Of a stretch of DNA of 64,000 bases, positions 1 through 64,000 are shown in pieces. Position 1 is the stretch's first letter, and each line of letters opens with the position of its first letter. A program made the position numbers and the translations under genes. The notes under the pieces were generated by a model, which was not told the origin of the DNA, ran no database searches, and saw only the letters and a list, made by a program, of their open reading frames with translations. The DNA is from an uncultured Planctomycetota bacterium (GTDB lineage: Bacteria; Planctomycetota; PLA2; JAEUHO01). Location of the stretch: positions 96,001-160,000 of the forward strand of contig CAVVXN010000004.1 in the NCBI GenBank assembly GCA_963752285.1, given 5' to 3'.

Positions 1-1
1 C

Positions 2-748
2 CGGGTCGGTCCCGCCGTCGCGTCCGTCCGCGGCGTGCTCCTCGCCCAGACGAAGACGGACCGCGACGGGGTGTACGAGATCCGCCGGCTCTCCGCGGGC
101 CCCGCCTGGGTCACCTTCGCGCTGACGGGCGACCTCGACGACGAGACGACGACCCACCACCGCCGCGTCGCGCTGGAGGAGGGACGCGTCACGACGCTCG
201 ACTTCGGGACGGCCCGAGGTCTCGTGGCGTTCCAGGGGACGGTCCGGTGCGAGGACGGGACCGCCGTGACGGGCGGGGGGCAGATCATCCTCTCGACGAA
301 GCAGCCGAGCGGGTTCCTGATCGTCCGCTTCGACGCGGAGGGCCACTACGTGCAGCGGGTCGCCGAGGGGGTCTACGACGTGTCGATCTGGCCGCCTGGC
401 GCCTCCGGCCTCGAGGCCTACCGTCGCGAGACGCCGCTCTCCCTCTCGGGCACGCAGGTGAACGAGGACCTCGTGCTGCCCGGCGCCCGGATCGTCGGAG
501 CCCTCGACCCCGTGCCCGCCGGTCCGGCCACGACGTACCTCCGGGTCCAGCGGAAGGCCGACGCCGCGGGAGCGGTCCGGCCGGGGTCGGGTCGCTCGGT
601 GGCCGTGGGCGAGGACGGCCGCTACGCCGTGTTCGGCCTCGCGCCCGGGACGTACGTGGTCGAGACCGGTCCGCGCCGCGCCGAGCCCGCGAACGTCGAG
701 ATCGTGGAGGGGCAGGCGGAGGCGCGGGTGGACCTCCGACTCGAATAG
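2..748 (+). CDS. Carboxypeptidase regulatory-like (beta-sandwich repeat) protein, 5' truncated by window
   Basis: Frame open from base 2; repeated 'TDxDGxY..L.PG.Y.V'-type motifs (TDRDGVYEI, EDGRYAVFGLAPGTYVV). Confidence 0.6.
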   Translation, partial: RVGPAVASVRGVLLAQTKTDRDGVYEIRRLSAGPAWVTFALTGDLDDETTTHHRRVALEEGRVTTLDFGTARGLVAFQGTVRCEDGTAVTGGGQIILSTKQPSGFLIVRFDAEGHYVQRVAEGVYDVSIWPPGASGLEAYRRETPLSLSGTQVNEDLVLPGARIVGALDPVPAGPATTYLRVQRKADAAGAVRPGSGRSVAVGEDGRYAVFGLAPGTYVVETGPRRAEPANVEIVEGQAEARVDLRLE

Positions 749-861
749 GCGCCGCGCGGTCCACGATAGGCTCGGTGGTCGCCCCGGAGAAGCGCCATGG
801 CTCGTGCGGCGTCTCCAGGGAGCGCGGGGCCGGCACGTCCGGTAGGAGATAGAGTCGCGGG

Positions 862-2598
862 GTGAGCTCGACGGGAGGGCGGATGCGGCGTCGGCGGGCC
901 TGGGGACGGCCTCTCTTCCTCGTCCTCGGCGTCGGCGTGGCCCTCGCATCGACGAGCGGGCGGACGGCGTGCGCCGAGGACTCCGTGGACGCGGCCTACC
1001 GGGCGCTGCTCGACGCCTGGAAGCAGAAGCGATACGGCGAGGTCGCCCGGGACGCGCACCGCTTCCTCGAAGCGCATCCCGACTTCCGGTACGCGGCCGC
1101 CGTCGAGTACCTGGGGGGGAACGCGGCCCTCGAGGTCCAGTCGTGGGAGGTCGCCGAGCGGTTCTACCGCCGGCTGGTCCGGGAACATCCCGACGACAAG
1201 AGGGCCGGCGAGGCGCGGAACGAGCTCGTGACGGTCTTCGATCGCACGGGCCGGTACGAGGCGTGCCTCGCGCAGTGTCGGGAGAACCTGGCTCTCTACC
1301 CAGGCTCGCCACGCACGCGGCGCTGGCGGTTCGAGGCGGGCCGGTCGCTGTTCCGGCTCTGGCGATTCGACGAGGCGAAGCGTGAGATCGAGGCGCTCCT
1401 CGCGGAGCATCCCGGTAGACCCTGGGAAGAGCGGGCCCGAGCGCTCCTCGACCGCATCGAGCCCGTGCTCGACGCCGACGACAGCGGGGCCGTGGGCGGG
1501 TACGACGGCAAGTACGTGGAAGACGTGCGGTTCCAGAGAGAGGCCGCGCGCCTGCCCGATCTCGTGGACGAGGCCTGGAAGCGACTCGACGTGGCGCTCG
1601 GGCTCCGGCCGGGCGTTCGACCTCGCGTGCTCTTCACCTTCGAGGACGCGCGTCCAGGCGCGGGCGGCGGGGTCGAGGGACGAACCGACACCGTGGCGAT
1701 CGAGGGCAAGCCGGCGGTGCGGATCCACCTCGTCACGGAGTACGTGGTGCTCTCGCCCGAGGACTACGAGACCCGTGTGTGCCACGAGATGACGCATGCC
1801 GCGCTGCGGGCCGCGATGGGACGCTCGTACGACGCCCTGCCCGCCTGGGTGCGCGAAGGACTCGCGGTCTACGCCGCCGGGCAGATGGACGACCGCGTCG
1901 CGGCGATCGTGAGCAACCAGGTCTTCACGGGGAAGCCCCTCGCCGGACTCGTGAACGGCCTGGAGACGCGGCGGCACGACTTCGTCGACTACCTGGAGGA
2001 CGTCCTCGCGTTCGACTGGCTGGAGGGCCGAAGGCGGGGCGCCGTCCGCGACTTCACCGCGCGGCTGCTCGGCGGCGAGGACCACCAGGCGGCGTTCTCG
2101 GCCGCGTCGGACCTGCCCTTCGACGAGGCGGTGCGTGCGGCGGAACAGCACGCCCGCGAACGGGTGAACGAGGTGGTTGGAGACGACGGCCGCGCGTACG
2201 AGAGGATCCGCGCCCGCCTGTTCGCCGCCGCGAAGGCGGGGCGCCTCGTGGCCTGGCTCCAGGGCCCCGACGCCGTGTGGCTCCGCTCGTTCGTCGTGGC
2301 CCGGCCGCGCCACGCGCTCGCGCCGAACGCGCGGTACCGCCTCGGTCGCGCCCTCGTGGAGACGGGACACGGCGCCGAGGGGCGGCCCATGCTCCAGCAC
2401 GTCGTGGACGTGGACCTCGCGCGAACCTCGATCGCGGACGACGCGGCCTACTGGATCGCCCGGTCGTACGAGAAGGACGGCGACGCGACGAAGGCGCGCG
2501 AGGCCTGGTCCGTGTTCCTTCGCGATTTCGCGTGGGCGCGCCAGACCAAGGAGGCGCCGCCCGACGTGAAGCCCGCCGGCCCGCTCCGCGCGCCCTGA
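862..2598 (+). CDS. Secreted TPR-repeat protein with zincin (peptidase MA-like) domain
   Basis: Signal peptide; TPR-like helices at both ends; HEMTH...PAWVREGLA (HExxH plus downstream E). Start is GTG 862 (TAGAGT 6 nt upstream) or ATG 883. Confidence 0.75.
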   Translation: MSSTGGRMRRRRAWGRPLFLVLGVGVALASTSGRTACAEDSVDAAYRALLDAWKQKRYGEVARDAHRFLEAHPDFRYAAAVEYLGGNAALEVQSWEVAERFYRRLVREHPDDKRAGEARNELVTVFDRTGRYEACLAQCRENLALYPGSPRTRRWRFEAGRSLFRLWRFDEAKREIEALLAEHPGRPWEERARALLDRIEPVLDADDSGAVGGYDGKYVEDVRFQREAARLPDLVDEAWKRLDVALGLRPGVRPRVLFTFEDARPGAGGGVEGRTDTVAIEGKPAVRIHLVTEYVVLSPEDYETRVCHEMTHAALRAAMGRSYDALPAWVREGLAVYAAGQMDDRVAAIVSNQVFTGKPLAGLVNGLETRRHDFVDYLEDVLAFDWLEGRRRGAVRDFTARLLGGEDHQAAFSAASDLPFDEAVRAAEQHARERVNEVVGDDGRAYERIRARLFAAAKAGRLVAWLQGPDAVWLRSFVVARPRHALAPNARYRLGRALVETGHGAEGRPMLQHVVDVDLARTSIADDAAYWIARSYEKDGDATKAREAWSVFLRDFAWARQTKEAPPDVKPAGPLRAP

Positions 2599-2773
2599 GG
2601 CCGACCGGGCGGCGAAGCCGGCGCGGTCGCACACCTCGCCTCGGCCTCCCGGGTCCGCGAGAGGGCCGCGCCGAGCGAACCGACGTCTCCCGGACGGCGC
2701 CCGGACCGCCGACACGTCGCCAACGCGTACGCCCCCGGGCGGTACGATGGGCGGGTCGATCCCGGGGGAGGAG

Positions 2774-3763
2774 ATGGACCGCGGCGCCGCGCGCTCGAAT
2801 CGTCGGGGATGGCCGCCCGCCGTGGGGGGCGCTCTCCTGCTGGCGCTCGTAGTCGTCGGCGGCCGGGCGGTCGCGCACCAGGACGCCGTCGAGGCGCCTC
2901 GCGTTCGGGGATGGCGCACGCCGGCCCCCCCCGAGCACGCGGTGGACGTCGTGTTCGTGGGCGACGGATACCAGAAGAAGCATCTGTCGCCGAGCGGGAA
3001 GTACTGGACCGACGTCAATCGCTACGCGAAGCGGTTCCTCGAGGAGCCGCCGATGTCCTGGTACCGCGACTCCATCAACGTGTGGGCGGTGTTCCTGGAG
3101 TCGAAGGACGCCGGCGTGGACGGCGACACGGCGCTCGGGTGTCACTTCATCGACGACCGTCGCGTCGTGTTCCGGAACGAGAAGGCGGTCCGCGCGGCCG
3201 TGTCCCTCGTCCCGAGCGCCGACATCGCCCTCGTCATGGTCAACGTCGAGCGCTCGGGCGGCTGCGGCACCGTCCTCTCGCCCCTCGATCGCGGCGACCC
3301 GTACTTTCCCGCGCCGACCTTCTCCGCGCAGGACACGTCGTCGTTCGACATCGCGCTCCACGAGCTCGGCCACAGCTTCGCGGGGCTGGCCGACGAGTAC
3401 GCCGACTCGACCGTCGCGGACGAGTTCCCGCTACCGAAGGACGGGAAGGATCTCGACTTCCCGAACGTGACCCTGGCGTCCGTCCTCGACGCGACCAGCC
3501 CCGAGACGATCCGCAAGACCGCGAAGTGGGCCCGCTTCCTCGACTGGAAGGGTGCCGACCACTGGACGTGGGCGTACGAGGGGGGGTACTTCCGCGAGCA
3601 CGGGGTGTACCGGCCGTTCCCACGCTGCAAGATGCGGGACCGTGGCGAGCCGTTCTGCCCCCTCTGTTGCGCAACGTTCGCGCAGGCCATCTGCAAGACC
3701 GCCGGCATCGACTTCGACGAGGCGGGGTACGCGCGGAAGCACCCGCTGCAGCTCTGGCGATAG
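2774..3763 (+). CDS. M64-family (IgA peptidase-like) secreted metallopeptidase
   Basis: VDVVFVGDGY, HELGHSFAGLADEY, YEGG, CKMR...FCPLC motifs; GGAGGAG SD before ATG 2774; signal peptide. Confidence 0.85.
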   Translation: MDRGAARSNRRGWPPAVGGALLLALVVVGGRAVAHQDAVEAPRVRGWRTPAPPEHAVDVVFVGDGYQKKHLSPSGKYWTDVNRYAKRFLEEPPMSWYRDSINVWAVFLESKDAGVDGDTALGCHFIDDRRVVFRNEKAVRAAVSLVPSADIALVMVNVERSGGCGTVLSPLDRGDPYFPAPTFSAQDTSSFDIALHELGHSFAGLADEYADSTVADEFPLPKDGKDLDFPNVTLASVLDATSPETIRKTAKWARFLDWKGADHWTWAYEGGYFREHGVYRPFPRCKMRDRGEPFCPLCCATFAQAICKTAGIDFDEAGYARKHPLQLWR

Positions 3764-3841
3764 CGAGACCCCACAAGCGGGGCCGTCCCACGGCCGTGCG
3801 TTCGTGAGGACCCTCGGCAGGCACCGCCCCGGAACGGGCGG

Positions 3842-4307
3842 CGGACCGTTCGCCGGGCGCGACCGTCGCGCCGCTGCGACGACTGCCGGCCCGAGCGGAC
3901 GGCGGCGAGCTGGTACTGGGGATGGGGCTATCGCGGGATGGGGGGCGTCGTCACCACCGCTACGGATCTCCTCCGATGGGACCGCGCGGCGCATCGCGGG
4001 CGAGCTCGACCGGGCCGCGGCGGCACACGAGACAGACGTTGGGCCCGGGAGCGGCGCGGAGGGCGCAGCCGCCTTCCAAGGCGGCCTGTACCTGCTCGCG
4101 TACGGCGCCGACACGCGCCTCCACCTCTCGGTCCCCGTCCAGGCCGAGTCCCGCGGCATCGACGAGAAGTGCCTGGCGCTCGAGGACCCCCGCACGCTCC
4201 TCCTCCTCGAAGACGGACCACGAGGCATGTGGCCGATGCTGGTCAAGATGAACGTCCCCGCTGCCCGCGGACTGGCCGAGGCCTTCGGGAAGTCGTCCGC
4301 GCGCTGA
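3842..4307 (+). pseudogene. Probable remnant of a beta-lactamase-family serine hydrolase
   Basis: Startless frame encodes WGYRGMGGVVTTATDLLRWDRA (serine hydrolase-like); protein-like sequence continues in another frame to TGA 4307. Confidence 0.5.
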
Positions 4308-4459
4308 CGCAGGACGGGCGAGGCGGGGCTTGGCCGCCGCGCGCTCGGGCATCCGCCCCGTCCGCCCCGGCGCCACCGGCTCGCGGCCGATGCGGTGACC
4401 CGCACGCAGCGTGCGGGACCGGCCCCCCGCCGCCGCGGCGGCGCTCACCGCCGCGCGCC

Positions 4460-5401
4460 TCAGGTGAGCCGGCGCAGGACCAGACGCGCGACGCCGAGGA
4501 GCACGAGCGCGTTCGCCGCGATCCGGAGCGGGGGGATCTCGGGCCGCGGGAACGACAGGCGTACCCAGTCGGCCTGACGGTGCCAGACGCCGAGCCGCAG
4601 TCTCGCCTCGTGGCGGAGGAGGACGAGGTCGCCGTCCTCGGGCTCCCGCTCGGGATCGATCCCCACCAGGTCGCCCGCCTCGACGCGGGGATGGCCGTCG
4701 TCGCACGTCGCGCGCCAGAGCCAACGCGCGCCGTCCAGGACTGCGCGGTCCACGTGGACCACCTCGCCCGCGCCCGACCGGTCGGGATCGTCCACGACGG
4801 GGAGCGCGACGTCGGCGCGCGCGACCGGAGCCGGGGCTCCGTCGTGGGCCGTCGCCGGCGCTGGCGAGGGCGCGTGCGCGAGCACGCTCGGCAGCACGCG
4901 GACGAGCGCGTTTCGCTCGGCGGGCGTCGTGCCTTCGAGGAGCGTCTCCGAGCGCGCCTCCGCCTCGTCCACGTTCTTGACGCCGCCCAGCCGGCCGAGG
5001 AGTCGCGCGACCAGGGCCTGCTGGCCGGGACCGAGGTCGAGGAAGTGGCTCAGCGGCTCGACGACGCGCGGGCCGCGGGCGAGGTGGAACAGGGTGGTGG
5101 CGAGGATCCGGTCGCGGCTCCTCTGGACCTGCCCGCTCTCGCGCTGCATCCGTTCGAGGTGCCGGCGGACGGGGGCGGGGGAGCGCTCGAGGGCGGCCGC
5201 CTCCTGGAGGGGGCCGTCCTCGATCCCGAGCGCCCGGCAGAGCGCCCGGATCACGCGCGGGCTCGGCGGGCGCCGGCGCCGGGACTCGAGGACGCTGATG
5301 TAGGAGCCCGTGAGACCGGCCCGCCGGGCGAGCGCGGACTGGGAGAGCCCGGAGAGGCGGCGGGCCTCCTTCAGCTTCTCGGCGAAGGTCTTCTCGGTCA
5401 C
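4460..5401 (-). CDS. XRE-type HTH regulator with degenerate C-terminal S24/LexA-like domain
   Basis: KLKEARRLSGLSQSALARRAGLTGSYISVLE (HTH-XRE); C-terminal AGDLVGID..PEDGDLVL..GVARLVLR; start GTG 5401 or ATG 5410. Confidence 0.8.
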   Translation of the reverse strand: MTEKTFAEKLKEARRLSGLSQSALARRAGLTGSYISVLESRRRRPPSPRVIRALCRALGIEDGPLQEAAALERSPAPVRRHLERMQRESGQVQRSRDRILATTLFHLARGPRVVEPLSHFLDLGPGQQALVARLLGRLGGVKNVDEAEARSETLLEGTTPAERNALVRVLPSVLAHAPSPAPATAHDGAPAPVARADVALPVVDDPDRSGAGEVVHVDRAVLDGARWLWRATCDDGHPRVEAGDLVGIDPEREPEDGDLVLLRHEARLRLGVWHRQADWVRLSFPRPEIPPLRIAANALVLLGVARLVLRRLT

Positions 5402-5438
5402 GGTCGTCATCCTACGGGTCCGGGGCCCTGTCCATGCC

Positions 5439-5490
5439 TGACAAGTCATCGAGGGAATGTCGTTGACTAACCAGTTAGAGATGGTAGCCT
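5439..5490 (+). promoter_or_regulatory. Sigma70-type promoter with two palindromic operator-like sites
   Basis: TTGACT (5463-5468), 16-nt spacer, TGnTAGCCT (-10 at 5485-5490); palindromes TGACaaGTCA (5439-5448) and CTAACcaGTTAG (5467-5478). Confidence 0.6.
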
Positions 5491-5496
5491 CCCCCT

Positions 5497-5703
5497 GTCG
5501 GTGGCGGCCCGGGTGGTCCGGGCCGGGCCGACCGGAAAGGGTTCGGTGGGTCCCGAGACAACGCACGGTCGACGGACGCGAGCGAGGCGGGGGCTGAGGC
5601 CGAACACAAGGAACGGGTCGGACGGGCTCGAAATCCCCAAGTCGCGCCGGACGCCTTTCACGGGGCGCCCGCTCCTACGGGGGCGGGCGCCCCCCTTCGT
5701 TTC
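5497..5703 (+). ncRNA. Candidate ~200-nt structured small RNA (family unassigned)
   Basis: Bounded by a promoter and an intrinsic terminator; no ATG-started ORF; 5' hairpin GTCGG..GGCCCGG-loop-CCGGGCC..CCGAC; five GGA motifs. Confidence 0.5.
5662..5703 (+). terminator. Intrinsic terminator
   Basis: 14-bp stem GGGGCGCCCGCTCC / GGGGCGGGCGCCCC (one G-U pair), C(UACG)G tetraloop, followed by ccTTCGTTTC. Confidence 0.7.
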
Positions 5704-6060
5704 GGGGGCGCAGCGGCGAGGAACGCCCGGCGCGAAGCGGCGCGCGGCCGAATCTGGCCAATTCGCCACCGCCTCGTGCGCGCCCTTCTCGACTCCTTCA
5801 CGTGGTGCAGGCGGACGCGCCCGCGAACGGCGCGGATTCGGCAAAAGATTCGCGACTCCTATGCCGATCGAAACCCTGCACGGGGGAGGGCCGGCACGGC
5901 GTTTGGTCGAAGCATCGATCGAGGGACCGCGTCGGAGGTCGGGATCGTCATGATGCGAGCGAACGTCCGCCGAACCGAGGGGGCAGTCATCGCGAGAGGA
6001 GGGGCCCCGCGCTTCGCGCCGCGTCCGGTTGGACCGTACGCCGCGCATCCGACGCGACAC

Positions 6061-6450
6061 GTGCTCCCGAGGCTCGGCGCCTTCCTCGCGCTGGCCGTTC
6101 TCGCGTCCAGCGCATGGGCAGCCATCGGCGAGTATCGCTGCACGGACCCGGCGCGTGTCTATCACGGCAACCCGCGCCTCATCCGCAAGCCCGCGGTCAT
6201 CTCCGCCGACCGCGTGTACGAGAGGATCCCCGAGTACAAGCAGATCGTGGACGAGGGTCTCTCGGACAAGGACGTCCGCTACCACTTCCTCATGAAGAAG
6301 GCGTCCGAGCGCTTCGCGAAGGCGGTGAAGTCGATGGCCGGCGCGCTCGGCTACGACTTCGTGGCCGAGATCGGGACGATCAAGAGGGAGAAGCAGGATG
6401 CCGACGCCCCGCCCGATCGCACGGACGACGTGATCGAGCGTCTCGGCTGA
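6061..6450 (+). CDS. Small exported Skp/OmpH-like protein
   Basis: Signal peptide (..LAVLASSAWA); AVISADRVYERIPEYK and KAVKSMAGALGYDFV..DRTDDVIERL resemble the Skp N- and C-terminal segments. Confidence 0.55.
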   Translation: MLPRLGAFLALAVLASSAWAAIGEYRCTDPARVYHGNPRLIRKPAVISADRVYERIPEYKQIVDEGLSDKDVRYHFLMKKASERFAKAVKSMAGALGYDFVAEIGTIKREKQDADAPPDRTDDVIERLG

Positions 6451-6452
6451 CC

Positions 6453-7628
6453 GTGCGCCGCGCCTGGCTCGGCGCGCTCCTCGTCGTCGCTTCGCTTTCC
6501 CGTGCCCGGGCCGAGGACGAGCCGCGAAGGAGCCCCTTCCTCGGGCCCGGCGGCGAGGTGCGGACGATCTTCCGTCCGGAGTTCCGGGACGCGCCGGGCC
6601 TCCTCGATGACCTCGCCCGGTTCGGCGTCGAGGGCCTCCAGGCGTCCGTCGTCGGTCCCGAGGTCGCCGTGCCCGGGCCCAACAAGCCGCCCGTGGGCGC
6701 GCGTCTCCTGCTCCGGGGCGACGCCGAGGTGGTGGCGCGCGCGCGCGAGGTGCTGGTCTACCTCGACGTGCCGCGCCCGAGCGTCGTCGTGTCGCTGCTC
6801 GTGTGCGAGGTGCGCGCGACGGGACGGTCGGAGCGCGGCGGGCACGTGTTCCTGGATCGCGTCCAGCCGAGCGGGGCGCCCGACTCGATCGTTCGGGGCG
6901 CGTTCGCCGACTTCGAGCCCGAGTCCTACCTGCGGTCGGCCTTGACCGGCGTCGCCCCGTTCCAGGGGACGAGTCTCACGTTCGGTACCTCGCCCAGCGA
7001 CGTGGCGGAGAACGGGGCGTTCGAGTACGTCCTCCGCCTCCTGGCCGAGGAGGGCGAGGCCGAGTTCCTCGCGTGGCCCACGGTCGTGGTCTCGGAGGGG
7101 TCACCGGGCGTCATCGAGAGCCACACGCGTCTGCCCGACGTCGTCCTCTCCGGGGCGGGGCCGAACGCCGTGGCCCTCGGCCGCGCGATCGAGACCGGCC
7201 TGGTCCTGACCGTCACGCCCCAGCGCGTCTCGCGCGACGCCGCGGTGCTCGGACTCGTCGTGGACCTCGCGTACGCCGAACCCGAGTCGCCTTCGGCCGG
7301 CAGCGCCTCGCCGTGGATCCTGCGCAAGCGGCGCGTCCAGACCCTGGTGAGCGTTCGCGACCAGGAGCCCGTGCTCCTCGGCGGCCTCTACCTGAGGCGC
7401 CACATTCGAAACCGATACGGCGTGCCCTGGATCTCCAGCACGCCGGGCCTGGAGGAGGTGGGCTCCGCCGAGTCGCTCGACTGCGTCACGACGGAACTCC
7501 TGCTCTCGATCCGGGCCCGGGTGCGTGTGGCGGCATCCGACTCGGGGCGCTTCGTGGCGCCGGGCGTGGCGCGACGGATGGAGCGCCGGTCCCGCGCGGC
7601 GGACCCCGGCGCCCCTCGTCCTCGCTGA
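6453..7628 (+). CDS. Minimal secretin-domain (T2SS/T3SS D-like) outer-membrane protein
   Basis: Signal peptide; LDVPRPSVVVSLLVCEV, ETGLVLTVTPQ, RRVQTLVSVRDQEPVLLGGL, GVPWISSTPGL, ELLLSIRARV. Confidence 0.75.
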   Translation: MRRAWLGALLVVASLSRARAEDEPRRSPFLGPGGEVRTIFRPEFRDAPGLLDDLARFGVEGLQASVVGPEVAVPGPNKPPVGARLLLRGDAEVVARAREVLVYLDVPRPSVVVSLLVCEVRATGRSERGGHVFLDRVQPSGAPDSIVRGAFADFEPESYLRSALTGVAPFQGTSLTFGTSPSDVAENGAFEYVLRLLAEEGEAEFLAWPTVVVSEGSPGVIESHTRLPDVVLSGAGPNAVALGRAIETGLVLTVTPQRVSRDAAVLGLVVDLAYAEPESPSAGSASPWILRKRRVQTLVSVRDQEPVLLGGLYLRRHIRNRYGVPWISSTPGLEEVGSAESLDCVTTELLLSIRARVRVAASDSGRFVAPGVARRMERRSRAADPGAPRPR

Positions 7629-7637
7629 CCGGCGCGC

Positions 7638-9890
7638 TCAGTGCCGGCGGCGACGGCGGTCGCCGCCGCCTCCGCTGCCGCCCCGGCCGCCGCGGTCGCC
7701 GCGGTCGCCGCGGTCGCCCCGGTCGCCCTGCTCTCCGCGGGGCGGCGGGGGGCCGCTGCCCTCGGGGGCCTGGGCCTCCTCCGCGCGACCGAGCTCGTGC
7801 AGCGCCTGGCGGCGCGAGAGCTTCACGCGACCGGAGTCGTCGATCAGGATGACCTTCACCGGCGTGATGTCGCCCAGCGAGAGCACGTCGGTCACGCGGC
7901 CGACGTAGCCGTCGGCGAGCTCGCTCACGTGGCAGAGTCCCTCGACGCCCGGGATGATCTCGAGGAACGCGCCGAAGTCCTTCACGGACGTGACCTTGCC
8001 CTCGTAGATCTTGCCGAGGGTCGCTTCCTCGGACATCGCCTCGATGTGGTGCCGCGCCGCGATCGCGCCGTCGGCCTTCGTGCAGAAGATCTTGACGAGC
8101 CCGGTGTCGTCGACTTCGATCGTGGTCCCGGTCTCCTCCTGGAGACGCCGGATGTTCTTTCCGCCGGGGCCGATCAGGGCGCCGATCTTGTCGGGCGGGA
8201 TCTGCACCGTCTCCACGCGCGGCGCGTAACGGTTGTACTCCTCGCGCGGACGCGGCAGGGCCTGGAGCATCCGCTTGAGGATGTGGATCCGGCCCTCCTT
8301 CGCCTGCTCGAGGGCGCGGCGGAGGATCTCGGTCGAGATCCCCTTCATCTTGATGTCCATCTGGAGCGCGGTGATGCCCCGCTGGGAGCCCGCGACCTTG
8401 AAGTCCATGTCTCCGGCGTGGTCCTCGTCGCCGAGGATGTCGGAGAGCACGACCACGTCGTCGCCCTCCTTCACGAGCCCCATCGCGATGCCGGCGACCG
8501 GCCGGGCGATTTGAATGCCCGCGTCCATCATGGCGAGCGTCGTGCCGCAGACGGACGCCATGCTCGACGAGCCGTTCGACATGAGGATGTCGGAGACCAC
8601 GCGGATCGTGTAGGGGAACGTGTCCATCGGAGGCAGCACCGGCAGGAGCGAGCGCTCCGCCAGCGCGCCGTGCCCGATCTCGCGCCGGGAGGGGCCCCGG
8701 ATGGGCCGCGTCTCGCCGACGCAGAGCGGGGGGAAGTTGTAGTGCAGGTAGTACTTGCGCGTGAAGGACTGCGCTTGCAGTCCGTCCACGAGCTTCTCGT
8801 CGAGCCCCGTGCCGAGCGTCGCGGTGACCAGAGCCTGGGTCTCGCCGCGCGTGAAGAGCGCGGAGCCGTGGGCGCGGGGGAGCAAGCCGATCTCGATGTC
8901 GATCGGACGGACCTCGTCGGTCGCGCGGCCGTCGATGCGGCGCCCGGACAGGGCCGCGGCGCGCAAGATCTTCTTCTCGATGGCCCCCGTGGCCGCATCG
9001 ACCTCGGCGGGGGTGAACCGGCCCTCGGCCGGGACCTCGTTCTGCGTGTCGGCGAGCTCCTCCCGGATCTCGGCCCGGAGCGCGGTGAGGGACGCGATCC
9101 GCTCGAGCTTCGAGGTCTTGTGCATCGCCGTGCGGATCGCGTCCTCGAACTTCTCGCGCACCGCGGTGACGGCCGTGTCGGACACCGGGGCGGGGACGAA
9201 CGCCGGAGCCTCCCAGCCCACCTTGCGGCGGAGCTCCTCCATCGCCTCGCAGATCTGGCGGATGATCTCGTGGCCGAACTCGATGGCGCCGAGGACGACG
9301 TCCTCGGGCAGCTCGTTCGCGCCGCCCTCGACCATCGTGACCGCGTCGCGCGTGCCCGCGACCACCAGGTCGAGGGGAGAGCTCTGCAGCACCTGCGCGT
9401 CGGGGAACGCGACGTAGTCGTCGCCGGACATGCCGACCCGCACGCCGCCGATCGGCCCGAGGAACGGTACGGCGGCGATCGCCAGGGCGCCGCCGGCGCC
9501 GATGATCGAGAGCACGTCCGGGTCGTTCAGCTGGTCGTACGAGATGACGAAGCTCTGGACCTGCGTGTCCATCTTGTAGCCCTTCGGCCAGAGGGGCCGA
9601 ATCGGGCGATCCGTCATCCGCATCGTGAGGATCTCCTTCGGCGAAGGCGGACCCTCTCTCTTCAGGAACCCTCCGGGGATCTTCCCGGCGCTGTAGTTCT
9701 TCTCGCGGTAGTCGATCGTGAGCGGGAAGAAGTCGAGATGGGGGCGAGGCGGGGAGACGCTCGCGGCGCTGAGCACCATCGTCTCGCCGTATCTCACCAT
9801 CACGCTGCCCGCGGCCAGGCGGGCCATGCGACCGGTCTCGATCGTCAGGGGCTTCCCCCCGACGTCGATCGTCACGCTGTGAATGGGCAA
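7638..9890 (-). CDS. pnp: Polyribonucleotide nucleotidyltransferase (PNPase)
   Basis: DFFPLTIDY, RAHGSALFTRGETQ, RREIGHG, SNGSSSMASVC, GDMDFKVAG; KH and S1 domains; start TTG. Confidence 0.98.
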   Translation of the reverse strand: MPIHSVTIDVGGKPLTIETGRMARLAAGSVMVRYGETMVLSAASVSPPRPHLDFFPLTIDYREKNYSAGKIPGGFLKREGPPSPKEILTMRMTDRPIRPLWPKGYKMDTQVQSFVISYDQLNDPDVLSIIGAGGALAIAAVPFLGPIGGVRVGMSGDDYVAFPDAQVLQSSPLDLVVAGTRDAVTMVEGGANELPEDVVLGAIEFGHEIIRQICEAMEELRRKVGWEAPAFVPAPVSDTAVTAVREKFEDAIRTAMHKTSKLERIASLTALRAEIREELADTQNEVPAEGRFTPAEVDAATGAIEKKILRAAALSGRRIDGRATDEVRPIDIEIGLLPRAHGSALFTRGETQALVTATLGTGLDEKLVDGLQAQSFTRKYYLHYNFPPLCVGETRPIRGPSRREIGHGALAERSLLPVLPPMDTFPYTIRVVSDILMSNGSSSMASVCGTTLAMMDAGIQIARPVAGIAMGLVKEGDDVVVLSDILGDEDHAGDMDFKVAGSQRGITALQMDIKMKGISTEILRRALEQAKEGRIHILKRMLQALPRPREEYNRYAPRVETVQIPPDKIGALIGPGGKNIRRLQEETGTTIEVDDTGLVKIFCTKADGAIAARHHIEAMSEEATLGKIYEGKVTSVKDFGAFLEIIPGVEGLCHVSELADGYVGRVTDVLSLGDITPVKVILIDDSGRVKLSRRQALHELGRAEEAQAPEGSGPPPPRGEQGDRGDRGDRGDRGGRGGSGGGGDRRRRRH
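7692..7727. repeat. 9-bp tandem repeat x4 encoding (GDR)4 in the PNPase tail
   Basis: gcggtcgcc x3 plus ccggtcgcc. Confidence 0.85.
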
Positions 9891-9898
9891 TTCTGCTC

Positions 9899-10168
9899 CT
9901 ACCGACGGAGCCCCAGTCGCCCGATCAGGTCCTGGTAGCCGGTGGGGTCGGTCCGCGCGAAGTAGCGCAGCAGAGCCGTCCGCCTACCGACCATCCGAAG
10001 CAGGCCGCGCCGCGTGGCGTGGTCCTTCGGGAACTTCTTGAGGTGCTCCGTCAGGTGGCGGATCCGGCCGGTAAGGATGGCGACCTGCACCGGGGTGGAG
10101 CCGCTGTCCTTCTCGTGCCGCCGATACGCTTCGATGCGTCCGGTCTTCTCGGGATCCTTGACGGCCAT
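9899..10168 (-). CDS. rpsO: 30S ribosomal protein S15
   Basis: 89 aa; DSGSTPVQVAILTGRI..HLKKFPKDHATRRGLLRMVGRR; GGAGGT SD; upstream of pnp. Confidence 0.97.
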   Translation of the reverse strand: MAVKDPEKTGRIEAYRRHEKDSGSTPVQVAILTGRIRHLTEHLKKFPKDHATRRGLLRMVGRRTALLRYFARTDPTGYQDLIGRLGLRR

Positions 10169-10383
10169 CTCGACCTCCGTCACCGCCGACCAGGTCGGCC
10201 GGGGGCGCCTCGGCGTCCCGGCCCCGGGTCGGGGTCCAGTCGGGGAGTCCTGGGGACTCTCGTGCTTCCTGTTGCTTGTTTGTTCTCTTGGGTAAGCCGA
10301 ACAAGGTACCGGGCCCGACGGGGAGGGCCAGGATTCCCCCGGCCCCGCGTCCCGGTCGCGGACTGGCTGCGCGCCGGCTCGTC

Positions 10384-10851
10384 CTACCCCGCGAGGTAGG
10401 AGCGGAGGAGGGCGACCGCGGCGCGCCGGTCCACGTCGCCCTCCCGGCGGGCGCGGCCGAGCGAGCGCCCCGCGGCCTTCACGTCCTCCTCGGCGGCCCA
10501 CGAGGTGAGACCCTCGTCGTGGTAGACGACGGGGACGCCGAGCGCGTGCGCGAGGGCCCCGCCGAACCGGCGGGCCTCGCGGCTCATGTCGCTCTCCTCC
10601 CCGCTCATGTGGAGCGGGAGGCCGACCACGACCCGCGCCGGGGCCTCGTCGCGGAGCCGTTCCGCCACGAGCGTCGCGGCGCGGTCGGGATCCGGCGGGC
10701 CCGATCGGGTCGGCTCGAGGCGGATCGTGTCGAGGCCGCGCACCGTGATCCGGAGCGCGTCGGAGAGGGCGATCCCGATCCGCCGGCGGCCGTAGTCCAC
10801 CGCCGCGACGCGGCCGGGCGGGTCGGGGGGCGAGCGGGAGGCCTCGCTCAC
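10384..10851 (-). CDS. ruvX: Holliday junction resolvase-like / pre-16S rRNA nuclease YqgF
   Basis: AVDYGRRRIGIALSD, VVGLP, HDEGLTSWAAE, VDRRAA. Confidence 0.93.
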   Translation of the reverse strand: MSEASRSPPDPPGRVAAVDYGRRRIGIALSDALRITVRGLDTIRLEPTRSGPPDPDRAATLVAERLRDEAPARVVVGLPLHMSGEESDMSREARRFGGALAHALGVPVVYHDEGLTSWAAEEDVKAAGRSLGRARREGDVDRRAAVALLRSYLAG

Positions 10852-13800
10852 CTACCGGAACCAGCGGGGGAGGCGGCGCGCGGGCGGGTCGGGGAGCGCG
10901 ATGCCGCCGGCCGGCTCCTCGCGCCGGATCCCGAGGCCCGGCAGCGGGACGAGCTTCGGCTCCGCGGTCTCCAGATCACCCTGGACCCGGACCACGTAGA
11001 GCACCCGCTCGGGAAGGAGGGCGCCGAGCGCGCGGCCCACCCCGGGGAGCTGGAGCGCCCCGGGGAGGAGCAGGCTCTTCAGGAAGTCGGGCGTGAACTC
11101 GAGGTCGGCCGTGCCCGACAGGTCCACCGTCCCGTGGCCGGGCATGTCGAAGAGCGGGCCCGCGAGATCGAGGTGGGAGAACGTGAGGCGGCGGTCGCGC
11201 AGCGAGAACACGGCGTGGGCGCGCTCGAACCGCGGCGGGTTCGGCGCCGCGAGGAGCTGGTGCGCCAGCGCCTCCAGGTTCGCGACGCCCGGCAGCTTCC
11301 CGAGGTCGCCCTGTCGCACGTTCAGCTCGCCCTCGGCGAGGAGGTCCTCGGCGCGGCCGCCGCGGTTCTCGAACCGCACCCAGAGGGTGCCGAGGCCCGT
11401 GTACGGCGGACCGGTGGGGGCGAGGTCCTCCCGCACGCGTCCGACCTGGAAGTCGTCGAGCGCGAGGCGTCCCTCGTACGCGCGCGGCTCGATCGTGTGC
11501 GCGACCATCTCGCCGCCGAGCCGGCCTTCCGCGAGAGCGCCGCGGATCGGACCGGCGCGCAGGATGCCCGCGTGCCAGCGCAGTGGTACGACGAGGTCGC
11601 GCCCGCCGATGCCGAGGAGCTGCATGCCGCGGGCGCGCAGCGTGACCACGCCCTCGGTCGTGTCGCCGAGCACGAGCCGTTCGATCTGCGCCTCGCCGTC
11701 GAGGTGCGAGACGGGCGCCTCGTCGCCGAGGTCCAGACCCTCGAGACGGACGAGCCCGCTCAGGACCGAGGCGTTCGTCTCGGCGTCCGGCCGGACGAGG
11801 AGCGGCGCGAGGTCGAGCCGGCCGCGCGGCGTGGTCCCGATCGGCCCGCCCTTCGGCGCCATCACGACGAGGTCGCCCTCGATCCGCACGCTTCCGTCGG
11901 GCGCCGCCTGCACGCGGAGGCCCTGGCTCGAGAGCGCACGGCCCTGGAGGACCTTCGCGAGCACGTCCCGCGCGGCTTCGGGGGCGAGCACGAGCAGGTC
12001 CTCTGGCGCCTCGAACGCGTCGAGGTGGAGGAGGAAGCCCCCTTCCAAGCGGCCGTCGCCGACGGTGACGCGTCGCACGTCGATCGCCACCCCGCGCGCC
12101 TCGCCCCGCAGGTCCTCGAGCGTCACGTGGCGGTTCTCGACGGCGAGCCGCCGCCCGCGCACCGCGAGCACGCTGCCGCCCGGCAGTCGGAGGCGCGCGT
12201 CCACCTCGTGCGTGTCCACCGAGGCTTCCAGATGCCCGTCGGGACCGGGCGCGCGGACGAGGTGGAGGGTGAAGGCGACGTGCCCGCCGGGCTCGATCGA
12301 GAGGCCCCCGGGGAGCAGGGTGGACTCGCCCTCGTAGTAGGGGAGGGCGGAGAGCAGGTCCTCGTCGAGACGGAGCCGGTCCGTGTCCACCACGAGGTCC
12401 CACCGGCCTTCGGGCCCGCCCTCGATGCGGCCGTCTACGCGCACCGGGGTCTCGCCGAGCCGGCCGGCCACCTTCTCGATGGTCGCGACGTCGCCGTCCA
12501 CGCGGAGCCGGCCCGTCAGGTCTTCGAACGCGAGCGGGTGCGGCGCGTGCTCGGCGTCGAGGCGGATCGAGGCGCCGTGGAGCGTGACGTCGAACCGGAG
12601 CGGCGCCGGGTCGTCGGCGAGCGGGAGGTCCGCCACGACGTCCGCGCGTCCTCGCGGCGCGAGGTAGCGCCACACGGTGGAGAGGCCGCCGTGCGTGACG
12701 GGCGCCGAGAGGACCGTGTCGGCGACCGCGCCGTCCAACGCCACGCCCTGACCGTGCACCGCGATGCGGCCGTGCTTCGCGGCGAGGTCGGCGTGCACCT
12801 CGATCGAGACGGGCGCCTGCTCGAGGTGCCCCGTGACCCTCACGGCGAGGGTGCGCCCGCGACTGCCGTCGGGCTGGAGCGGGCGGCGGAGCTGCGCCTC
12901 GCCCGACACGCCCTCGAGCGGGAGGGGGAAGTCGGCGTACTGGAACTTCTCGTCCTCGAAGCGCACGCGGACCTCGGTCTGCGCGCGTTCGTCCACGCCG
13001 GGGATGGAGATCACGTCCACGTCGATCTCCTCGATCGTCCCATCGACGTGGAAACGGTCGAGGAAGCCGCGGAGCTCGCCGGCCTCGATCGCGCGGGCCA
13101 GGGTCTCGTCCACCGGCACGTCGGTCGCCTGGATGGTCAGACGGATGTCGGCGCCCTTGTCGGTCAGGAGGATCCGCCCGGTCTCGCCGCCGGTCCACGC
13201 GCGCCGGTGGTCGCCGAGGATGCGGACCGTCGCGCTGCCGTTGAACCCGACGATGTCGTCGAATCGGACCTCGCCGGGCGCGAAGTGGATGCGGCCGGTG
13301 GCCTGCTCCATCGCGTAGGGGAAGCCCACCGGCTCGCCGTCGGGCGAGGGCGTCCCCTTGTAGCGGAACGACGCGTCCTCGAGCGTGACGTCCGCCTCCC
13401 ATGTCGGCTCGGAGCCGGGCTCCTTCAGGAAACGGAGGTCGGCCGAGATCTCGCCGGTGGGTTCGAACTGGTCGAACACGGCGCGTCCCTCGGGCCCGAG
13501 CGCCTGGCGCAGCGCGGGATCCTCGAAGCGCACGCCGCGGACCTCGACGAGCAGGCGTACCTCCTGTCCGTCCTCCGAGATGAACCCGCGTGCCTTCACG
13601 CGCCCCTGCCCGATCGACGACACGAGGCGCCGGACGTCGATGCCGCGCGCGCTCACGCCCACGTCGAGCTCGGCGCGCCGGAACAGGGCCTCGAGCTGCT
13701 CGCGCGTCCGCGCGTCGATCATCTCGCCGCCGGGCACCGACTCGAGCGACATCTGGACCGCGCCCTCCCAGAGCGCGTCCACTTCCAGCGTCCCCTTCCG

Positions 13801-14586
13801 GACGTGCGGGTCGCGGTGGAGCGATACGGTCAGACGTCCGGCCTCGAACCCGCGGTTCGCGAGCTTCTCGGCGAGGTCCGGCGCCAGGATCTGCAGGAGG
13901 GGCTTCTCCAGACGGAGCGGGTTCCAGGCGGCTCCGAGGTCCAGGCGGTCGGCGTCGGGGTCGGCCCAGCCGCTGATGCGGACGCGCACGTCGTCGTGGC
14001 CGAGGTCCTTCGGGGTGAAGCTGCCCTCCACGCGCAGCCGTCCGTCCGCGTGGGGTACGACGGCCAGATCGATGTCGGCGAGCCGGATCACGGCGTTCGC
14101 GCGGAGCCGCGTGGAGCCGGGGCGCGCGCGGCAGAGCAGCTCGGCGCCGTCCACGCGGATCTCGGGGATGCGCCCGCCCGACCCCTTGGTGTCGAGGTGG
14201 AAGGGGAAGTCGAGCTCCACGCCGTCCACGGTCTCGTGCATGATCCACCGTGCGCCCCGGATGTCGAGACGCACGGGTACGTACGAGCCCGAAGCGAGCG
14301 ACACGAGGTCGTGCTGGACGGACACGAAGTCCGCGACGAGCGTCGGCTGCTGGGTCGCGGTCGTCCGCACCTCGAGACCGTGAATGGTCACGCCGTGCAC
14401 GAGGTCGATGTCCACGCGCTCGTACGTCACGCCGTCGCCGAAGATCGCCTTGAGGCGCTGGTCGGCGTACCGCGCGAGGAGCGTGCGATCGGGGCGCACG
14501 ACGCGCCCGTAACCCCAGACCCCGAGCCCCACGACTACGGCGAGGACCGCGGCCTGCGTCAGTCGCTGTCGGGTCCCGGGCGTCAC
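10852..14586 (-). CDS. Large AsmA/TamB-like beta-strand-rich membrane-anchored protein
   Basis: About 1240 aa; N-terminal TM helix, long amphipathic beta repeats, AsmA-like C-terminus (FERAHAVFSL...G.G.VDLSG...VRVQGDLETAE); GTG overlaps the alr stop. Confidence 0.7.
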   Translation of the reverse strand: MTPGTRQRLTQAAVLAVVVGLGVWGYGRVVRPDRTLLARYADQRLKAIFGDGVTYERVDIDLVHGVTIHGLEVRTTATQQPTLVADFVSVQHDLVSLASGSYVPVRLDIRGARWIMHETVDGVELDFPFHLDTKGSGGRIPEIRVDGAELLCRARPGSTRLRANAVIRLADIDLAVVPHADGRLRVEGSFTPKDLGHDDVRVRISGWADPDADRLDLGAAWNPLRLEKPLLQILAPDLAEKLANRGFEAGRLTVSLHRDPHVRKGTLEVDALWEGAVQMSLESVPGGEMIDARTREQLEALFRRAELDVGVSARGIDVRRLVSSIGQGRVKARGFISEDGQEVRLLVEVRGVRFEDPALRQALGPEGRAVFDQFEPTGEISADLRFLKEPGSEPTWEADVTLEDASFRYKGTPSPDGEPVGFPYAMEQATGRIHFAPGEVRFDDIVGFNGSATVRILGDHRRAWTGGETGRILLTDKGADIRLTIQATDVPVDETLARAIEAGELRGFLDRFHVDGTIEEIDVDVISIPGVDERAQTEVRVRFEDEKFQYADFPLPLEGVSGEAQLRRPLQPDGSRGRTLAVRVTGHLEQAPVSIEVHADLAAKHGRIAVHGQGVALDGAVADTVLSAPVTHGGLSTVWRYLAPRGRADVVADLPLADDPAPLRFDVTLHGASIRLDAEHAPHPLAFEDLTGRLRVDGDVATIEKVAGRLGETPVRVDGRIEGGPEGRWDLVVDTDRLRLDEDLLSALPYYEGESTLLPGGLSIEPGGHVAFTLHLVRAPGPDGHLEASVDTHEVDARLRLPGGSVLAVRGRRLAVENRHVTLEDLRGEARGVAIDVRRVTVGDGRLEGGFLLHLDAFEAPEDLLVLAPEAARDVLAKVLQGRALSSQGLRVQAAPDGSVRIEGDLVVMAPKGGPIGTTPRGRLDLAPLLVRPDAETNASVLSGLVRLEGLDLGDEAPVSHLDGEAQIERLVLGDTTEGVVTLRARGMQLLGIGGRDLVVPLRWHAGILRAGPIRGALAEGRLGGEMVAHTIEPRAYEGRLALDDFQVGRVREDLAPTGPPYTGLGTLWVRFENRGGRAEDLLAEGELNVRQGDLGKLPGVANLEALAHQLLAAPNPPRFERAHAVFSLRDRRLTFSHLDLAGPLFDMPGHGTVDLSGTADLEFTPDFLKSLLLPGALQLPGVGRALGALLPERVLYVVRVQGDLETAEPKLVPLPGLGIRREEPAGGIALPDPPARRLPRWFR

Positions 14587-15743
14587 GCGGTCCCGTCCGC
14601 CGCGGCCGGCGCGGGCGCGCCGTTCGCGCCCACGTAGCACCGCTTGACGCGCCGGCCGATCCCGCAGAACACCTCGTAGGGGATCGTGTCCGCCCAACGG
14701 GCGAGCTCGAGGACGCCGATTCGCTCGTCGCCGTCCCGGCCGAGCAGTGTCACGGGGTCGCCCACGGAGGCGCCCGGCACCTTCGTAACGTCCACGCAGA
14801 CGTAGTCCATCGACACCCGTCCCACCACCGGACACCTCTTGCCCCGGACGAGAACGTGCGCCCGGTTGGAGAACGCGAAACGATATCCGTCGTCGTAGCC
14901 CACCGGGAGCGTGGCGATGCGGCTGCGCCGCGGCGCCCGCCAGGTCCCGTGGTATCCGATCGGCGAGCCGCGGCGGTGGTCCTTCAGGAACACGATCTGC
15001 GTCCGCCACGCGAGGACCGGCTCGAGGTCGAGCCCGTCTCGGCCGTGCGGATCGATCCCGTAGAGCGCCATGCCGGGCCGGATCAGGTTGAACAGCCGCG
15101 GGAGGCGCGACAGCACCGCGCCGCTCGCGTATGCATGGCGCCAGCGCGGCGCGAAGCCTTCCTTCTCGAGCGTCTCGAGCACGCGGCAGAACCGTCGGAC
15201 CTGTTTCTCGGCGTCGGCGCCGCCGTCCGGCGTCGCCTGCGCGAGGTGCGTGGCGACGCCCTCGAGGAGGAGGCCCCGCGAGCGCGCGATCTCGCGTGCG
15301 ATGCCGACGGCGCGTTCGGGCCGACAGCCGAGCCGGCCCATCCCGGTGTCCACCTTCAGGTGGAGGCGCACGCCGCCGGCCCCGTTGTGATTCACGACGC
15401 GTCGGAGCGTCCGTACGCGGTCGCCGGCGTGGACCGTGACCGCGATGCGTCCGCGAATCACGTCCTCCATCTCGCCCTCGACGACCGCGCCGAGCACGAG
15501 GATCGGCGTCGTGACGCCGGCGTCGCGGAGCTCCAGCGCCTCGGTCGAGTCGCCGACGCCGAGGTACGCGACGTCGCCCGAGCGCGTGAGGTGCCACGCG
15601 ACGGGGACGGCGCCGTGGCCGTACGCGTCCGCCTTGAGGACGACCATCACGCCGACGTCGGGGCCGGCGTGCCGGCGCACGCGGTCCAGATTGCGCCCCA
15701 GGGCGCCGAGGTCGATCTCCGCCCAGGTCCGAAGATGGAGCAT
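14583..15743 (-). CDS. alr: Alanine racemase
   Basis: AEIDLGAL, VLKADAYGHG (PLP lysine), HLKVDTGMGRLG, IATLPVGYDDG, GRVSMD. Confidence 0.97.
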   Translation of the reverse strand: MLHLRTWAEIDLGALGRNLDRVRRHAGPDVGVMVVLKADAYGHGAVPVAWHLTRSGDVAYLGVGDSTEALELRDAGVTTPILVLGAVVEGEMEDVIRGRIAVTVHAGDRVRTLRRVVNHNGAGGVRLHLKVDTGMGRLGCRPERAVGIAREIARSRGLLLEGVATHLAQATPDGGADAEKQVRRFCRVLETLEKEGFAPRWRHAYASGAVLSRLPRLFNLIRPGMALYGIDPHGRDGLDLEPVLAWRTQIVFLKDHRRGSPIGYHGTWRAPRRSRIATLPVGYDDGYRFAFSNRAHVLVRGKRCPVVGRVSMDYVCVDVTKVPGASVGDPVTLLGRDGDERIGVLELARWADTIPYEVFCGIGRRVKRCYVGANGAPAPAAADGTA

Positions 15744-15774
15744 CACGCAGCCGACGAAGAGGTCCGGGGCATGG

Positions 15775-16521
15775 TCACGCGCCCTCCTCCACGGAGGTTC
15801 GGTCGCCCGGCGCCCCGTCCGAAGCGTGGCGACGGGGCGCGCGCGACGCGTCGCCGCCCTCGCCGGCCCGTTGGCGCTCGGGAGCCGACGCCTGGAGATA
15901 GAGGGGGACCAGCGCGTGGGGCGGGACGACGTCTCCCGCCCGAAGCCGCGCCTCGCCCACGCGGAGGAACGCCCGTGCGTCGGCGACCACCTCGAGCGCC
16001 ACCGATTCGGGCGCGAAGCCGCGGGCCAGGGCCGGCGCGTCCTCCCCGACCACGACGGCGCCCGAGGCGAGGTCGTGCGCCTCGGCGGGGCCCAGTCGGA
16101 GGGGCCCCCGGACGAGCCGGGGCGGGTCTCCCCGCGACCGCGCGTACCGCGCGAGGTAGAGGGTGCCCCGGCCCGCGTCCCGGACCGCGAGGACGTCGCC
16201 CGTGTCCCCGGGAGCCCCCGCCGCGAGCGCTTCGAGGCTCGAGACGCGCGCGAGCGGCGTCCCGAGGGAGAAGGCGATCGTCTTCGCGGCCGTGACTCCG
16301 ACCCGGACCCCCGTGAAGGAGCCGGGGCCGACGTCCGCCACGATGCCGGAGAGGTCGGTCGGGGTGAGCCCGGCCGCGCGGACGAGGTCGCGTACGGCGG
16401 GCAGGAGGCCCCGGCCCCGCGCGGCCCCGGATCCGAGGGGCACGACCCGGAGGTCCGAGCCGTGCGCGGCCACGCCGACCTCGGCGCGGGGACCGCTCGT
16501 CGCGAGCACGAGGATCGACAT
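15775..16521 (-). CDS. tsaB: tRNA t6A biosynthesis protein TsaB
   Basis: ILVLATS, VGPGSFTGVRVG, SSLEALA, DAGRG, LVPLYLQ. Confidence 0.9.
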   Translation of the reverse strand: MSILVLATSGPRAEVGVAAHGSDLRVVPLGSGAARGRGLLPAVRDLVRAAGLTPTDLSGIVADVGPGSFTGVRVGVTAAKTIAFSLGTPLARVSSLEALAAGAPGDTGDVLAVRDAGRGTLYLARYARSRGDPPRLVRGPLRLGPAEAHDLASGAVVVGEDAPALARGFAPESVALEVVADARAFLRVGEARLRAGDVVPPHALVPLYLQASAPERQRAGEGGDASRAPRRHASDGAPGDRTSVEEGA

Positions 16522-16628
16522 GGGGCTCCGCGATGGACCGTCGCGCGAAACGTTCGCGCGGGGTCCGAAGGTACGGCCGACCGCCCCCCCGGGGGGCAGA
16601 ATGCCCCGCACTGGACCGTGGAGGGCGG

Positions 16629-18014
16629 ATGCGGCGCTTCGGGACCGACGGGATCCGCGACGTGGCGGGGCAAGGGCGCCTCGCCCCGGGCGAGGTGGCC
16701 CGGGTGGGGCGCGCGCTCGCCCGCTTCGCGGTCCAGCTCGCGTCGCCGGGCGCGCGGGTCCGGGTCGCCGTCGGCCGGGACCCGCGGCCGAGCGGCCGCG
16801 ATCTCTCGGACCGTCTCGGCGCGGCCCTCCTCGCCGGCGGGGTCGAGGTCCTGGACCTCGGGATGGTCCCGACCCCGGTCGTGGCGTGGACCGTCGCGAG
16901 CCGCGGGCTGTCGTTCGGCGTCGCGGTCAGCGCGAGCCACAACCCGCCGGCGTTCAACGGTCTGAAGCCGTTCGCGCCCGGTGGCCGCAAGCTCGACCCC
17001 GACGAGGAGGACCTCCTCGAGACGTGGATCGACGAGGCGGACCCGAGCCCGCTCCCGGTGCGTCCGCTCCCCAAGGACCCCGCGCTCGGCCGGTACGTGG
17101 ACGAGACCACGCGCTGGCTCTCGCACGAGGGCGGGCTCTCGGGGGAGCGCCTCGTCGTGGACCTCGCGGCCGGCGCCGCGAGCGCGACCGCCGTCCAGGT
17201 CCTGTCGCGGCTGGGCGCGGAGGTGATCCCGCTCCACGAGGCCGGGACCCGGCCGATCAACGAGGGCTGCGGGACGGAGCACCCCGAGGCCTGGCTCCGC
17301 GCGGTCCGCGAGGCGGGGGGCGCGATCGGGATGGCGTTCGACGGCGACGCCGACCGCGTGCTCCTCGCGGACCGGGAAGGCGAGGTCCTCGACGGCGACG
17401 ACGCGCTCGCGATCCTCGCCGAGGACGCGCTCCGCGCGGGGCCCGACGGCCTGCCCGCGCGGCGCGTCGTGGGCACGGTCATGACGAATCTCGGCCTGGA
17501 GGAGCGGCTCCGGGAGCTCGGCGCGGCGCTCGACCGGACGGCGGTGGGGGACCGCAACGTCGCCCGCCGGATGCGCGAGACGGGCGCGGCCTTCGGCGGC
17601 GAGCCGTCGGGTCACGTCGTGCTCGCGCGGGACGGAGCGCTGATCGGCGACGGGCTCGTGGCCGGCGTGCGGATCCTCCAGGCCGCACGGCGGCTCGGTC
17701 GTCCGCTCGCCGAGGCGCGACGGAGGACGCCCCGGTACCCGCAGGTCCTCCTGAACGTCCGGGTCGGAGACCGCCGCGCGCTCGAGGACGACCCCGTCCT
17801 CGCCGAGGCGCTCCGGGCGGCCGAGGCGCGCCTCGACGGGAGCGGTCGGCTCGTCGTCCGGTACAGCGGGACGGAGCCGGTGCTCCGCGTGATGGCCGAG
17901 GGCCACGACCGGAGCGTCGTCGAGGAGGTCGCCGGGAGCCTCGCGGCGCTCGCCGCGCGCCAAAACCCCGCCCCGTCCCCGGAGCGCGGGGGGGCGCCTA
18001 CTCCTTCACCTTGA
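16629..18014 (+). CDS. glmM: Phosphoglucosamine mutase
   Basis: FGTDGIR, SASHNP, FDGDADR, GGEPSGH, RYSGTEPVLRVM. Confidence 0.93.
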   Translation: MRRFGTDGIRDVAGQGRLAPGEVARVGRALARFAVQLASPGARVRVAVGRDPRPSGRDLSDRLGAALLAGGVEVLDLGMVPTPVVAWTVASRGLSFGVAVSASHNPPAFNGLKPFAPGGRKLDPDEEDLLETWIDEADPSPLPVRPLPKDPALGRYVDETTRWLSHEGGLSGERLVVDLAAGAASATAVQVLSRLGAEVIPLHEAGTRPINEGCGTEHPEAWLRAVREAGGAIGMAFDGDADRVLLADREGEVLDGDDALAILAEDALRAGPDGLPARRVVGTVMTNLGLEERLRELGAALDRTAVGDRNVARRMRETGAAFGGEPSGHVVLARDGALIGDGLVAGVRILQAARRLGRPLAEARRRTPRYPQVLLNVRVGDRRALEDDPVLAEALRAAEARLDGSGRLVVRYSGTEPVLRVMAEGHDRSVVEEVAGSLAALAARQNPAPSPERGGAPTPSP

Positions 18015-19071
18015 GGGTCACGGTGAGGATCGGGGAGCCGAGGGGGCGCACGTGGAGCGGTCGCTCCCGCCACACCATCACGAACTCGACGGGAACGTTC
18101 AGCGGGACCGGCGCGTCCCCGGTGGGGAGCTTCCCGGGCGGGATCCGGACCACGAACCACCAGGACTTGTCCTGCAGCTTCAGCTCGTCGAGGTCCTGCT
18201 TCCAACCCTCGAACCTCTGCTTCCAGCGACCTTCCTCCACTTCGGGGTTCTCGTTGGAGACCGAGACGTCGTAGCCCTCCGCTCCCTCGTAGACGAGGCG
18301 ACCCGTGAGGTCGTCCTGGGCGACCACGTGGAACGTGAGGGTCGCCTGGACCACGGGGAGCTCCACGCGGCGGCGCAGCTCGGCGTACGGGGCCTCGTTG
18401 CGCCACGTTTCGAAGGTGATCCTCACCGTCTGGGGCGGCGGCACGAGATCCGCGGCGCCGCGGGGGAAGAAGCCGTCCACGTTCACGGGATCGGGGCGGA
18501 TCGTGGCCCCGACGATTCCCTTGGGGCACCGGACCGTGGCCGTCAGGGGCGTCACGGCGATCTCGGCCTCGACGCCCTCGGGAAGGCCCCGCGCGGCGCC
18601 CTCGACCTTCAGGATCCCCGGCTCGAGGAAGCTCACCTGTTCCTCGGTCAGTCGGTACTCGTGCGCGTAGCCCGCCTTGAGCTCCCGTTCCAGCCGCTTG
18701 GGGAACGGGAACGCGGCCATCTCGTCCGTGATCGGGAAGTCGTGGTTCGACTCCGTCGGCAGGAGGTCGGGGACCGCGACGACGAGCGTCGGCGGCGCGC
18801 CGAGCGCCTCGCGCGCGGACTCGACCTCGCCTTGCGGACCCGCGAGCTCGAGGGTGGCGGGGCCGTCGGCGTACACCGCGAACGCCTTGGAGCAACGGAG
18901 GTCGAGACGCACCTCGACCTTCACGATGGGGCCCCAGATGCTCCGCCAGACGACCACCCAGGCAAGGACGGCCAAGATCAGCGCCAGGGCGAGCAGGCCG
19001 CCCTCGGACGCGAGCCGGCCGCCGCGACGCGACGGGGACGCGCTCGCGGAGAACGAGGGGCGGGCGCTCAC
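17998..19071 (-). CDS. Membrane-anchored protein, probable divergent CdaR/YbbR-like
   Basis: N-terminal LLALALILAVLAWVVV helix then beta-rich domains; translationally coupled directly downstream of cdaA. Confidence 0.55.
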   Translation of the reverse strand: MSARPSFSASASPSRRGGRLASEGGLLALALILAVLAWVVVWRSIWGPIVKVEVRLDLRCSKAFAVYADGPATLELAGPQGEVESAREALGAPPTLVVAVPDLLPTESNHDFPITDEMAAFPFPKRLERELKAGYAHEYRLTEEQVSFLEPGILKVEGAARGLPEGVEAEIAVTPLTATVRCPKGIVGATIRPDPVNVDGFFPRGAADLVPPPQTVRITFETWRNEAPYAELRRRVELPVVQATLTFHVVAQDDLTGRLVYEGAEGYDVSVSNENPEVEEGRWKQRFEGWKQDLDELKLQDKSWWFVVRIPPGKLPTGDAPVPLNVPVEFVMVWRERPLHVRPLGSPILTVTLKVKE

Positions 19072-19916
19072 GAGGTCGCCTCCACGGACCCGACGTCCTC
19101 CTCGGGGGGCATGAGGCCCTGCTGCTCCGCGAAGATCACGTTCAGGTACGCCGCGAGCCACTCCGGGTCCTTGTAGGGCTGGAGCTCTCCGCGCTCGGCG
19201 ATCGCGATCTGTCCGGTCTCCTCCGAGACGACGATCACCGTCGCGTCCGACTGCTCGGACAGGCCGATGGCCGCGCGGTGCCGCGTCCCGTACCGGCGTG
19301 CGAGCTGGGGACGCTCCGTCAGCGGGAGCAGACAGCCCGCGGCCGCGACGCGCCCCCGACGGAGGATCACCGCGCCGTCGTGGAGCACCGTCTCGGTGCT
19401 GAAGATCGTGTCGAGCGTCTCCGCGCGGATCTGCGCATCGAGCGGCACGCCCGTGTCGATGTAGGGCGTGAGGTCGATGTTGCGCTCGATCGCGACGAGG
19501 GCGCCGACCTTGCGTTCGGCGAAAGCCGTCACGGCGCGCACGACCTCGTCCACCGCACGGATCTCCACGGCGCGGCGCCCGTTCTTGCCGAGGATGCCGT
19601 GGAACAGCCGGCTGTGGCCGAGACGTGCGAGACCGTGGCGCAGCTCGGGCTGGAAGAGCACGACCAACGACAGGACGAAGACCGGGAACGCGCTGGCCAG
19701 GATGGCGCTCAGCACCTCCAGGTGGAGGGCCGGCAGGATCAGGAAGAACGCGAGCAGCACGACCCACGAGAGCGTCGCGGGACCCTGGAACATGCGTCCC
19801 GCGATCGTGCGACGGAGGAAACGAAGGAACAGGTAGAGGACGACCCAGAGGAGCGCGATCTCCACGAGGTCTCGCATCTCCAGCCGGGGAATGAGCGCGG
19901 CGATCCTCGGGTTCAT
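19068..19916 (-). CDS. cdaA: Diadenylate cyclase CdaA/DacA
   Basis: Three TM helices, LFQPELR, LHDGAVI (DGA) and GTRHRAAIG (RHR) motifs. Confidence 0.95.
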   Translation of the reverse strand: MNPRIAALIPRLEMRDLVEIALLWVVLYLFLRFLRRTIAGRMFQGPATLSWVVLLAFFLILPALHLEVLSAILASAFPVFVLSLVVLFQPELRHGLARLGHSRLFHGILGKNGRRAVEIRAVDEVVRAVTAFAERKVGALVAIERNIDLTPYIDTGVPLDAQIRAETLDTIFSTETVLHDGAVILRRGRVAAAGCLLPLTERPQLARRYGTRHRAAIGLSEQSDATVIVVSEETGQIAIAERGELQPYKDPEWLAAYLNVIFAEQQGLMPPEEDVGSVEATS

Positions 19917-19988
19917 CCGCGGACATCCTACCGGCGGGGTCCGCCGCCGCATCGCACCGTGCGCGGCCTCGGCCCGCTCTCCCGACGG

Positions 19989-20810
19989 TCACGCGCGCGA
20001 CGTTCGCGTGGCGCCGCGTATCCTCCCGAGGACGTCCAGGAGGTCCCGCGTCGGCCCGACGTCGTGGACGCGGACCGCGCCGACGCCCGCCTCGAACGCC
20101 CGGGCGACGCAGGCGAGGCTCCCGCCCAGCCGGCCCCCGGGCCCGCGCCCGGTGATCCTCCCGAGGAACGACTTCCGGGACGCGCCGAGCATCACGGGTA
20201 CGCCGTCTTGGACCAACGTCTCGAGCCGCTGGAGGATCTGCAGGTTGTGCTCGGCGGTCTTCCCGAAGCCGAGGCCCGGGTCCACCAGGATCCGGTCGGA
20301 CGCGATGCCCGACGCGCGGGCCGCCTCGACCCGGCTCGCGAGCCACGCCCGGACCTCCGCGACGACGTCGTCGTAGTGCGGGTCGGCCTGCATCGTCCGG
20401 GGGCGCCCGCGCATGTGCATGAGCACGATCCCGGCGCCGCGCTCCGCGACGAGCGGCAGCATCGCGTCGTCGTCCCGCCCGGCGCTGACGTCGTTCACGT
20501 ACGACGCGCCGAGGTCCAGGGCCCGGGCCGCGAGCCCCGCGCGGCGCGTGTCCACGCTCACGGGAAGGCCGGGGTGCCGGCGTCGGATCGCCTCGACCAC
20601 GGGGAGGACGCGGCGCGCCTCCTCCTCGGGCGGGACCTCCTCGGCGCCGGGCCGCGTGCTCTCGCCCCCGACGTCGAGGACGTCCGCCCCCTCCTCGACG
20701 AGGCGCGTGGCGTGGGCGAGGGCCGCGTCGAGGTCGTGGAAGCGGCCGCCGTCGCTGAACGAGTCGGGCGTGACGTTCAGGATGCCCCAGACGGCGGGCG
20801 CGCGGTCCAT
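19989..20810 (-). CDS. folP: Dihydropteroate synthase
   Basis: GILNVTPDSFSDGG, DVGGESTRPG, DPGLGFGK, GASRKSF, VRVHDV. Confidence 0.97.
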   Translation of the reverse strand: MDRAPAVWGILNVTPDSFSDGGRFHDLDAALAHATRLVEEGADVLDVGGESTRPGAEEVPPEEEARRVLPVVEAIRRRHPGLPVSVDTRRAGLAARALDLGASYVNDVSAGRDDDAMLPLVAERGAGIVLMHMRGRPRTMQADPHYDDVVAEVRAWLASRVEAARASGIASDRILVDPGLGFGKTAEHNLQILQRLETLVQDGVPVMLGASRKSFLGRITGRGPGGRLGGSLACVARAFEAGVGAVRVHDVGPTRDLLDVLGRIRGATRTSRA

Positions 20811-20820
20811 CAGGGCGCGG

Positions 20821-22859
20821 TCAGTACGCGAAGCCCTCGAGCGGCTTCTTCCCCTCGTGACCGGGGCCCTCGTCGGGCGAGAGGGAGGCGCCCTTCGGAG
20901 GCGTCACCTCGATCGCGCGGCCGCGGGGGGACTCGCCGTCCGAGGACGACCGGAGGTGGTGGATGTCCTCGCCGCGGAGGATCGCGCCGACCTCCTCGCC
21001 GGAGAGCGTCTCGAATTTGAGGAGCGCGTCCGCGATCTTCTCGAGATCGTCGCGGCGCTCCTTCAGGAGCTGTCGGGTGCTCGCCAGGGCCTCCGAGATC
21101 AGACGCTTGATCTCGCTGTCGATGACGACCGCTGTGGCCTCGCTGTGATCGACGCGCCGCGCGACCTCTCGGCCGAGGAAGAGGTGCTCCTCGCCCTCCA
21201 CGAGCGAGATCGGTCCGACCTCCTCGCTCATGCCCCAGCGCGTGACCATGAGCCGGGCGACCTCGGTCGCCTGCTCGATGTCGTTCTGCGCGCCGCTGGA
21301 GATGTCGTCGCAGGCCAGCTCCTCGGCGACCCGTCCGCCGAAGCAGACACGGAGCCGCGAGAGGAGCTCGTTTCGCGTGGCGCCGTAGCGGTCCCGCTCG
21401 GGCAGCGACATGGTCGCGCCGAGGGCCATGCCCCGCGGGATGATCGTGACCTTGTGCAGCGGGTCGGCGTGCGGGGAGAGGACCGTCACGATGGCGTGGC
21501 CCGCCTCGTGGTACGCCGTCCGGCGGCGTTCCTGGTCGGTCATGTACATGCTGCGGCGGGAGCGTCCGAACCGGATCTTGTCGCGGGCCTCCTCGAGGTC
21601 CTGGGGCTCCACGCGCTCCCGGTCGGCGGTGACCGCCATCAGCGCGGCCTCGTTGACGAGCGCCTCGAGGTCGGCGCCGCTGAACCCCGGGGTCGCGCGC
21701 GCGACGCGCTCGAGGTCCACCCGCGGCGAGAGCTTCACCTTGCGGCCGTGGATGCGGAGGATCTGCTCGCGGCCCTTGAGGTCCGGCAGGTTGATCACGA
21801 TCTGACGGTCGAATCGGCCGGGCCGGAGGAGGGCGGGGTCGAGGACGTCCGGGCGGTTCGTGGCCGCCAGGAGGATGATCCCCTGGTCGGTGTCGAAGCC
21901 GTCCATCTCGACCAGGATCTGGTTGAGCGTCTGCTCGCGCTCGTCGTGCCCGCCCCCGAGTCCGGTGCCGCGACGGCGGCCCACGGCGTCGATCTCGTCG
22001 AGAAAGACGATGCACGGAGCGTTCTCGCGCGCCTGCTTGAACAGGTCGCGGACGCGGCTGGCGCCGACCCCGACGAACATCTCGACGAAGTCCGATCCGG
22101 AGACGGAGAAGAACGGGACGCCCGCCTCGCCGGCGATCGCCTTCGCGAGGAGCGTCTTGCCGCACCCGGGGGGACCCACCAGGAGCACGCCGCGCGGGAT
22201 GCGAGCGCCGATCCGTCGGAACCGCTGCGGCGAACGTAGGAACGCCACGATCTCGCCGACCTCGTCCTTGGCCTCCTCGATGCCGGCGACGTCCTCGAAC
22301 GTCACCTGTGTGCGCTCCTTGAAGTGCAGCCGCGCGCGGGAGCGGCCGAACTGCATCACGCCGGAGCCGCCGACGGCCCGCATCTGGCGCAAGATCAGCA
22401 GCCAGACGAGGACGAAGAGGATCAGCCACGGCAGGAACGAGACCATCTGCTTCCAGAACCCGCCGCTGCTCTCCTTCATCTCGAGCCGCCCGCCCGTCTT
22501 CGCGAGCTCCTGCTGCCACACGACCTGCATGTCGGCCGTGAGCGGGTTGTTGGGCGCCCCGATGGGGCCGGTGTACGGGACCTCGAACTTGAGGTTGGTG
22601 TAGCCGTGGTCGGCCTTCGGGTCGTACGCCCCCTCGATGTGGTTCCCGTCGTAGATCGTGACGTCCTTGACGTACCCCTTCTGGATGTCGCTGCCGAGCT
22701 CCTCGAGGGTCGTCTCGCGGCGGTTCTCCCGCTGCTGGGTCACGAGCAGGATCACGATCGTGATCAGCCCGAGCATGAGCAGGAGGAGAGGCGCGTTCCG
22801 GCGCGAGGCGGGGGGACGCGGGCCGCTGGAGGGCGGCGTGGGGGGGGGCGTTCGTCCAT
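20821..22859 (-). CDS. ftsH: ATP-dependent zinc metalloprotease FtsH (apparent 1-bp frameshift in G9 tract near the 5' end; in-frame ORF starts at 22776)
   Basis: Two TM helices, [42 protein letters not shown]. Confidence 0.97.
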
Positions 22860-22974
22860 CGGGAGCGAGTCTACCGGGGGGGGTCGGGGCGCCTCCGACC
22901 GGGACCGCCCCCGGGACCCGCCGTCGCCCCGGGACGGGACCCGGGGTCGTGGACCCCAGCCCCGTGCGGCCACA

Positions 22975-23487
22975 TCAGAGGTCCGCCTCGAGCCCCTGGA
23001 CGACCCGCACGGCCACGCGACGGGTCCACTCGTCGTACCCGAAGCCCTCGAGGGTCTCCCCGAATCGATCCGGCACGTAGTCCGTCGTGTCGTCGGCCCG
23101 GTACGTCTTCAGCACGCGGCCGGACCGGCGATCGCGGACGCGGACGCGGACCCCGCCTTGCACGCGCTTCTCGACCGCGCGCCGCTCGGCGTTCTCGAGG
23201 GTGACGGCCTCGGACACGTCCATCGTCCCGTCGAGGAGCAGGTCGGCGGTCTCGGGCGACGCGAAGCCATACGAGGTGCGCGCGCGGATCTCGCGCACCA
23301 CCGCCTGCATGAGCCTCAGGTCCACGTCGCGGCGGTATCCCGGATACGTGAACGGCAGGACCGCGACCGTGCGCGCGCTCGGGAACTGGTCGAGCGGCCG
23401 GGTCGTGTACCCGCACGCCCCGAGGGCGAGGAGCGCGAGCGCCGCCGCCCCTCCGAGACGGACCGCCGGGAGACCCGCACGCGTCAC
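22975..23487 (-). CDS. lptE: LptE-like lipoprotein
   Basis: Lipobox LGAC followed by GY; ARTVAVLPF; ADLLLDG; directly downstream of bamD. Confidence 0.75.
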   Translation of the reverse strand: MTRAGLPAVRLGGAAALALLALGACGYTTRPLDQFPSARTVAVLPFTYPGYRRDVDLRLMQAVVREIRARTSYGFASPETADLLLDGTMDVSEAVTLENAERRAVEKRVQGGVRVRVRDRRSGRVLKTYRADDTTDYVPDRFGETLEGFGYDEWTRRVAVRVVQGLEADL

Positions 23488-24853
23488 GGGAGCGTGCGCA
23501 CCCGGGGGGCGGAAGGGGCTCGCCCGGCGGCGGTGGAGGCGCCGGCCCCGGCGGGGGCGTCGCGGCGGACGGCGCGGTTCCCGCGGGACCCGACGGCGCG
23601 GCGACGGGCGACGGCGGCGCGAGCGGGGGCGGCGGAGGGGACGGGGCGGGGACCGCGGTCGAAGGCGCGGGGCCGGGGACGACCCGCGCGCCGGCGGGCG
23701 GCGCCGGGACGACGCGCGGACCCGACGCGGCGACCTGGACCGACCGCGCCTCGATGCGTCGCAGCGCCTCGCGGCCTGCGGTCGTGGACGGCCAGGAGGC
23801 GGCGGTCCGCTCGAACACCTCGGCGCTCGCCAGATCTCCGGTCCGCCGGTACCAGTCGGCGCGCGCGAGGGCCTTCGCGGCGAGTCGGCTTCGCGCCTCC
23901 TCGGCGCGGGCGGTCGCGTACTGGATCTCGCGCCGGTACTCGACCGCACGGCCCGGGTCCTGTCGCATGCGCGCGAGGAACGCCTCGTACTGCTCGAGTG
24001 CGAGGGCCACGGCGCTGTCCACCGGACCGGCCATGATCGCCGCGTCGCCCTCGACCGGCTCGCGTGGGTCCACGCGCACGAAACCGGCCTCGTACGGCGC
24101 GCCCTGGTCGCGGGCCATGTACGTGTCGGCGAGCTCGATCCGCGCGCGGAAGCTCCATTCGCTGTCGGGGTAGCGCGTCAGGAGCTCGCGGTAGTGCAGC
24201 GCGGCGGACGCGTAGTCGCGATCCTTGGCGTAGTACTGCCCGAGGCGGAGCAGCGCGTCGTCGGGGTACGAGCCGGCCGGGAACGTCTCGGCGACGAACT
24301 TGAGCCCGTCGATCGCCGCGTCGTCGGTCCTGAGGAAACCGAGGAGGCCCGACCCCCCGTCCAGCGCGTGCACGGACGACTCGTAGATCTCCTCCTCGAC
24401 CTCGGCGAGGTGCGGGTTCACGGGCGCGATCTGCATGTAGCCCTTGAGTGCGCGGATCGCGTCGCGATACGCCCGCGCGCGGTACAGGGCGTGGCCCTGA
24501 CGGAATCTCGCCTCCGCGGCGTACTCGTACTCGGGATAGTGCTCGACCACCGACTGGAAGAGCGGCGCCGCGGCCGCCGGGTTCGTCGCGTCGAGCCGGA
24601 CCGCCTGCTCCCAACGCGCGCGCGCCTCGGCGAGCCGGCGGCTGGCCACCTGCCGGAGCGCTTCGGGGTCGGCCGCCGCCTTCTTCGGCGAGGATCCCGC
24701 CACGCCGCGCGCGCGGTTGTCGCCCGCGACGGCGTTCGGGATGAAGACGGCGGTCGCGGACGACGAGCCCTTGTGGGGGAGCTCGTCGAACGGGGTCTTG
24801 GTGCCCGCGCATCCGGCGACGAGGAGGCAGCCGACGAGGACGGCGTTCCGCAT
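23484..24853 (-). CDS. bamD: BamD-like TPR lipoprotein with Pro-rich tail (apparent frameshift at G6 23504-23509)
   Basis: Lipobox VAGC; TPR motifs (VEHYPEYEYAAEARF, YYAKDRDYASAALHYRELLTRYPDS). Confidence 0.75.
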
Positions 24854-24934
24854 CGCCCCAAGATATCCGCGCGTACGGAGGCGGGGCAAAATCCACCGCG
24901 GCACGCGGGCGCGTGGTCGCTCTCGTGCCCCGGG

Positions 24935-25759
24935 TCACCGTGGGAGCGCGGCCAGCGACGCGGGACGACGCTCCAAGAGGTGGGGCAGCAGGAGGTCGTG
25001 GAGCCGGCGGAGCGCGCGCACCTCGGCGGACGCCAGCGGTTCTCGCGCGAGCTCGTCGATGCGCGCGGTGTAGAGCCGCACGAGGGCCTGGCGGAGCGCG
25101 GGCGAGAGCGACGCGCGGGGTCCGTCTGGCGCGCACCGCGCGTGCACGAGACCGCCCGCCGCCGGCGAGAACGCCGCGCCTCCGCCCACCGCGCGCTCGC
25201 ACACCGCGCAGGCGTCCAGCCGCGGACGCAGCCCGACCGCCGCCACGGCGCGCGCCTCGAACCAGCACACCCACGCCGCGCGCGCCACCGTCTCGGCGAG
25301 GCCGAGCGCGCCGAGCGCGGTGCGCGCGGCGCCGTAGAGGGCGGGGTTCGGCAGCGCGGGTCGGAGCCACGCGCGCAGGATCTCGACCACGTAGGAGGCG
25401 GCCAGGTACGCGCCGAGGTCGCGGCCGAGCCCGGGGAAGGCGCGACCGTGTCGGAAGCGCAGGAGAAGCTCGAGTTCCGCGCCGGCTCGCCGCGAGAGCT
25501 CCGCCTCGCCCCGTTCGAGGAGCGACAGTCCGCCCTCGAACGCCGCCCCGGGCCGGCGTGCGCCTTTCGCGAGCGCGGCGACGAGACCCTGTTCTGGCGT
25601 CGCGAGGTGCACGACCTGGCTCGTCTCGGCGAATGGGATCTGCCGGATCACGATCGCTTCGGTCGTGTACCGCGCACCCCCTCGCCGTCCGGGGCGCGGC
25701 ACCCCCCCGGCCGTGGACCGCGCGGACGTCTGGCGGGCCGACCGCGCCACGAGGCTCAC
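24935..25759 (-). CDS. recO: DNA repair protein RecO
   Basis: TEAIVIRQIPFAETSQVVHL..G.VAALAKGARR; zinc-finger-like CAVC...HARC; start GTG 25759 or 25702. Confidence 0.88.
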   Translation of the reverse strand: MSLVARSARQTSARSTAGGVPRPGRRGGARYTTEAIVIRQIPFAETSQVVHLATPEQGLVAALAKGARRPGAAFEGGLSLLERGEAELSRRAGAELELLLRFRHGRAFPGLGRDLGAYLAASYVVEILRAWLRPALPNPALYGAARTALGALGLAETVARAAWVCWFEARAVAAVGLRPRLDACAVCERAVGGGAAFSPAAGGLVHARCAPDGPRASLSPALRQALVRLYTARIDELAREPLASAEVRALRRLHDLLLPHLLERRPASLAALPR

Positions 25760-27063
25760 GCGCCGTGGGGCGTGGAGAGGACCTCGACCCGCACGCGTTT
25801 CACGGTTCGTTCGTCCGCGTCGGTCACGGTGAGCGCGACGTTCTCGACGGTCACGCGGTCGCCCGCGCGCGGCACCTTGCCCATACGGTGGAAGACGAGC
25901 CCGCCCACGGTCTCGTAGTCCTGATCGACCGGCAGTGAGAGGGAGAGCATCTCGTTCAGCTCCTCGAGCGACGTGCGTCCCTCGACGAGCAGCGTGCCGT
26001 CCTTCCCCGGCGTCGGCGGCGGCTCCTCCGCCAGGTCGTGCTCGTCCTCGATCTCGCCGACGATCTCCTCGAGCACGTCCGCGATGGTCACGAGTCCCGC
26101 GACGCCGCCGTACTCGTTCATCACGATCGCCATGCTCACGCGGCGGTCGCGCATCTCGTTCAGGAGGTCGTTCAGCGGCTTTCCCTCGGGCACGAAGTAC
26201 GGGGGGCGCATGATCTCGCGGACCCGCGCGCGCGGGCGTGCCTGCGAGAGCTCTCTCAGGATGTCGAACGCGTGGATCACCCCGACCACGTCGTCGCGGT
26301 CGCGCCCGTACACGGGGAGGCGGCGGTGGCCGTGTTCGAGCACGTAGCGGACGGCGTCGTGGAGCGTCGCGTCCGCCCGGATGGTCGCGACCTCCCCGCG
26401 CGGCGTGAGCACGTCGTCCACGGTGAGCTCGCCGAGATCGATGATCGACTCGATCATGTCGGCCTCGTGCGCGCTGAGGCTGCCCTCGCGCTCGCCCTCT
26501 TCGACGCTCTCGAGCACCTCCTCGCGCGCGCTCGGCGCCGGCTCCTCGAGGCGCACGCGCAGGATCCAGCGGAAGAGCCGCGCGAGGGGCCACCGGATCG
26601 GTGCGGTCACGACCGTGAGCGCCGAGAGCCACGGGAGCGCGCGCAGGAGGAAGCGGTTGGGTCGGCGCGAGGCCAGGTGGCGGACCAGGAGGTCGTTCAC
26701 GAGGAAGCTCACGAGGAAGGTGATCGCCAGCGTCAGGCCGAGAGGCCCCCAGGGGAACGCCGCGCTCGACCCGCTCGCGCCGAGCTTGTCGTGGAGGGTC
26801 AGGAGCGCGATGCCGGCGACGAGCAGCGCGCTCCCGACGAACCTCGCGATGCGCACCGAGAGCTGGTACACGCCGGAGCGGTCGAGCCGGGCCTCGACGC
26901 GCGGTCGGGCGGCGGGCGGCGTGAGCTCGAGGAGTCGCGAGCGGCTGTAGAGGTCGAGGGCGACCTGGGACCAGGTGCTGAACACCACCAGCATCTCGGC
27001 GAAGAGGAAGCAGGCGGCGAACGTCAGGTCCGACGCGAGGGAGGCGAGCATCACCGATCCCAT
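25756..27063 (-). CDS. Hemolysin/CNNM family protein (DUF21 + CBS pair + CorC_HlyC)
   Basis: TM region; VLTPRGEV, HRRLPVY, PYFVPE, VMNEYGGVAGLVTIADVLEEIVGEIEDEHD, YETVGG. Confidence 0.9.
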   Translation of the reverse strand: MGSVMLASLASDLTFAACFLFAEMLVVFSTWSQVALDLYSRSRLLELTPPAARPRVEARLDRSGVYQLSVRIARFVGSALLVAGIALLTLHDKLGASGSSAAFPWGPLGLTLAITFLVSFLVNDLLVRHLASRRPNRFLLRALPWLSALTVVTAPIRWPLARLFRWILRVRLEEPAPSAREEVLESVEEGEREGSLSAHEADMIESIIDLGELTVDDVLTPRGEVATIRADATLHDAVRYVLEHGHRRLPVYGRDRDDVVGVIHAFDILRELSQARPRARVREIMRPPYFVPEGKPLNDLLNEMRDRRVSMAIVMNEYGGVAGLVTIADVLEEIVGEIEDEHDLAEEPPPTPGKDGTLLVEGRTSLEELNEMLSLSLPVDQDYETVGGLVFHRMGKVPRAGDRVTVENVALTVTDADERTVKRVRVEVLSTPHGA

Positions 27064-27146
27064 GCGGGCGACGTCGCCTGGTGGAAAGAAGGGCAAGGGC
27101 TGGGCTCCGAGGGCGAGGCGATCGGGGGGACCCGACCGGGCGTAGG

Positions 27147-27743
27147 TTACGGGCGCCGGGCGAGGCTGTCCCTGGGTTTCGTCCTCACGGCCCGCTCGGC
27201 CCTGCGGATCGCCTCCCGGATCCGCGCGGACGGCCCGTCCACGCCGCGGCCCGCGTCGCCTCGGCCGAGGAGGTGGCAGATCGCCAGCGCGAGGGCGTCG
27301 GAGGCGTCCAGCGCCTCGGGCGCGGTCCGAAGTCCCAGGAGACGCACCACCATGGCCTGCACCTGCTCCTTCGTCGCGCGACCCGCGCCGGCGACCGCTC
27401 GCTTGACGACGTTGTTCGCGTAGCCCGTGGCCTCGACGCCCGCTTCGGCGACGACGACGAGCGCCGCGCCGCGCGCCTCCCCGAGCTTCAACGCCGCGCG
27501 GGCGTCGCGGCCGTGGAACGCCTCCTCGATGGCCGCCTCCGTCGGCGCGTATTCCCGGACGACCTCGCGCAGGCCGGCGGCGATCCGGGCGAGTCGCGTC
27601 GCGAGCGGCGCCTTCGCGTGCGGCGCGAGGACGCCGTGCCCGAGCGCGACGAAGGCGCGACCCCGCCGCTCGACGACGCCCCACCCGAGGAAGCGCGTAC
27701 CGGGATCGATGCCGAGGACGCGTACGATCTCCGATCGCGCCAT
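27147..27743 (-). CDS. ruvC: Crossover junction endodeoxyribonuclease RuvC
   Basis: VLGIDPG, AAIEE, LGEARG, VKRAVAGAGRATKEQV, DASDALALAICH. Confidence 0.96.
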   Translation of the reverse strand: MARSEIVRVLGIDPGTRFLGWGVVERRGRAFVALGHGVLAPHAKAPLATRLARIAAGLREVVREYAPTEAAIEEAFHGRDARAALKLGEARGAALVVVAEAGVEATGYANNVVKRAVAGAGRATKEQVQAMVVRLLGLRTAPEALDASDALALAICHLLGRGDAGRGVDGPSARIREAIRRAERAVRTKPRDSLARRP

Positions 27744-27761
27744 ACCACCATGCTAGTCCGC

Positions 27762-27986
27762 GTACGGAGCCAGAGCAATTCGTCCGAATCACGCTCCGCG
27801 GAACCGGTGTACGGAGCCAGAGCAATTTGTCCGAATCAGGCTCCGCGGAACGGCCGCTGTCTCGCGAGGGATCCGGTCGGGTCCCGACGAATGGCTCTCG
27901 CGGCCCGCCCGGCCGGCCAGCCGCTGCCCTTCTCGTGCCTGCGGGAGCCGTGGCGAGTCGGACAAATTGCTCTGGCTCCGCATGTA
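27762..27986. repeat. Two 43-bp direct repeats plus one inverted copy (MITE- or REP-like element)
   Basis: Copies at 27762-27804 and 27809-27851 (2 mismatches); 23-bp core CGGAGCCAGAGCAATTTGTCCGA recurs inverted at 27958-27980. Confidence 0.85.
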
Positions 27987-27998
27987 CTGGCTGGGGGA

Positions 27999-28691
27999 TT
28001 ACTCTTGTTGGAAGAGGCCCTCCGCGAGGCGTAGGTCGTCCGGCTCTGCGATTCGGAGGTTTGTGATCTCGCCGCGTACCGCGGTCACGGGGATGCCCGC
28101 CTGGAGCAGGAGCTCCGCCTCGTCGTCGAGGTCGGGACTCGGGCCGAAGAGTCCCGGCTCGCGTCGCCGGGCGAGTGCGCGGCGGAGCAGGTCGAGGCGC
28201 GCGGCCTGCGGCGACTGCGCGAGGCCCAGACGGGACCGGTCGAGGCTGCCCTCGAGACGGCTCGGGTGCGCGTCGTCGGCCGGGCTCACGGGGTGGACCG
28301 CGTCGCGGACGGGCGCGACCGGCGCGGCGGCGCCGTCGCGTCGTGCCGTGGCGAGCACGCGACGTACGAGGTCGGCGGTCGCGAGCGGGCGCGACGCGTC
28401 GTGCACGAGTACCACCTCGATGGTGTCGGGCAGCTGGGCGAGGCCGCGCTCCAGGCTCTCCACCCGCGTCGCGCCGCCCTCGACCTGGCGCGCGTGCGGC
28501 AGCAGCCGCTGGACCGCGCGCTGGTCCTCCTTCCGCGTCACGACGACCAGGGCGAGGCTCCGGACCGCGACCAGGAAGGGCGCGAGCGCGCGCACGATCA
28601 CGGGCTTGCCCGCGAGCGGCCGGAGCACCTTCGAGACCGGGCCTCCGAACCGGGCCGAAGGGCCGGCGGCGAGGAGCACGAGACCGTCCAC
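27999..28691 (-). CDS. ispD: IspD-family cytidylyltransferase (divergent)
   Basis: LAAG..ARFG...SK, GGATRVES, VLVHDASRP, AQSPQ, DDEA; TACCAT 6 nt upstream of GTG. Confidence 0.8.
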   Translation of the reverse strand: MDGLVLLAAGPSARFGGPVSKVLRPLAGKPVIVRALAPFLVAVRSLALVVVTRKEDQRAVQRLLPHARQVEGGATRVESLERGLAQLPDTIEVVLVHDASRPLATADLVRRVLATARRDGAAAPVAPVRDAVHPVSPADDAHPSRLEGSLDRSRLGLAQSPQAARLDLLRRALARRREPGLFGPSPDLDDEAELLLQAGIPVTAVRGEITNLRIAEPDDLRLAEGLFQQE

Positions 28692-28758
28692 GCCGGGATG
28701 GTACCGGAGGCGGCCCGCGGCGGCCGCATCCGAGGTGGCCGGACCGTACAATCCGCCG

Positions 28759-29262
28759 GTGCGCGTCGGGATCGGCTCCTACCTGCGTCCTCTCGAGCCC
28801 GGGCGCGTGCTCGTCCTGGGCGGCGTGAAGATCGAAGGCGCCTGGGGTTGTCGCGGACCGGGCGACGGCGACGTCCTCCTGCTCGCCGTCACCGACGCGC
28901 TCCTCGGCGCCGCGGGCCTCGGCGACCTCGAGGACCACCTCCCCGAGGAGGCGCGCGAGGTCCCGAGGCCGGGCGTACCCTCCGTCGCGACGCCGAGCGC
29001 CGTCCGGCTCGCGGAGGCGGGCGTCAAGGCGCGTGCCCGAGGGCTCGTCCCGGCGAACGTGGACGCCACCGTGGTCCTCGACCGGCCCGACGTCCGCCCC
29101 CACCGCCCGCGCATGGCTGCGCGGATCGCAGAGGTGCTCGGCGTGGACCCGAGCGCCGTGAACGTGAAGGCGGTCGCGCCGGGCGGCATCGGCGTGCCGG
29201 GGCGAGGCGAGGGGATCCTGGCCCACGCGGTGGTCCTCCTCGAGGACGTGGGGGGCCGGTGA
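28759..29262 (+). CDS. ispF: IspF-fold protein lacking catalytic metal ligands
   Basis: RVGIG, LVLGGV, DGDVLL.A.TDALLGAAGLGD, NVDATVV, VNVKA, GRGEGI; D8/H10/H42 equivalents are Y/R/L. Confidence 0.8.
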   Translation: MRVGIGSYLRPLEPGRVLVLGGVKIEGAWGCRGPGDGDVLLLAVTDALLGAAGLGDLEDHLPEEAREVPRPGVPSVATPSAVRLAEAGVKARARGLVPANVDATVVLDRPDVRPHRPRMAARIAEVLGVDPSAVNVKAVAPGGIGVPGRGEGILAHAVVLLEDVGGR

Positions 29263-29828
29263 GGGGCGTTCGACGCGCCGCCGTCCTCCTCCTCGCGCCG
29301 CTCCTCGGCGCGTGTACGACGAACCCCTCGGAGCCGAGCAGCGCCTCGTCCAAGGCCGACACCGTTCGTTCAATGGCCGTGAACGTGCTCACGCTCCGGC
29401 AGGGCACGGTGAGCGACCTCCGAGACCTCCGCGGGACGGGGCCGTTCCGCCGCTACGACGTGTCACCGGACCACCTGCTTCACGTCGTCGAGACCGCGGC
29501 GCACGAGGCGCGCGGCGCCGGCGGCCACCGCGTCGAGGGGGTCTGGGCCTCCGAGCGGCGCCTGGAGGTCATCGCGAAGGAGCGCGCCCCCGAGGACCAG
29601 GCGCGGACGTCCTACGACCTGCCCTGGCGCTCCGCGATGGTCGCGACGATCCACCGGGTCCCCGGCGAGCCGGGCGCGAGCCTCCTCGAGGTCCACGCGA
29701 AGGACCGCGGGCCGTTCGACCAGGGCGTGGTGCGGTGGGAGCGGGACCTCCCGCGCTGGATCGACGAGGTCCTCGACCGCGGGCGCCGCGGGGACGACGG
29801 CGAGAACGGGGTGCGGCCGCTGCGGTAG
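29259..29828 (+). CDS. Hypothetical lipoprotein
   Basis: Lipobox LLGAC; GTG overlaps the ispF stop (GTGA). Confidence 0.7.
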   Translation: MRGVRRAAVLLLAPLLGACTTNPSEPSSASSKADTVRSMAVNVLTLRQGTVSDLRDLRGTGPFRRYDVSPDHLLHVVETAAHEARGAGGHRVEGVWASERRLEVIAKERAPEDQARTSYDLPWRSAMVATIHRVPGEPGASLLEVHAKDRGPFDQGVVRWERDLPRWIDEVLDRGRRGDDGENGVRPLR

Positions 29829-29847
29829 CGGTGGACCGCGCGGGGCC

Positions 29848-31041
29848 CTACCGCTCGGCGTGGTCGGCGGCCGCCTGCTCGAGGCGCGCGGCGCGCTGCT
29901 CCATCAGGCGCTTCTCGTTCTCCTTCCACCACCGGTGCCACGCGCCGACGTCCTTTCCGAAGTCCTCTCCCGAGAGCTTCGCCATGGCGTTCGCGTACGC
30001 CGGGACCTCCAGCGCGTAGAAGGTCTGCTCGGTCGCGACCACCTTGACGGCCTGGACCGCGCCCTCCTGGAGGGTCCCGACGATCGGGTCGGCGATGAAC
30101 GAGGTCTGCGCCACCTCCACGTCGAAGTCCTGGATGTACGAGATCTGCCGGATCGACGCGAAATAGGCCCGCGGGAAGTCGCCGCTCCGCTTCTCCCACT
30201 TGACCAGGACGTACCCCATGCCGAGCTCGTCGCCGAGGGTCGCGATGGCTTCCGCCGCGTGCGCGCGGACCTCGGCGTATCGACTGTCGAGCGCGCGCCC
30301 CAGGGGGTAGATCGTAGACGGCGCGCCGATCTCGCGCAGCGCGAGCGCGCACTCGTGGCGCACGTCCGCGTCGGGGTCCTCCACCGCGCGCTTCAGGAGC
30401 GCGGGGACGGCCAGCGGGTCCGCGAGTCGAGCGAGCGTGCGCGCGGCGAACACCCGGAGCGACGCGGGCTTGCACCGGAGGGCCTTGGCGAGGGGCGCGA
30501 GTAGGAACCGCGCGTCCTCGAGGCCGATCTGCCGGGCCGCCTCGCGCACGCGCTCCGGCCGCTCGGACGAGATCATCCCGAGGAGACCCATCACGTGCTC
30601 CTCGCCGGCGCGCTGCGCCGCGGCCTCGCGTTCGGGACGTGTGGCGGCCGCGAACTCCTCGGCCGTCAGCCACCGGCCCGCATGGTGCACGAAGCCCTTC
30701 GCGCGCCAGAGGTCGTCGCCCTCCAGCCACCGCCCGTCCACCTGCTCGAAGCCCAGCGCGCGCCGCGCGGCGGGGTGGTCGGGGTCGGCCTCGATCACCC
30801 GGGCGAACGCCTTCTTGGCGAGATCGTCGAGACCCGCGGCCTGCGCCTCGAGCGCCAGCCGGTACGCGGAAGGCGCGACCTCGGCGTCCGCGACGTCGTC
30901 CAGGGCCTGGAGACGCTGCTCGATCGACGCGCGCGCGGCGGTCGGCGTGTCGGTCGGGGGCGTCGCGTCGCCCGCCAAGGCGACGACGGGGAGGAGGAGG
31001 AGGAGCAGGAGCGAGGCGAGGAGGCAGGCGCGGCGGACCAT
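29848..31041 (-). CDS. Secreted HEAT-repeat protein
   Basis: GGAGG SD, poly-Leu signal peptide, DPDHPAARRALG..VDGRW motif, HEAT repeats (EDPDADVRHECALAL). Confidence 0.8.
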   Translation of the reverse strand: MVRRACLLASLLLLLLLPVVALAGDATPPTDTPTAARASIEQRLQALDDVADAEVAPSAYRLALEAQAAGLDDLAKKAFARVIEADPDHPAARRALGFEQVDGRWLEGDDLWRAKGFVHHAGRWLTAEEFAAATRPEREAAAQRAGEEHVMGLLGMISSERPERVREAARQIGLEDARFLLAPLAKALRCKPASLRVFAARTLARLADPLAVPALLKRAVEDPDADVRHECALALREIGAPSTIYPLGRALDSRYAEVRAHAAEAIATLGDELGMGYVLVKWEKRSGDFPRAYFASIRQISYIQDFDVEVAQTSFIADPIVGTLQEGAVQAVKVVATEQTFYALEVPAYANAMAKLSGEDFGKDVGAWHRWWKENEKRLMEQRAARLEQAAADHAER

Positions 31042-31142
31042 CTCGAACCTCCGGCGGGGCATCTTCGCCCCGAGGTGAGAACGCGTGCGCGGCGGGGTCG
31101 GAATCCGCGCGGACCGTCCCCCGCCGGGCGGGGCGCGCCGGG

Positions 31143-31973
31143 TCAGTCCTTGAGCGAGAAGTCGCGGCGCGCGGTCCGCCAGGCGCCGAGCGAGAGGGCC
31201 ACGGCCGCGATCACGAGCAGCGTCACCACGGACTCGCCGGGGCTGGACGCGGTGACCCCGATCGGCACGAGTTCCACCGACGCCTGGGGGCCGTGCACCA
31301 CCGGGAGGACGCCCGCCGTCAGATGGTCGTGGACCGCGCGGACGTGGAACATCACGGAGTACTTCTGCATCGCCCCCGGAACGCTGGAGAGGAGCGTCTC
31401 GATCACGAAGGTGTACACGAGCCCCGCGATCAACCCGTGCTTGAAGAGCGCGCCGAGCGCGTAGTAGATCGAGCCGAGCGCGAGGCTCGCGAGGACGGCC
31501 GTGACGGGGATCGACCACGCCGCAGTGCCCGTCGGCGCGACGCCGCTCGCGAGCCACAGGACGAGGAGCACGGCCACCGACACCACCGCGGCGGGGATCC
31601 AGCCGGCCAGGAACCGCACGACGAAGAACGTCGCCCGGCGGACGGGCCGCGCGAGGACGTAGACCAGCGTCCGCCCGTGGACCTCCATCGCGTACCCCTC
31701 GCTCGCCAGGAAGAGCGCGACGAGGGGGAGCCCGAACGTGAGGATCGCCCGGTCGAGCACGCGGGCGAGCTCGCGGGCCGGGTGGTGCGCGCGCGCGACC
31801 TGGCCGCCGAGCAGGAGCGCGAGCCCGCAGGCGACGCCTCCGAAGATCAGGACGCGGCGCCAGCGCACTACGCGCACCAGGCCCCAGCCGAAGGCCGGCG
31901 CGAAGCCCGCGAGCGGACCGAAGCGCCGACGACGTTCGGGCAGGAGGTCGGGATGGGCCGGGGCGTCGTTCAT
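31143..31973 (-). CDS. ABC-2 type transporter permease
   Basis: Multiple TM helices; EVHGRTLVYVLARPV motif. Confidence 0.8.
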   Translation of the reverse strand: MNDAPAHPDLLPERRRRFGPLAGFAPAFGWGLVRVVRWRRVLIFGGVACGLALLLGGQVARAHHPARELARVLDRAILTFGLPLVALFLASEGYAMEVHGRTLVYVLARPVRRATFFVVRFLAGWIPAAVVSVAVLLVLWLASGVAPTGTAAWSIPVTAVLASLALGSIYYALGALFKHGLIAGLVYTFVIETLLSSVPGAMQKYSVMFHVRAVHDHLTAGVLPVVHGPQASVELVPIGVTASSPGESVVTLLVIAAVALSLGAWRTARRDFSLKD

Positions 31974-32890
31974 CGGGTGAGGTAGCGGAAGACCGCCTCC
32001 AGGTCCTCGTCCACCGGCTCGACCGAGGCGAGGGCGAGCCCGCCGTCCTTCGCGGCCTGTGCGAGTCGGTCGAAGAGCCGGTCGGGCTGGGTCGTGCGGC
32101 ACTCGACCTGGTCGACGCGGATCTCGATGTGGCGCACACCGTCCGTCTCCGCGAGGAGCGCGGCGAGGCGCCGCGGGGCGCCCGTGCCGACGCGCACCGT
32201 GAGCGGCTGGTCGTCGAGGCCCGCGCGGATCTCGGCGACCGTCCCCTCCGCGAGCACGCGGCCCGCGTGGAGCAGGAGTACGCGGCGCGCGAGGCCTTCG
32301 ACCTCCGGGAGGATGTGGCTCGAGACGAGTACGACCTTGCCCTCTCGTCCGAGCTCCGAGATCAGCGAGCCCATGTCGCGTCGGCCGGGCGGATCGAGTC
32401 CGTTCAGCGGCTCGTCGAGGACCAGGACGTCCGGGTCGTGCGCGAGGGCCTGTGCGAGCTTCGCGCGCTGGCGCATGCCCTTCGAGAAGCCGGCCGCGCT
32501 CCGGTCGAGCACGTGCCCCAGCCCGACGCGCTCCAACGCGCGGGTGGCGCGCGCCGCGGCCTCGCGACGCGTGAAGCCCTGCAGGCGCGTCAGATACGTG
32601 ACGACCGCGAGGATCGGCACCCCCGCGTAGACCGCATCCTGCTCGGGGCAGAGCCCGAGGCGGCGGAGCACCTCGGGGTTGTCGAAGGGGTCCTCGCCGG
32701 CCACGCGAACGCGCCCGAGGCTGGGCCGGAGCATGCCGGTCACGAGCTTCATGAGCGTGCTCTTGCCCGCCCCGTTGGGCCCGAGGAGCCCGTGCACGCC
32801 CGGCTCGAAGGTGGCCGTCACCTCGTTCAGGCCGAGGACCTCCCCGTACCACTTGCTCGCGGCCTCGAGGCGGATCTCGGGGGCGCTCAC
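31970..32890 (-). CDS. ABC transporter ATP-binding protein
   Basis: GPNGAGKST, FSKGMRQR, LVLDEP, VSSH. Confidence 0.95.
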   Translation of the reverse strand: MSAPEIRLEAASKWYGEVLGLNEVTATFEPGVHGLLGPNGAGKSTLMKLVTGMLRPSLGRVRVAGEDPFDNPEVLRRLGLCPEQDAVYAGVPILAVVTYLTRLQGFTRREAAARATRALERVGLGHVLDRSAAGFSKGMRQRAKLAQALAHDPDVLVLDEPLNGLDPPGRRDMGSLISELGREGKVVLVSSHILPEVEGLARRVLLLHAGRVLAEGTVAEIRAGLDDQPLTVRVGTGAPRRLAALLAETDGVRHIEIRVDQVECRTTQPDRLFDRLAQAAKDGGLALASVEPVDEDLEAVFRYLTR

Positions 32891-33813
32891 GAGACGACCT
32901 CCACCGAGCGCACGCGGCTCCAGGCGGTCCAGATCCCGAAGAGGAGGAGGCCGAACGCGGCCACCAGGACCTCGGTTCGTCCGAGGAGCGGCTGCCACAG
33001 GAAGGGCGCCGTGTGCTCGCGCGCGTGCCAGAGGAAGGTCGTGAGCGTGTCGCGCGGGAGGTCGAGGAAGAGGAACACGTCCGCGAGGCCGCCGTGCACG
33101 GACCCGCCGGCGGCCAGCTCGCCGAGCATCACGCCGAGGATCAGAACGGCCGCCGCGGAGATCGTCACCGCGGCGCGACGCGTGCTCCGGGACGAGAGCA
33201 CCAGGATCAGGCCCGTGTAGACGGCCGAGGCGACCGCGTAGTGCTCGAAGATGCGGTACAGGACGTCGAGGTGGCCGCCGAGGAAGGGGAGCGTCTCGCC
33301 GGGCGGACGCCAGAGGCCCGTCAGGAGGAAGAGGAACGCCCCGGGGACGAGGATCGCGACCGCGAGGATGCCCGGTACGACGAGCGCCTTCCCCATCACG
33401 TAGCCGATCGCGGAGATCGGCCGCACGAGGTAGAGCGCGAGCGCGCCGGTCCCGAGGTCGTCGGACACCAGGCCGGATCCGACGAAGACGGCCAGCAGGG
33501 CCGTCAACACGGCGACCCCGGTGAAGAACATCTCGAGCGTGCGGTCCAGGTGCAGCAACGCGACCGCGTCGTCCGTGGGCGCGCTGGAACCCCGCAGGCC
33601 GAAGAGCCCACGCTGCATCATGCCCGGCGTGGCGACGCTGAGGTACAGCGTCACGCACGCGACGAAGAGCCAGCCGAGATAGAGCACGCCGAGTCGCCGG
33701 AACGCGCGACGACGCAGGGCGATGCCGAGACCCTGGGACGCGATCACGCCCGTCGTCCACGGGCGGCCGAGCGTGCCGCCGAAGCGCCGGTATCCGCGGG
33801 CGTGGACCGTCAC
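32887..33813 (-). CDS. ABC-2 type transporter permease
   Basis: TM helices; VSDDLGTGALALYLVRPISAIGYVMGK. Confidence 0.8.
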   Translation of the reverse strand: MTVHARGYRRFGGTLGRPWTTGVIASQGLGIALRRRAFRRLGVLYLGWLFVACVTLYLSVATPGMMQRGLFGLRGSSAPTDDAVALLHLDRTLEMFFTGVAVLTALLAVFVGSGLVSDDLGTGALALYLVRPISAIGYVMGKALVVPGILAVAILVPGAFLFLLTGLWRPPGETLPFLGGHLDVLYRIFEHYAVASAVYTGLILVLSSRSTRRAAVTISAAAVLILGVMLGELAAGGSVHGGLADVFLFLDLPRDTLTTFLWHAREHTAPFLWQPLLGRTEVLVAAFGLLLFGIWTAWSRVRSVEVVS

Positions 33814-34769
33814 GACCTCCCCTCCGGCCCGGGGGGCGCGAGGAGCTCGTGGAACGCGTGCTCGAGGCTCGCCGCGCTCGGGACCAGGCGGCGCACCCGC
33901 GCGTCGGTCTCCGTCGAGAGACGGAGCACGTCGGCCGGCTGGAGGTCGGGCGGGAGCACGACCTCGACGATCGCGTGCTCGAGGGTGCCCCGAGGGGCGT
34001 CGTCCCTCGGCGCCGCGCGTTCGATGCCGGCGGCGGAGAGACGCCGGAAGAACGCGTCCCGGTCGCCGTCCACCTCGACGAGGCAGCGACCGCGCGCCCG
34101 CTCGAGGTCCGCGAGGCGCAGCGTGCCGCGCGAGCGCCCCTGGTGCAGCACCACCACCTGGTCGGCCACCTTCTGCACCTCGGGCAGGATGTGCGAGGAC
34201 CACACGACGTGCTTCGCGTGGTCGTGGGCGAGCGTGGTGACCAGCAGGAGGAGCTCGTCCCGGCCCTGCGGGTCGAGGCCCCCGAGGGGCTCGTCGAGGA
34301 AGAGCACCTCGGGATCGTGCACGATCGCCTGCGCGAGCTTGAACCGCTGCCGCATGCCCGCCGAGTACTCGCGGATCTCGCGGTAGACCGCCTCGCCGAG
34401 ACCCACGTGCCAGAGGACCTCGTGGGCGCGGCGGAGCGACTCCGCGCGCGACAGCCCCGAGAGTCGGCCCAGGTGGCGGACCGCGCGGATCGCGGTCATG
34501 TCGGCGATCCACGCGTCGGCCTCGGGCACGAACCCGACGCGCCGCCGCACCTCGCGCGCGTCGGCGCGCGCGTCGATGCCCAGCACGCGGACCTCGCCGG
34601 TGAAGCCCCGCAGGAGTCCGAGGACACAGAGGAGGAGCGTGGACTTGCCCGCGCCGTTCGGTCCGAGCAGCCCCGTGACGCCCGGGCCCACGTCGAGCGA
34701 GACGTCGGAGAGCGCGAGCACGTGGCCGTACCGCTTGGTGAGGTGTCGGACCTCCACGACGTTCGTCAC
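33810..34769 (-). CDS. ABC transporter ATP-binding protein
   Basis: GPNGAGKST, YSAGMRQR, LFLDEP, SSH. Confidence 0.95.
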   Translation of the reverse strand: MTNVVEVRHLTKRYGHVLALSDVSLDVGPGVTGLLGPNGAGKSTLLLCVLGLLRGFTGEVRVLGIDARADAREVRRRVGFVPEADAWIADMTAIRAVRHLGRLSGLSRAESLRRAHEVLWHVGLGEAVYREIREYSAGMRQRFKLAQAIVHDPEVLFLDEPLGGLDPQGRDELLLLVTTLAHDHAKHVVWSSHILPEVQKVADQVVVLHQGRSRGTLRLADLERARGRCLVEVDGDRDAFFRRLSAAGIERAAPRDDAPRGTLEHAIVEVVLPPDLQPADVLRLSTETDARVRRLVPSAASLEHAFHELLAPPGPEGRS

Positions 34770-35626
34770 GCGCCGTCCCCCGTCGGGGACGCACCCGGCG
34801 TCGCCGGCACGCCGAATCGCTCCCGGTACGTCTGGAGGATGGCCGCCGCGGTCTCCTCGACCGCGCGGTCGGTGGTGTCGAACACCGTCCACTCGGGGTG
34901 GTCGCGGAAGATGCGGCGCGCCCACGCCAGCTCCTCGCGCACCGCGCGCGGGTCGGCGTACGGGTCGTTGTCGCGCACGCCCAGCGCCTCGACGCGGCGC
35001 CGGCGGATGTTGGCCAGGGTCGCGGGGTCCACGACGAGCGCGAAGACGCGCCGGGGATCGACCTCGTCCAGCTCGTGGGGGGGCGGGATGTCCTTGACGA
35101 GGGGGACGTTCGCGACACGGTAGCCACGGTGCGCGATGTAGTTCGAGAGCGGCGTCTTGCTGGTCCGGCTCACGCCGACGAGGACGAGGTCGGCCTTGGA
35201 GAGGTTCCGCGGCAGGCGCCCGTCGTCGTTGTGTACGGCGAACTCCACGGCTTCGATCCGGCGGAAGTACGCCTCGTCCGTCTCGTGCCCGAGGCCGGGC
35301 ACGGCGAGGGGCTTCCGGTGGAAGTGCCGGGAGAGCTCGAGGATCAGGCCCGAGAGCAGGTCCACCGCGATCACGCCCTGCTTCGGCGCGAGGTCCTTGA
35401 GGAGCGCGCGCTGCTTGGGGTCCACGAGCGTGTAGACGACGATCGCTTCCTCCACCTTCGCCCGGCGCAGGACCGCGCGGAGCGACGCCTCGTCACGGAC
35501 CCGCCCGAACACGAGCGTCCGCACGTCGTCGCGGGCGCCGAACTGTGCGAGCGCCGCCCGGATCGCCTGCTCGGCGGTCTCGCCCGTGGAGTCGCTCAAG
35601 GCGAAGACGACGCCCGGCTCGCTCAT
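34766..35626 (-). CDS. ppsR: PEP synthase / pyruvate phosphate dikinase regulatory protein (DUF299)
   Basis: SDSTGETAE, YFRRIEAVEFAVHNDDG, GVSRTSKTP, VANVPLV. Confidence 0.93.
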   Translation of the reverse strand: MSEPGVVFALSDSTGETAEQAIRAALAQFGARDDVRTLVFGRVRDEASLRAVLRRAKVEEAIVVYTLVDPKQRALLKDLAPKQGVIAVDLLSGLILELSRHFHRKPLAVPGLGHETDEAYFRRIEAVEFAVHNDDGRLPRNLSKADLVLVGVSRTSKTPLSNYIAHRGYRVANVPLVKDIPPPHELDEVDPRRVFALVVDPATLANIRRRRVEALGVRDNDPYADPRAVREELAWARRIFRDHPEWTVFDTTDRAVEETAAAILQTYRERFGVPATPGASPTGDGA

Positions 35627-36057
35627 CCGGCGGGCCTCCCCTGCGGGTCCGCGGGGGTCCCCACCCAGACCGCGCCGTCCTCGAAGTGCTCCTTCTTCCA
35701 GATCGGCACGTCCTGCTTCAGGCGCGCGACGAACTCGTCCACCGCCCGCAGCGCGGCGTGACGGTGCGGCGCGGACGTCGCGACCACGACCGCGGTCTCG
35801 CCGAGAGCGAGAGGTCCGGTCCGATGGACGCACGCGATGGCCGTGAGCCCGTGCCCGCGGGCGACCTCCTCGCCGATCGAGGCGAGGAGGGCCTCCGCCA
35901 TGGGCGTGTACGCCTCGTACTCGAGGTGCGTCACCCGCCGGCCCTCCGTCGCGTCCCGGACCGTGCCGTGGAAGACCACGACGGCGCCCGCGCCGGTCGT
36001 GGCGACGGCGCGGCGAACCTCGTCCGCGTCGATGGGGCCCGGCGTCACCCGGAACAC
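35623..36057 (-). CDS. moaE: Molybdopterin synthase catalytic subunit
   Basis: GAVVVFHGTVR, LEYEAY, HRTG, SAPHR, VPIWKKE. Confidence 0.95.
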   Translation of the reverse strand: MFRVTPGPIDADEVRRAVATTGAGAVVVFHGTVRDATEGRRVTHLEYEAYTPMAEALLASIGEEVARGHGLTAIACVHRTGPLALGETAVVVATSAPHRHAALRAVDEFVARLKQDVPIWKKEHFEDGAVWVGTPADPQGRPAG

Positions 36058-36058
36058 G

Positions 36059-36298
36059 TCAACCTCCGCTCACGGGCGGGATGACGGCCACGACGTCCCC
36101 GTCGGCGACCCGCTGCTCGGGGGGCGCGAAGCGCTCGCCGAGGGCGAGTCGGAGCGAGAGGCCCCCGAGGCCGGGGTGTCGCGACGCGAGCGCCGCGCGG
36201 ACGTCGGACAGACGCGCACCCTCCGGGACCTCGACGGGCTCGGAGGCGCGCCCGGCGATCTCCCGGGCGGCGGCGAAGTAGCGGATCGTGAGGTGCAT
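36059..36298 (-). CDS. moaD: Molybdopterin synthase sulfur carrier
   Basis: YFAAAREIAG; C-terminal IPPVSGG. Confidence 0.95.
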   Translation of the reverse strand: MHLTIRYFAAAREIAGRASEPVEVPEGARLSDVRAALASRHPGLGGLSLRLALGERFAPPEQRVADGDVVAVIPPVSGG

Positions 36299-36357
36299 GG
36301 GCGTGGGGAGCGTCGTTCCGATCGGGTCGGGCTCCCGGGAAGACTACCATCGGCGGG

Positions 36358-37359
36358 GTGTCTCCGACCTTCGATCAAGCGATCCGCGAGGTGCGGCAGG
36401 AGATCCGCGAGGCGATCCCCGCGAACGAGCTCCGCCGGCTCCACGGCCGCTCCGGGTTCCGGCACGCGCTCGTCTCCGGCGCCACCTTCGCGGCGCTCCT
36501 CGGCTCGGCCGCCCTCGCCTGGCGGTACGGCGACCGACCGGTCGTGTGGGTACCCGCGAGCGTGGTCCTCGGCTTCGCGGTCTTCGGGATGACCACGCTC
36601 CTGCACGAGGTCGTGCACGGGCTCGTGACCGACCGGCGGCGCCCGCGACTCGACGCCCTGCTCGCCTGGCTCTACGCCGTGCCGAGCGGTCTCGCGCCGA
36701 CGCAGTTCCGGCACTGGCACCTCGACCACCACCACTGGCTCGGTACGTCCGACCTCGACCCGAAGCGGGCGTGGCTCAGCCCGAAGAAGAACCGTCGCTG
36801 GCTGAAGCTCCTCTACGTGACCCCCGCCCTCTTCCCGATCTACTTCCGGGCGGCGGCGCGCGCCGCGGAGGGCTACGCCGACGACGTGCGCCGCCGGATC
36901 CGCCGCGAGCGTCGCGTCACGGTGGGGTTCCACCTCGCCGTGCTCCTCTCGATCGCGCTCGTCGGCGGCCTCGGCGTGGCGTTCCGCGTCTACGTACTCC
37001 CGGTCTTCGTCGTGTTCCCCGTCGCGTTCACCGTGAACCGCCTCGGACAGCACTACGACGTGGACGCGCGTGACCCCGCGCGCTGGGGGACGCTCCTTCG
37101 ACCGAGCCCGTTCTTCTGGGACGTCGTCTACCTCTGGTCGGGCTACCACCTCGAGCACCACTACTTCCCGGGCGTCCCCTGCTACCGCCTGCCCGCGCTC
37201 CGACGCGCGCTCCGCCCGTTCCTCGAGGCCCGCCACGTCCCGGCGCGGTCCTACGCGGGTCTCCTCTTCGACTGGTTCGTCCGGAACCGACCGCCGCACG
37301 CCGACTGGCGCCCCGTGGACCGGGGGACGGGCCCCGCCACGGAAGGCGCGCGCGCCTAG
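36358..37359 (+). CDS. Membrane fatty acid desaturase family protein
   Basis: His boxes HEVVH, HLDHH, HLEHH; TM helices. Confidence 0.9.
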   Translation: MSPTFDQAIREVRQEIREAIPANELRRLHGRSGFRHALVSGATFAALLGSAALAWRYGDRPVVWVPASVVLGFAVFGMTTLLHEVVHGLVTDRRRPRLDALLAWLYAVPSGLAPTQFRHWHLDHHHWLGTSDLDPKRAWLSPKKNRRWLKLLYVTPALFPIYFRAAARAAEGYADDVRRRIRRERRVTVGFHLAVLLSIALVGGLGVAFRVYVLPVFVVFPVAFTVNRLGQHYDVDARDPARWGTLLRPSPFFWDVVYLWSGYHLEHHYFPGVPCYRLPALRRALRPFLEARHVPARSYAGLLFDWFVRNRPPHADWRPVDRGTGPATEGARA

Positions 37360-37403
37360 CCCGGGGGCCGGTGCGGCCCGCGGCGGGCCGCACGCCGGTA
37401 CCG

Positions 37404-39050
37404 CTAGGGGGCGGTCTCGGGCTCGGACTTGGGGGGCGGCGTCTTGCGCGTCCGCGCGCTCCCTCCGGTCGGGGTCGTGCTGGGCGCCCCGTCGCGGGGT
37501 GGCGCGCCGGCGCCGTCCAGCGTGCCGAGGTAGCCGGGCAGCTCGATCCCAGCCTGGCGGGCGAGCTCGTGCATCGCCGGGAGCGACGCGATGAGGCTCC
37601 TCAGGAAGCCGGCCGTGGAGCCGGTACCGTCGGCGCCGCCCTGCCCCGGGTCCCACACCGTGATCTTGTCGATCTTGAGGTTCTGGATCGCCTTCACCTG
37701 CTCGCGCACGAGGTCGGGCAGCTTCTCGACGACCAGGAGCGTGGGGGCGAGGCGTGCGTCGGCGCCGCACGACCGGATCAGCTCGGCGTAGCCGCGCGCC
37801 TTCGCCTCGAGGATCGCCTGCTGGCCCTCGGCCTCCGCGCGGTACCGGGCGAGGATCGCGTCCGCGTCGCCCCTCGCGATGCGCCGGCGCTTCTCGGCCT
37901 CCGCCTCCGCGTCGATCTCGACCTTCTTCCGCTCGATCACCTGCTGGACGACCTGTTCCTTCTCGAGCCGCGCCTGCTCGCGCTCCTGCTCGGCGATCAA
38001 GACGTCGCGGTCGGCCTGCGCGAGGGCCACCTCGCCGCGCCGCTTCGCCTCGGCGCGCCGCTCGGTCAGCGTGGCCTCGTAGTCGGCGATCTGCGCCTTC
38101 GCCGTGTTCTCGCCCTGGACCGCGGTCGCCTCGTACTCGGCCACCTTCACGCGCTGGTCGCGCTCGGCCTGCTTCTGGCCCTCGACCTTGCGCGCGCTCT
38201 GCTCGGCGACGGAGATGGCCTGCTCGCTCTGCGCGGTCGCCTCGCCCTTCACGCCATCGGCCTCGAGCTTGGCGACGGCGACGCGCTGGTCGCGCTCCGC
38301 CTGCTTGCGGCCCGCGGTGGACGCGGCGGCCTGCTTGGCCACCTCGATCTCTCGGTCACGCTGGGCCGAGGCCTCGCCGATCGCGCCGTCCTTGTTGGCC
38401 AGGGCGACCTCGACCTTGGCCTGGTTCACGGCCTCCGAGGCCGCCTTCTTGCCGATCGCCTCGATGTAGCCGGACTCGTCCGTGATGTCCCGGATGTTGA
38501 CGTTGATGACCGAGAGGCCGATCTTGTTGAGCTCGTAGCCGACGTTCTTCGTGATCAGCTCGAGGAACTTCTCGCGGTCCTGGTTGATCTCCTCGATCGA
38601 GAGGGTCGCGATCACGAGGCGCAGCTGCCCGAGGATGATGTCGCTCGCCGTGCCCGAGATGTCGCGGTCGGCCAGCCCCAGCAGGCGCTCGGCCGCGTTC
38701 TGCATGATGTCGGGCTGCGTCGAGATGCCGATCGTGAACGTCGAGGGCACGTTCACGCGGATGTTCTGGCGCGACAGCGCCTGCCGCAGGTCGATCTCGA
38801 TCGTCATGGGCTCGAGAGAGAGGAAGGCGTAGTCCTGGATGACGGGCCAGACCATCACGCCGCCGCCGTGCACGCACTTCGCGGTGCGCTCGTCGCCCAC
38901 CTTGCCGTACACGACGAGCACGCGGTTCGAGGGGCAGCGCTTGTAGCGCTTCACCAGGAACACCATCATCGAGAAGACGATGAGGACCGGCAGCCCGACG
39001 AAGATGAACGGCTGGTACGGCAGGTCCATCAGGAAGGGGGGAAAGGGCAC
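37404..39050 (-). CDS. Flotillin / SPFH domain protein
   Basis: TM helix, SPFH domain (GQLRLVIATLSIEEINQDREKF, VNIRDITD), long A/E-rich coiled coil. Confidence 0.92.
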   Translation of the reverse strand: MPFPPFLMDLPYQPFIFVGLPVLIVFSMMVFLVKRYKRCPSNRVLVVYGKVGDERTAKCVHGGGVMVWPVIQDYAFLSLEPMTIEIDLRQALSRQNIRVNVPSTFTIGISTQPDIMQNAAERLLGLADRDISGTASDIILGQLRLVIATLSIEEINQDREKFLELITKNVGYELNKIGLSVINVNIRDITDESGYIEAIGKKAASEAVNQAKVEVALANKDGAIGEASAQRDREIEVAKQAAASTAGRKQAERDQRVAVAKLEADGVKGEATAQSEQAISVAEQSARKVEGQKQAERDQRVKVAEYEATAVQGENTAKAQIADYEATLTERRAEAKRRGEVALAQADRDVLIAEQEREQARLEKEQVVQQVIERKKVEIDAEAEAEKRRRIARGDADAILARYRAEAEGQQAILEAKARGYAELIRSCGADARLAPTLLVVEKLPDLVREQVKAIQNLKIDKITVWDPGQGGADGTGSTAGFLRSLIASLPAMHELARQAGIELPGYLGTLDGAGAPPRDGAPSTTPTGGSARTRKTPPPKSEPETAP

Positions 39051-39068
39051 GTGGCCTCCTTTTCTCCG

Positions 39069-39659
39069 TCAGGCGCGGTCCACCACGAGCGCGCCGTCGT
39101 CCTGCACCGAGAGGACCTTCACGGACACGAACGACTCGATCGGCTCCCCGGGCGTCACCGCCTCGATGACCCGGCGCGTGCCGTCCACGCTGATCTCGAC
39201 CTGTCCCCGTCCGTGGCCGTGCGCGGGGATCCGCATGTAGACGGTCCCGATGTGCCCCACGGCGTGCTGCACGTCCCACCGGCCCGGCTTGCTCAGCTTG
39301 CGCATCTGCCAGAGGCAGAACGACGAGAGCGACATCAGGCCGAAGCCGAAGATCGAGGCGTAGATGGCCGTGAGGAGCGCGCCGAGGTGCCAGTCGAGCC
39401 GGGCGGCGAGGCCGAGCCAACCCGTGCCCATCATGAACGAGAGCACCGAGATCATGCTGAACAGCGAGAAGTCCCCGCCGTGGCCCTCGAGCCCCGCGTC
39501 GGCGTGGAGGTCGTGGTCGCTGATCCCGTCCGCGCCGCCGAAGAGCATCAGCCCGAGGCGGACCGAGAAGAGCAGCGAGCCGACCGCGGCCATCATGAAG
39601 TAGAAGGTCGCGTCGGAGAAGGTGGAGAAGAGGTCCTCGATCCACCCGGCGAGGTACAT
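39069..39659 (-). CDS. NfeD-like membrane partner of flotillin
   Basis: TM helices plus C-terminal OB-fold (VGHIGTVYMRIP..GRGQVEI); directly upstream of the flotillin gene. Confidence 0.8.
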   Translation of the reverse strand: MYLAGWIEDLFSTFSDATFYFMMAAVGSLLFSVRLGLMLFGGADGISDHDLHADAGLEGHGGDFSLFSMISVLSFMMGTGWLGLAARLDWHLGALLTAIYASIFGFGLMSLSSFCLWQMRKLSKPGRWDVQHAVGHIGTVYMRIPAHGHGRGQVEISVDGTRRVIEAVTPGEPIESFVSVKVLSVQDDGALVVDRA

Positions 39660-39874
39660 CCGACGGTCCCACCCACGCGCCGCCCGTCGGCGCGGGGGGT
39701 AACGTACGCGCCGGTCGGCGTCGTGGGTAGGGCATTCTGCCCCGCCCGGAACCTCGGCGCCGCTCGGGAGGACGGCCGCCGCCGCGGCGGAGGGGCCCGA
39801 CTCTCGCGCGCAGGGTTCCGACGCGCGCCGCGCGCGGCACAATCCGACGCCGAGGACGCTCTCGGAGGACGCTC

Positions 39875-41401
39875 ATGTCGACGCGACCCGTGCTGGAGGC
39901 GCTGGGCATCGAACCCGTGAACCCCGGCGCCTGCTGGGGACCCGACGGCTGGATCCGGTCCGAGGGCGTCGCCCCGGTGCCGTCCATCGACCCCGCGAGC
40001 GGGGAGGTCCTCGCGAAGGTCGTCCCCGCCACCCCGGCCGCGTACGAGACCGTCGCCGCGCGCGCCCACGAGGCCTTCTCGACCTGGCGCCTGGTCCCCG
40101 CGCCGAAGCGAGGACAGGTGGTGCGCGACCTCGGGCAGGCGCTCCGCGAGAAGAAGGAGCCGCTCGGGGACCTCGTGACCCTCGAGATGGGCAAGATCCG
40201 GGTCGAGGGCCACGGCGAGGTCCAGGAGATGATCGACGTCTGCGACTTCGCGGTCGGTCTGTCGCGTCAGCTCTACGGCCTCGCGATGCACTCGGAGCGT
40301 CCCGGCCACCGCATGGCCGAGCAGTGGCACCCGCTCGGCGCGATCGGCGTGATCTCGGCCTTCAACTTCCCGGTGGCCGTGTGGTCGTGGAACGCGGCGA
40401 TCGCCGCCGTCTGCGGCGACCCGGTGGTGTGGAAACCCGCCTCTCCGGTGTTCCTCTCCGCGATCGCCGTGCAGCGGATCTGCAACGAGGTGATGGCCGA
40501 CCACCACCTGGCCGGGCTCTTCACGCTCGTCGCGGGTCCCGGCGGATCCGTCGGCTCGAAGATCCTCTCGGACCGCCGGCTCCCGCTCGTGTCGTTCACC
40601 GGGTCCACGTCGATGGGCAAGCGCGTCGCCGCCGACGTGACCGCGCGCTTCGGGCGGACGATCCTCGAGCTCGGAGGCAACAACGCCGTCGTCGTGACGG
40701 CGCACGCCGACCTCGCCCTCGCCATCCCGGCCGTCGTGTTCGGCGCGGTCGGGACGGCCGGCCAGCGCTGCACGAGCACGCGCCGGCTGATCGTCCACCA
40801 AAGCGTCGCGGACCGCACGGTGGACGCCCTCGTGAAGGCGTACGCCCAGGTGCGCATCGGCGCCCCGATCGAGCCGGGGACGCTGATGGGCCCCCTCGTC
40901 GAGGACGCGGCCGTGAAGGACATGATGGCCGCGCTCGCGCGCGCCCAGGCCGACGGCGGGACCATCGTCGCGGGCGGGAAGGCGCTCCCCGAGAAGGGCC
41001 CGCGCTTCGTCGAGCCGACGATCGTGCGCATGCCCGCGCAGACCGAGGTCGTGAAGGAGGAGACCTTCGCGCCGATCCTCTACGTGCTCGAGTACGACGA
41101 CTTGGAAGACGCCATCCGCCTCCACAACGACGTGCCGCAGGGGCTCTCGAGCTCGATCTTCACGCGGGACCTCCGGGAGGCCGAGATGTTCGTCTCGGCC
41201 GCCGGGAGCGACTGCGGCATCGCGAACGTGAACGTGGGGACGTCCGGCGCCGAGATCGGCGGCGCGTTCGGTGGCGAGAAGGAGACGGGCGGCGGGCGCG
41301 AGTCCGGCTCGGACTCCTGGAAGGCGTACATGCGCCGCCAGACGAACACGGTCAACGGGTCGGACGAGCTCCCGCTCGCGCAGGGGATCCGCTTCGCGTG
41401 A
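39875..41401 (+). CDS. Aldehyde dehydrogenase family 7 (piperideine-6-carboxylate dehydrogenase-like)
   Basis: ISAFNFPVAVWSWN, FTGST, LELGGNNA, GTAGQRCT, EETFAP, GAEIGGAFGGEKETGGGRESGSDSWK. Confidence 0.92.
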   Translation: MSTRPVLEALGIEPVNPGACWGPDGWIRSEGVAPVPSIDPASGEVLAKVVPATPAAYETVAARAHEAFSTWRLVPAPKRGQVVRDLGQALREKKEPLGDLVTLEMGKIRVEGHGEVQEMIDVCDFAVGLSRQLYGLAMHSERPGHRMAEQWHPLGAIGVISAFNFPVAVWSWNAAIAAVCGDPVVWKPASPVFLSAIAVQRICNEVMADHHLAGLFTLVAGPGGSVGSKILSDRRLPLVSFTGSTSMGKRVAADVTARFGRTILELGGNNAVVVTAHADLALAIPAVVFGAVGTAGQRCTSTRRLIVHQSVADRTVDALVKAYAQVRIGAPIEPGTLMGPLVEDAAVKDMMAALARAQADGGTIVAGGKALPEKGPRFVEPTIVRMPAQTEVVKEETFAPILYVLEYDDLEDAIRLHNDVPQGLSSSIFTRDLREAEMFVSAAGSDCGIANVNVGTSGAEIGGAFGGEKETGGGRESGSDSWKAYMRRQTNTVNGSDELPLAQGIRFA

Positions 41402-41713
41402 CGCCCGCGCCCGACGGGACCGGTCCTCGGAGGAGCGAGGTCGGCCCGGGGTCCCGGACGGGGGCGGCGCACGCGGACGAGCCGGGCCGCGGGGGCCGTC
41501 CCTGCGCCGGGACCCGCCGCCGTGGCGCGCAGGATTCCCGAGCCCTTGCCGATCGAGTCGAACGCGCGGTCCCGCTCCCTCTCGTTGGCCCAAGCGCCGG
41601 CGACGTCCTCGGCGGCGTCGCGCACGAGGCTCCAGCACGTTGGGGGGCGGGTTCGCCCGGAGGAGGATCGACGCGAGCCAGGCGAGACGCCGGAGAGTAC
41701 GCGGCCGGCTCGA

Positions 41714-42325
41714 TCAGTCGGTGTGGCCCCCGATCCGCGCGCCCGCGGCGCCGGCGGCGGGGGCGCCGGGGCGCTCCGAGCGCGGGACGTAGGACCGAAG
41801 GTAGTCCGACTTGTCCTGGCCCTCGTAGAACGACCCGCCCACCGCGTAGTCCTGCGCCTCCTGGATCGCGCGCTCGGCGTCCCAGCCGTCGTACTCCATC
41901 CGGAAGAGCGCGCAGAGCAGCCCCGTCCGGCCCACGCCGTGCATGCAGTGCACGAGGACGGGGCGGTTCGCCGGGTCGTCCATGATCGCGAGGAAGCGGC
42001 CGATCGTCTCGTCGTCGGGCACCTGGCCCGACGGGAGCTCCACGTAGCGCGCGCCGTGACGTTCGGCGACCGCGCGGTCCGCCGGCACGTCCGTGTGCCG
42101 CATGTTCACGACGGTCTTGATGCCCTTCTCCGTCACCAGCTGATCGAGGCGGTCCTCCGGCAGGGTCGCCGACCGGTAGAGCACGCCCTCGCGTACGGTG
42201 CCGATGCGCCAGAGCACGCGGTCGCGCGCGACGAACGCCACGGTGCCGAGCACGAGGAGGGGAAGGGCGACGGCGACGACGAGACGCAGGGGGGGGCGCC
42301 TCGCGCTGGGGGGCGGCGTGGACAT
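41714..42325 (-). CDS. Membrane-anchored dual-specificity/tyrosine phosphatase family protein
   Basis: N-terminal TM helix; LYRS, GIKTVVN, HCMHGVGRTG (CX5R). Confidence 0.88.
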   Translation of the reverse strand: MSTPPPSARRPPLRLVVAVALPLLVLGTVAFVARDRVLWRIGTVREGVLYRSATLPEDRLDQLVTEKGIKTVVNMRHTDVPADRAVAERHGARYVELPSGQVPDDETIGRFLAIMDDPANRPVLVHCMHGVGRTGLLCALFRMEYDGWDAERAIQEAQDYAVGGSFYEGQDKSDYLRSYVPRSERPGAPAAGAAGARIGGHTD

Positions 42326-42405
42326 GGCCCGAGCATAGCGCCCGGCGGGCGGCGGGGGCGCGGATCCCGCCGGCGCCGTGGCCCCGGCGGGTCCCGCCGG
42401 CCTCG

Positions 42406-45105
42406 TCAGCGTGCCGCCACCCCGGCGGTCGCGGGCGCGACCGGCTCGAATCGTCCCTGGAAGAACCGGAGCTTCTTCGGCTCGTACGTGAACCGGAGTC
42501 CCCGGATCTCGGCGCGGCGCTCGTACACGCGGATGATGCCCTCGGCGACCGCGCGCATGTGGTCGTTCGTGTAGACGCGACGCGGGATGGTCAGGCGCAC
42601 GAGCTCGAGCTGCGGTCGGTAGTTCTCGCCCGTCGAGGGATCGCGGCCCTTCGACACGTTGCCCCGCTCCATCGCGCGCACGCCCGTCTCGACGTAGATC
42701 TCCGCCGCCAGCCGCTGCGCCGGGTACTCGTCCTGGTCCACGTGCGGCAGGAACCGGCGCGCGTCGAGGAAGATCGCGTGCGAGCCCGAGGGCCTGACGA
42801 TCGGCACGCCGGCCTCCTCGAGGAGCTGGCCGAGGAACGCCGTCTGGCGGATCCGCGCGCGGATGTAGCGGTCGTCGAGCATCTCCCGCACGCCCTGGGC
42901 GATCGCCGCGAGGTCGGCCGCGGGCAGCCCGCCGTCGGTGACGTTTCCCTCGTACACGCGGAGCATCTCCTCGGCCTTCGCGGCGAGGGCCGCGTCGTCG
43001 CGGAAGGCGAGGATCCCGCCCATGTTGATGAGGAAGTCCTTCTTGCCCGAGACCGTGCATCCGTCGCCGTAGAGCATCATCTCGCCGAGGATGTCCTTCA
43101 CCGGAACGTTCGCGTACCGCGGGTCGTGGAGCTGGATCATGCACGCGTTCTCGGCGACGCGGGTCGAGTCGAAGTAGACCCGGATCCCGTGGCGCTGACA
43201 GAGCGCGTGGACCTCGCGCATGTTGTCCATGCTGACCGGCTGGCCGCCGGCCATGTTCACGGAGTGCTCGAAGGAGACGTACGCGACGTCGTCCGCGCCG
43301 TGTTCCGCGATCACCCTCTCGAGCTTCTCGAGGTCGATGTCGCCCTTCCACCGGTACGAGCTCTCCGGGTCGTGCGCCTGATCCACGATCACGTCGGCGA
43401 ACACGCCGCCGGCGAGCTCCTGGTGGAGCTTCGTCGTCGTGAAGTACATGTTGCCGGGGACCACCTGGCCCGGCCGGATCGCGATCTGGCTCAGGATGTG
43501 CTCGGCCGCGCGCCCCTGGTGGGTGGGGAGGATGTGCTGGTAGCCGAACACGTCGCGGAGGACCTCGACCAGGTTCCAGTACTCCTCGGTGGCGGAGGAG
43601 GCCGGGCGCGCGCGTTCGTAGGCGGCCCACTGCTCGGTGCTCATCGCCGCGGTGCCCGAGTCGGTCAGGAGGTCGATCGTCACGTCCGCGCTGCGCAGCA
43701 GGAACGTGTTGTAGCCGGCCTTCTCGATCGCGCGGCGCCGCTCGTCGCGCGTGAGGTGGCCGACGTACTCGATGGTGTGGATCAGGAACGGCGAGCAGTC
43801 GAACGTCCACGTGTCGAGGTTCGGGATGATCCACCGGTATCGCATCTGGTCGCGCCAGCGGCACTCGCCGCCGGGCTCGAGCGGGGGGATCCGGTCGCGC
43901 TGGCGGTACAGGTCGATGATCGCGTCGGCGACCTGGTCGAGCTGCGCGTTCGTCATCGCCAGTCGCGGGATCTGCACCGGGAGGATCGCGTCCCGGTCGA
44001 GCATGCCCTGCGCGACCGCGCGCACGCCCGACGTGAGGTAGAGCGCGCAGGAGATCGTGTCCTTCCGGTGCTTCTTCACGTGGGGGAGGAACTGGTCGGC
44101 GAGCAGGTACGCGCCGTCGCAGCCGCGGTCCAGGGGCACGCGGCCGGCGCGCAGGCGCTCCGTGAACCGCTCCGCCTGGTGCATGACCCAGTGCGCCTCG
44201 GCCTCGTTCGTCATCTCCCGGAGGCCGCGGGCGAGCACCTCCATGGTCCGGCCGGCCATCCCGCCGTACGTGTGCAGGCCCTCGTACACCACCACCTCGT
44301 TCATGAATCGCTCGAACGTCGCCTCGTCGTTCGTGGCCAGGAGCGCGCCGACGTTGCTCCGCGCGCACTGCGCGCCGTCTACCTGGAGGACGTCCGCGAG
44401 CGAGGCCATCTCCTTCACGATCTCGGCGACGGTCTGGCCCTGCTGGCCCGCCTCGTGACGTTGCACGTACCAGGCGTTCTCGACGATGCGCGAGCCGTCG
44501 AGGACGAGGGGGAGGCCGTAGCGCCGGGCGAGGGCGCGGGTGGCGCGCAGGTTCTCGATCGAGATCGGGTGGTGCGCATCCGCGAACGTCTCGACGTACA
44601 CGAGCGCGTCCTTGCCGTCCTGGACCTCGTCTTCGAGGCGTAGGAGGTCGATGTTGCCCGTGAACACGGGCTCCCTGCGGTCGCGGATGTCGGGGACGCT
44701 CAGGCCCCGGGGCGTCAAGACGTCCCGGATCACGAGGGCGTTGCTGGGGAACGAGCTCCCCTCGGGCACCATGGTGGCGACCACCAGCTTGATGCAGCCG
44801 AGGAGGTTGTGGGTCGGACAGACGTGCTGGTGGCCGAGCACGTCCGCGACCGCGCTCTCGAGCGCCTCGAAGTTGCGCGCGCCCGCGTACGCCTCGTCGC
44901 CGACGAGGAGCCCCGCGAGCTGCTCCTGGCTCACTGCGCTGCTGCCCCACGACACCATGTCGAAGGTCGTCTGGCGCGGCACCAGGTTCAGCACGTTGAA
45001 CCGGGCGGCGATCAGGTTCTTCTTGCGCTGCTCGACGGACGGGAAGTCCGTGCGGAGGACGGTCTTGATCTTGTGGGGCTCGTGGACCGGCTTCGTGGGG
45101 GCCAT
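42406..45105 (-). CDS. tpl: Tandem-duplicated tyrosine phenol-lyase (beta-eliminating lyase), 899 aa
   Basis: Two full lyase modules. C-half: IDLLTDSGT, HQGRAAE, MYFTTT, SGKKD, MERG, VRLTIPRRVYT, LRFF (TPL-type). N-half: GDEAYAG, YEGLHTYGG. Confidence 0.88.
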   Translation of the reverse strand: MAPTKPVHEPHKIKTVLRTDFPSVEQRKKNLIAARFNVLNLVPRQTTFDMVSWGSSAVSQEQLAGLLVGDEAYAGARNFEALESAVADVLGHQHVCPTHNLLGCIKLVVATMVPEGSSFPSNALVIRDVLTPRGLSVPDIRDRREPVFTGNIDLLRLEDEVQDGKDALVYVETFADAHHPISIENLRATRALARRYGLPLVLDGSRIVENAWYVQRHEAGQQGQTVAEIVKEMASLADVLQVDGAQCARSNVGALLATNDEATFERFMNEVVVYEGLHTYGGMAGRTMEVLARGLREMTNEAEAHWVMHQAERFTERLRAGRVPLDRGCDGAYLLADQFLPHVKKHRKDTISCALYLTSGVRAVAQGMLDRDAILPVQIPRLAMTNAQLDQVADAIIDLYRQRDRIPPLEPGGECRWRDQMRYRWIIPNLDTWTFDCSPFLIHTIEYVGHLTRDERRRAIEKAGYNTFLLRSADVTIDLLTDSGTAAMSTEQWAAYERARPASSATEEYWNLVEVLRDVFGYQHILPTHQGRAAEHILSQIAIRPGQVVPGNMYFTTTKLHQELAGGVFADVIVDQAHDPESSYRWKGDIDLEKLERVIAEHGADDVAYVSFEHSVNMAGGQPVSMDNMREVHALCQRHGIRVYFDSTRVAENACMIQLHDPRYANVPVKDILGEMMLYGDGCTVSGKKDFLINMGGILAFRDDAALAAKAEEMLRVYEGNVTDGGLPAADLAAIAQGVREMLDDRYIRARIRQTAFLGQLLEEAGVPIVRPSGSHAIFLDARRFLPHVDQDEYPAQRLAAEIYVETGVRAMERGNVSKGRDPSTGENYRPQLELVRLTIPRRVYTNDHMRAVAEGIIRVYERRAEIRGLRFTYEPKKLRFFQGRFEPVAPATAGVAAR

Positions 45106-45214
45106 CGTTCACCTCGGCGCGGGAGGAATCGCTACCGAGGCCGAGTGTACGGCTGGCGCGCCCGGCGTCTCCGCGGTGTCGGAGAGGGTCCGGCGCGCGC
45201 CTCCAAAGACGCGT

Positions 45215-45763
45215 CTACCGGTCCCCGCCCTCCTTCTGGAGCCGCTCGATCTGCTTCGCGAGGGCCGCGCCGTGGTGGATCACGTCCACCTGCTCGTCCA
45301 CGTAACGCACGACGCCGTCGGGGTCCACGACGAACGTCACGCGCTTCGCGTATCGGCCTCCGGGGGCCAGCACGCCGTACTTCGTCGCGACGCTCCCGTC
45401 GGCGTCCGAGAGCACGGGATACGCCAGGTGCTGCTCGTCGGCGAACTTCTTCTGGGCGGCGACGTCGTCGAGGCTCACGGCCAGGACCGTCGCGTCGAGC
45501 TTGGTGAGATCGTCCGCTGCGTCCCGCAGCGCGCAGACCTCGCGCGTTCACCCCGGTGTCGAGGCCTTCGGGAAGAACGCGACGATCGTCCACTTCCCGT
45601 GCCCCGCCTCGGAGCGGCGGACGGCGTGGCCCGACGGGTCGTTGAGACGGAAGTCCGGCGCCTGCTGACCCACCTCCGGACCGGTCGCGGCGTCGTCCCC
45701 CGACGCGAGCGCGACCCCCGCGGCGACGACGGCCGCGGCGATGCCCAGTGCCCATCCTCTCAT
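45215..45763 (-). CDS. bcp: Exported BCP/PrxQ-type peroxiredoxin with selenocysteine (in-frame TGA 45548-45550)
   Basis: Two ORFs join in frame across TGA to give FFPKASTPG-U-TREVC (canonical TPGCTxExC); VGQQAPDF, LSD.DG, KRVTFVVDPDG; signal peptide. Confidence 0.85.
45512..45538 (-). promoter_or_regulatory. Putative bacterial SECIS hairpin
   Basis: CGCTGCG-GGA-CGCAGCG stem-loop, loop about 24 nt downstream of the UGA, extended by GTC/GAC. Confidence 0.6.
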
Positions 45764-45821
45764 CGAGAACCCTCCTCGGAGTGGCGAACGGGCCGTATCG
45801 TAGCCGCCGCGGAGGGACCTC

Positions 45822-46661
45822 ATGGCACGCGCGACGACCTCGGTGGGGCTCCTGGTCCTCGGCCTCCTCGCGTCGGCCGCCTCGGCGCGCGCGGACGACG
45901 CGGCGCTCGGGGCGCCGCCGTTCCCCCACGTGCGCGCGGAGGGCTACGTGCGCGTCGGTGCGACCTCGGGTTTCCTCCAGACCCCGAAGGGCGGCCAGCC
46001 CGGAACGACCACCGAGCGCCGCCCGGCGCTCGACGAGATCGGCGCGGACCTCGGCGAGGAGATCGGCGTCCGAGCGGAGACGGCCTGGCGGCGTCACGAG
46101 GTGCACCTGGACCTCGCCCTGCTCCTCCTCGGCGGATCCGACAAGCTCCGCGACGGGTTCGTGTCGCAGGGCGCCACCTTTGGCGCGGGCACGTCGATCG
46201 ACTCGTCGTCCTGGATCGGACGCTACCGCCTCGGCTACGCGTACCGGTTCGACCTCCCGCTCGGCCGGGCGGGCTGTCTCGTCGTGCGCCCCGGCGCGAG
46301 CCTCGAGGGCCTCCACGTGCACGACCGGCTGACGGGCGAGGGCGGCGCGAGCGTGAGGCGCACGTATCTCCACGTCGCCCCCGCGCTCGACCTTCGCGTC
46401 GGATGGCGACCGGCGGCCGTGCCGCGCGTCTTCCTCGAGGCCGGCGCGTCCCAGACGCTGTCGTTCCTCTACTCGGACGCGAGCCGGATGAACACGTTCG
46501 AGTCCACGCTCCGCGTCGGCTGCGACCTCTCGTCGCGTACGAGCCTGTACGTCGAGACGGGGTTTCGCCGGAGCGACTGGCGCGACGCGCAGACGGTACC
46601 GAACCACGTCCACGTGACCTTCGGCCCCTGGTTCGGGGTGGGGTTCACGTACCGATTCTGA
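45822..46661 (+). CDS. Putative outer-membrane beta-barrel protein
   Basis: Signal peptide, alternating beta strands, C-terminal GVGFTYRF (terminal Phe signature). Confidence 0.7.
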   Translation: MARATTSVGLLVLGLLASAASARADDAALGAPPFPHVRAEGYVRVGATSGFLQTPKGGQPGTTTERRPALDEIGADLGEEIGVRAETAWRRHEVHLDLALLLLGGSDKLRDGFVSQGATFGAGTSIDSSSWIGRYRLGYAYRFDLPLGRAGCLVVRPGASLEGLHVHDRLTGEGGASVRRTYLHVAPALDLRVGWRPAAVPRVFLEAGASQTLSFLYSDASRMNTFESTLRVGCDLSSRTSLYVETGFRRSDWRDAQTVPNHVHVTFGPWFGVGFTYRF

Positions 46662-46742
46662 GCCGGGCGTGGTCACCCGCCGTCGCGCACGGGGTGCGCC
46701 CGCAGCCTGGCCCGTCCGGCCCGCCCGCGGTACCCTTCCCTC

Positions 46743-47381
46743 GTGACACGGGTGCTGGGGCTCCTCTTCGCTGCGACCCTGCTCGCCGGGTGCGGTGCCA
46801 CCAGCCTGCACCCGCTGAGCGACGCCACCACGACGAAGCGCGACGACGGCCTCGTCGGGCGCTGGGTCCTCGAGATGCGCGAACGAGGGAAGCCGCCGGC
46901 CGCGGTCTCGCTCGTCGTCGGGCGGAGGCCCGGTGCGCCCGAGGAGCTCGAGGCCGCGTGGGTCGAGCTCGGGCCGGGCGAGACCGTGCGTGTGGTCCGC
47001 CTCCGCCTCCTCCCCACCTCCATCGGGCGTGCGGAGCTGCTGAGCGCGACGTCCGACGACGTCGCGGCCCCCGACGCGGACGGCACGGCGCGCCCCGTGC
47101 CGCCCGCGGCCCCGGGCTCGTGGTTCCTCGGTCGCTACCGGCGCGTCGGCGACGCGCTCCTCCTCGCCGCCCTCTCCGAGGACGAGGTGGCCGCCGACAT
47201 CGAGAGCGGCAAGATCGACGGCCGGGTCGTGCGGCACGAAACCGAGGGGACCCTCCGCGCCACCACCCGGGAGGTCGTGCTCACCGCCCCGACCGAACGT
47301 CTCCGCGCGTGGGTCGCCCGCGAGGGCGACCGCATCTGGTCGCGGAAGTGGGCGCGCTTCCGGCGGGTGTCGGGCCCCTGA
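46743..47381 (+). CDS. Hypothetical lipoprotein
   Basis: Lipobox LAGC; SLHPL...DDGLVGRW motif. Confidence 0.7.
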   Translation: MTRVLGLLFAATLLAGCGATSLHPLSDATTTKRDDGLVGRWVLEMRERGKPPAAVSLVVGRRPGAPEELEAAWVELGPGETVRVVRLRLLPTSIGRAELLSATSDDVAAPDADGTARPVPPAAPGSWFLGRYRRVGDALLLAALSEDEVAADIESGKIDGRVVRHETEGTLRATTREVVLTAPTERLRAWVAREGDRIWSRKWARFRRVSGP

Positions 47382-47403
47382 GCGCCGCCGGTAGACTCGG
47401 CGG

Positions 47404-48192
47404 GTGCGCAGCGTGGAGACCCGCCTCGTCCTTGGACGCGACCACGTCCGCTACGGCGAGGTCGCGTCGTTCGCGTTGGGCGCGCGGCTCGGGTGCGCCA
47501 TCAGCGTGGGCGCCGACCCGGAGAGCCCGTCGCTCGAGTTCAAGGGCGACCCGGAGAACCTCCCGAACGAGGACGCCGTGCTCGTGGCGTCCGAGGGGGC
47601 GCGGGTGCTGCTGGCGGTCGCGGACGGCCACCACGGGACCGAGGCGAGCCACGGCCTCCTCGCCGCGCTCCAGGCTTCGCTCCACGACGCCGGGGTGCCG
47701 GCCGACCTCGACGCGCTCTTCGACCGCGTCTCCTCGCTGCCCCTTCCCATCGCGACGTCCGACGCCGACCCGGGACCCGGCGCGGCGCTGTCGGTCCTGG
47801 TCGCCGACGCCGCCGCGGGCCTCGGCGCCTTCACCACGCTCGGCGACACCTCGCTCGTCCGCGTCCACCAGGGACGCGAGCAGGCGCTCGGCCGGAAGAC
47901 GCGTCGCTACGCGAGCCTCGCCGACCCGGAGAGCCTCCGGCCCTCGCGCGCCGTCGCCGGCACCTTCCCCGTGGAAGAGGGCGACCTCCTGCTCGCGTTC
48001 ACGGACGGTCTCGACGAGTGCCACTACGGCCGGCCCAGGACCTCGGTCCAGGCGCGCCACCGCGCCTCCCTCCTCACGGCGGCGCCGACGCCGGCCGCGC
48101 TCGCCGACGCGCTCGCCCATCTCGCGCTCGCCGGCGTGGACGGCCACCCCGGCGGCCAGGACAACGTGGCCGTCGCCGTGGCGCGACCCTGA
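47404..48192 (+). CDS. PP2C-family (PPM) phosphatase-like protein
   Basis: PNEDA, LAVADGHHG, LGDT, FTDGL, GQDNVAV. Confidence 0.85.
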   Translation: MRSVETRLVLGRDHVRYGEVASFALGARLGCAISVGADPESPSLEFKGDPENLPNEDAVLVASEGARVLLAVADGHHGTEASHGLLAALQASLHDAGVPADLDALFDRVSSLPLPIATSDADPGPGAALSVLVADAAAGLGAFTTLGDTSLVRVHQGREQALGRKTRRYASLADPESLRPSRAVAGTFPVEEGDLLLAFTDGLDECHYGRPRTSVQARHRASLLTAAPTPAALADALAHLALAGVDGHPGGQDNVAVAVARP

Positions 48193-48249
48193 CGCGGTCC
48201 GACGGTGGCGGGGCCGCGGCGCGGGCCCCGCGCGCACGGGTTCTCGCGG

Positions 48250-48741
48250 TCAGTGCGTGGCGGGCGGCGCCGGCGCGACCATCGGCGCGGGCGGCGGCAC
48301 CGACCGCGGGGTCGCGGGCGCGGGCGCCGGCACCGGCACCACGACCCGTCGTGCGAGCTCCGCGCGGATGCGATCGTGGATCAGCCCGGCGCGCCGCTGG
48401 TGGTCCGCGGTGTCCCACGTCCCGATCTTGACCGCCACGCGCGTCACGCCGCCCGGGTGCTCGGCCATCGCGAGCCTCGCGTCGCCCGCCACGATCTCGG
48501 CCTCGGTCGGACCGAGCGTGGACGTCGTCGCGGCCGGGTAGCCGAGGGCCGGCAAGGCCACGAGCGCCGCCGCGTAGACGTCGCGCACGGAGGCCTGGTA
48601 GTCCGCGTCGGTCTGGTTGGAGAGCACCTTCGCCGTCGCGACGCCGCCGGCCGCACCGACGGCCACGACCGCGCAGCCGCAGAGCGCGAACGCGCCGGCC
48701 ACGAGCCCCAGCGCCGTGGCGCCCACGTCGATCGTCCTCAT
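48250..48741 (-). CDS. Lipoprotein, DUF3568-like
   Basis: GGGAGG SD; lipobox LCGC followed by AVVAVGAAGG; TRVAVKIGTW; Pro-rich tail. Confidence 0.65.
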   Translation of the reverse strand: MRTIDVGATALGLVAGAFALCGCAVVAVGAAGGVATAKVLSNQTDADYQASVRDVYAAALVALPALGYPAATTSTLGPTEAEIVAGDARLAMAEHPGGVTRVAVKIGTWDTADHQRRAGLIHDRIRAELARRVVVPVPAPAPATPRSVPPPAPMVAPAPPATH

Positions 48742-48755
48742 GGCGATCCTCCCGA

Positions 48756-49631
48756 TCATCCGTCCGTGCGAGCGACGACGTACGCGACCCACGAGGGGTC
48801 CGCCGTGGCCTTCGTGGCGGGCTTCCACACGCCGTCGCCTTCGCCGGTCTTCTTGTCCGTGCCCTCCCAGTACACCGTGGAGGAGCGAAAGCCCGCCTCG
48901 GCGAGGATCTCGCGGATTTCGGGGATGGTCCAGAACCTCCAACGATACGTGAACGCGCGCTTCATTCGACTCCCGTCGCGGAACTGGAAGTGGATGTGGT
49001 GGACCGCGGCGTGGTCGATCGGGTCGAAGCTCTCGAGCTCCCAGAGGTACGTGAAGCCGTCGAGCTTGCGGCGATCGGGGTGCTTCTCGACGTAGCAGTC
49101 GGGCCCGCCCATCAGGTCGAGCACGAAGATCCCGCCCTCCGCCAGGTTCTGGCGGGCGAACTCGAAGTAGGTGCGCAGCGCGTCCCTCGTCTGGAAGATC
49201 CAGTACGAGAAGTTCTCGGCGCAGAGGACGTCGGCCTTCTCGTCGGCCACGGTACGAACGTCCCGCTGGCGGATCGTCAGGCGCTCGCGCGCGACGCGGC
49301 CCAGCGCCGCGAGGTTGTGCTCGCGACCCCAGGCGAGGGGCTCGGGGTCGATGTCCACGGCCACCGCGCGTCGTCCCGGCCGCCGGACCCAGTCGCAGGC
49401 CACGGCGAAGGTGCCGCAGAAGTCCTCGCGGAGCACGATCGGCCGCCGCCGGTGGATCGAGCGGTAGACCTCGTCGAAGAAGTCCACCTCGCACTCCGGC
49501 TCCTGGACCGAGCGCTGGTACAGGTCGTAGCGGTCGGCCCGGCGGGCGAGGCTCGACTTCTTCCTCTTCTTTGCGTCCTTCCGCTTCCGCGGGGTCTCGC
49601 TCGGCTTCGCGCGCTTCGTCTTCTTCGGCAT
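48756..49631 (-). CDS. Class I SAM-dependent methyltransferase
   Basis: LYQRSVQ, LREDFCGT, AVDIDPEPL, NFSY, GGIFVLDLMGG. Confidence 0.85.
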   Translation of the reverse strand: MPKKTKRAKPSETPRKRKDAKKRKKSSLARRADRYDLYQRSVQEPECEVDFFDEVYRSIHRRRPIVLREDFCGTFAVACDWVRRPGRRAVAVDIDPEPLAWGREHNLAALGRVARERLTIRQRDVRTVADEKADVLCAENFSYWIFQTRDALRTYFEFARQNLAEGGIFVLDLMGGPDCYVEKHPDRRKLDGFTYLWELESFDPIDHAAVHHIHFQFRDGSRMKRAFTYRWRFWTIPEIREILAEAGFRSSTVYWEGTDKKTGEGDGVWKPATKATADPSWVAYVVARTDG

Positions 49632-49689
49632 GGGGGGGGATCCTACACGTTGGTGCACCGCGCGCGGCCGAATCCTGCGGCGGTACGGG

Positions 49690-50487
49690 TCATCCGGTGC
49701 GCACGCGCGTGCCCGCCGTGGGCGCGGGGGACCGACCGGGACCGCGCGGATCGGCAACGAAGCGGCGCACGAGCAGGTCGAGCGTCACGACGGCGGTACG
49801 CACGAGCCTCATCTTCGACGTGCTCCGCTTGCGGTCGTAGCGCAGCACCAGCGGGACCTCCGCGATCGGGCCCGCGCGCCGCCGGAGCTTCAGGAGGAGG
49901 TCCACCATGACCGAGAAGCCCGCCTGGTTGAGGAACGCCCGGCCGTACCGGGTCCGGCCCCAGCGGAGGAGCCGAACGCGGTACACGCGGTAGCCGCACG
50001 TGTAGTCCCGCGCACCCGGGAAGAGCACGCGGAGGAGCCACGACGCGAGGAGGCTCGTGACGATCCGGGGGCGGTCGAGACCGCGCACCTCGGCCCCGGG
50101 CCGGAAGCGCGAGGCGATCGCGAGCTCCGCGCCGGCGCGCGCGCGGTCCACGAGCGCGGGGAGGAGCTCCGGCGGGTGCGTGTGGTCGGCGTCCATCGTC
50201 GCGAGGAGGTCCACGTCGCGGGCTACGGCGAGGACGTGCTCGATGCCCGTACGCATCGCGACGCCGAGGCCGCGGTTCGTCTCGTGCACGAGCACCGTCA
50301 CGTCGAGCCCCGGCACCGAGAACGCGGCGTCGGCCGTGCCGTCGGAGCTCCCGTCGTCCACGACGACGACGTGGCAGCGGGGGGCCGCGGGCCACGACCG
50401 GAGCGTCCGGGCGAGGTCGGCGAGGAGCGGCGGGAGGCTCTGCGCCTCCTCGTACGCGGGGAGGCACAGCCAGAGGTGGGGTCTCAC
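49690..50487 (-). CDS. GT2 glycosyltransferase (DPM1-like)
   Basis: PAYEE, VVDDGSSDGT, NRGLG, MDADHTHPP, IASRF, DYTCGYR. Confidence 0.9.
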   Translation of the reverse strand: MRPHLWLCLPAYEEAQSLPPLLADLARTLRSWPAAPRCHVVVVDDGSSDGTADAAFSVPGLDVTVLVHETNRGLGVAMRTGIEHVLAVARDVDLLATMDADHTHPPELLPALVDRARAGAELAIASRFRPGAEVRGLDRPRIVTSLLASWLLRVLFPGARDYTCGYRVYRVRLLRWGRTRYGRAFLNQAGFSVMVDLLLKLRRRAGPIAEVPLVLRYDRKRSTSKMRLVRTAVVTLDLLVRRFVADPRGPGRSPAPTAGTRVRTG

Positions 50488-51650
50488 GGCGCCGCCCCGC
50501 CCCGCCTCGCGGTCGTCGGGGTCGCCTCCGGCCGCCACGGCGCGGGCGCCTCGCCGGCCAGGTCGGACGCGATGCGCTCCGCCGCGTGGCCGTCCCCGAA
50601 GAGGGAGCGGGGGACCCCGAAGCGCGCGCGCGCGTCCGGGTCGTCGAGGAGGCGCGCGCCCTCCGCGACGATCCGGTCCCGGTCCGTCCCGACGAGCAGA
50701 CCCGCGCCCGCCTCGATCAGCTCGGGACGCTCGGTCACCTCCCGCAGGACGAGGAGCGGTCGGCCCAGGGTCGCGCCCTCCTCCTGGATGCCCCCCGAGT
50801 CGGTGAGCACGAGCTCCGCGCGGTCGAGCAGCCACACGAGCTCCGCGTAGCCGACCGGCGGGACGAGGTGGACGTTCGGCGCCGTGAGCGCCGCGCGCGC
50901 GGGCCCCTCGACCTCCGGGTTCGGATGGACCGGGTACACGAAGGGCAGGTCGGGATGCGTCCGGGCGAGGCGCTCGACCGCGGCGAACACGGCGGCCAGC
51001 GGGGCGCCGAACGACTCGCGGCGGTGCGCGGTCACGAGCACGAGGCGCGGGGCGTCGTGGACGAGGCGCCGGACGGGCAGGTCGAGGGCGCCGACCCGCG
51101 CGCGCACCTCGAGCAGCGCGTCGATGGCCGTGTTCCCGGTCACGAGCACGCGCGCCGAGGCCGCACCCTCGCGTGCGAGGTTCTCGGCCGCGCGCGGCGT
51201 GGGCGCGAAGAGGTGGCGCGCGAGCCGGTCGATCACGACGCGGTTCATCTCCTCGGGGAACGGCGCGTCCATGCGCCCGCTTCGGAGGCCCGCCTCGACG
51301 TGGCCGACGGGCACCCCGAGGTAGAAGGCTGCGAGCGTCGTCGCGAGCGCGGTCGTCGTATCGCCGTGGACGAGCACGACGTCCGTCGGCTCCGCCGCGA
51401 TCGTGTGCGTCATGTGCTCGAGCACGCGCGCGGTCACCTCGGCCGGCGTCTGCCCCGGACGCATCAGGTCGAGGTCCACGTCGGGGAGGACGCCGAAGAG
51501 CGCCAGGACCTGGTCGAGCAGGGCCCGGTGCTGCGCGCTCACCGCGACCCGGACCCGGAACGCGTCCGTGCGGCGCCGCAACGCGGCCACGACCGGAGCC
51601 ATCTTGATGGCCTCGGGACGCGTGCCGAAGGTGACGAGGACCTGTCGCAG
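50484..51650 (-). CDS. wecB: UDP-N-acetylglucosamine 2-epimerase (non-hydrolysing)
   Basis: FGTRPEAIKMAP, HGDTTT, HVEAGLRS, PFPEEMNR, TAHRRES, TDSGGIQEE; only plausible start is CTG 51650. Confidence 0.93.
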   Translation of the reverse strand: MRQVLVTFGTRPEAIKMAPVVAALRRRTDAFRVRVAVSAQHRALLDQVLALFGVLPDVDLDLMRPGQTPAEVTARVLEHMTHTIAAEPTDVVLVHGDTTTALATTLAAFYLGVPVGHVEAGLRSGRMDAPFPEEMNRVVIDRLARHLFAPTPRAAENLAREGAASARVLVTGNTAIDALLEVRARVGALDLPVRRLVHDAPRLVLVTAHRRESFGAPLAAVFAAVERLARTHPDLPFVYPVHPNPEVEGPARAALTAPNVHLVPPVGYAELVWLLDRAELVLTDSGGIQEEGATLGRPLLVLREVTERPELIEAGAGLLVGTDRDRIVAEGARLLDDPDARARFGVPRSLFGDGHAAERIASDLAGEAPAPWRPEATPTTARRGGAAP

Positions 51651-51740
51651 GGGGTGGGACCTCTCGCGCCGGACCCTCCGGTCGGACGTGCGCCGTCCGG
51701 GAGCGCGAAGGCCCGGAGGCTACGCGGGCTCCGGTCGGGG

Positions 51741-52733
51741 TCAACGGCCGACCGCGCGGGGCGGGCGAAGCGCCAGGAGCAGCGCGCACAGGTCGTGCTC
51801 GAGGAAGCGCAGCCACGCGCGGGCGCGCGCGAGGTGGCGCCGCGCGTCGCCCCGCCGGCCCGCGAGGGCCCGGCCCGACGCTTCCGCCGCGAGGCGCACC
51901 GGCTCGAGGAGCGCGCGGAGCACGATGCCCAGGGCGAGGAGGGCGGCGACCGCGGGACCCTCGCGAGGCCCGAGGTGGAGGCGGGCGTAGCGGAGGAGGC
52001 CCACGGCCATCTCGCGCCGGAGCGCGTCGTCTCGCGCGGCCGAGGCCGCGCCGCCCTCGTGCACGACTGGCGGCCCGTCGGGAACCCACGCGACCCCGTG
52101 GCCCTCCCGGCGGAGCCGCCGGCAGAGGTCCACGTCCTCCCAGTAGAACGGGTAACCCTCGTCGAACCCGCCGAGCGCGAGAAGGGCGTCGCGCCGCACG
52201 ACGAGGCACGCGCCGAGGACCGTGTCCACCTCGCGGGGGGCCGTCGCCTCGACGCCGCGTGTCCACCGCGCGGCCGCGCGCCGTCCGATCGGCGTGTAGC
52301 GGAGCGCCGTGAAGCGGTGCAGGAGCCCGAGGGCCGAGGGGTCGTCGCGCGCGGCGCGCTGCGGACGTCCGTCGGGCGACACGACCCGCGGCGCCGCGGC
52401 GGCGACGGTCGGGTGCCCGTCGAGCCAGCGGACGACGTGGACCAGGGCCCCCGGCTCGGGCCGGGCGTCGCTGTTCAGGAACACGACGTAGCGGCCTTGG
52501 ACGAAGGGGAGCGCGCGGTTGTTGCCGCGCGCGAACCCGAGGTTCGCCTCGTTCACGACGAGGCGCACGTCGGGCGCCTCGCGACGCACGCGGGACACCG
52601 TGTCGTCGTCGCTCGCGTTGTCCACGCAGACGAGCTCGCCCGGGATCGTCGAGAGCTCCCTGCGTGCGGCCGCGAGCGCACGGAGCGTCAGCGCCGCGGT
52701 GTTCCAGGACAGTACGACGACGCTTGCGTCCAC
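51741..52733 (-). CDS. GT2 glycosyltransferase
   Basis: VDNASDD, NLGFARGNN, FLNSD, GACL, GGFDEGYPFYWEDVDLC. Confidence 0.9.
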   Translation of the reverse strand: MDASVVVLSWNTAALTLRALAAARRELSTIPGELVCVDNASDDDTVSRVRREAPDVRLVVNEANLGFARGNNRALPFVQGRYVVFLNSDARPEPGALVHVVRWLDGHPTVAAAAPRVVSPDGRPQRAARDDPSALGLLHRFTALRYTPIGRRAAARWTRGVEATAPREVDTVLGACLVVRRDALLALGGFDEGYPFYWEDVDLCRRLRREGHGVAWVPDGPPVVHEGGAASAARDDALRREMAVGLLRYARLHLGPREGPAVAALLALGIVLRALLEPVRLAAEASGRALAGRRGDARRHLARARAWLRFLEHDLCALLLALRPPRAVGR

Positions 52734-52849
52734 GCGCGGGCCACGATACCCGCGCGATCCGCCCGGCCGATCGCGCCCGCGCCGGCCCCTGCTACCCTCC
52801 GGTACCCGGCTCGGGCGACCGCGCCCCGGGCGAACGGGTCGGAGCCCCC

Positions 52850-53857
52850 GTGGAAAGCTCGAGCGCGCCCACTCCCGCCCGGGGTCCCGCCGGCCTCCGC
52901 GGAGATCCGGGCCTGCGCCCGCGACGGGCCCTGCGCCTCGCGTCGCTCTTCCGGCAGGCGCGCCGCCGCTTCCTGGTCCTCGTCGGGCCCTTCCTCCTGA
53001 CGAGCCTCCTCGTCTGGGGGGCGTGGGCCGTGTTCTCGGCCGACGTGGGCTCCGAGCTCCTCCTGATCGCGGGGCTCGCCTTCCTCGGCGCGGGGACCAC
53101 CGTGGTCCTCGCGCCAGCCGCCGTGGGCTCGGGCGTCCCGATCCCCCTGCTCGGGATCACGGTCGAGGTGCACCTCAGCACGTGGCAGATCGCGGTCTGG
53201 CTCATGTACCTGAACGCCGCCTCGGCGCTCCTCTACGCGTACAACCTCGACCTCCTCGAGCGCGTCCCCGGGATCGGGCCGTACCTCCTTCGCGCGCGCC
53301 GGAACGCGGTCAAGAGCCTCGACCGCCACCGGTGGATCCGACGTCTCGCCGGGGTGGGCGTGGGGCTCTTCGTGCTGACGCCACTGCCCGGGTCGGGGCA
53401 GCTCGGGGGGTGCTTCGTCGGGCGCGTCATCGGTCTCTCGAAGCGAGCGACGTTCGCCGTCGTGACGGTGGCCGGCATCCTGGTCGCGGCGATGTACGCC
53501 GCGTTCGGCTCCTACATCGGGCGCGTGCTGAACGACGCGAAGGCCGACCCGCGCTGGCGGGTGCTCGGTGTCGTGGTCCTCTTCGGCGTCGTGTTCTTCG
53601 TCGTGAAGATGCTCCGCTACCTCGGTCGTGACGAGTCGTCGCCTCGCGCGAGGAAGCGGGCGCGGCCCGGACGCGCGGCGCTCGTCCTCGTGCTCGTGCT
53701 CGCGGCGCTCCTCTACGCGCTCTTCGAGGACGAGATCCTCGCGTTCCTGGCGCGTCCCGAATCGAGGCGCTGGGTACCCATCGCCGGGGGGGCCGCCGCG
53801 CTGCTGCTGGGCCTCGCGGTCGTGCGAGCGATCCGGCGTCGGCGGCGCGCGGGCTGA
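52850..53857 (+). CDS. Integral membrane protein (small multidrug export family-like)
   Basis: About 8 hydrophobic segments; FVLTPLPGSGQLGG motif; start uncertain. Confidence 0.6.
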   Translation: MESSSAPTPARGPAGLRGDPGLRPRRALRLASLFRQARRRFLVLVGPFLLTSLLVWGAWAVFSADVGSELLLIAGLAFLGAGTTVVLAPAAVGSGVPIPLLGITVEVHLSTWQIAVWLMYLNAASALLYAYNLDLLERVPGIGPYLLRARRNAVKSLDRHRWIRRLAGVGVGLFVLTPLPGSGQLGGCFVGRVIGLSKRATFAVVTVAGILVAAMYAAFGSYIGRVLNDAKADPRWRVLGVVVLFGVVFFVVKMLRYLGRDESSPRARKRARPGRAALVLVLVLAALLYALFEDEILAFLARPESRRWVPIAGGAAALLLGLAVVRAIRRRRRAG

Positions 53858-53872
53858 GCCCGCGCCGGGCGT

Positions 53873-55030
53873 TCAGGCCGGGCTCGGCTCGGCGCGGACC
53901 ACGTGGCGATAGAGCGTGTCGCGCTCGACCGCGGTGCGTCCCGTCTCCGCGATCAGGCGACGGAGCTCGCCGACGCTCAGCTCCTGTGGGCTCGTGGCGC
54001 CCGCCATGTGGACGATCCGCTCCTCCACGACGGTGCCGTCGATGTCGTCGGCGCCGAACGAGAGGGCCACCTGGGCGAGCTTGGGCCCGAGCATGATCCA
54101 GTAGGCCTTCAGGTGCTCGACGTTGTCGAGCAGGAGACGCGAGACCGCCATCACGCGGAGGTCGGTCTTCCCGGTGGGTCCCGGGAGGTGGGAGAGCGCC
54201 GTGTGCTCGGGGTGGAACGCGAGGGGGATGAACGTCTGGAAGCCGCCCGTCTCGTCCTGCAGCGCGCGGAGCCGGAGTACGTGGTCCACGCGGTGTTCGT
54301 CCTCCTCGATGTGCCCGTAGAGCATCGTCGCGTTCGTGCGGATGCCCATGCCGTGGGCCGTGCGGTGGATCTCGATCCACTCGTCCGCGTCGCACTTGTT
54401 GTCGCAGATCTGCTCGCGGACCTCGGGGTGGAAGATCTCCGCGCCGCCGCCCGGCATGCTGTCGAGCCCCGCCGCGACGAGCCGCTCGAGGACCTCTCGG
54501 TGCGTGAGGCCCTCCGAGCCGGCGAAGTACGCGATCTCGACGGCCGTGAGGGCCTTCAGGTGGATCTCGGGGAAGCGCTCCTTGAGGCCCCGGAAGCACG
54601 CCTCGTACCAGGCCAGGTCGTAGTGGGGGTGCAGCCCCGCCACGATGTGGATCTCGGTCGCGCCGTGCTCCGCGCACTCGGCGGCGCGGCGCCACACCTC
54701 GTCGTGGGTCATCTCCCACGTCAGCGGGTTGCTGCCCTTGATGCCGAAGGCGCAGAACGTGCAGCCCTGCATGCAGATGTTCGTGGGGTTGATGTGGCGG
54801 TTGACGTTGTAATAGACGACGTCGCCGTGCCGCTCGCGCCGAACCCAGTCCGCCAGCCGACCCACGGCGAGCAGGTCGGGGTGCGCGTAGAGCCGAAGGC
54901 CGTCGTCGTGGTCGAGGCGCTCGTGGCACACGACCTTCGCGCCGAGGTCGGCGAGGTCGTCGGGGAGCGACAGGGCGGCGAGCGCCTCGGCCTCGTCCAC
55001 GGGCGCGCGGGGGGAATGCACCTGGCTCAC
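53873..55030 (-). CDS. mqnE: Aminofutalosine synthase (radical SAM)
   Basis: NRHINPTNICMQGCTFCAF, EIHIVAGLHP, HLKALTAVE, NATMLYGHIE, HLKAYWIM. Confidence 0.9.
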   Translation of the reverse strand: MSQVHSPRAPVDEAEALAALSLPDDLADLGAKVVCHERLDHDDGLRLYAHPDLLAVGRLADWVRRERHGDVVYYNVNRHINPTNICMQGCTFCAFGIKGSNPLTWEMTHDEVWRRAAECAEHGATEIHIVAGLHPHYDLAWYEACFRGLKERFPEIHLKALTAVEIAYFAGSEGLTHREVLERLVAAGLDSMPGGGAEIFHPEVREQICDNKCDADEWIEIHRTAHGMGIRTNATMLYGHIEEDEHRVDHVLRLRALQDETGGFQTFIPLAFHPEHTALSHLPGPTGKTDLRVMAVSRLLLDNVEHLKAYWIMLGPKLAQVALSFGADDIDGTVVEERIVHMAGATSPQELSVGELRRLIAETGRTAVERDTLYRHVVRAEPSPA

Positions 55031-56136
55031 AGGACCACCTCCGCCTCGGGCTCGAGGACCTCGTAGAAGGTCGTGCGCCGCCGGGGTTCGTAGCCGGCGT
55101 CCCGGATCAGGGCCTCGATGCGCTCGATCGGCATGCAGAACGACGCCCCGGCCGCCGAGACGACGTTCTCCTCCATCATCGTGCCGCCGAGGTCGTCGGC
55201 ACCGAACTCGAGGGAGACCTGACCGATCTTCGGGCCCTGCGTCACCCACGAGCCCTGCACGTGGGGGAAGTTGTCGAGCACGAGGCGCGCGACCGCGAGC
55301 GTCCTGAGGTAGTCGTAGCCGCCGCTCATGTGGGGGACGCGCTTCTCGAGCTTCGTGTGGGGCGCCTGGTACGTCCACGGGATGAACGCCGTGAAGCCCC
55401 CCGTGCGGTCCTGGAGCTCGCGGAGGCGCAGGAGGTGCTCGACGCGGTCCTCGAGGGTCTCCACGTGGCCGAACATCATGGTCGCGCTGCTCTTCAGGCC
55501 GAGGGCGTGCGCGTCCTCCATGACCCCGAGCCACTCGTCCGTCGTGGCCTTGAGCGCGGCGATCTTCTTCCGGACGCCGTCCACGAGGATCTCGGCCCCG
55601 CCGCCGGGGATCGAGCCGAGGCCGGCCTCGCACAAGCGGCGGATGACCTCCGTCCGCGGCATGTCCCAGGTCTTCGAGAAGAAGGTGATCTCGGGGGGCG
55701 AGAAGCCGTGCACGTTGATGCGCGGGAAGCGCTCCCGCACGTACCGGAGGAGGCCCTCGTAGTACTCGATGCCGAGCTCGGGGTTGTGTCCGCCCTGGAG
55801 CAGGACCTGGCGGCCGTCCACCCGGTCGAGCTCCTCGAGCCGGGCGCCGATCTCCTCGTACGACTGGGTGTAGCCCTCGGCGTGCCCCGGCGGCCGGTAG
55901 AAGGCGCAGAACGCGCAGTACGTCACGCAGACGTTCGAGTAGTTGACGTTCCGATCGACGATGTACGTCACCCGACGGGCGGGGTTCTTCCGCCACCGCG
56001 CGGCGGCCGCGAGCGACCCGAGCTCCAGGAGGTCGGCGTCCCGGAGCAGCACGAGCCCGTCCTCGGCGGACAGGCGCTCCCCGCCGCGCGCCCTCGCGAG
56101 GGCGGAGCGGAGCCGGGGCGTCGAGGCGTCGGGCAT
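55027..56136 (-). CDS. mqnC: Cyclic dehypoxanthinyl futalosine synthase (radical SAM)
   Basis: VDRNVNYSNVCVTYCAFCAF, LLQGG, HGFSPPE, ATMMFGHVE, QGSWVTQG, MEENVVSAAG. Confidence 0.92.
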   Translation of the reverse strand: MPDASTPRLRSALARARGGERLSAEDGLVLLRDADLLELGSLAAAARWRKNPARRVTYIVDRNVNYSNVCVTYCAFCAFYRPPGHAEGYTQSYEEIGARLEELDRVDGRQVLLQGGHNPELGIEYYEGLLRYVRERFPRINVHGFSPPEITFFSKTWDMPRTEVIRRLCEAGLGSIPGGGAEILVDGVRKKIAALKATTDEWLGVMEDAHALGLKSSATMMFGHVETLEDRVEHLLRLRELQDRTGGFTAFIPWTYQAPHTKLEKRVPHMSGGYDYLRTLAVARLVLDNFPHVQGSWVTQGPKIGQVSLEFGADDLGGTMMEENVVSAAGASFCMPIERIEALIRDAGYEPRRRTTFYEVLEPEAEVVL

Positions 56137-56292
56137 GGAGACCTCCTCGGGGTCCCGGGAAGTGTAGGAGGCCCGGCCGCCCCCGGCGAATCCGAGCCCT
56201 GTCCGTCGCCCGGCGCGCCCCCGCTCGGACCTTTGCCCCGGGTCGTCGCGTCCCCCACCCAACCGCTGGATCGCGGGCAGACTCTCGCTCCC

Positions 56293-56949
56293 ATGGACCT
56301 GGCCATCACCACCCTCGTCGTCGGGCCGTTCCAGCAGAACTGCCGGCTCGTCGCGGACCGCGCGAGCGGCCAGGCCGTCCTCGTGGACCCCGGCGACGAG
56401 CCCGACCGCATCCTCGAGGCCGTGAAGGAGAGCGGGGCGCTCGTCCGCTACGTCCTCGCGACCCACGCCCACCTCGACCACGTGGGCGCGGTCGCGCCGG
56501 TCCAGCGGGCGCTGAAGGCGCCCTTCGCGCTCCACGCGGCCGACCTCCCCCTGCTCCAGGCCCTCCCCGAGCACGGACGGATGTTCGGGATCGGGGGCCT
56601 CGAGGTTCCGGTGGTGGGCATGGACCTCGCGCTCACGCCGGAGATCCCGTTCGCGGACGGGCACATCCGCGTGCTCGCCACGCCCGGGCACACGCCCGGC
56701 GGGGTGACGTTCCTCTTCGGCGCGGACGGGTTCTTCGGCGACACCCTCTTCCGGGGATCCGTGGGGCGCACGGACCTCGGGGGCGACGCGCAGGCGTACG
56801 CGAAGACGCTCCGGGACGTCGTGCTCGCGCTCCCCGACGAGACCGTCGTCTACTCCGGCCACGGTCCGGACAGCACGATCGGGGAGGAGCGCCTGCGGAA
56901 CCCGTTCCTCAACGGAGAGGTCCGGATCGACGACCCGGCCTTCCTCTGA
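56293..56949 (+). CDS. MBL-fold metallo-hydrolase (glyoxalase II-like)
   Basis: THAHLDH, TPGHTPG, GDTLF.GSVGRTD, SGHG, NPFL. Confidence 0.92.
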   Translation: MDLAITTLVVGPFQQNCRLVADRASGQAVLVDPGDEPDRILEAVKESGALVRYVLATHAHLDHVGAVAPVQRALKAPFALHAADLPLLQALPEHGRMFGIGGLEVPVVGMDLALTPEIPFADGHIRVLATPGHTPGGVTFLFGADGFFGDTLFRGSVGRTDLGGDAQAYAKTLRDVVLALPDETVVYSGHGPDSTIGEERLRNPFLNGEVRIDDPAFL

Positions 56950-56997
56950 CGAGCCCCCGCGGCGCGGCGGTTCCGAAGGGGCGCCGTCGCGCGGCCC

Positions 56998-59781
56998 TCA
57001 GCGGGCGCCGAGCGCGGCCCGCACGTCGTCGCGGGCGAGCAGCCGTCCGAGGTCCGGGTCGCGCGTCCACGAGACGTCGGGGCGCAGACCGAGACGGACC
57101 GCCTCGAGGAGCGCCTCCGCGCCACCGTCGAGGTCGCCACGGTGTGCGCGCACGCGGGCGAGGACCAGCCGGACGTCCGCGGCCGCCGGGTCCGAGGCCG
57201 CGGCGTGCTCGAGGCGTTGCGCCGCCTCGTCCCACCGGCCTCGGAGCACGAGCGCCGCCCCCTCGGCGGCGTGGCCGTCGGCGTAGAGCCGGCGCGCCGC
57301 CTCGCCGTCGACCCGCCGTGCCACCTTCGCCGCCTCGAGCTCGATCGAGGCCACGCCGTCGAGCCGGTCCGCGTCGGCCGCGCCCGGCTGCGGCGGCCGG
57401 GACGTCGCCCAGGCCGCCAACGCGCGCCACTCCGCGTAGGCGCGACGGTATCGCTTGCCCTCCGCGTCCAGCCGCGCTTCGGCCGTGAACGACTCGGGCC
57501 CCATCGCGTCGGCGCGCAGCAGGCCGGCGAAGCGAAGGGCGGCCGCCCCGTACGCGCGCTCGGCGTCGTCGATCGGCGTCGCCGCGGCGGCGGGGCCCGT
57601 CCCGCCCGCGGCCTTCTCGCGCCGGCTCCCCGTCTCGAGGAACCGCCTCGCCTCGTCCTCGACGAACCGTCCGAGCGGCGGGTCCACGCGCACGGCGAGC
57701 TCGAGGACGCCCGCCGCGAGGGCGGCCGGCACCGTCTTCTGGAGCTCCGCGATCCGGAACGACTCGAGCAGGATCTCCGCCGTCTCCGGATGCGCGGCGA
57801 GCACGTTCAGGGCCTCGGCCTGGCGGCGCACCAGCTCGCCCACGTCGGACGAGGAGAGCCGCCCGCCGGGCACCGCGGCGCCCAGCGCCGCCGCCGCCTC
57901 GGGCGCGACCTCGTCGAGCGCGCGGTGGACGGCCTCGGCCGCGCCCGAGAGGTCGCCGCGGCGCCGCGCGAGGCGCGAGAGCGCGACGTCGTACTCGAAG
58001 CGGCCCGGCGCCAGGGCGTGCGCCTCGTTGTAGTGACGCAACGCCTCGACGAGGTTCGCGCCGGGGGGGGCCGGATCGCCCGGGACGGGCTCCTCGCCGA
58101 GCGCAAGGTGCCCGAGCCGGAGCGGCAGGTCGAACCGGGTGGGATCGACCTCCCGTGCCGCCTCGAGGCGCGCGCGGGCCGCGTCGGGGTCGCCCGAGAT
58201 CCGGTCGAGCTCGGCGAGGTCGAGGCGTGCCTCCGTCATGCCGGGGTCCGCGCGGAGCGCCTCGGCGTAGGCCTTCCGCGCACGCGCGGCGTCGTGGAAC
58301 CTCGCCCAGTGGACGCCGAGGCGGTACCACGCCTCGGGATGGTCGGGCCGCCACGCGAGCGCGCCCTCCTCCAGGTGCGCCCTCGCGAGCGCGAGCGCCG
58401 GCGCGGGAAGGGGGCCCGTCGCGATCCCGTCGCGGTACGCGCGGAGGTGGCGGTCGGCGGCGGCGTCCCTTCCGAGGACGCTCGCGCCCGCGAGGAGGAC
58501 CAGGCCGAGCGCGCCGAGCGCGAACGACGCCCCGCGCGCCGGACCGGGCGCCCGCGACCGCCGCGCGAGCTCGCGCGCGACGAGGCCGCCCGCGAGGACG
58601 CCCGCGAGGAGCGCGCCCGCCGGGTCGAGGAGGACGTCCTCGCCGAGCGACGCGACGAAGAGCGTGGCCAGGGCGCCAGCGTCCGCGAGCGGACCCGCCC
58701 GCGCGTCCGCGCGACGGGCCGCCCGCGCCGCGCGGGCGCCGACGACCAGGACGCCCAGCGCGAAGACGAGCACCGCGAGGCCGGCGGGCACCCCGCCCTC
58801 CGCGGCGGCGTGGAGGGCGTCGTCGTGCGCGACGCGGGGGCGTGCGCCGCGCGAGACGCGCGCCTCCTCCAGGCTCCGGACGCGGAGCACCTCCGTCGGG
58901 AACGAGCCGAGGCCCTGGCCCGTGAGGGGCGCCTCCACCACGAGGCGAGCGCTCGCGGACCAGAGCCCGAGGCGCACGAGCACCGTCTCGCCGCCGCCGG
59001 GCAGGGGCAGGCGTCCCGCCACGGCCGCGAGCGTGGCAAGGAGCACCGCCGCCGCGCTGCCCCACAGCGCCGCGCGCGCGGCCCGCGCGCGCCCGCCCGT
59101 GGCCCGCGCGCCGAGGACCACGAGGGTGCCGAGCAGGCCTGCGACGAGGCCGACGCGGCTCCGCGTCGCGAGGACGCCGGCCGCGAGGAGGGCGGGGGCG
59201 ATCCAGAGGAGGCGCGGCGCGGCGCGGTTCGCCCTCGCGACCGAGAGCACGAGGAGCGCGGCGAGTACCGGGCCCGCGACGCCGGGGCGTCCGAAGGGGC
59301 CGACGCCCACGCCGCCGCGAAGGACCGCGTCCGCGACCGTCCAGGCGGCGGCGAGCGCGCCCGCGAAGGCGAGGAGGCGCGCGGTGCGGTCCGCGTCCTC
59401 CTCCGTCTCGGTCCGCGCGCACGCGAGCGCGAGGCCCGCGATCGAGAGCCAGGGGGCGGCCTCGCGGAGGCGCGCGGTCCACGTCGCCACGGCGTGCGGT
59501 CCGAGGAGCGCCGTGGCGGGCACGACGAGCGGGACGACGAGCAGCCAGGAGGCCGCGCCTCCGAGGCGCCGCACGGGGAGGACCGCCGCCAACCCCAGGC
59601 CGAGCGCCGCGAGGAGCGGGACGAGGGCGCCGCGGATCACGTCGCCGCGCGTGAAGAGCCCCGGCCCGTCGGCGAGGAGCGCGAAGGCCGCGCCCCAGCC
59701 GATCACCCGGACGGCGAGCGTCGAGCGTCCCATCCCCCCTCCGACGCCGGACGGGGGCCGGGTCCTGCTCGCGAGGTCCAT
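56998..59781 (-). CDS. O-antigen ligase-like membrane domain fused to TPR repeats
   Basis: Many TM helices; TRSRVG, RLGLW, PLTGQGLGSF, AHDDALHAAAEGG; C-terminal TPRs. Confidence 0.75.
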   Translation of the reverse strand: MDLASRTRPPSGVGGGMGRSTLAVRVIGWGAAFALLADGPGLFTRGDVIRGALVPLLAALGLGLAAVLPVRRLGGAASWLLVVPLVVPATALLGPHAVATWTARLREAAPWLSIAGLALACARTETEEDADRTARLLAFAGALAAAWTVADAVLRGGVGVGPFGRPGVAGPVLAALLVLSVARANRAAPRLLWIAPALLAAGVLATRSRVGLVAGLLGTLVVLGARATGGRARAARAALWGSAAAVLLATLAAVAGRLPLPGGGETVLVRLGLWSASARLVVEAPLTGQGLGSFPTEVLRVRSLEEARVSRGARPRVAHDDALHAAAEGGVPAGLAVLVFALGVLVVGARAARAARRADARAGPLADAGALATLFVASLGEDVLLDPAGALLAGVLAGGLVARELARRSRAPGPARGASFALGALGLVLLAGASVLGRDAAADRHLRAYRDGIATGPLPAPALALARAHLEEGALAWRPDHPEAWYRLGVHWARFHDAARARKAYAEALRADPGMTEARLDLAELDRISGDPDAARARLEAAREVDPTRFDLPLRLGHLALGEEPVPGDPAPPGANLVEALRHYNEAHALAPGRFEYDVALSRLARRRGDLSGAAEAVHRALDEVAPEAAAALGAAVPGGRLSSSDVGELVRRQAEALNVLAAHPETAEILLESFRIAELQKTVPAALAAGVLELAVRVDPPLGRFVEDEARRFLETGSRREKAAGGTGPAAAATPIDDAERAYGAAALRFAGLLRADAMGPESFTAEARLDAEGKRYRRAYAEWRALAAWATSRPPQPGAADADRLDGVASIELEAAKVARRVDGEAARRLYADGHAAEGAALVLRGRWDEAAQRLEHAAASDPAAADVRLVLARVRAHRGDLDGGAEALLEAVRLGLRPDVSWTRDPDLGRLLARDDVRAALGAR

Positions 59782-59825
59782 GCGCTCCTCGTCCTCCCGG
59801 CCCCGGCCGACGGCCGCACCCGTCT

Positions 59826-60737
59826 TCACGAGAAGAGCGCGGCCGAGAAGGCCTTCGCGTCGAACGGCTCCACGTCCTCGATGCCCTCGCCCACGCCGAT
59901 GAACTTCACCGGCACGCCCACGACGCCCTGGACCGAGAGCACGGCGCCGCCCTTCGCGGTTCCGTCGAGCTTGCTCACGAAGAGACCCGTCACGTGCGCG
60001 ACCTCGTGGAAGAGCTGCGCCTGGCGGACGGCGTTCTGGCCCGTCGTCGCATCGAGCACGAGCAGCACCTCGTGCGGCGCACCCGGACACGCCTTGCCCA
60101 CGGCGCGCCGGATCTTCCCGAGCTCCTGCATCAGGTTCTCCTGCGTGTGCAGGCGGCCGGCCGTGTCGATGATGACGTAGTCGCGCCCGCGTGCGCGCCC
60201 CGCCGACACCGCGTCGAACGAGACGGCCGCCGGGTCGGCGCCCGTCGGCTGCTTGACGATCTCGACGCCGTTCCGCTCGCTCCAGATCGTGAGCTGCTCG
60301 ACCGCGGCGGCGCGGAACGTGTCGCCCGCCCCGAGCACCACCGAGCGCCCCTGGCGTCTCAGCCACGCGGTGAGCTTGCCGATCGACGTCGTCTTGCCCG
60401 AGCCGTTCACGCCGCAGACGAGCACCACGGTTGGCGGCGCGGCCTCGTGCGCGAGCTCGTTCCCGCCCTGGGACAGCCGCCGCTCCACCTCGGCCTGGAG
60501 GAACGGAAGCACCTCCTCGGCCGAACGCAGGCGCCCGCGCTTCCAGCCCTCGCGCACCGCGTCGAGGAGCGCCGTCGTGACGGAGGGACCGACGTCCGCG
60601 AGGAGCAGCGTCTCCTCGAGCTCCGCGAGCAGATCCTCGTCGATCCTCCGGCCGAGGGTCAGGACACCGCGCAGGCCGTCGGCGAGACGGCTGCGCGTCT
60701 TCGAGAGTCCCGAGCGGAGCTTCTGGAACAGTCCCAT
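59826..60737 (-). CDS. ftsY: Signal recognition particle receptor FtsY
   Basis: GVNGSGKTT, DTFRAAA, DTAGRLH, DATTGQN, KLDGTAKGG. Confidence 0.98.
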   Translation of the reverse strand: MGLFQKLRSGLSKTRSRLADGLRGVLTLGRRIDEDLLAELEETLLLADVGPSVTTALLDAVREGWKRGRLRSAEEVLPFLQAEVERRLSQGGNELAHEAAPPTVVLVCGVNGSGKTTSIGKLTAWLRRQGRSVVLGAGDTFRAAAVEQLTIWSERNGVEIVKQPTGADPAAVSFDAVSAGRARGRDYVIIDTAGRLHTQENLMQELGKIRRAVGKACPGAPHEVLLVLDATTGQNAVRQAQLFHEVAHVTGLFVSKLDGTAKGGAVLSVQGVVGVPVKFIGVGEGIEDVEPFDAKAFSAALFS

Positions 60738-60775
60738 CTCGTCTCCCTGTCCGATCCGTCAGGGGCCGCGCGCGC

Positions 60776-61198
60776 TCACACCACGCCCCGGTCCCGGCGG
60801 ATCCGATCGAGGATGCCGTTGATGAACGCGCCGGACGCCTCCGTCGAGTAGCGCTTGCCGAGCTCGATCGCCTCGTTGATGGCGACCTTCATCGGCACCT
60901 GGTCCTCGAAGAGGAGCTCGTAGCACCCGATCCGGAGCGCGTTCCGGTCCACCACCGCCATGCGTTCGAGGCCCCAGTTCTTCGCGGCTTCGGCGAGGAG
61001 CCGGTCGATCTCGTCCGCATGGAGGCGGACGCCGTCCACGAGCCGGCGCGCGTATTCGGAGGCCTCCTCGGCCCCCGGCTTGCCATGGAGGGCGCGCGCG
61101 AGGAAGCCGTCCAGCTCGTCGCGGCACGACCCGCGGTGCAGGTCGAGCTGGTAGAGGAACTGCAGGGCCAGCTCCCGCGCGCGCGTTCGAACCCGCAT
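60776..61198 (-). CDS. nusB: Transcription antitermination factor NusB
   Basis: RARELALQFLYQ, NWGLERMAVVDRNALR, VAINEAIELGK, FINGILD. Confidence 0.97.
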   Translation of the reverse strand: MRVRTRARELALQFLYQLDLHRGSCRDELDGFLARALHGKPGAEEASEYARRLVDGVRLHADEIDRLLAEAAKNWGLERMAVVDRNALRIGCYELLFEDQVPMKVAINEAIELGKRYSTEASGAFINGILDRIRRDRGVV

Positions 61199-61214
61199 CC
61201 CGTCGTCTCCGCCG

Positions 61215-61718
61215 TCAGGACCGGATCCGCGTCTCGAGTCGGCGGAAGAGGACGGCGAGGCGCACCGCGGCGTCCGCCGCCTCCGCGCCCTTGTTCCCGC
61301 CCTTCTGGGAGACGCCGCCCCCCTCCGTCCCGCTCCGCGCGAGCGCCTGCTCCTTCGTGTCGGCCGTGATCACGCCGAGCCCCACGGCGATCCCGGTCTC
61401 CTGGGCCGCCGCGAGGCACCCGTCCGTCGCGAGGCGGGCGACGTGATCGAAGTGGGGGGTCTCGCCGCGGATCACGCACCCGATCGCCACGACCGCGTCC
61501 GCCATCTGGGCGCGCGCGATCCACATCGCCGCCTGCGGCAGCTCGAACGCGCCGGGGACCTCGAGCAGGAGCACGTCGCCGTCGGCGACGCCGAGCGAGG
61601 AGAGGGTCTCGAGCGCCGCCGCGCGAAGCCGGTCGGTCACGTCCGCGTGCCATCGCGCGACGAGGACCGCGACCTTGAGGCCGCGGCCGTCCGCCTCGCT
61701 CGGGATCGTGTGCGTCAT
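61215..61718 (-). CDS. ribH: 6,7-dimethyl-8-ribityllumazine synthase
   Basis: VARW, VPGAFELP, GCVIRGETPHFD, QALARS, NKG. Confidence 0.96.
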   Translation of the reverse strand: MTHTIPSEADGRGLKVAVLVARWHADVTDRLRAAALETLSSLGVADGDVLLLEVPGAFELPQAAMWIARAQMADAVVAIGCVIRGETPHFDHVARLATDGCLAAAQETGIAVGLGVITADTKEQALARSGTEGGGVSQKGGNKGAEAADAAVRLAVLFRRLETRIRS

Positions 61719-61833
61719 GAGAAAGACCCTCGGGGCGGCGAATCGTACCGCCGGCTGCGCGCGCCGAGGCCGAGAGAAGGGGCGCGGACCCGGCACCGGC
61801 CCGCCTGCCGCCCTCCGGGTAGGATCCCGCTCC

Positions 61834-63045
61834 ATGACGTCGGTCGAGGAGGCGCTCGCCGAGGTCGCCCGGGCCCTCCCGGCGGCGACCCCCGCCCGGG
61901 AGGCGGTCCCGATCGACGCCGCGTTCCGGCGGGTCCTCGCCGCCGACGTCGCGATGGACCACGACGTCCCGGGGTTTCGCCGCTCGTCGATGGACGGCTA
62001 CGCGCTCGCCTCGGACCTCGTCCGCGCGGGGGCGCGCGTGCCGCTCTCGGGACGCGTCCTCGCGGGCGACCCGCCGCCGCCGCCGCTCGTGCGGGGGACG
62101 GCGGTCGCGATCACGACCGGGGCGCCGCTCCCCGAAGGCGCGGACCGCGTGGTGCCCGTCGAGTGGACGCGCCGCGAGGGCGACCACGTCGTGGTGGACG
62201 AGGTCCTGGCGGATGCGAGCTACGTCGTCGAGGCCGGCGCGTTCGCGCGCCGCGGCGAAGTGGTGGTCCACGCGGGAACCCGCCTCGGCGCGGGGCACCT
62301 CTCGGCGCTCGCGACGGCGGGCGTCGCCGAGGTCGCCGTGTTCCGGCGGCCCGAGGTCGCCGTGCTCGGGACCGGAAGCGAGCTCGTGGACGTCGGCGCG
62401 CCGGTCCCGCCCGGTCACGTGCGGAACTCGAACGGCGTGATGCTCCGCGCGCAGGCGCGGTCCCGTGGCGCCGAGGTGCTCGACCTGGGGATCGTCCCCG
62501 ACGACCGCGAGCGCCTCGGCGCGGCGGTCCGCGCGGGCCTCTCGGCCGACGTGCTGGTCCTGTCGGGCGGCGTGAGCCTCGGCGAGGCGGACCTCGTGCC
62601 CGCCGTGCTCGAGGCCGAAGGCGTGACGTGTCGCTTCCACCACTGGGGCGTGCAGCCCGGCGGTCCCCTCTGGTTCGGCGCGCGCGGGGAGACGCTCGTG
62701 TTCGGGCTCCCCGGGAACCCCGCCGCGTCCTTCGTCGGGTTCGTGCTCCTCGTCGCACCCGCGATCGCCGCGCAGTCGGGGACCCCGTTCGCGCCGCGCG
62801 AGGTCCGCCGCGCGCGGTACGAAGGGACGTGGGGGAAGCCGATCCACCGGCGTCGATTCCGACCGGCGCGTCTTCGGACCGGCGACGACGGGACGCTCGT
62901 GGCCGTCGCAACGCCGTGGCGCGGCTCCGGCGACCCGCTCGTCGCGGCGCCGGCCGACGCGCTCGTCGTGCTGCCCGAGGACGCGCCCCGACCCGCGGAC
63001 CCCGCCCCCCTCGTGGACGTCGTGCTGCTCGAGGAGGGGACGTGA
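61834..63045 (+). CDS. moeA: Molybdopterin molybdotransferase MoeA
   Basis: SSMDGYA, ITTGAPLPEGAD, TGSEL, RNSN, SGGVSLG, GLPGNP. Confidence 0.95.
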   Translation: MTSVEEALAEVARALPAATPAREAVPIDAAFRRVLAADVAMDHDVPGFRRSSMDGYALASDLVRAGARVPLSGRVLAGDPPPPPLVRGTAVAITTGAPLPEGADRVVPVEWTRREGDHVVVDEVLADASYVVEAGAFARRGEVVVHAGTRLGAGHLSALATAGVAEVAVFRRPEVAVLGTGSELVDVGAPVPPGHVRNSNGVMLRAQARSRGAEVLDLGIVPDDRERLGAAVRAGLSADVLVLSGGVSLGEADLVPAVLEAEGVTCRFHHWGVQPGGPLWFGARGETLVFGLPGNPAASFVGFVLLVAPAIAAQSGTPFAPREVRRARYEGTWGKPIHRRRFRPARLRTGDDGTLVAVATPWRGSGDPLVAAPADALVVLPEDAPRPADPAPLVDVVLLEEGT

Positions 63046-64000
63046 GCGGGGAGACGTCGCCGCGAAGGAGCCTCGCGCGGCGGACCCTCCTCCTCTACGC
63101 CCACCCGGGCGCGGGAACGGGGTGGCTCCTCCTCCTCGCCGGCCTCGTGCTGGAGACGCTCTCGCTCCCCCCCGGCCCCGCGCCCGTCCTGGTCCTCGCG
63201 GCGGACGTCCCGTTCCTCTGGCTCGCGGGCGGCGCCGCGAACGGACGCTGGCGGCGTTGGACCCTCCTCTACGCGCTCCTCCACTTCGGTCTCGCCCTCC
63301 GCTGGCTCGGCGAGGTCCACCCGGCCGAGGTCCTCGGCGCCGCGGTCGTGCTCGCCCCGGTCCTCTTCCTCGCGGCGGCGCTCCTCCGGGTCGCCGTCCG
63401 ACGCGGCGCGCCCTACCTCGTCGCCGTCCCCTCGGTCTTGGTGCTCGAAGAGCTCCTCCGCACGGTCTGGTTCGGGGGCATGCCGTGGCCCTCGCGTTCG
63501 CTCGCCTTCGCCGAGCTGCCGGCGCGGCTGGGGGACCCGCTCCTCGCGTCCACCGCGTACGTCGGCGGCTACGGGCTCGTCTTCCTCGCGGCGGCCTCGG
63601 GCGCCGCGCTCGCCGCGCTCCGGCCCGCCTGGGCGCTCCCGCGGCGCGTCGTCCCGCCGGCGGCTCCCTCGCGCGCGGCCTGGGCCGGGCTCCTCCTTCC
63701 GGCGCTGGTCCTCGCGGCGCTCCTCGGGCTCGGGGCGCTGCGCCGGGCCGACGTCGCGGGGCGTCTCGCCTCCGGCGAGATCCTCGACTCCGGCGGCGCG
63801 CGGCTCGTCGCGGCGCAGGGCGCGATCCCGCAGGACCTGAAGCACGCCGATGCGAGCGACGCGCCCATGCGGATCTACCAGACGCACCTCGGCCTGACGA
63901 GGGACGCGCTCGACGCGGAGGCGCGCGCGGGCCACCGCGTCCTGGCCGTCCTCTGGCCCGAGACGATGATCCCGTGGATCTTCCTCACGAGCGAGCTGGC
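63042..64000 (+). CDS. lnt: Apolipoprotein N-acyltransferase, 3' truncated by window
   Basis: Translated by hand (absent from the ORF track): TM helices, EELLR..GGMPW, QGAIPQDLK, LWPET; GTG overlaps the moeA stop. Confidence 0.85.
   Translation, partial: MSGETSPRRSLARRTLLLYAHPGAGTGWLLLLAGLVLETLSLPPGPAPVLVLAADVPFLWLAGGAANGRWRRWTLLYALLHFGLALRWLGEVHPAEVLGAAVVLAPVLFLAAALLRVAVRRGAPYLVAVPSVLVLEELLRTVWFGGMPWPSRSLAFAELPARLGDPLLASTAYVGGYGLVFLAAASGAALAALRPAWALPRRVVPPAAPSRAAWAGLLLPALVLAALLGLGALRRADVAGRLASGEILDSGGARLVAAQGAIPQDLKHADASDAPMRIYQTHLGLTRDALDAEARAGHRVLAVLWPETMIPWIFLTSEL

Follow-up and report, generated by a model that had tools for sequence, protein, structure and literature searches.

Tyrosine phenol-lyase (TPL) and tryptophanase are PLP enzymes familiar from textbooks, and TPL is used industrially to make L-DOPA. 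Four identical subunits of ~456 residues make up the canonical TPL homotetramer, which has four equal sites and one PLP per subunit. Each site in TPL or tryptophanase joins the cofactor and substrate residues of one subunit to two tyrosine loops of its partner, and the pair is termed a 'catalytic dimer'. Elsewhere among fold-type I enzymes, the two halves of the glycine decarboxylase P-protein pair within the chain, and the LCB1 subunit of serine palmitoyltransferase lacks the PLP lysine. Excerpts of the primary literature document roles for TPL residues Lys257, Arg381, Tyr71, Thr124 and Phe448/449 (PMC10170061) and give 124, 288, 379, 381 and 448 as the positions that tell tryptophan indole-lyase from TPL (PMC5805759). 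As excerpted, these works also place tyrosines across the subunit interface: Tyr-72* of tryptophan indole-lyase comes from the partner chain within the catalytic dimer (PMC11301627), and in Escherichia coli tryptophanase Tyr74 and Tyr307 of one subunit form hydrogen bonds with the PLP phosphate of the adjacent one (PMC2770544). The available part of one paper describes the P-protein (GLDC/GcvP) as one polypeptide containing two homologous fold-type I halves, which some prokaryotes make as an alpha-beta pair; its N-terminal half has Gln in place of Lys and its C-terminal half binds PLP, and the same text regards GLDC as unusual, an exception within fold type I (PMC7259800). LCB1 and LCB2 form the fold-type I heterodimer of serine palmitoyltransferase, and most EhV viruses encode them as one fused gene (PMC5371807, in part). 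No tandem or fused TPL or tryptophanase was described in the freely accessible full-text articles searched, and a 2023 TPL review uses 'tandem' and 'fused' in other senses only. The remark made with the original prediction for the locus described here, that no characterised example was known, holds for the TPL/tryptophanase family in the literature searched and fails within fold-type I PLP enzymes as a whole, where the P-protein and serine palmitoyltransferase are examples.

The window is the whole 64,000-nucleotide stretch of an uncultured Planctomycetota contig that was analysed. On its reverse strand, which carries all features given below, it encodes a TPL-like tandem beta-eliminating lyase gene (42406..45105) with an ATG start and 899 codons plus a stop codon; a Shine-Dalgarno-like GAGG, read from the sequence, lies six bases 5' of the ATG (45112..45115). 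GC3 is 0.97 for the 899-codon frame. The protein matches PF01212 twice (E 1.1e-99) and no other Pfam family. The NCBIfam TPL model TIGR02618 gives 231 bits for residues 1-449 and 622.3 bits for residues 450-899, each half alone falling under the curated equivalog cut-off of 720.7 bits, and the 856.8 bits of the whole protein are reached only by summing the two stretches. The halves share 27% identity (E 3e-41), and the PDB matches of both are TPL, tryptophanase and threonine aldolases. Only single-domain TPL/tryptophanase clusters were matched in the ESM Atlas, which contains no structure for the 899-residue protein. Automatic annotation labels tandem proteins of this type 'tryptophanase' or 'tyrosine phenol-lyase', with the architecture unmentioned. 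Rfam and tRNA scans of the window returned no matches, and a promoter and terminator scan found nothing useful.

Residues of both halves were mapped by alignment to Erwinia TPL (1c7g). The N-half (residues 1-410; 43876..45105) reads as a pseudoenzyme half, a TPL-like fold without the cofactor and substrate residues that retains the loops serving a partner subunit. The original prediction had listed a series of lost same-subunit residues, and every listed substitution was reproduced in this alignment: TDSG is replaced by S-WGS (52-55); HQGR by HNLL (99-102), within a degenerate phosphate-binding loop, THNLL (98-102; 44800..44814), that is THQGR in TPL; the FTTT segment is deleted; SGKKD has become DGAQC (243-247), with Asp at the Ser254 position and Gln246 (44368..44370) replacing the Schiff-base Lys257; MERG has become VAQG (Arg381 to Gln366) and VRL has become LPV (Arg404 to Pro376). 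The equivalent of Asn185 is likewise deleted. The two motifs said to be kept are indeed present, namely GDEAYAG (69-75; 44881..44901), the partner-site loop in which Tyr73 and Glu71 correspond to TPL Tyr71 and Glu69, and YEGLHTYGG (274-282), the second partner-subunit loop, whose EGLHTYGG portion (275-282; 44260..44283) holds Tyr280, the equivalent of TPL Tyr291. Position 288 is filled by Leu277 of this half, not Met. Beyond the residues listed earlier, the N-half also retains Asp203 and Arg206, equivalent to Asp214 and Arg217. A conserved connector (residues 411-438; 43792..43875) stands where TPL has its C-terminal strand, and W417, R418, D419, M421, Y423, L430 and F435 within it are each at least 90% conserved.

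The C-half (residues 439-899; 42409..43791) aligns over its full length with 1c7g (E 1.3e-166) and by sequence carries a full TPL-type PLP and substrate site. It has TDSGT, HQGR, FTTT, SGKKD, MERG, VRL and RFF, and all PLP ligands checked are present (equivalents of Gln98-Gly99-Arg100, Asn185, Asp214, Arg217, Ser254 and Lys257), with Lys689 of SGKKD (686-690; 43036..43050) corresponding to the Schiff-base lysine. The predicted retention of same-subunit residues extends, as claimed, to the TPL-specific ones: Thr556 (43438..43440) is equivalent to Thr124, whose role is given in excerpts of two papers (PMC5805759, PMC10170061), Arg814 (42664..42666) to Arg381, and Phe881 and Phe882 (42460..42465) to Phe448 and Phe449. 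Of the five positions that distinguish TPL from tryptophanase, four are TPL-type (Thr556, Met812, Arg814 and Phe881) and the fifth, 288, is Leu. Both partner-site tyrosines are gone, again as foreseen. The former GDEAYAG loop reads ARPASSA (499-505; 43591..43611), with Ser503 at the Tyr71 position and Pro501 at that of Glu69, and the former YGG loop reads DGG, within TDGG (723-726; 42928..42939), with Asp724 at the position of Tyr291.

Taken together, residue content and conservation make it probable (about 0.75) that the gene product covalently joins two TPL-type subunits into a pseudo-heterodimer, each chain having a single working active site. The C-half would give Lys689, the Gln-Gly-Arg phosphate loop, Asn617, Asp646, Arg649 and Arg837, along with a TPL-type pocket formed by Thr556, Met812, Arg814 and Phe881/882, and, from the other side of the interface, the N-half would give Tyr73 (as general acid), Glu71 and Tyr280. 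The symmetry-related second site would have been dismantled on both sides. The two halves would assemble as a catalytic dimer does, either inside a single chain or between chains, with one PLP per chain and tyrosine as the predicted substrate, and a dimer of chains could imitate the TPL tetramer. The putative reaction is likely a PLP-dependent beta-elimination that converts L-tyrosine to phenol, pyruvate and ammonium. In this mechanism, fusion would break the symmetry and one composite site would be lost as a unit: once the N-half pocket is dead, the C-half residues that serve it are free to drift, and a reciprocal loss is expected if one composite site decays in its entirety. Two complementary subfunctionalisations need not be invoked. 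Of what was originally proposed, a tandem TPL with one composite site and a dead pocket is strongly supported by the sequence and by family conservation; duplication is only compatible with the trees (p-AU 0.45).

Matches counted for this form numbered 1457, of 494-1574 residues, and the 228 tandem proteins compared here are the best matches of two queries, not a random sample. The survey of ~900-residue homologues proposed with the original prediction recovered the full reciprocal pattern in 212 of these 228 proteins and in 60 of 77 loci of species-representative genomes, spanning at least eight phyla; recurring in this way, the pattern is neither chance nor an assembly artefact. That the gene arose from adjacent genes joined by a frameshift, or from an assembly chimera, accordingly has a negligible probability. 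Nothing at this gene speaks for such an origin, although a related locus (L053) does contain a false 959-residue frame that spans two neighbouring single-domain genes; against it, the tandem frame is unbroken, with its GC3 of 0.97, and the same fused frame recurs in the 60 loci, which come from independent genomes, and in 5 of 40 relatives. The tandem form with its predicted single composite site is widespread in uncultured bacteria.

Conservation is partitioned between the halves in the same way as the residues themselves. Equivalents of Lys257, Gln-Gly-Arg, Asp214 and Arg404 occur in the C-half of all 228 tandem proteins (228/228), Thr at the Thr124 position in 218/228, Arg at Arg381 in 215/228, and Phe at Phe448 and Phe449 in 216/228 and 215/228, respectively. 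The C-half position of Tyr71 is Tyr in only 11/228, and that of Tyr291 is Asp in 185/228 and Tyr in 2/228. N-halves carry the equivalents of Tyr71 in 225/228, of Glu69 in 226/228 and of Tyr291 in 226/228. Within the core family Tyr73 and Glu71 are invariant (120/120), as is G69-A74 in 56/56 sequences, and Gln occupies position 246 in 118/120; across the larger set Lys is found there in only 15/228 N-halves. Exceptions are few. Lys and Tyr are retained in both halves of 9/228 proteins, four have kept Lys in the N-half, two have the polarity reversed (a mirror-image loss) and one is odd or partial. Cyanobacterial tandem members still have both sites, and a few tandem members have lost one element only. 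Both halves are under purifying selection, with dN/dS against the closest orthologues of 0.26-0.27 (N-half) and 0.21-0.24 (C-half).

In phylogenetic trees the C-half clade falls inside the TPL-like group, adjoining a protein scoring above the TPL equivalog cut-off, and the branching of the N clade mirrors that of the C clade: the two halves have co-diverged. N-halves fall outside all single-domain enzymes in the free tree, and a tree constraining N- and C-halves to one clade is not rejected (p-AU 0.45), so an origin by internal duplication is compatible with the trees. A search of 240-765-residue proteins (820 matches, E <= 1e-60) revealed no clear free-standing N-half gene. The best N-half-like matches (about 40% identity or more) were mostly labelled partial, lay on short contigs or were broken mid-domain; P0131 was ruled out as a truncated tandem protein and P0243 looks frameshifted, leaving P0389 (409 residues, spanning residues 8-410) as the sole candidate that might be a free N-half.

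Several other readings of the protein were weighed against the one-site pseudo-heterodimer. One of them, which we consider unlikely, places the catalytic N:C interface between two chains and pairs the halves of the same chain via a non-catalytic interface, which would still give one site per N:C pair and yet no 'single-chain catalytic dimer'. Either topology is allowed by the D2 symmetry of the TPL/tryptophanase tetramer, the conserved connector is short, and N-terminal arms, which form a non-catalytic interface in E. coli tryptophanase (PMC2770544, in part), are retained in both halves. No direct result opposes between-chain pairing, but the single-chain precedents, P-protein and fused serine palmitoyltransferase, pair within the chain. 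It is far less probable that the N-half is a mere folding or dimerisation scaffold with catalytically dispensable tyrosine loops. Subunits of the TPL family depend on a partner when folding into the catalytic dimer, and any inert partner might serve; against this, of the 24 N-half columns that are invariant in a 56-sequence alignment reaching down to 36% identity, 13 fall in the two tyrosine loops, and no other long stretch of the N-half is nearer than the C-half to canonical TPL. In the comparison with canonical TPL P0135, the N-half is the closer in only 5 of 38 windows, these being the N-terminal arm and positions 61-84, 229-240 and 289-300 (0.92 versus 0.33), and its EGLHTYGG loop is identical to that of P0135. 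The corresponding Tyr-to-Phe change leaves negligible activity in E. coli tryptophanase, according to the available part of the source (PMC2770544).

The dismantled N-half pocket may not be functionless, because the Asp214 and Arg217 equivalents and 9 of 13 pocket positions are conserved. It is nevertheless doubtful that it has taken on a new role, binding a regulator or non-covalent PLP in an allosteric enzyme, a reading compatible with one working site per chain. In the 120-member core family those nine pocket-equivalent positions are at least 95% conserved, compared with 38% of all N-half columns; Asp203 and Arg206, the equivalents of the PLP N1 and O3' ligands of TPL, are matched in 221/228 and 197/228 tandem proteins; and, for glycine decarboxylase, the excerpted source proposes that PLP has a non-covalent role in the N-terminal fold, which bears the Gln (PMC7259800). 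However, the pocket lacks loops of 7 and 13 residues as well as Phe123, Asn185, Arg381 and Arg404, its positions Leu101, Val364 and Gln366 vary freely, deeper-branching members have other replacements in it, and the conservation could be purely structural. A further possibility, improbable on present evidence, is that the protein is a beta-eliminating lyase with a physiological substrate other than tyrosine. The C-half alone scores under the TPL cut-off, position 288 is Leu rather than Met, and the PF02332 phenol hydroxylase profile found no match in the genome, although its control also matched nowhere. Nor does the gene neighbourhood hint at a pathway: a conserved operon was rejected, as the neighbours in the window lie beside the tandem gene in only 0-1 of 77 loci, and the sole recurrent neighbour, an Lrp/AsnC regulator in 12 of 41 long loci, is absent at the present one. 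Tyrosine is favoured by the Thr, Met, Arg and Phe found at four of the five specificity positions (PMC5805759, in excerpt), by the placement of the C-half clade within the TPL-like group, and by the occurrence of Leu288 both in the nearest single-domain TPLs and in P0135, whose score exceeds the TPL cut-off.

If the one-site pseudo-heterodimer is correct, the tandem form offers a natural way to find out which residues do work across the interface between subunits and a system for asymmetric or half-of-sites PLP catalysis that avoids making mixed dimers, on a scaffold whose two 'subunits' could be engineered independently. The gradation from two-site members to those with one site of either polarity would illustrate how fusion lets one symmetric site decay, and a single-chain layout, for which the excerpted source singles out glycine decarboxylase as the exception within fold type I (PMC7259800), would have arisen at least one more time. 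More speculatively, and with a good deal of doubt, the family may be a multi-stage record of the passage from a symmetric two-site enzyme to an obligate asymmetric one after fusion, its large main clade having completed the loss before the dead pocket became constrained and possibly regulatory. Were that true, P-protein-type architecture would have originated a second time among fold-type I PLP enzymes, independently and in an experimentally tractable form, with an allosteric pocket made out of a former active site.

The closest known system is TPL itself (EC 4.1.99.2; Citrobacter freundii and Erwinia herbicola; 1c7g, 2ez1, 1tpl), with which the locus has the fold and PF01212 in common. The C-half has every same-subunit residue of TPL, including Thr124, Met379, Arg381 and Phe448/449, whereas both tyrosines lie in the N-half. 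In contrast to TPL, a single 899-residue chain holds two unequal copies with one composite site possible per chain, and the equivalents of Tyr71 and Tyr291 occur in the N-half only rather than in every subunit-equivalent. Tryptophanase (EC 4.1.99.1; 1ax4, 2oqx) belongs to the same family, with sites likewise split between two subunits (PMC11301627, in part), but the specificity residues here are of the TPL type and not the Asp, Phe, Val, Ile and His of tryptophanase (PMC5805759, in part), and the genome also has a separate single-domain tryptophanase-like gene. Prozymes such as that of trypanosomatid AdoMetDC are also dead paralogues required for an active enzyme (PMC6221367, in part); unlike the N-half, they are separate polypeptides of unrelated fold and act as activators rather than as lenders of named catalytic residues. 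Serine palmitoyltransferase resembles the tandem protein in combining an active half with a lysine-less paralogue and in having a fused form (coccolithovirus), but belongs to another family, catalyses another reaction and is a membrane-associated, eukaryotic or viral system. The P-protein matches it in half order and in the Lys-to-Gln change (Gln246 against Lys689 here), yet comes from an unrelated family within the fold type and has other chemistry and other partners (H-protein). The likeness to GLDC and serine palmitoyltransferase is one of convergent architecture without common descent, because only PF01212 and the TPL/tryptophanase models match the protein and its PDB matches are TPL, tryptophanase and threonine aldolases.

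The tandem lyase is encoded on the minus strand at 42406..45105 by an uninterrupted reading frame of 899 codons, read from the window, with a third-position GC of 0.97 and GAGG six bases 5' of its ATG. Two beta-eliminating lyase domains were detected (Pfam PF01212), and the NCBIfam model for tyrosine phenol-lyase (TPL; TIGR02618) scores 231 bits over residues 1-449 and 622.3 bits over residues 450-899; the 856.8 bits of the whole protein exceed the cut-off of 720.7 only by summing both halves, which are 27% identical to each other. Both halves were aligned to the solved Erwinia TPL 1c7g. The C-half (E = 1.3e-166) covers TPL residues 7-454 with a sole gap of one residue and retains, in TPL numbering, Thr49, Gln98-Gly99-Arg100, Phe123-Thr124-Thr125, Asn185, Asp214, Arg217, Ser254, Lys256-Lys257 (Lys689), Met379, Arg381, Arg404 and Phe448-Phe449. 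Its GDEAYAG motif is replaced by ARPASSA, exchanging Tyr71 for Ser503 and Glu69, which we take to be a ligand of the activating cation contributed by the partner subunit, for Pro501; its YGG is replaced by DGG (Tyr291 to Asp724). The N-half (E = 3.1e-56) has unaltered GDEAYAG (Tyr73) and EGLHTYGG (Tyr280) loops and retains equivalents of Asp214 and Arg217 (Asp203 and Arg206). It carries Gln246 for Lys257, NLL for QGR, Asp for Ser254, Gln for Arg381 and Pro for Arg404, and lacks the FTT segment, the Asn185 segment, the 13-residue loop preceding Arg404 and the C-terminal strand bearing Phe448/449. These alignments bear out every motif that the original prediction had listed for the two halves.

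In TPL, Lys257 forms the Schiff base and acts as the alpha-proton base, Arg381 and Tyr71 are base and acid in phenol elimination, and Thr124 holds the phenol hydroxyl while Phe448/449 contact the ring (PMC10170061). Each subunit of Escherichia coli tryptophanase reaches into its neighbour with Tyr74 and Tyr307, both of which form hydrogen bonds to the neighbour's PLP phosphate, and the Tyr74Phe variant is left with negligible activity (PMC2770544). Phe304 of that enzyme corresponds to TPL Met288 (PMC5805759), an offset that makes Tyr307 the equivalent of TPL Tyr291. A canonical site is thus built from a subunit's own (cis) residues and the two tyrosine loops of its partner (trans). In the tandem lyase, the site combining C-half cis with N-half trans residues is predicted to be complete, and that combining N-half cis with C-half trans residues is dismantled on both sides. 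Reciprocal half-site loss is confirmed by the alignments of both halves and by conservation among homologues. Sequence and evolution give good support to the reading of a putative one-site pseudo-heterodimer, whose halves would pair like a TPL catalytic dimer, either inside one chain or across two.

A homologue search limited to 494-1574 residues returned 1457 matches, the best 120 of which (query counted) span 782-920 residues, the other 119 being 67-82% identical to the query, with source names including Acidobacteriota, Gemmatimonadota and Planctomycetota. All 120 share N-half Tyr73, Glu71 and Tyr280 as well as C-half Lys689, and 118 of them have Gln at position 246. A representative library contributed eleven more clusters of full-length tandems, the most distant at 37% identity; in a 56-sequence alignment including them, 24 N-half columns are invariant, 13 of which lie within the two tyrosine loops. 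Residue-level classification of 230 proteins of 800-1000 residues identified 228 with two domains. C-half Lys257, QGR, Asp214 and Arg404 are each present in 228/228, and N-half Tyr71, Glu69 and Tyr291 in 225, 226 and 226, respectively. An intact two-domain frame with the reciprocal pattern was present at 60 of 77 loci in species-representative genomes (Acidobacteriota 26, Pseudomonadota 8, Myxococcota 7, Planctomycetota 6, Gemmatimonadota 5, Eisenbacteria 5, and Bacteroidota, Chloroflexota and unassigned 1 each), homologue and locus samples alike being best matches rather than random draws. The remaining 17 loci comprise four truncated tandems and 13 without a two-domain frame, most of the latter cut at contig ends and five being ordinary single-domain TPLs.

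The full reciprocal pattern, whose conservation the original prediction had made a check, holds in 212 of the 228 two-domain proteins but is not universal. Nine proteins (P0133, P0138 and P0271-P0277, mostly cyanobacterial by source name) have Lys and Tyr in both halves, four retain the N-half Lys and have lost the C-half Tyr, two are mirror images, and one is a partial sequence; the first three groups make it false that all homologues share the pattern. The nine have a non-TPL pocket, with Val/Leu at 381 and Ala at 448, and may act at two sites on another substrate; source names for three of them are Pantanalinema, Stenomitos and unclassified bacterium. In the mirror-image proteins P0279 (Chroococcales cyanobacterium by source name) and P0280, the N-half has a complete cofactor set yet Tyr71Phe and Tyr291Cys, and the C-half retains both tyrosines yet has Asn185Thr and Arg217His. 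Such exceptions are consistent with a composite site decaying as a unit, in either polarity.

Main-class C-halves form a clade (SH-aLRT 96-99) within the TPL-like group, adjoining the canonical TPL P0135, which exceeds the TPL cut-off (733 bits). N-halves form a separate clade (98) on branches two to three times longer, with internal branching that mirrors the C-halves; this points towards a single fusion, after which both halves diverged together. The duplication proposed for the origin of the halves stands only as a possibility: the free tree places N-halves outside all single-domain enzymes, but a tree constraining N- and C-halves together was not rejected (delta lnL 4.58, p-AU 0.45). The N-half is 31% and the C-half 54% identical to P0135; of 38 twelve-residue windows, only 5 have the N-half nearer to P0135 (the N-terminal arm and positions 61-84, 229-240 and 289-300, the last at 0.92 versus 0.33). 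Within the core family, identity is 60-81% for the N-half and 72-84% for the C-half, and dN/dS against the two closest orthologues (Nei-Gojobori) is 0.26-0.27 and 0.21-0.24, respectively, both values probably inflated by strong codon bias. The N-half is thus being maintained rather than decaying. Among 13 dead-pocket positions, nine reach 95% conservation or more, compared with 38% of N-half columns, which leaves room for a secondary role of the dismantled N-half pocket.

N-half-like sequence (at least 547 bits) was found in 5 of 40 relatives, each time in frame with a C-half; of 401 genomes sampled from the phylum, 4 have it (the window's genome counted), all from one family. This restricted occurrence, together with the spread across many phyla, suggests horizontal transfer of the gene. 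The window's genome also encodes a threonine aldolase and a canonical single-domain tryptophanase-like protein (G000:C5:246021-247145, minus strand) with GDESYAG, SAKKD and TYGG intact, which the tree places with tryptophanase-like enzymes and not the tandem family. Two Gammaproteobacteria MAG loci (L053 and L075) each have two adjoining complete single-domain genes, one TPL-type and one tryptophanase-type (Asp124, Phe288, Ile381, His448); at L053, out-of-frame read-through imitates a 959-aa fusion. TPL/tryptophanase-like domains also occur inside the very large proteins P0165 (3002 aa) and P0178 (1552 aa), presumably assembly-line enzymes of the kind discussed in PMC3870968.

Window neighbours adjoin the tandem lyase in only 0-1 of 77 loci. 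They include an aldehyde dehydrogenase on the opposite strand and, on the minus strand at 41714-42364, a 216-aa membrane-anchored dual-specificity/tyrosine-phosphatase-like protein with an HCxxGxGR motif and an N-terminal hydrophobic segment, starting ~40 bases past the tandem lyase stop. At 12 of the 41 long loci, a divergent Lrp/AsnC-family regulator lies just 5' of the tandem lyase (for example, L013:5391-5894), which suits an amino-acid catabolic gene; none is present in the window. Just upstream in the window, an AhpC/TSA (BCP-type) peroxiredoxin (45215-45823, minus strand) has one in-frame TGA precisely at the peroxidatic cysteine (TPG-TGA-T), aligning to the Cys of TPGCT in 5epf. The genome encodes selB (317 bits) and tRNA-Sec (70 bits), and 7 of 11 matched places in relatives (the window's genome counted) have one in-frame TGA and four have none; the peroxiredoxin is probably a selenocysteine protein. 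The hairpin 3' of the TGA does not exceed shuffled sequence in stability, and no Rfam SECIS model matched at the peroxiredoxin. In one relative belonging to another genus (G009:C11:137437-140696; L090, L093), a TGA-bearing peroxiredoxin likewise immediately precedes the tandem lyase; elsewhere the pairing occurs in only 1 of 77 loci (L035).

Full-text searches of literature other than subscription journals, and a 2023 review, yielded no description of a tandem TPL or tryptophanase. The statement that no characterised example exists thus holds within this family as far as these searches reach, but other PLP enzymes of fold type I are known to have the layout: the P-protein of glycine decarboxylase is either one polypeptide or an alpha-beta pair (PMC7259800), and the serine palmitoyltransferase subunits LCB1/LCB2 are fused in most coccolithoviruses (PMC5371807), so the arrangement is not new among them. 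In P-protein, Gln takes the place of the lysine in the N-terminal fold (PMC7259800), like Gln246 here. The tandem lyase is an independent, convergent origin of a P-protein-like layout in a different family.
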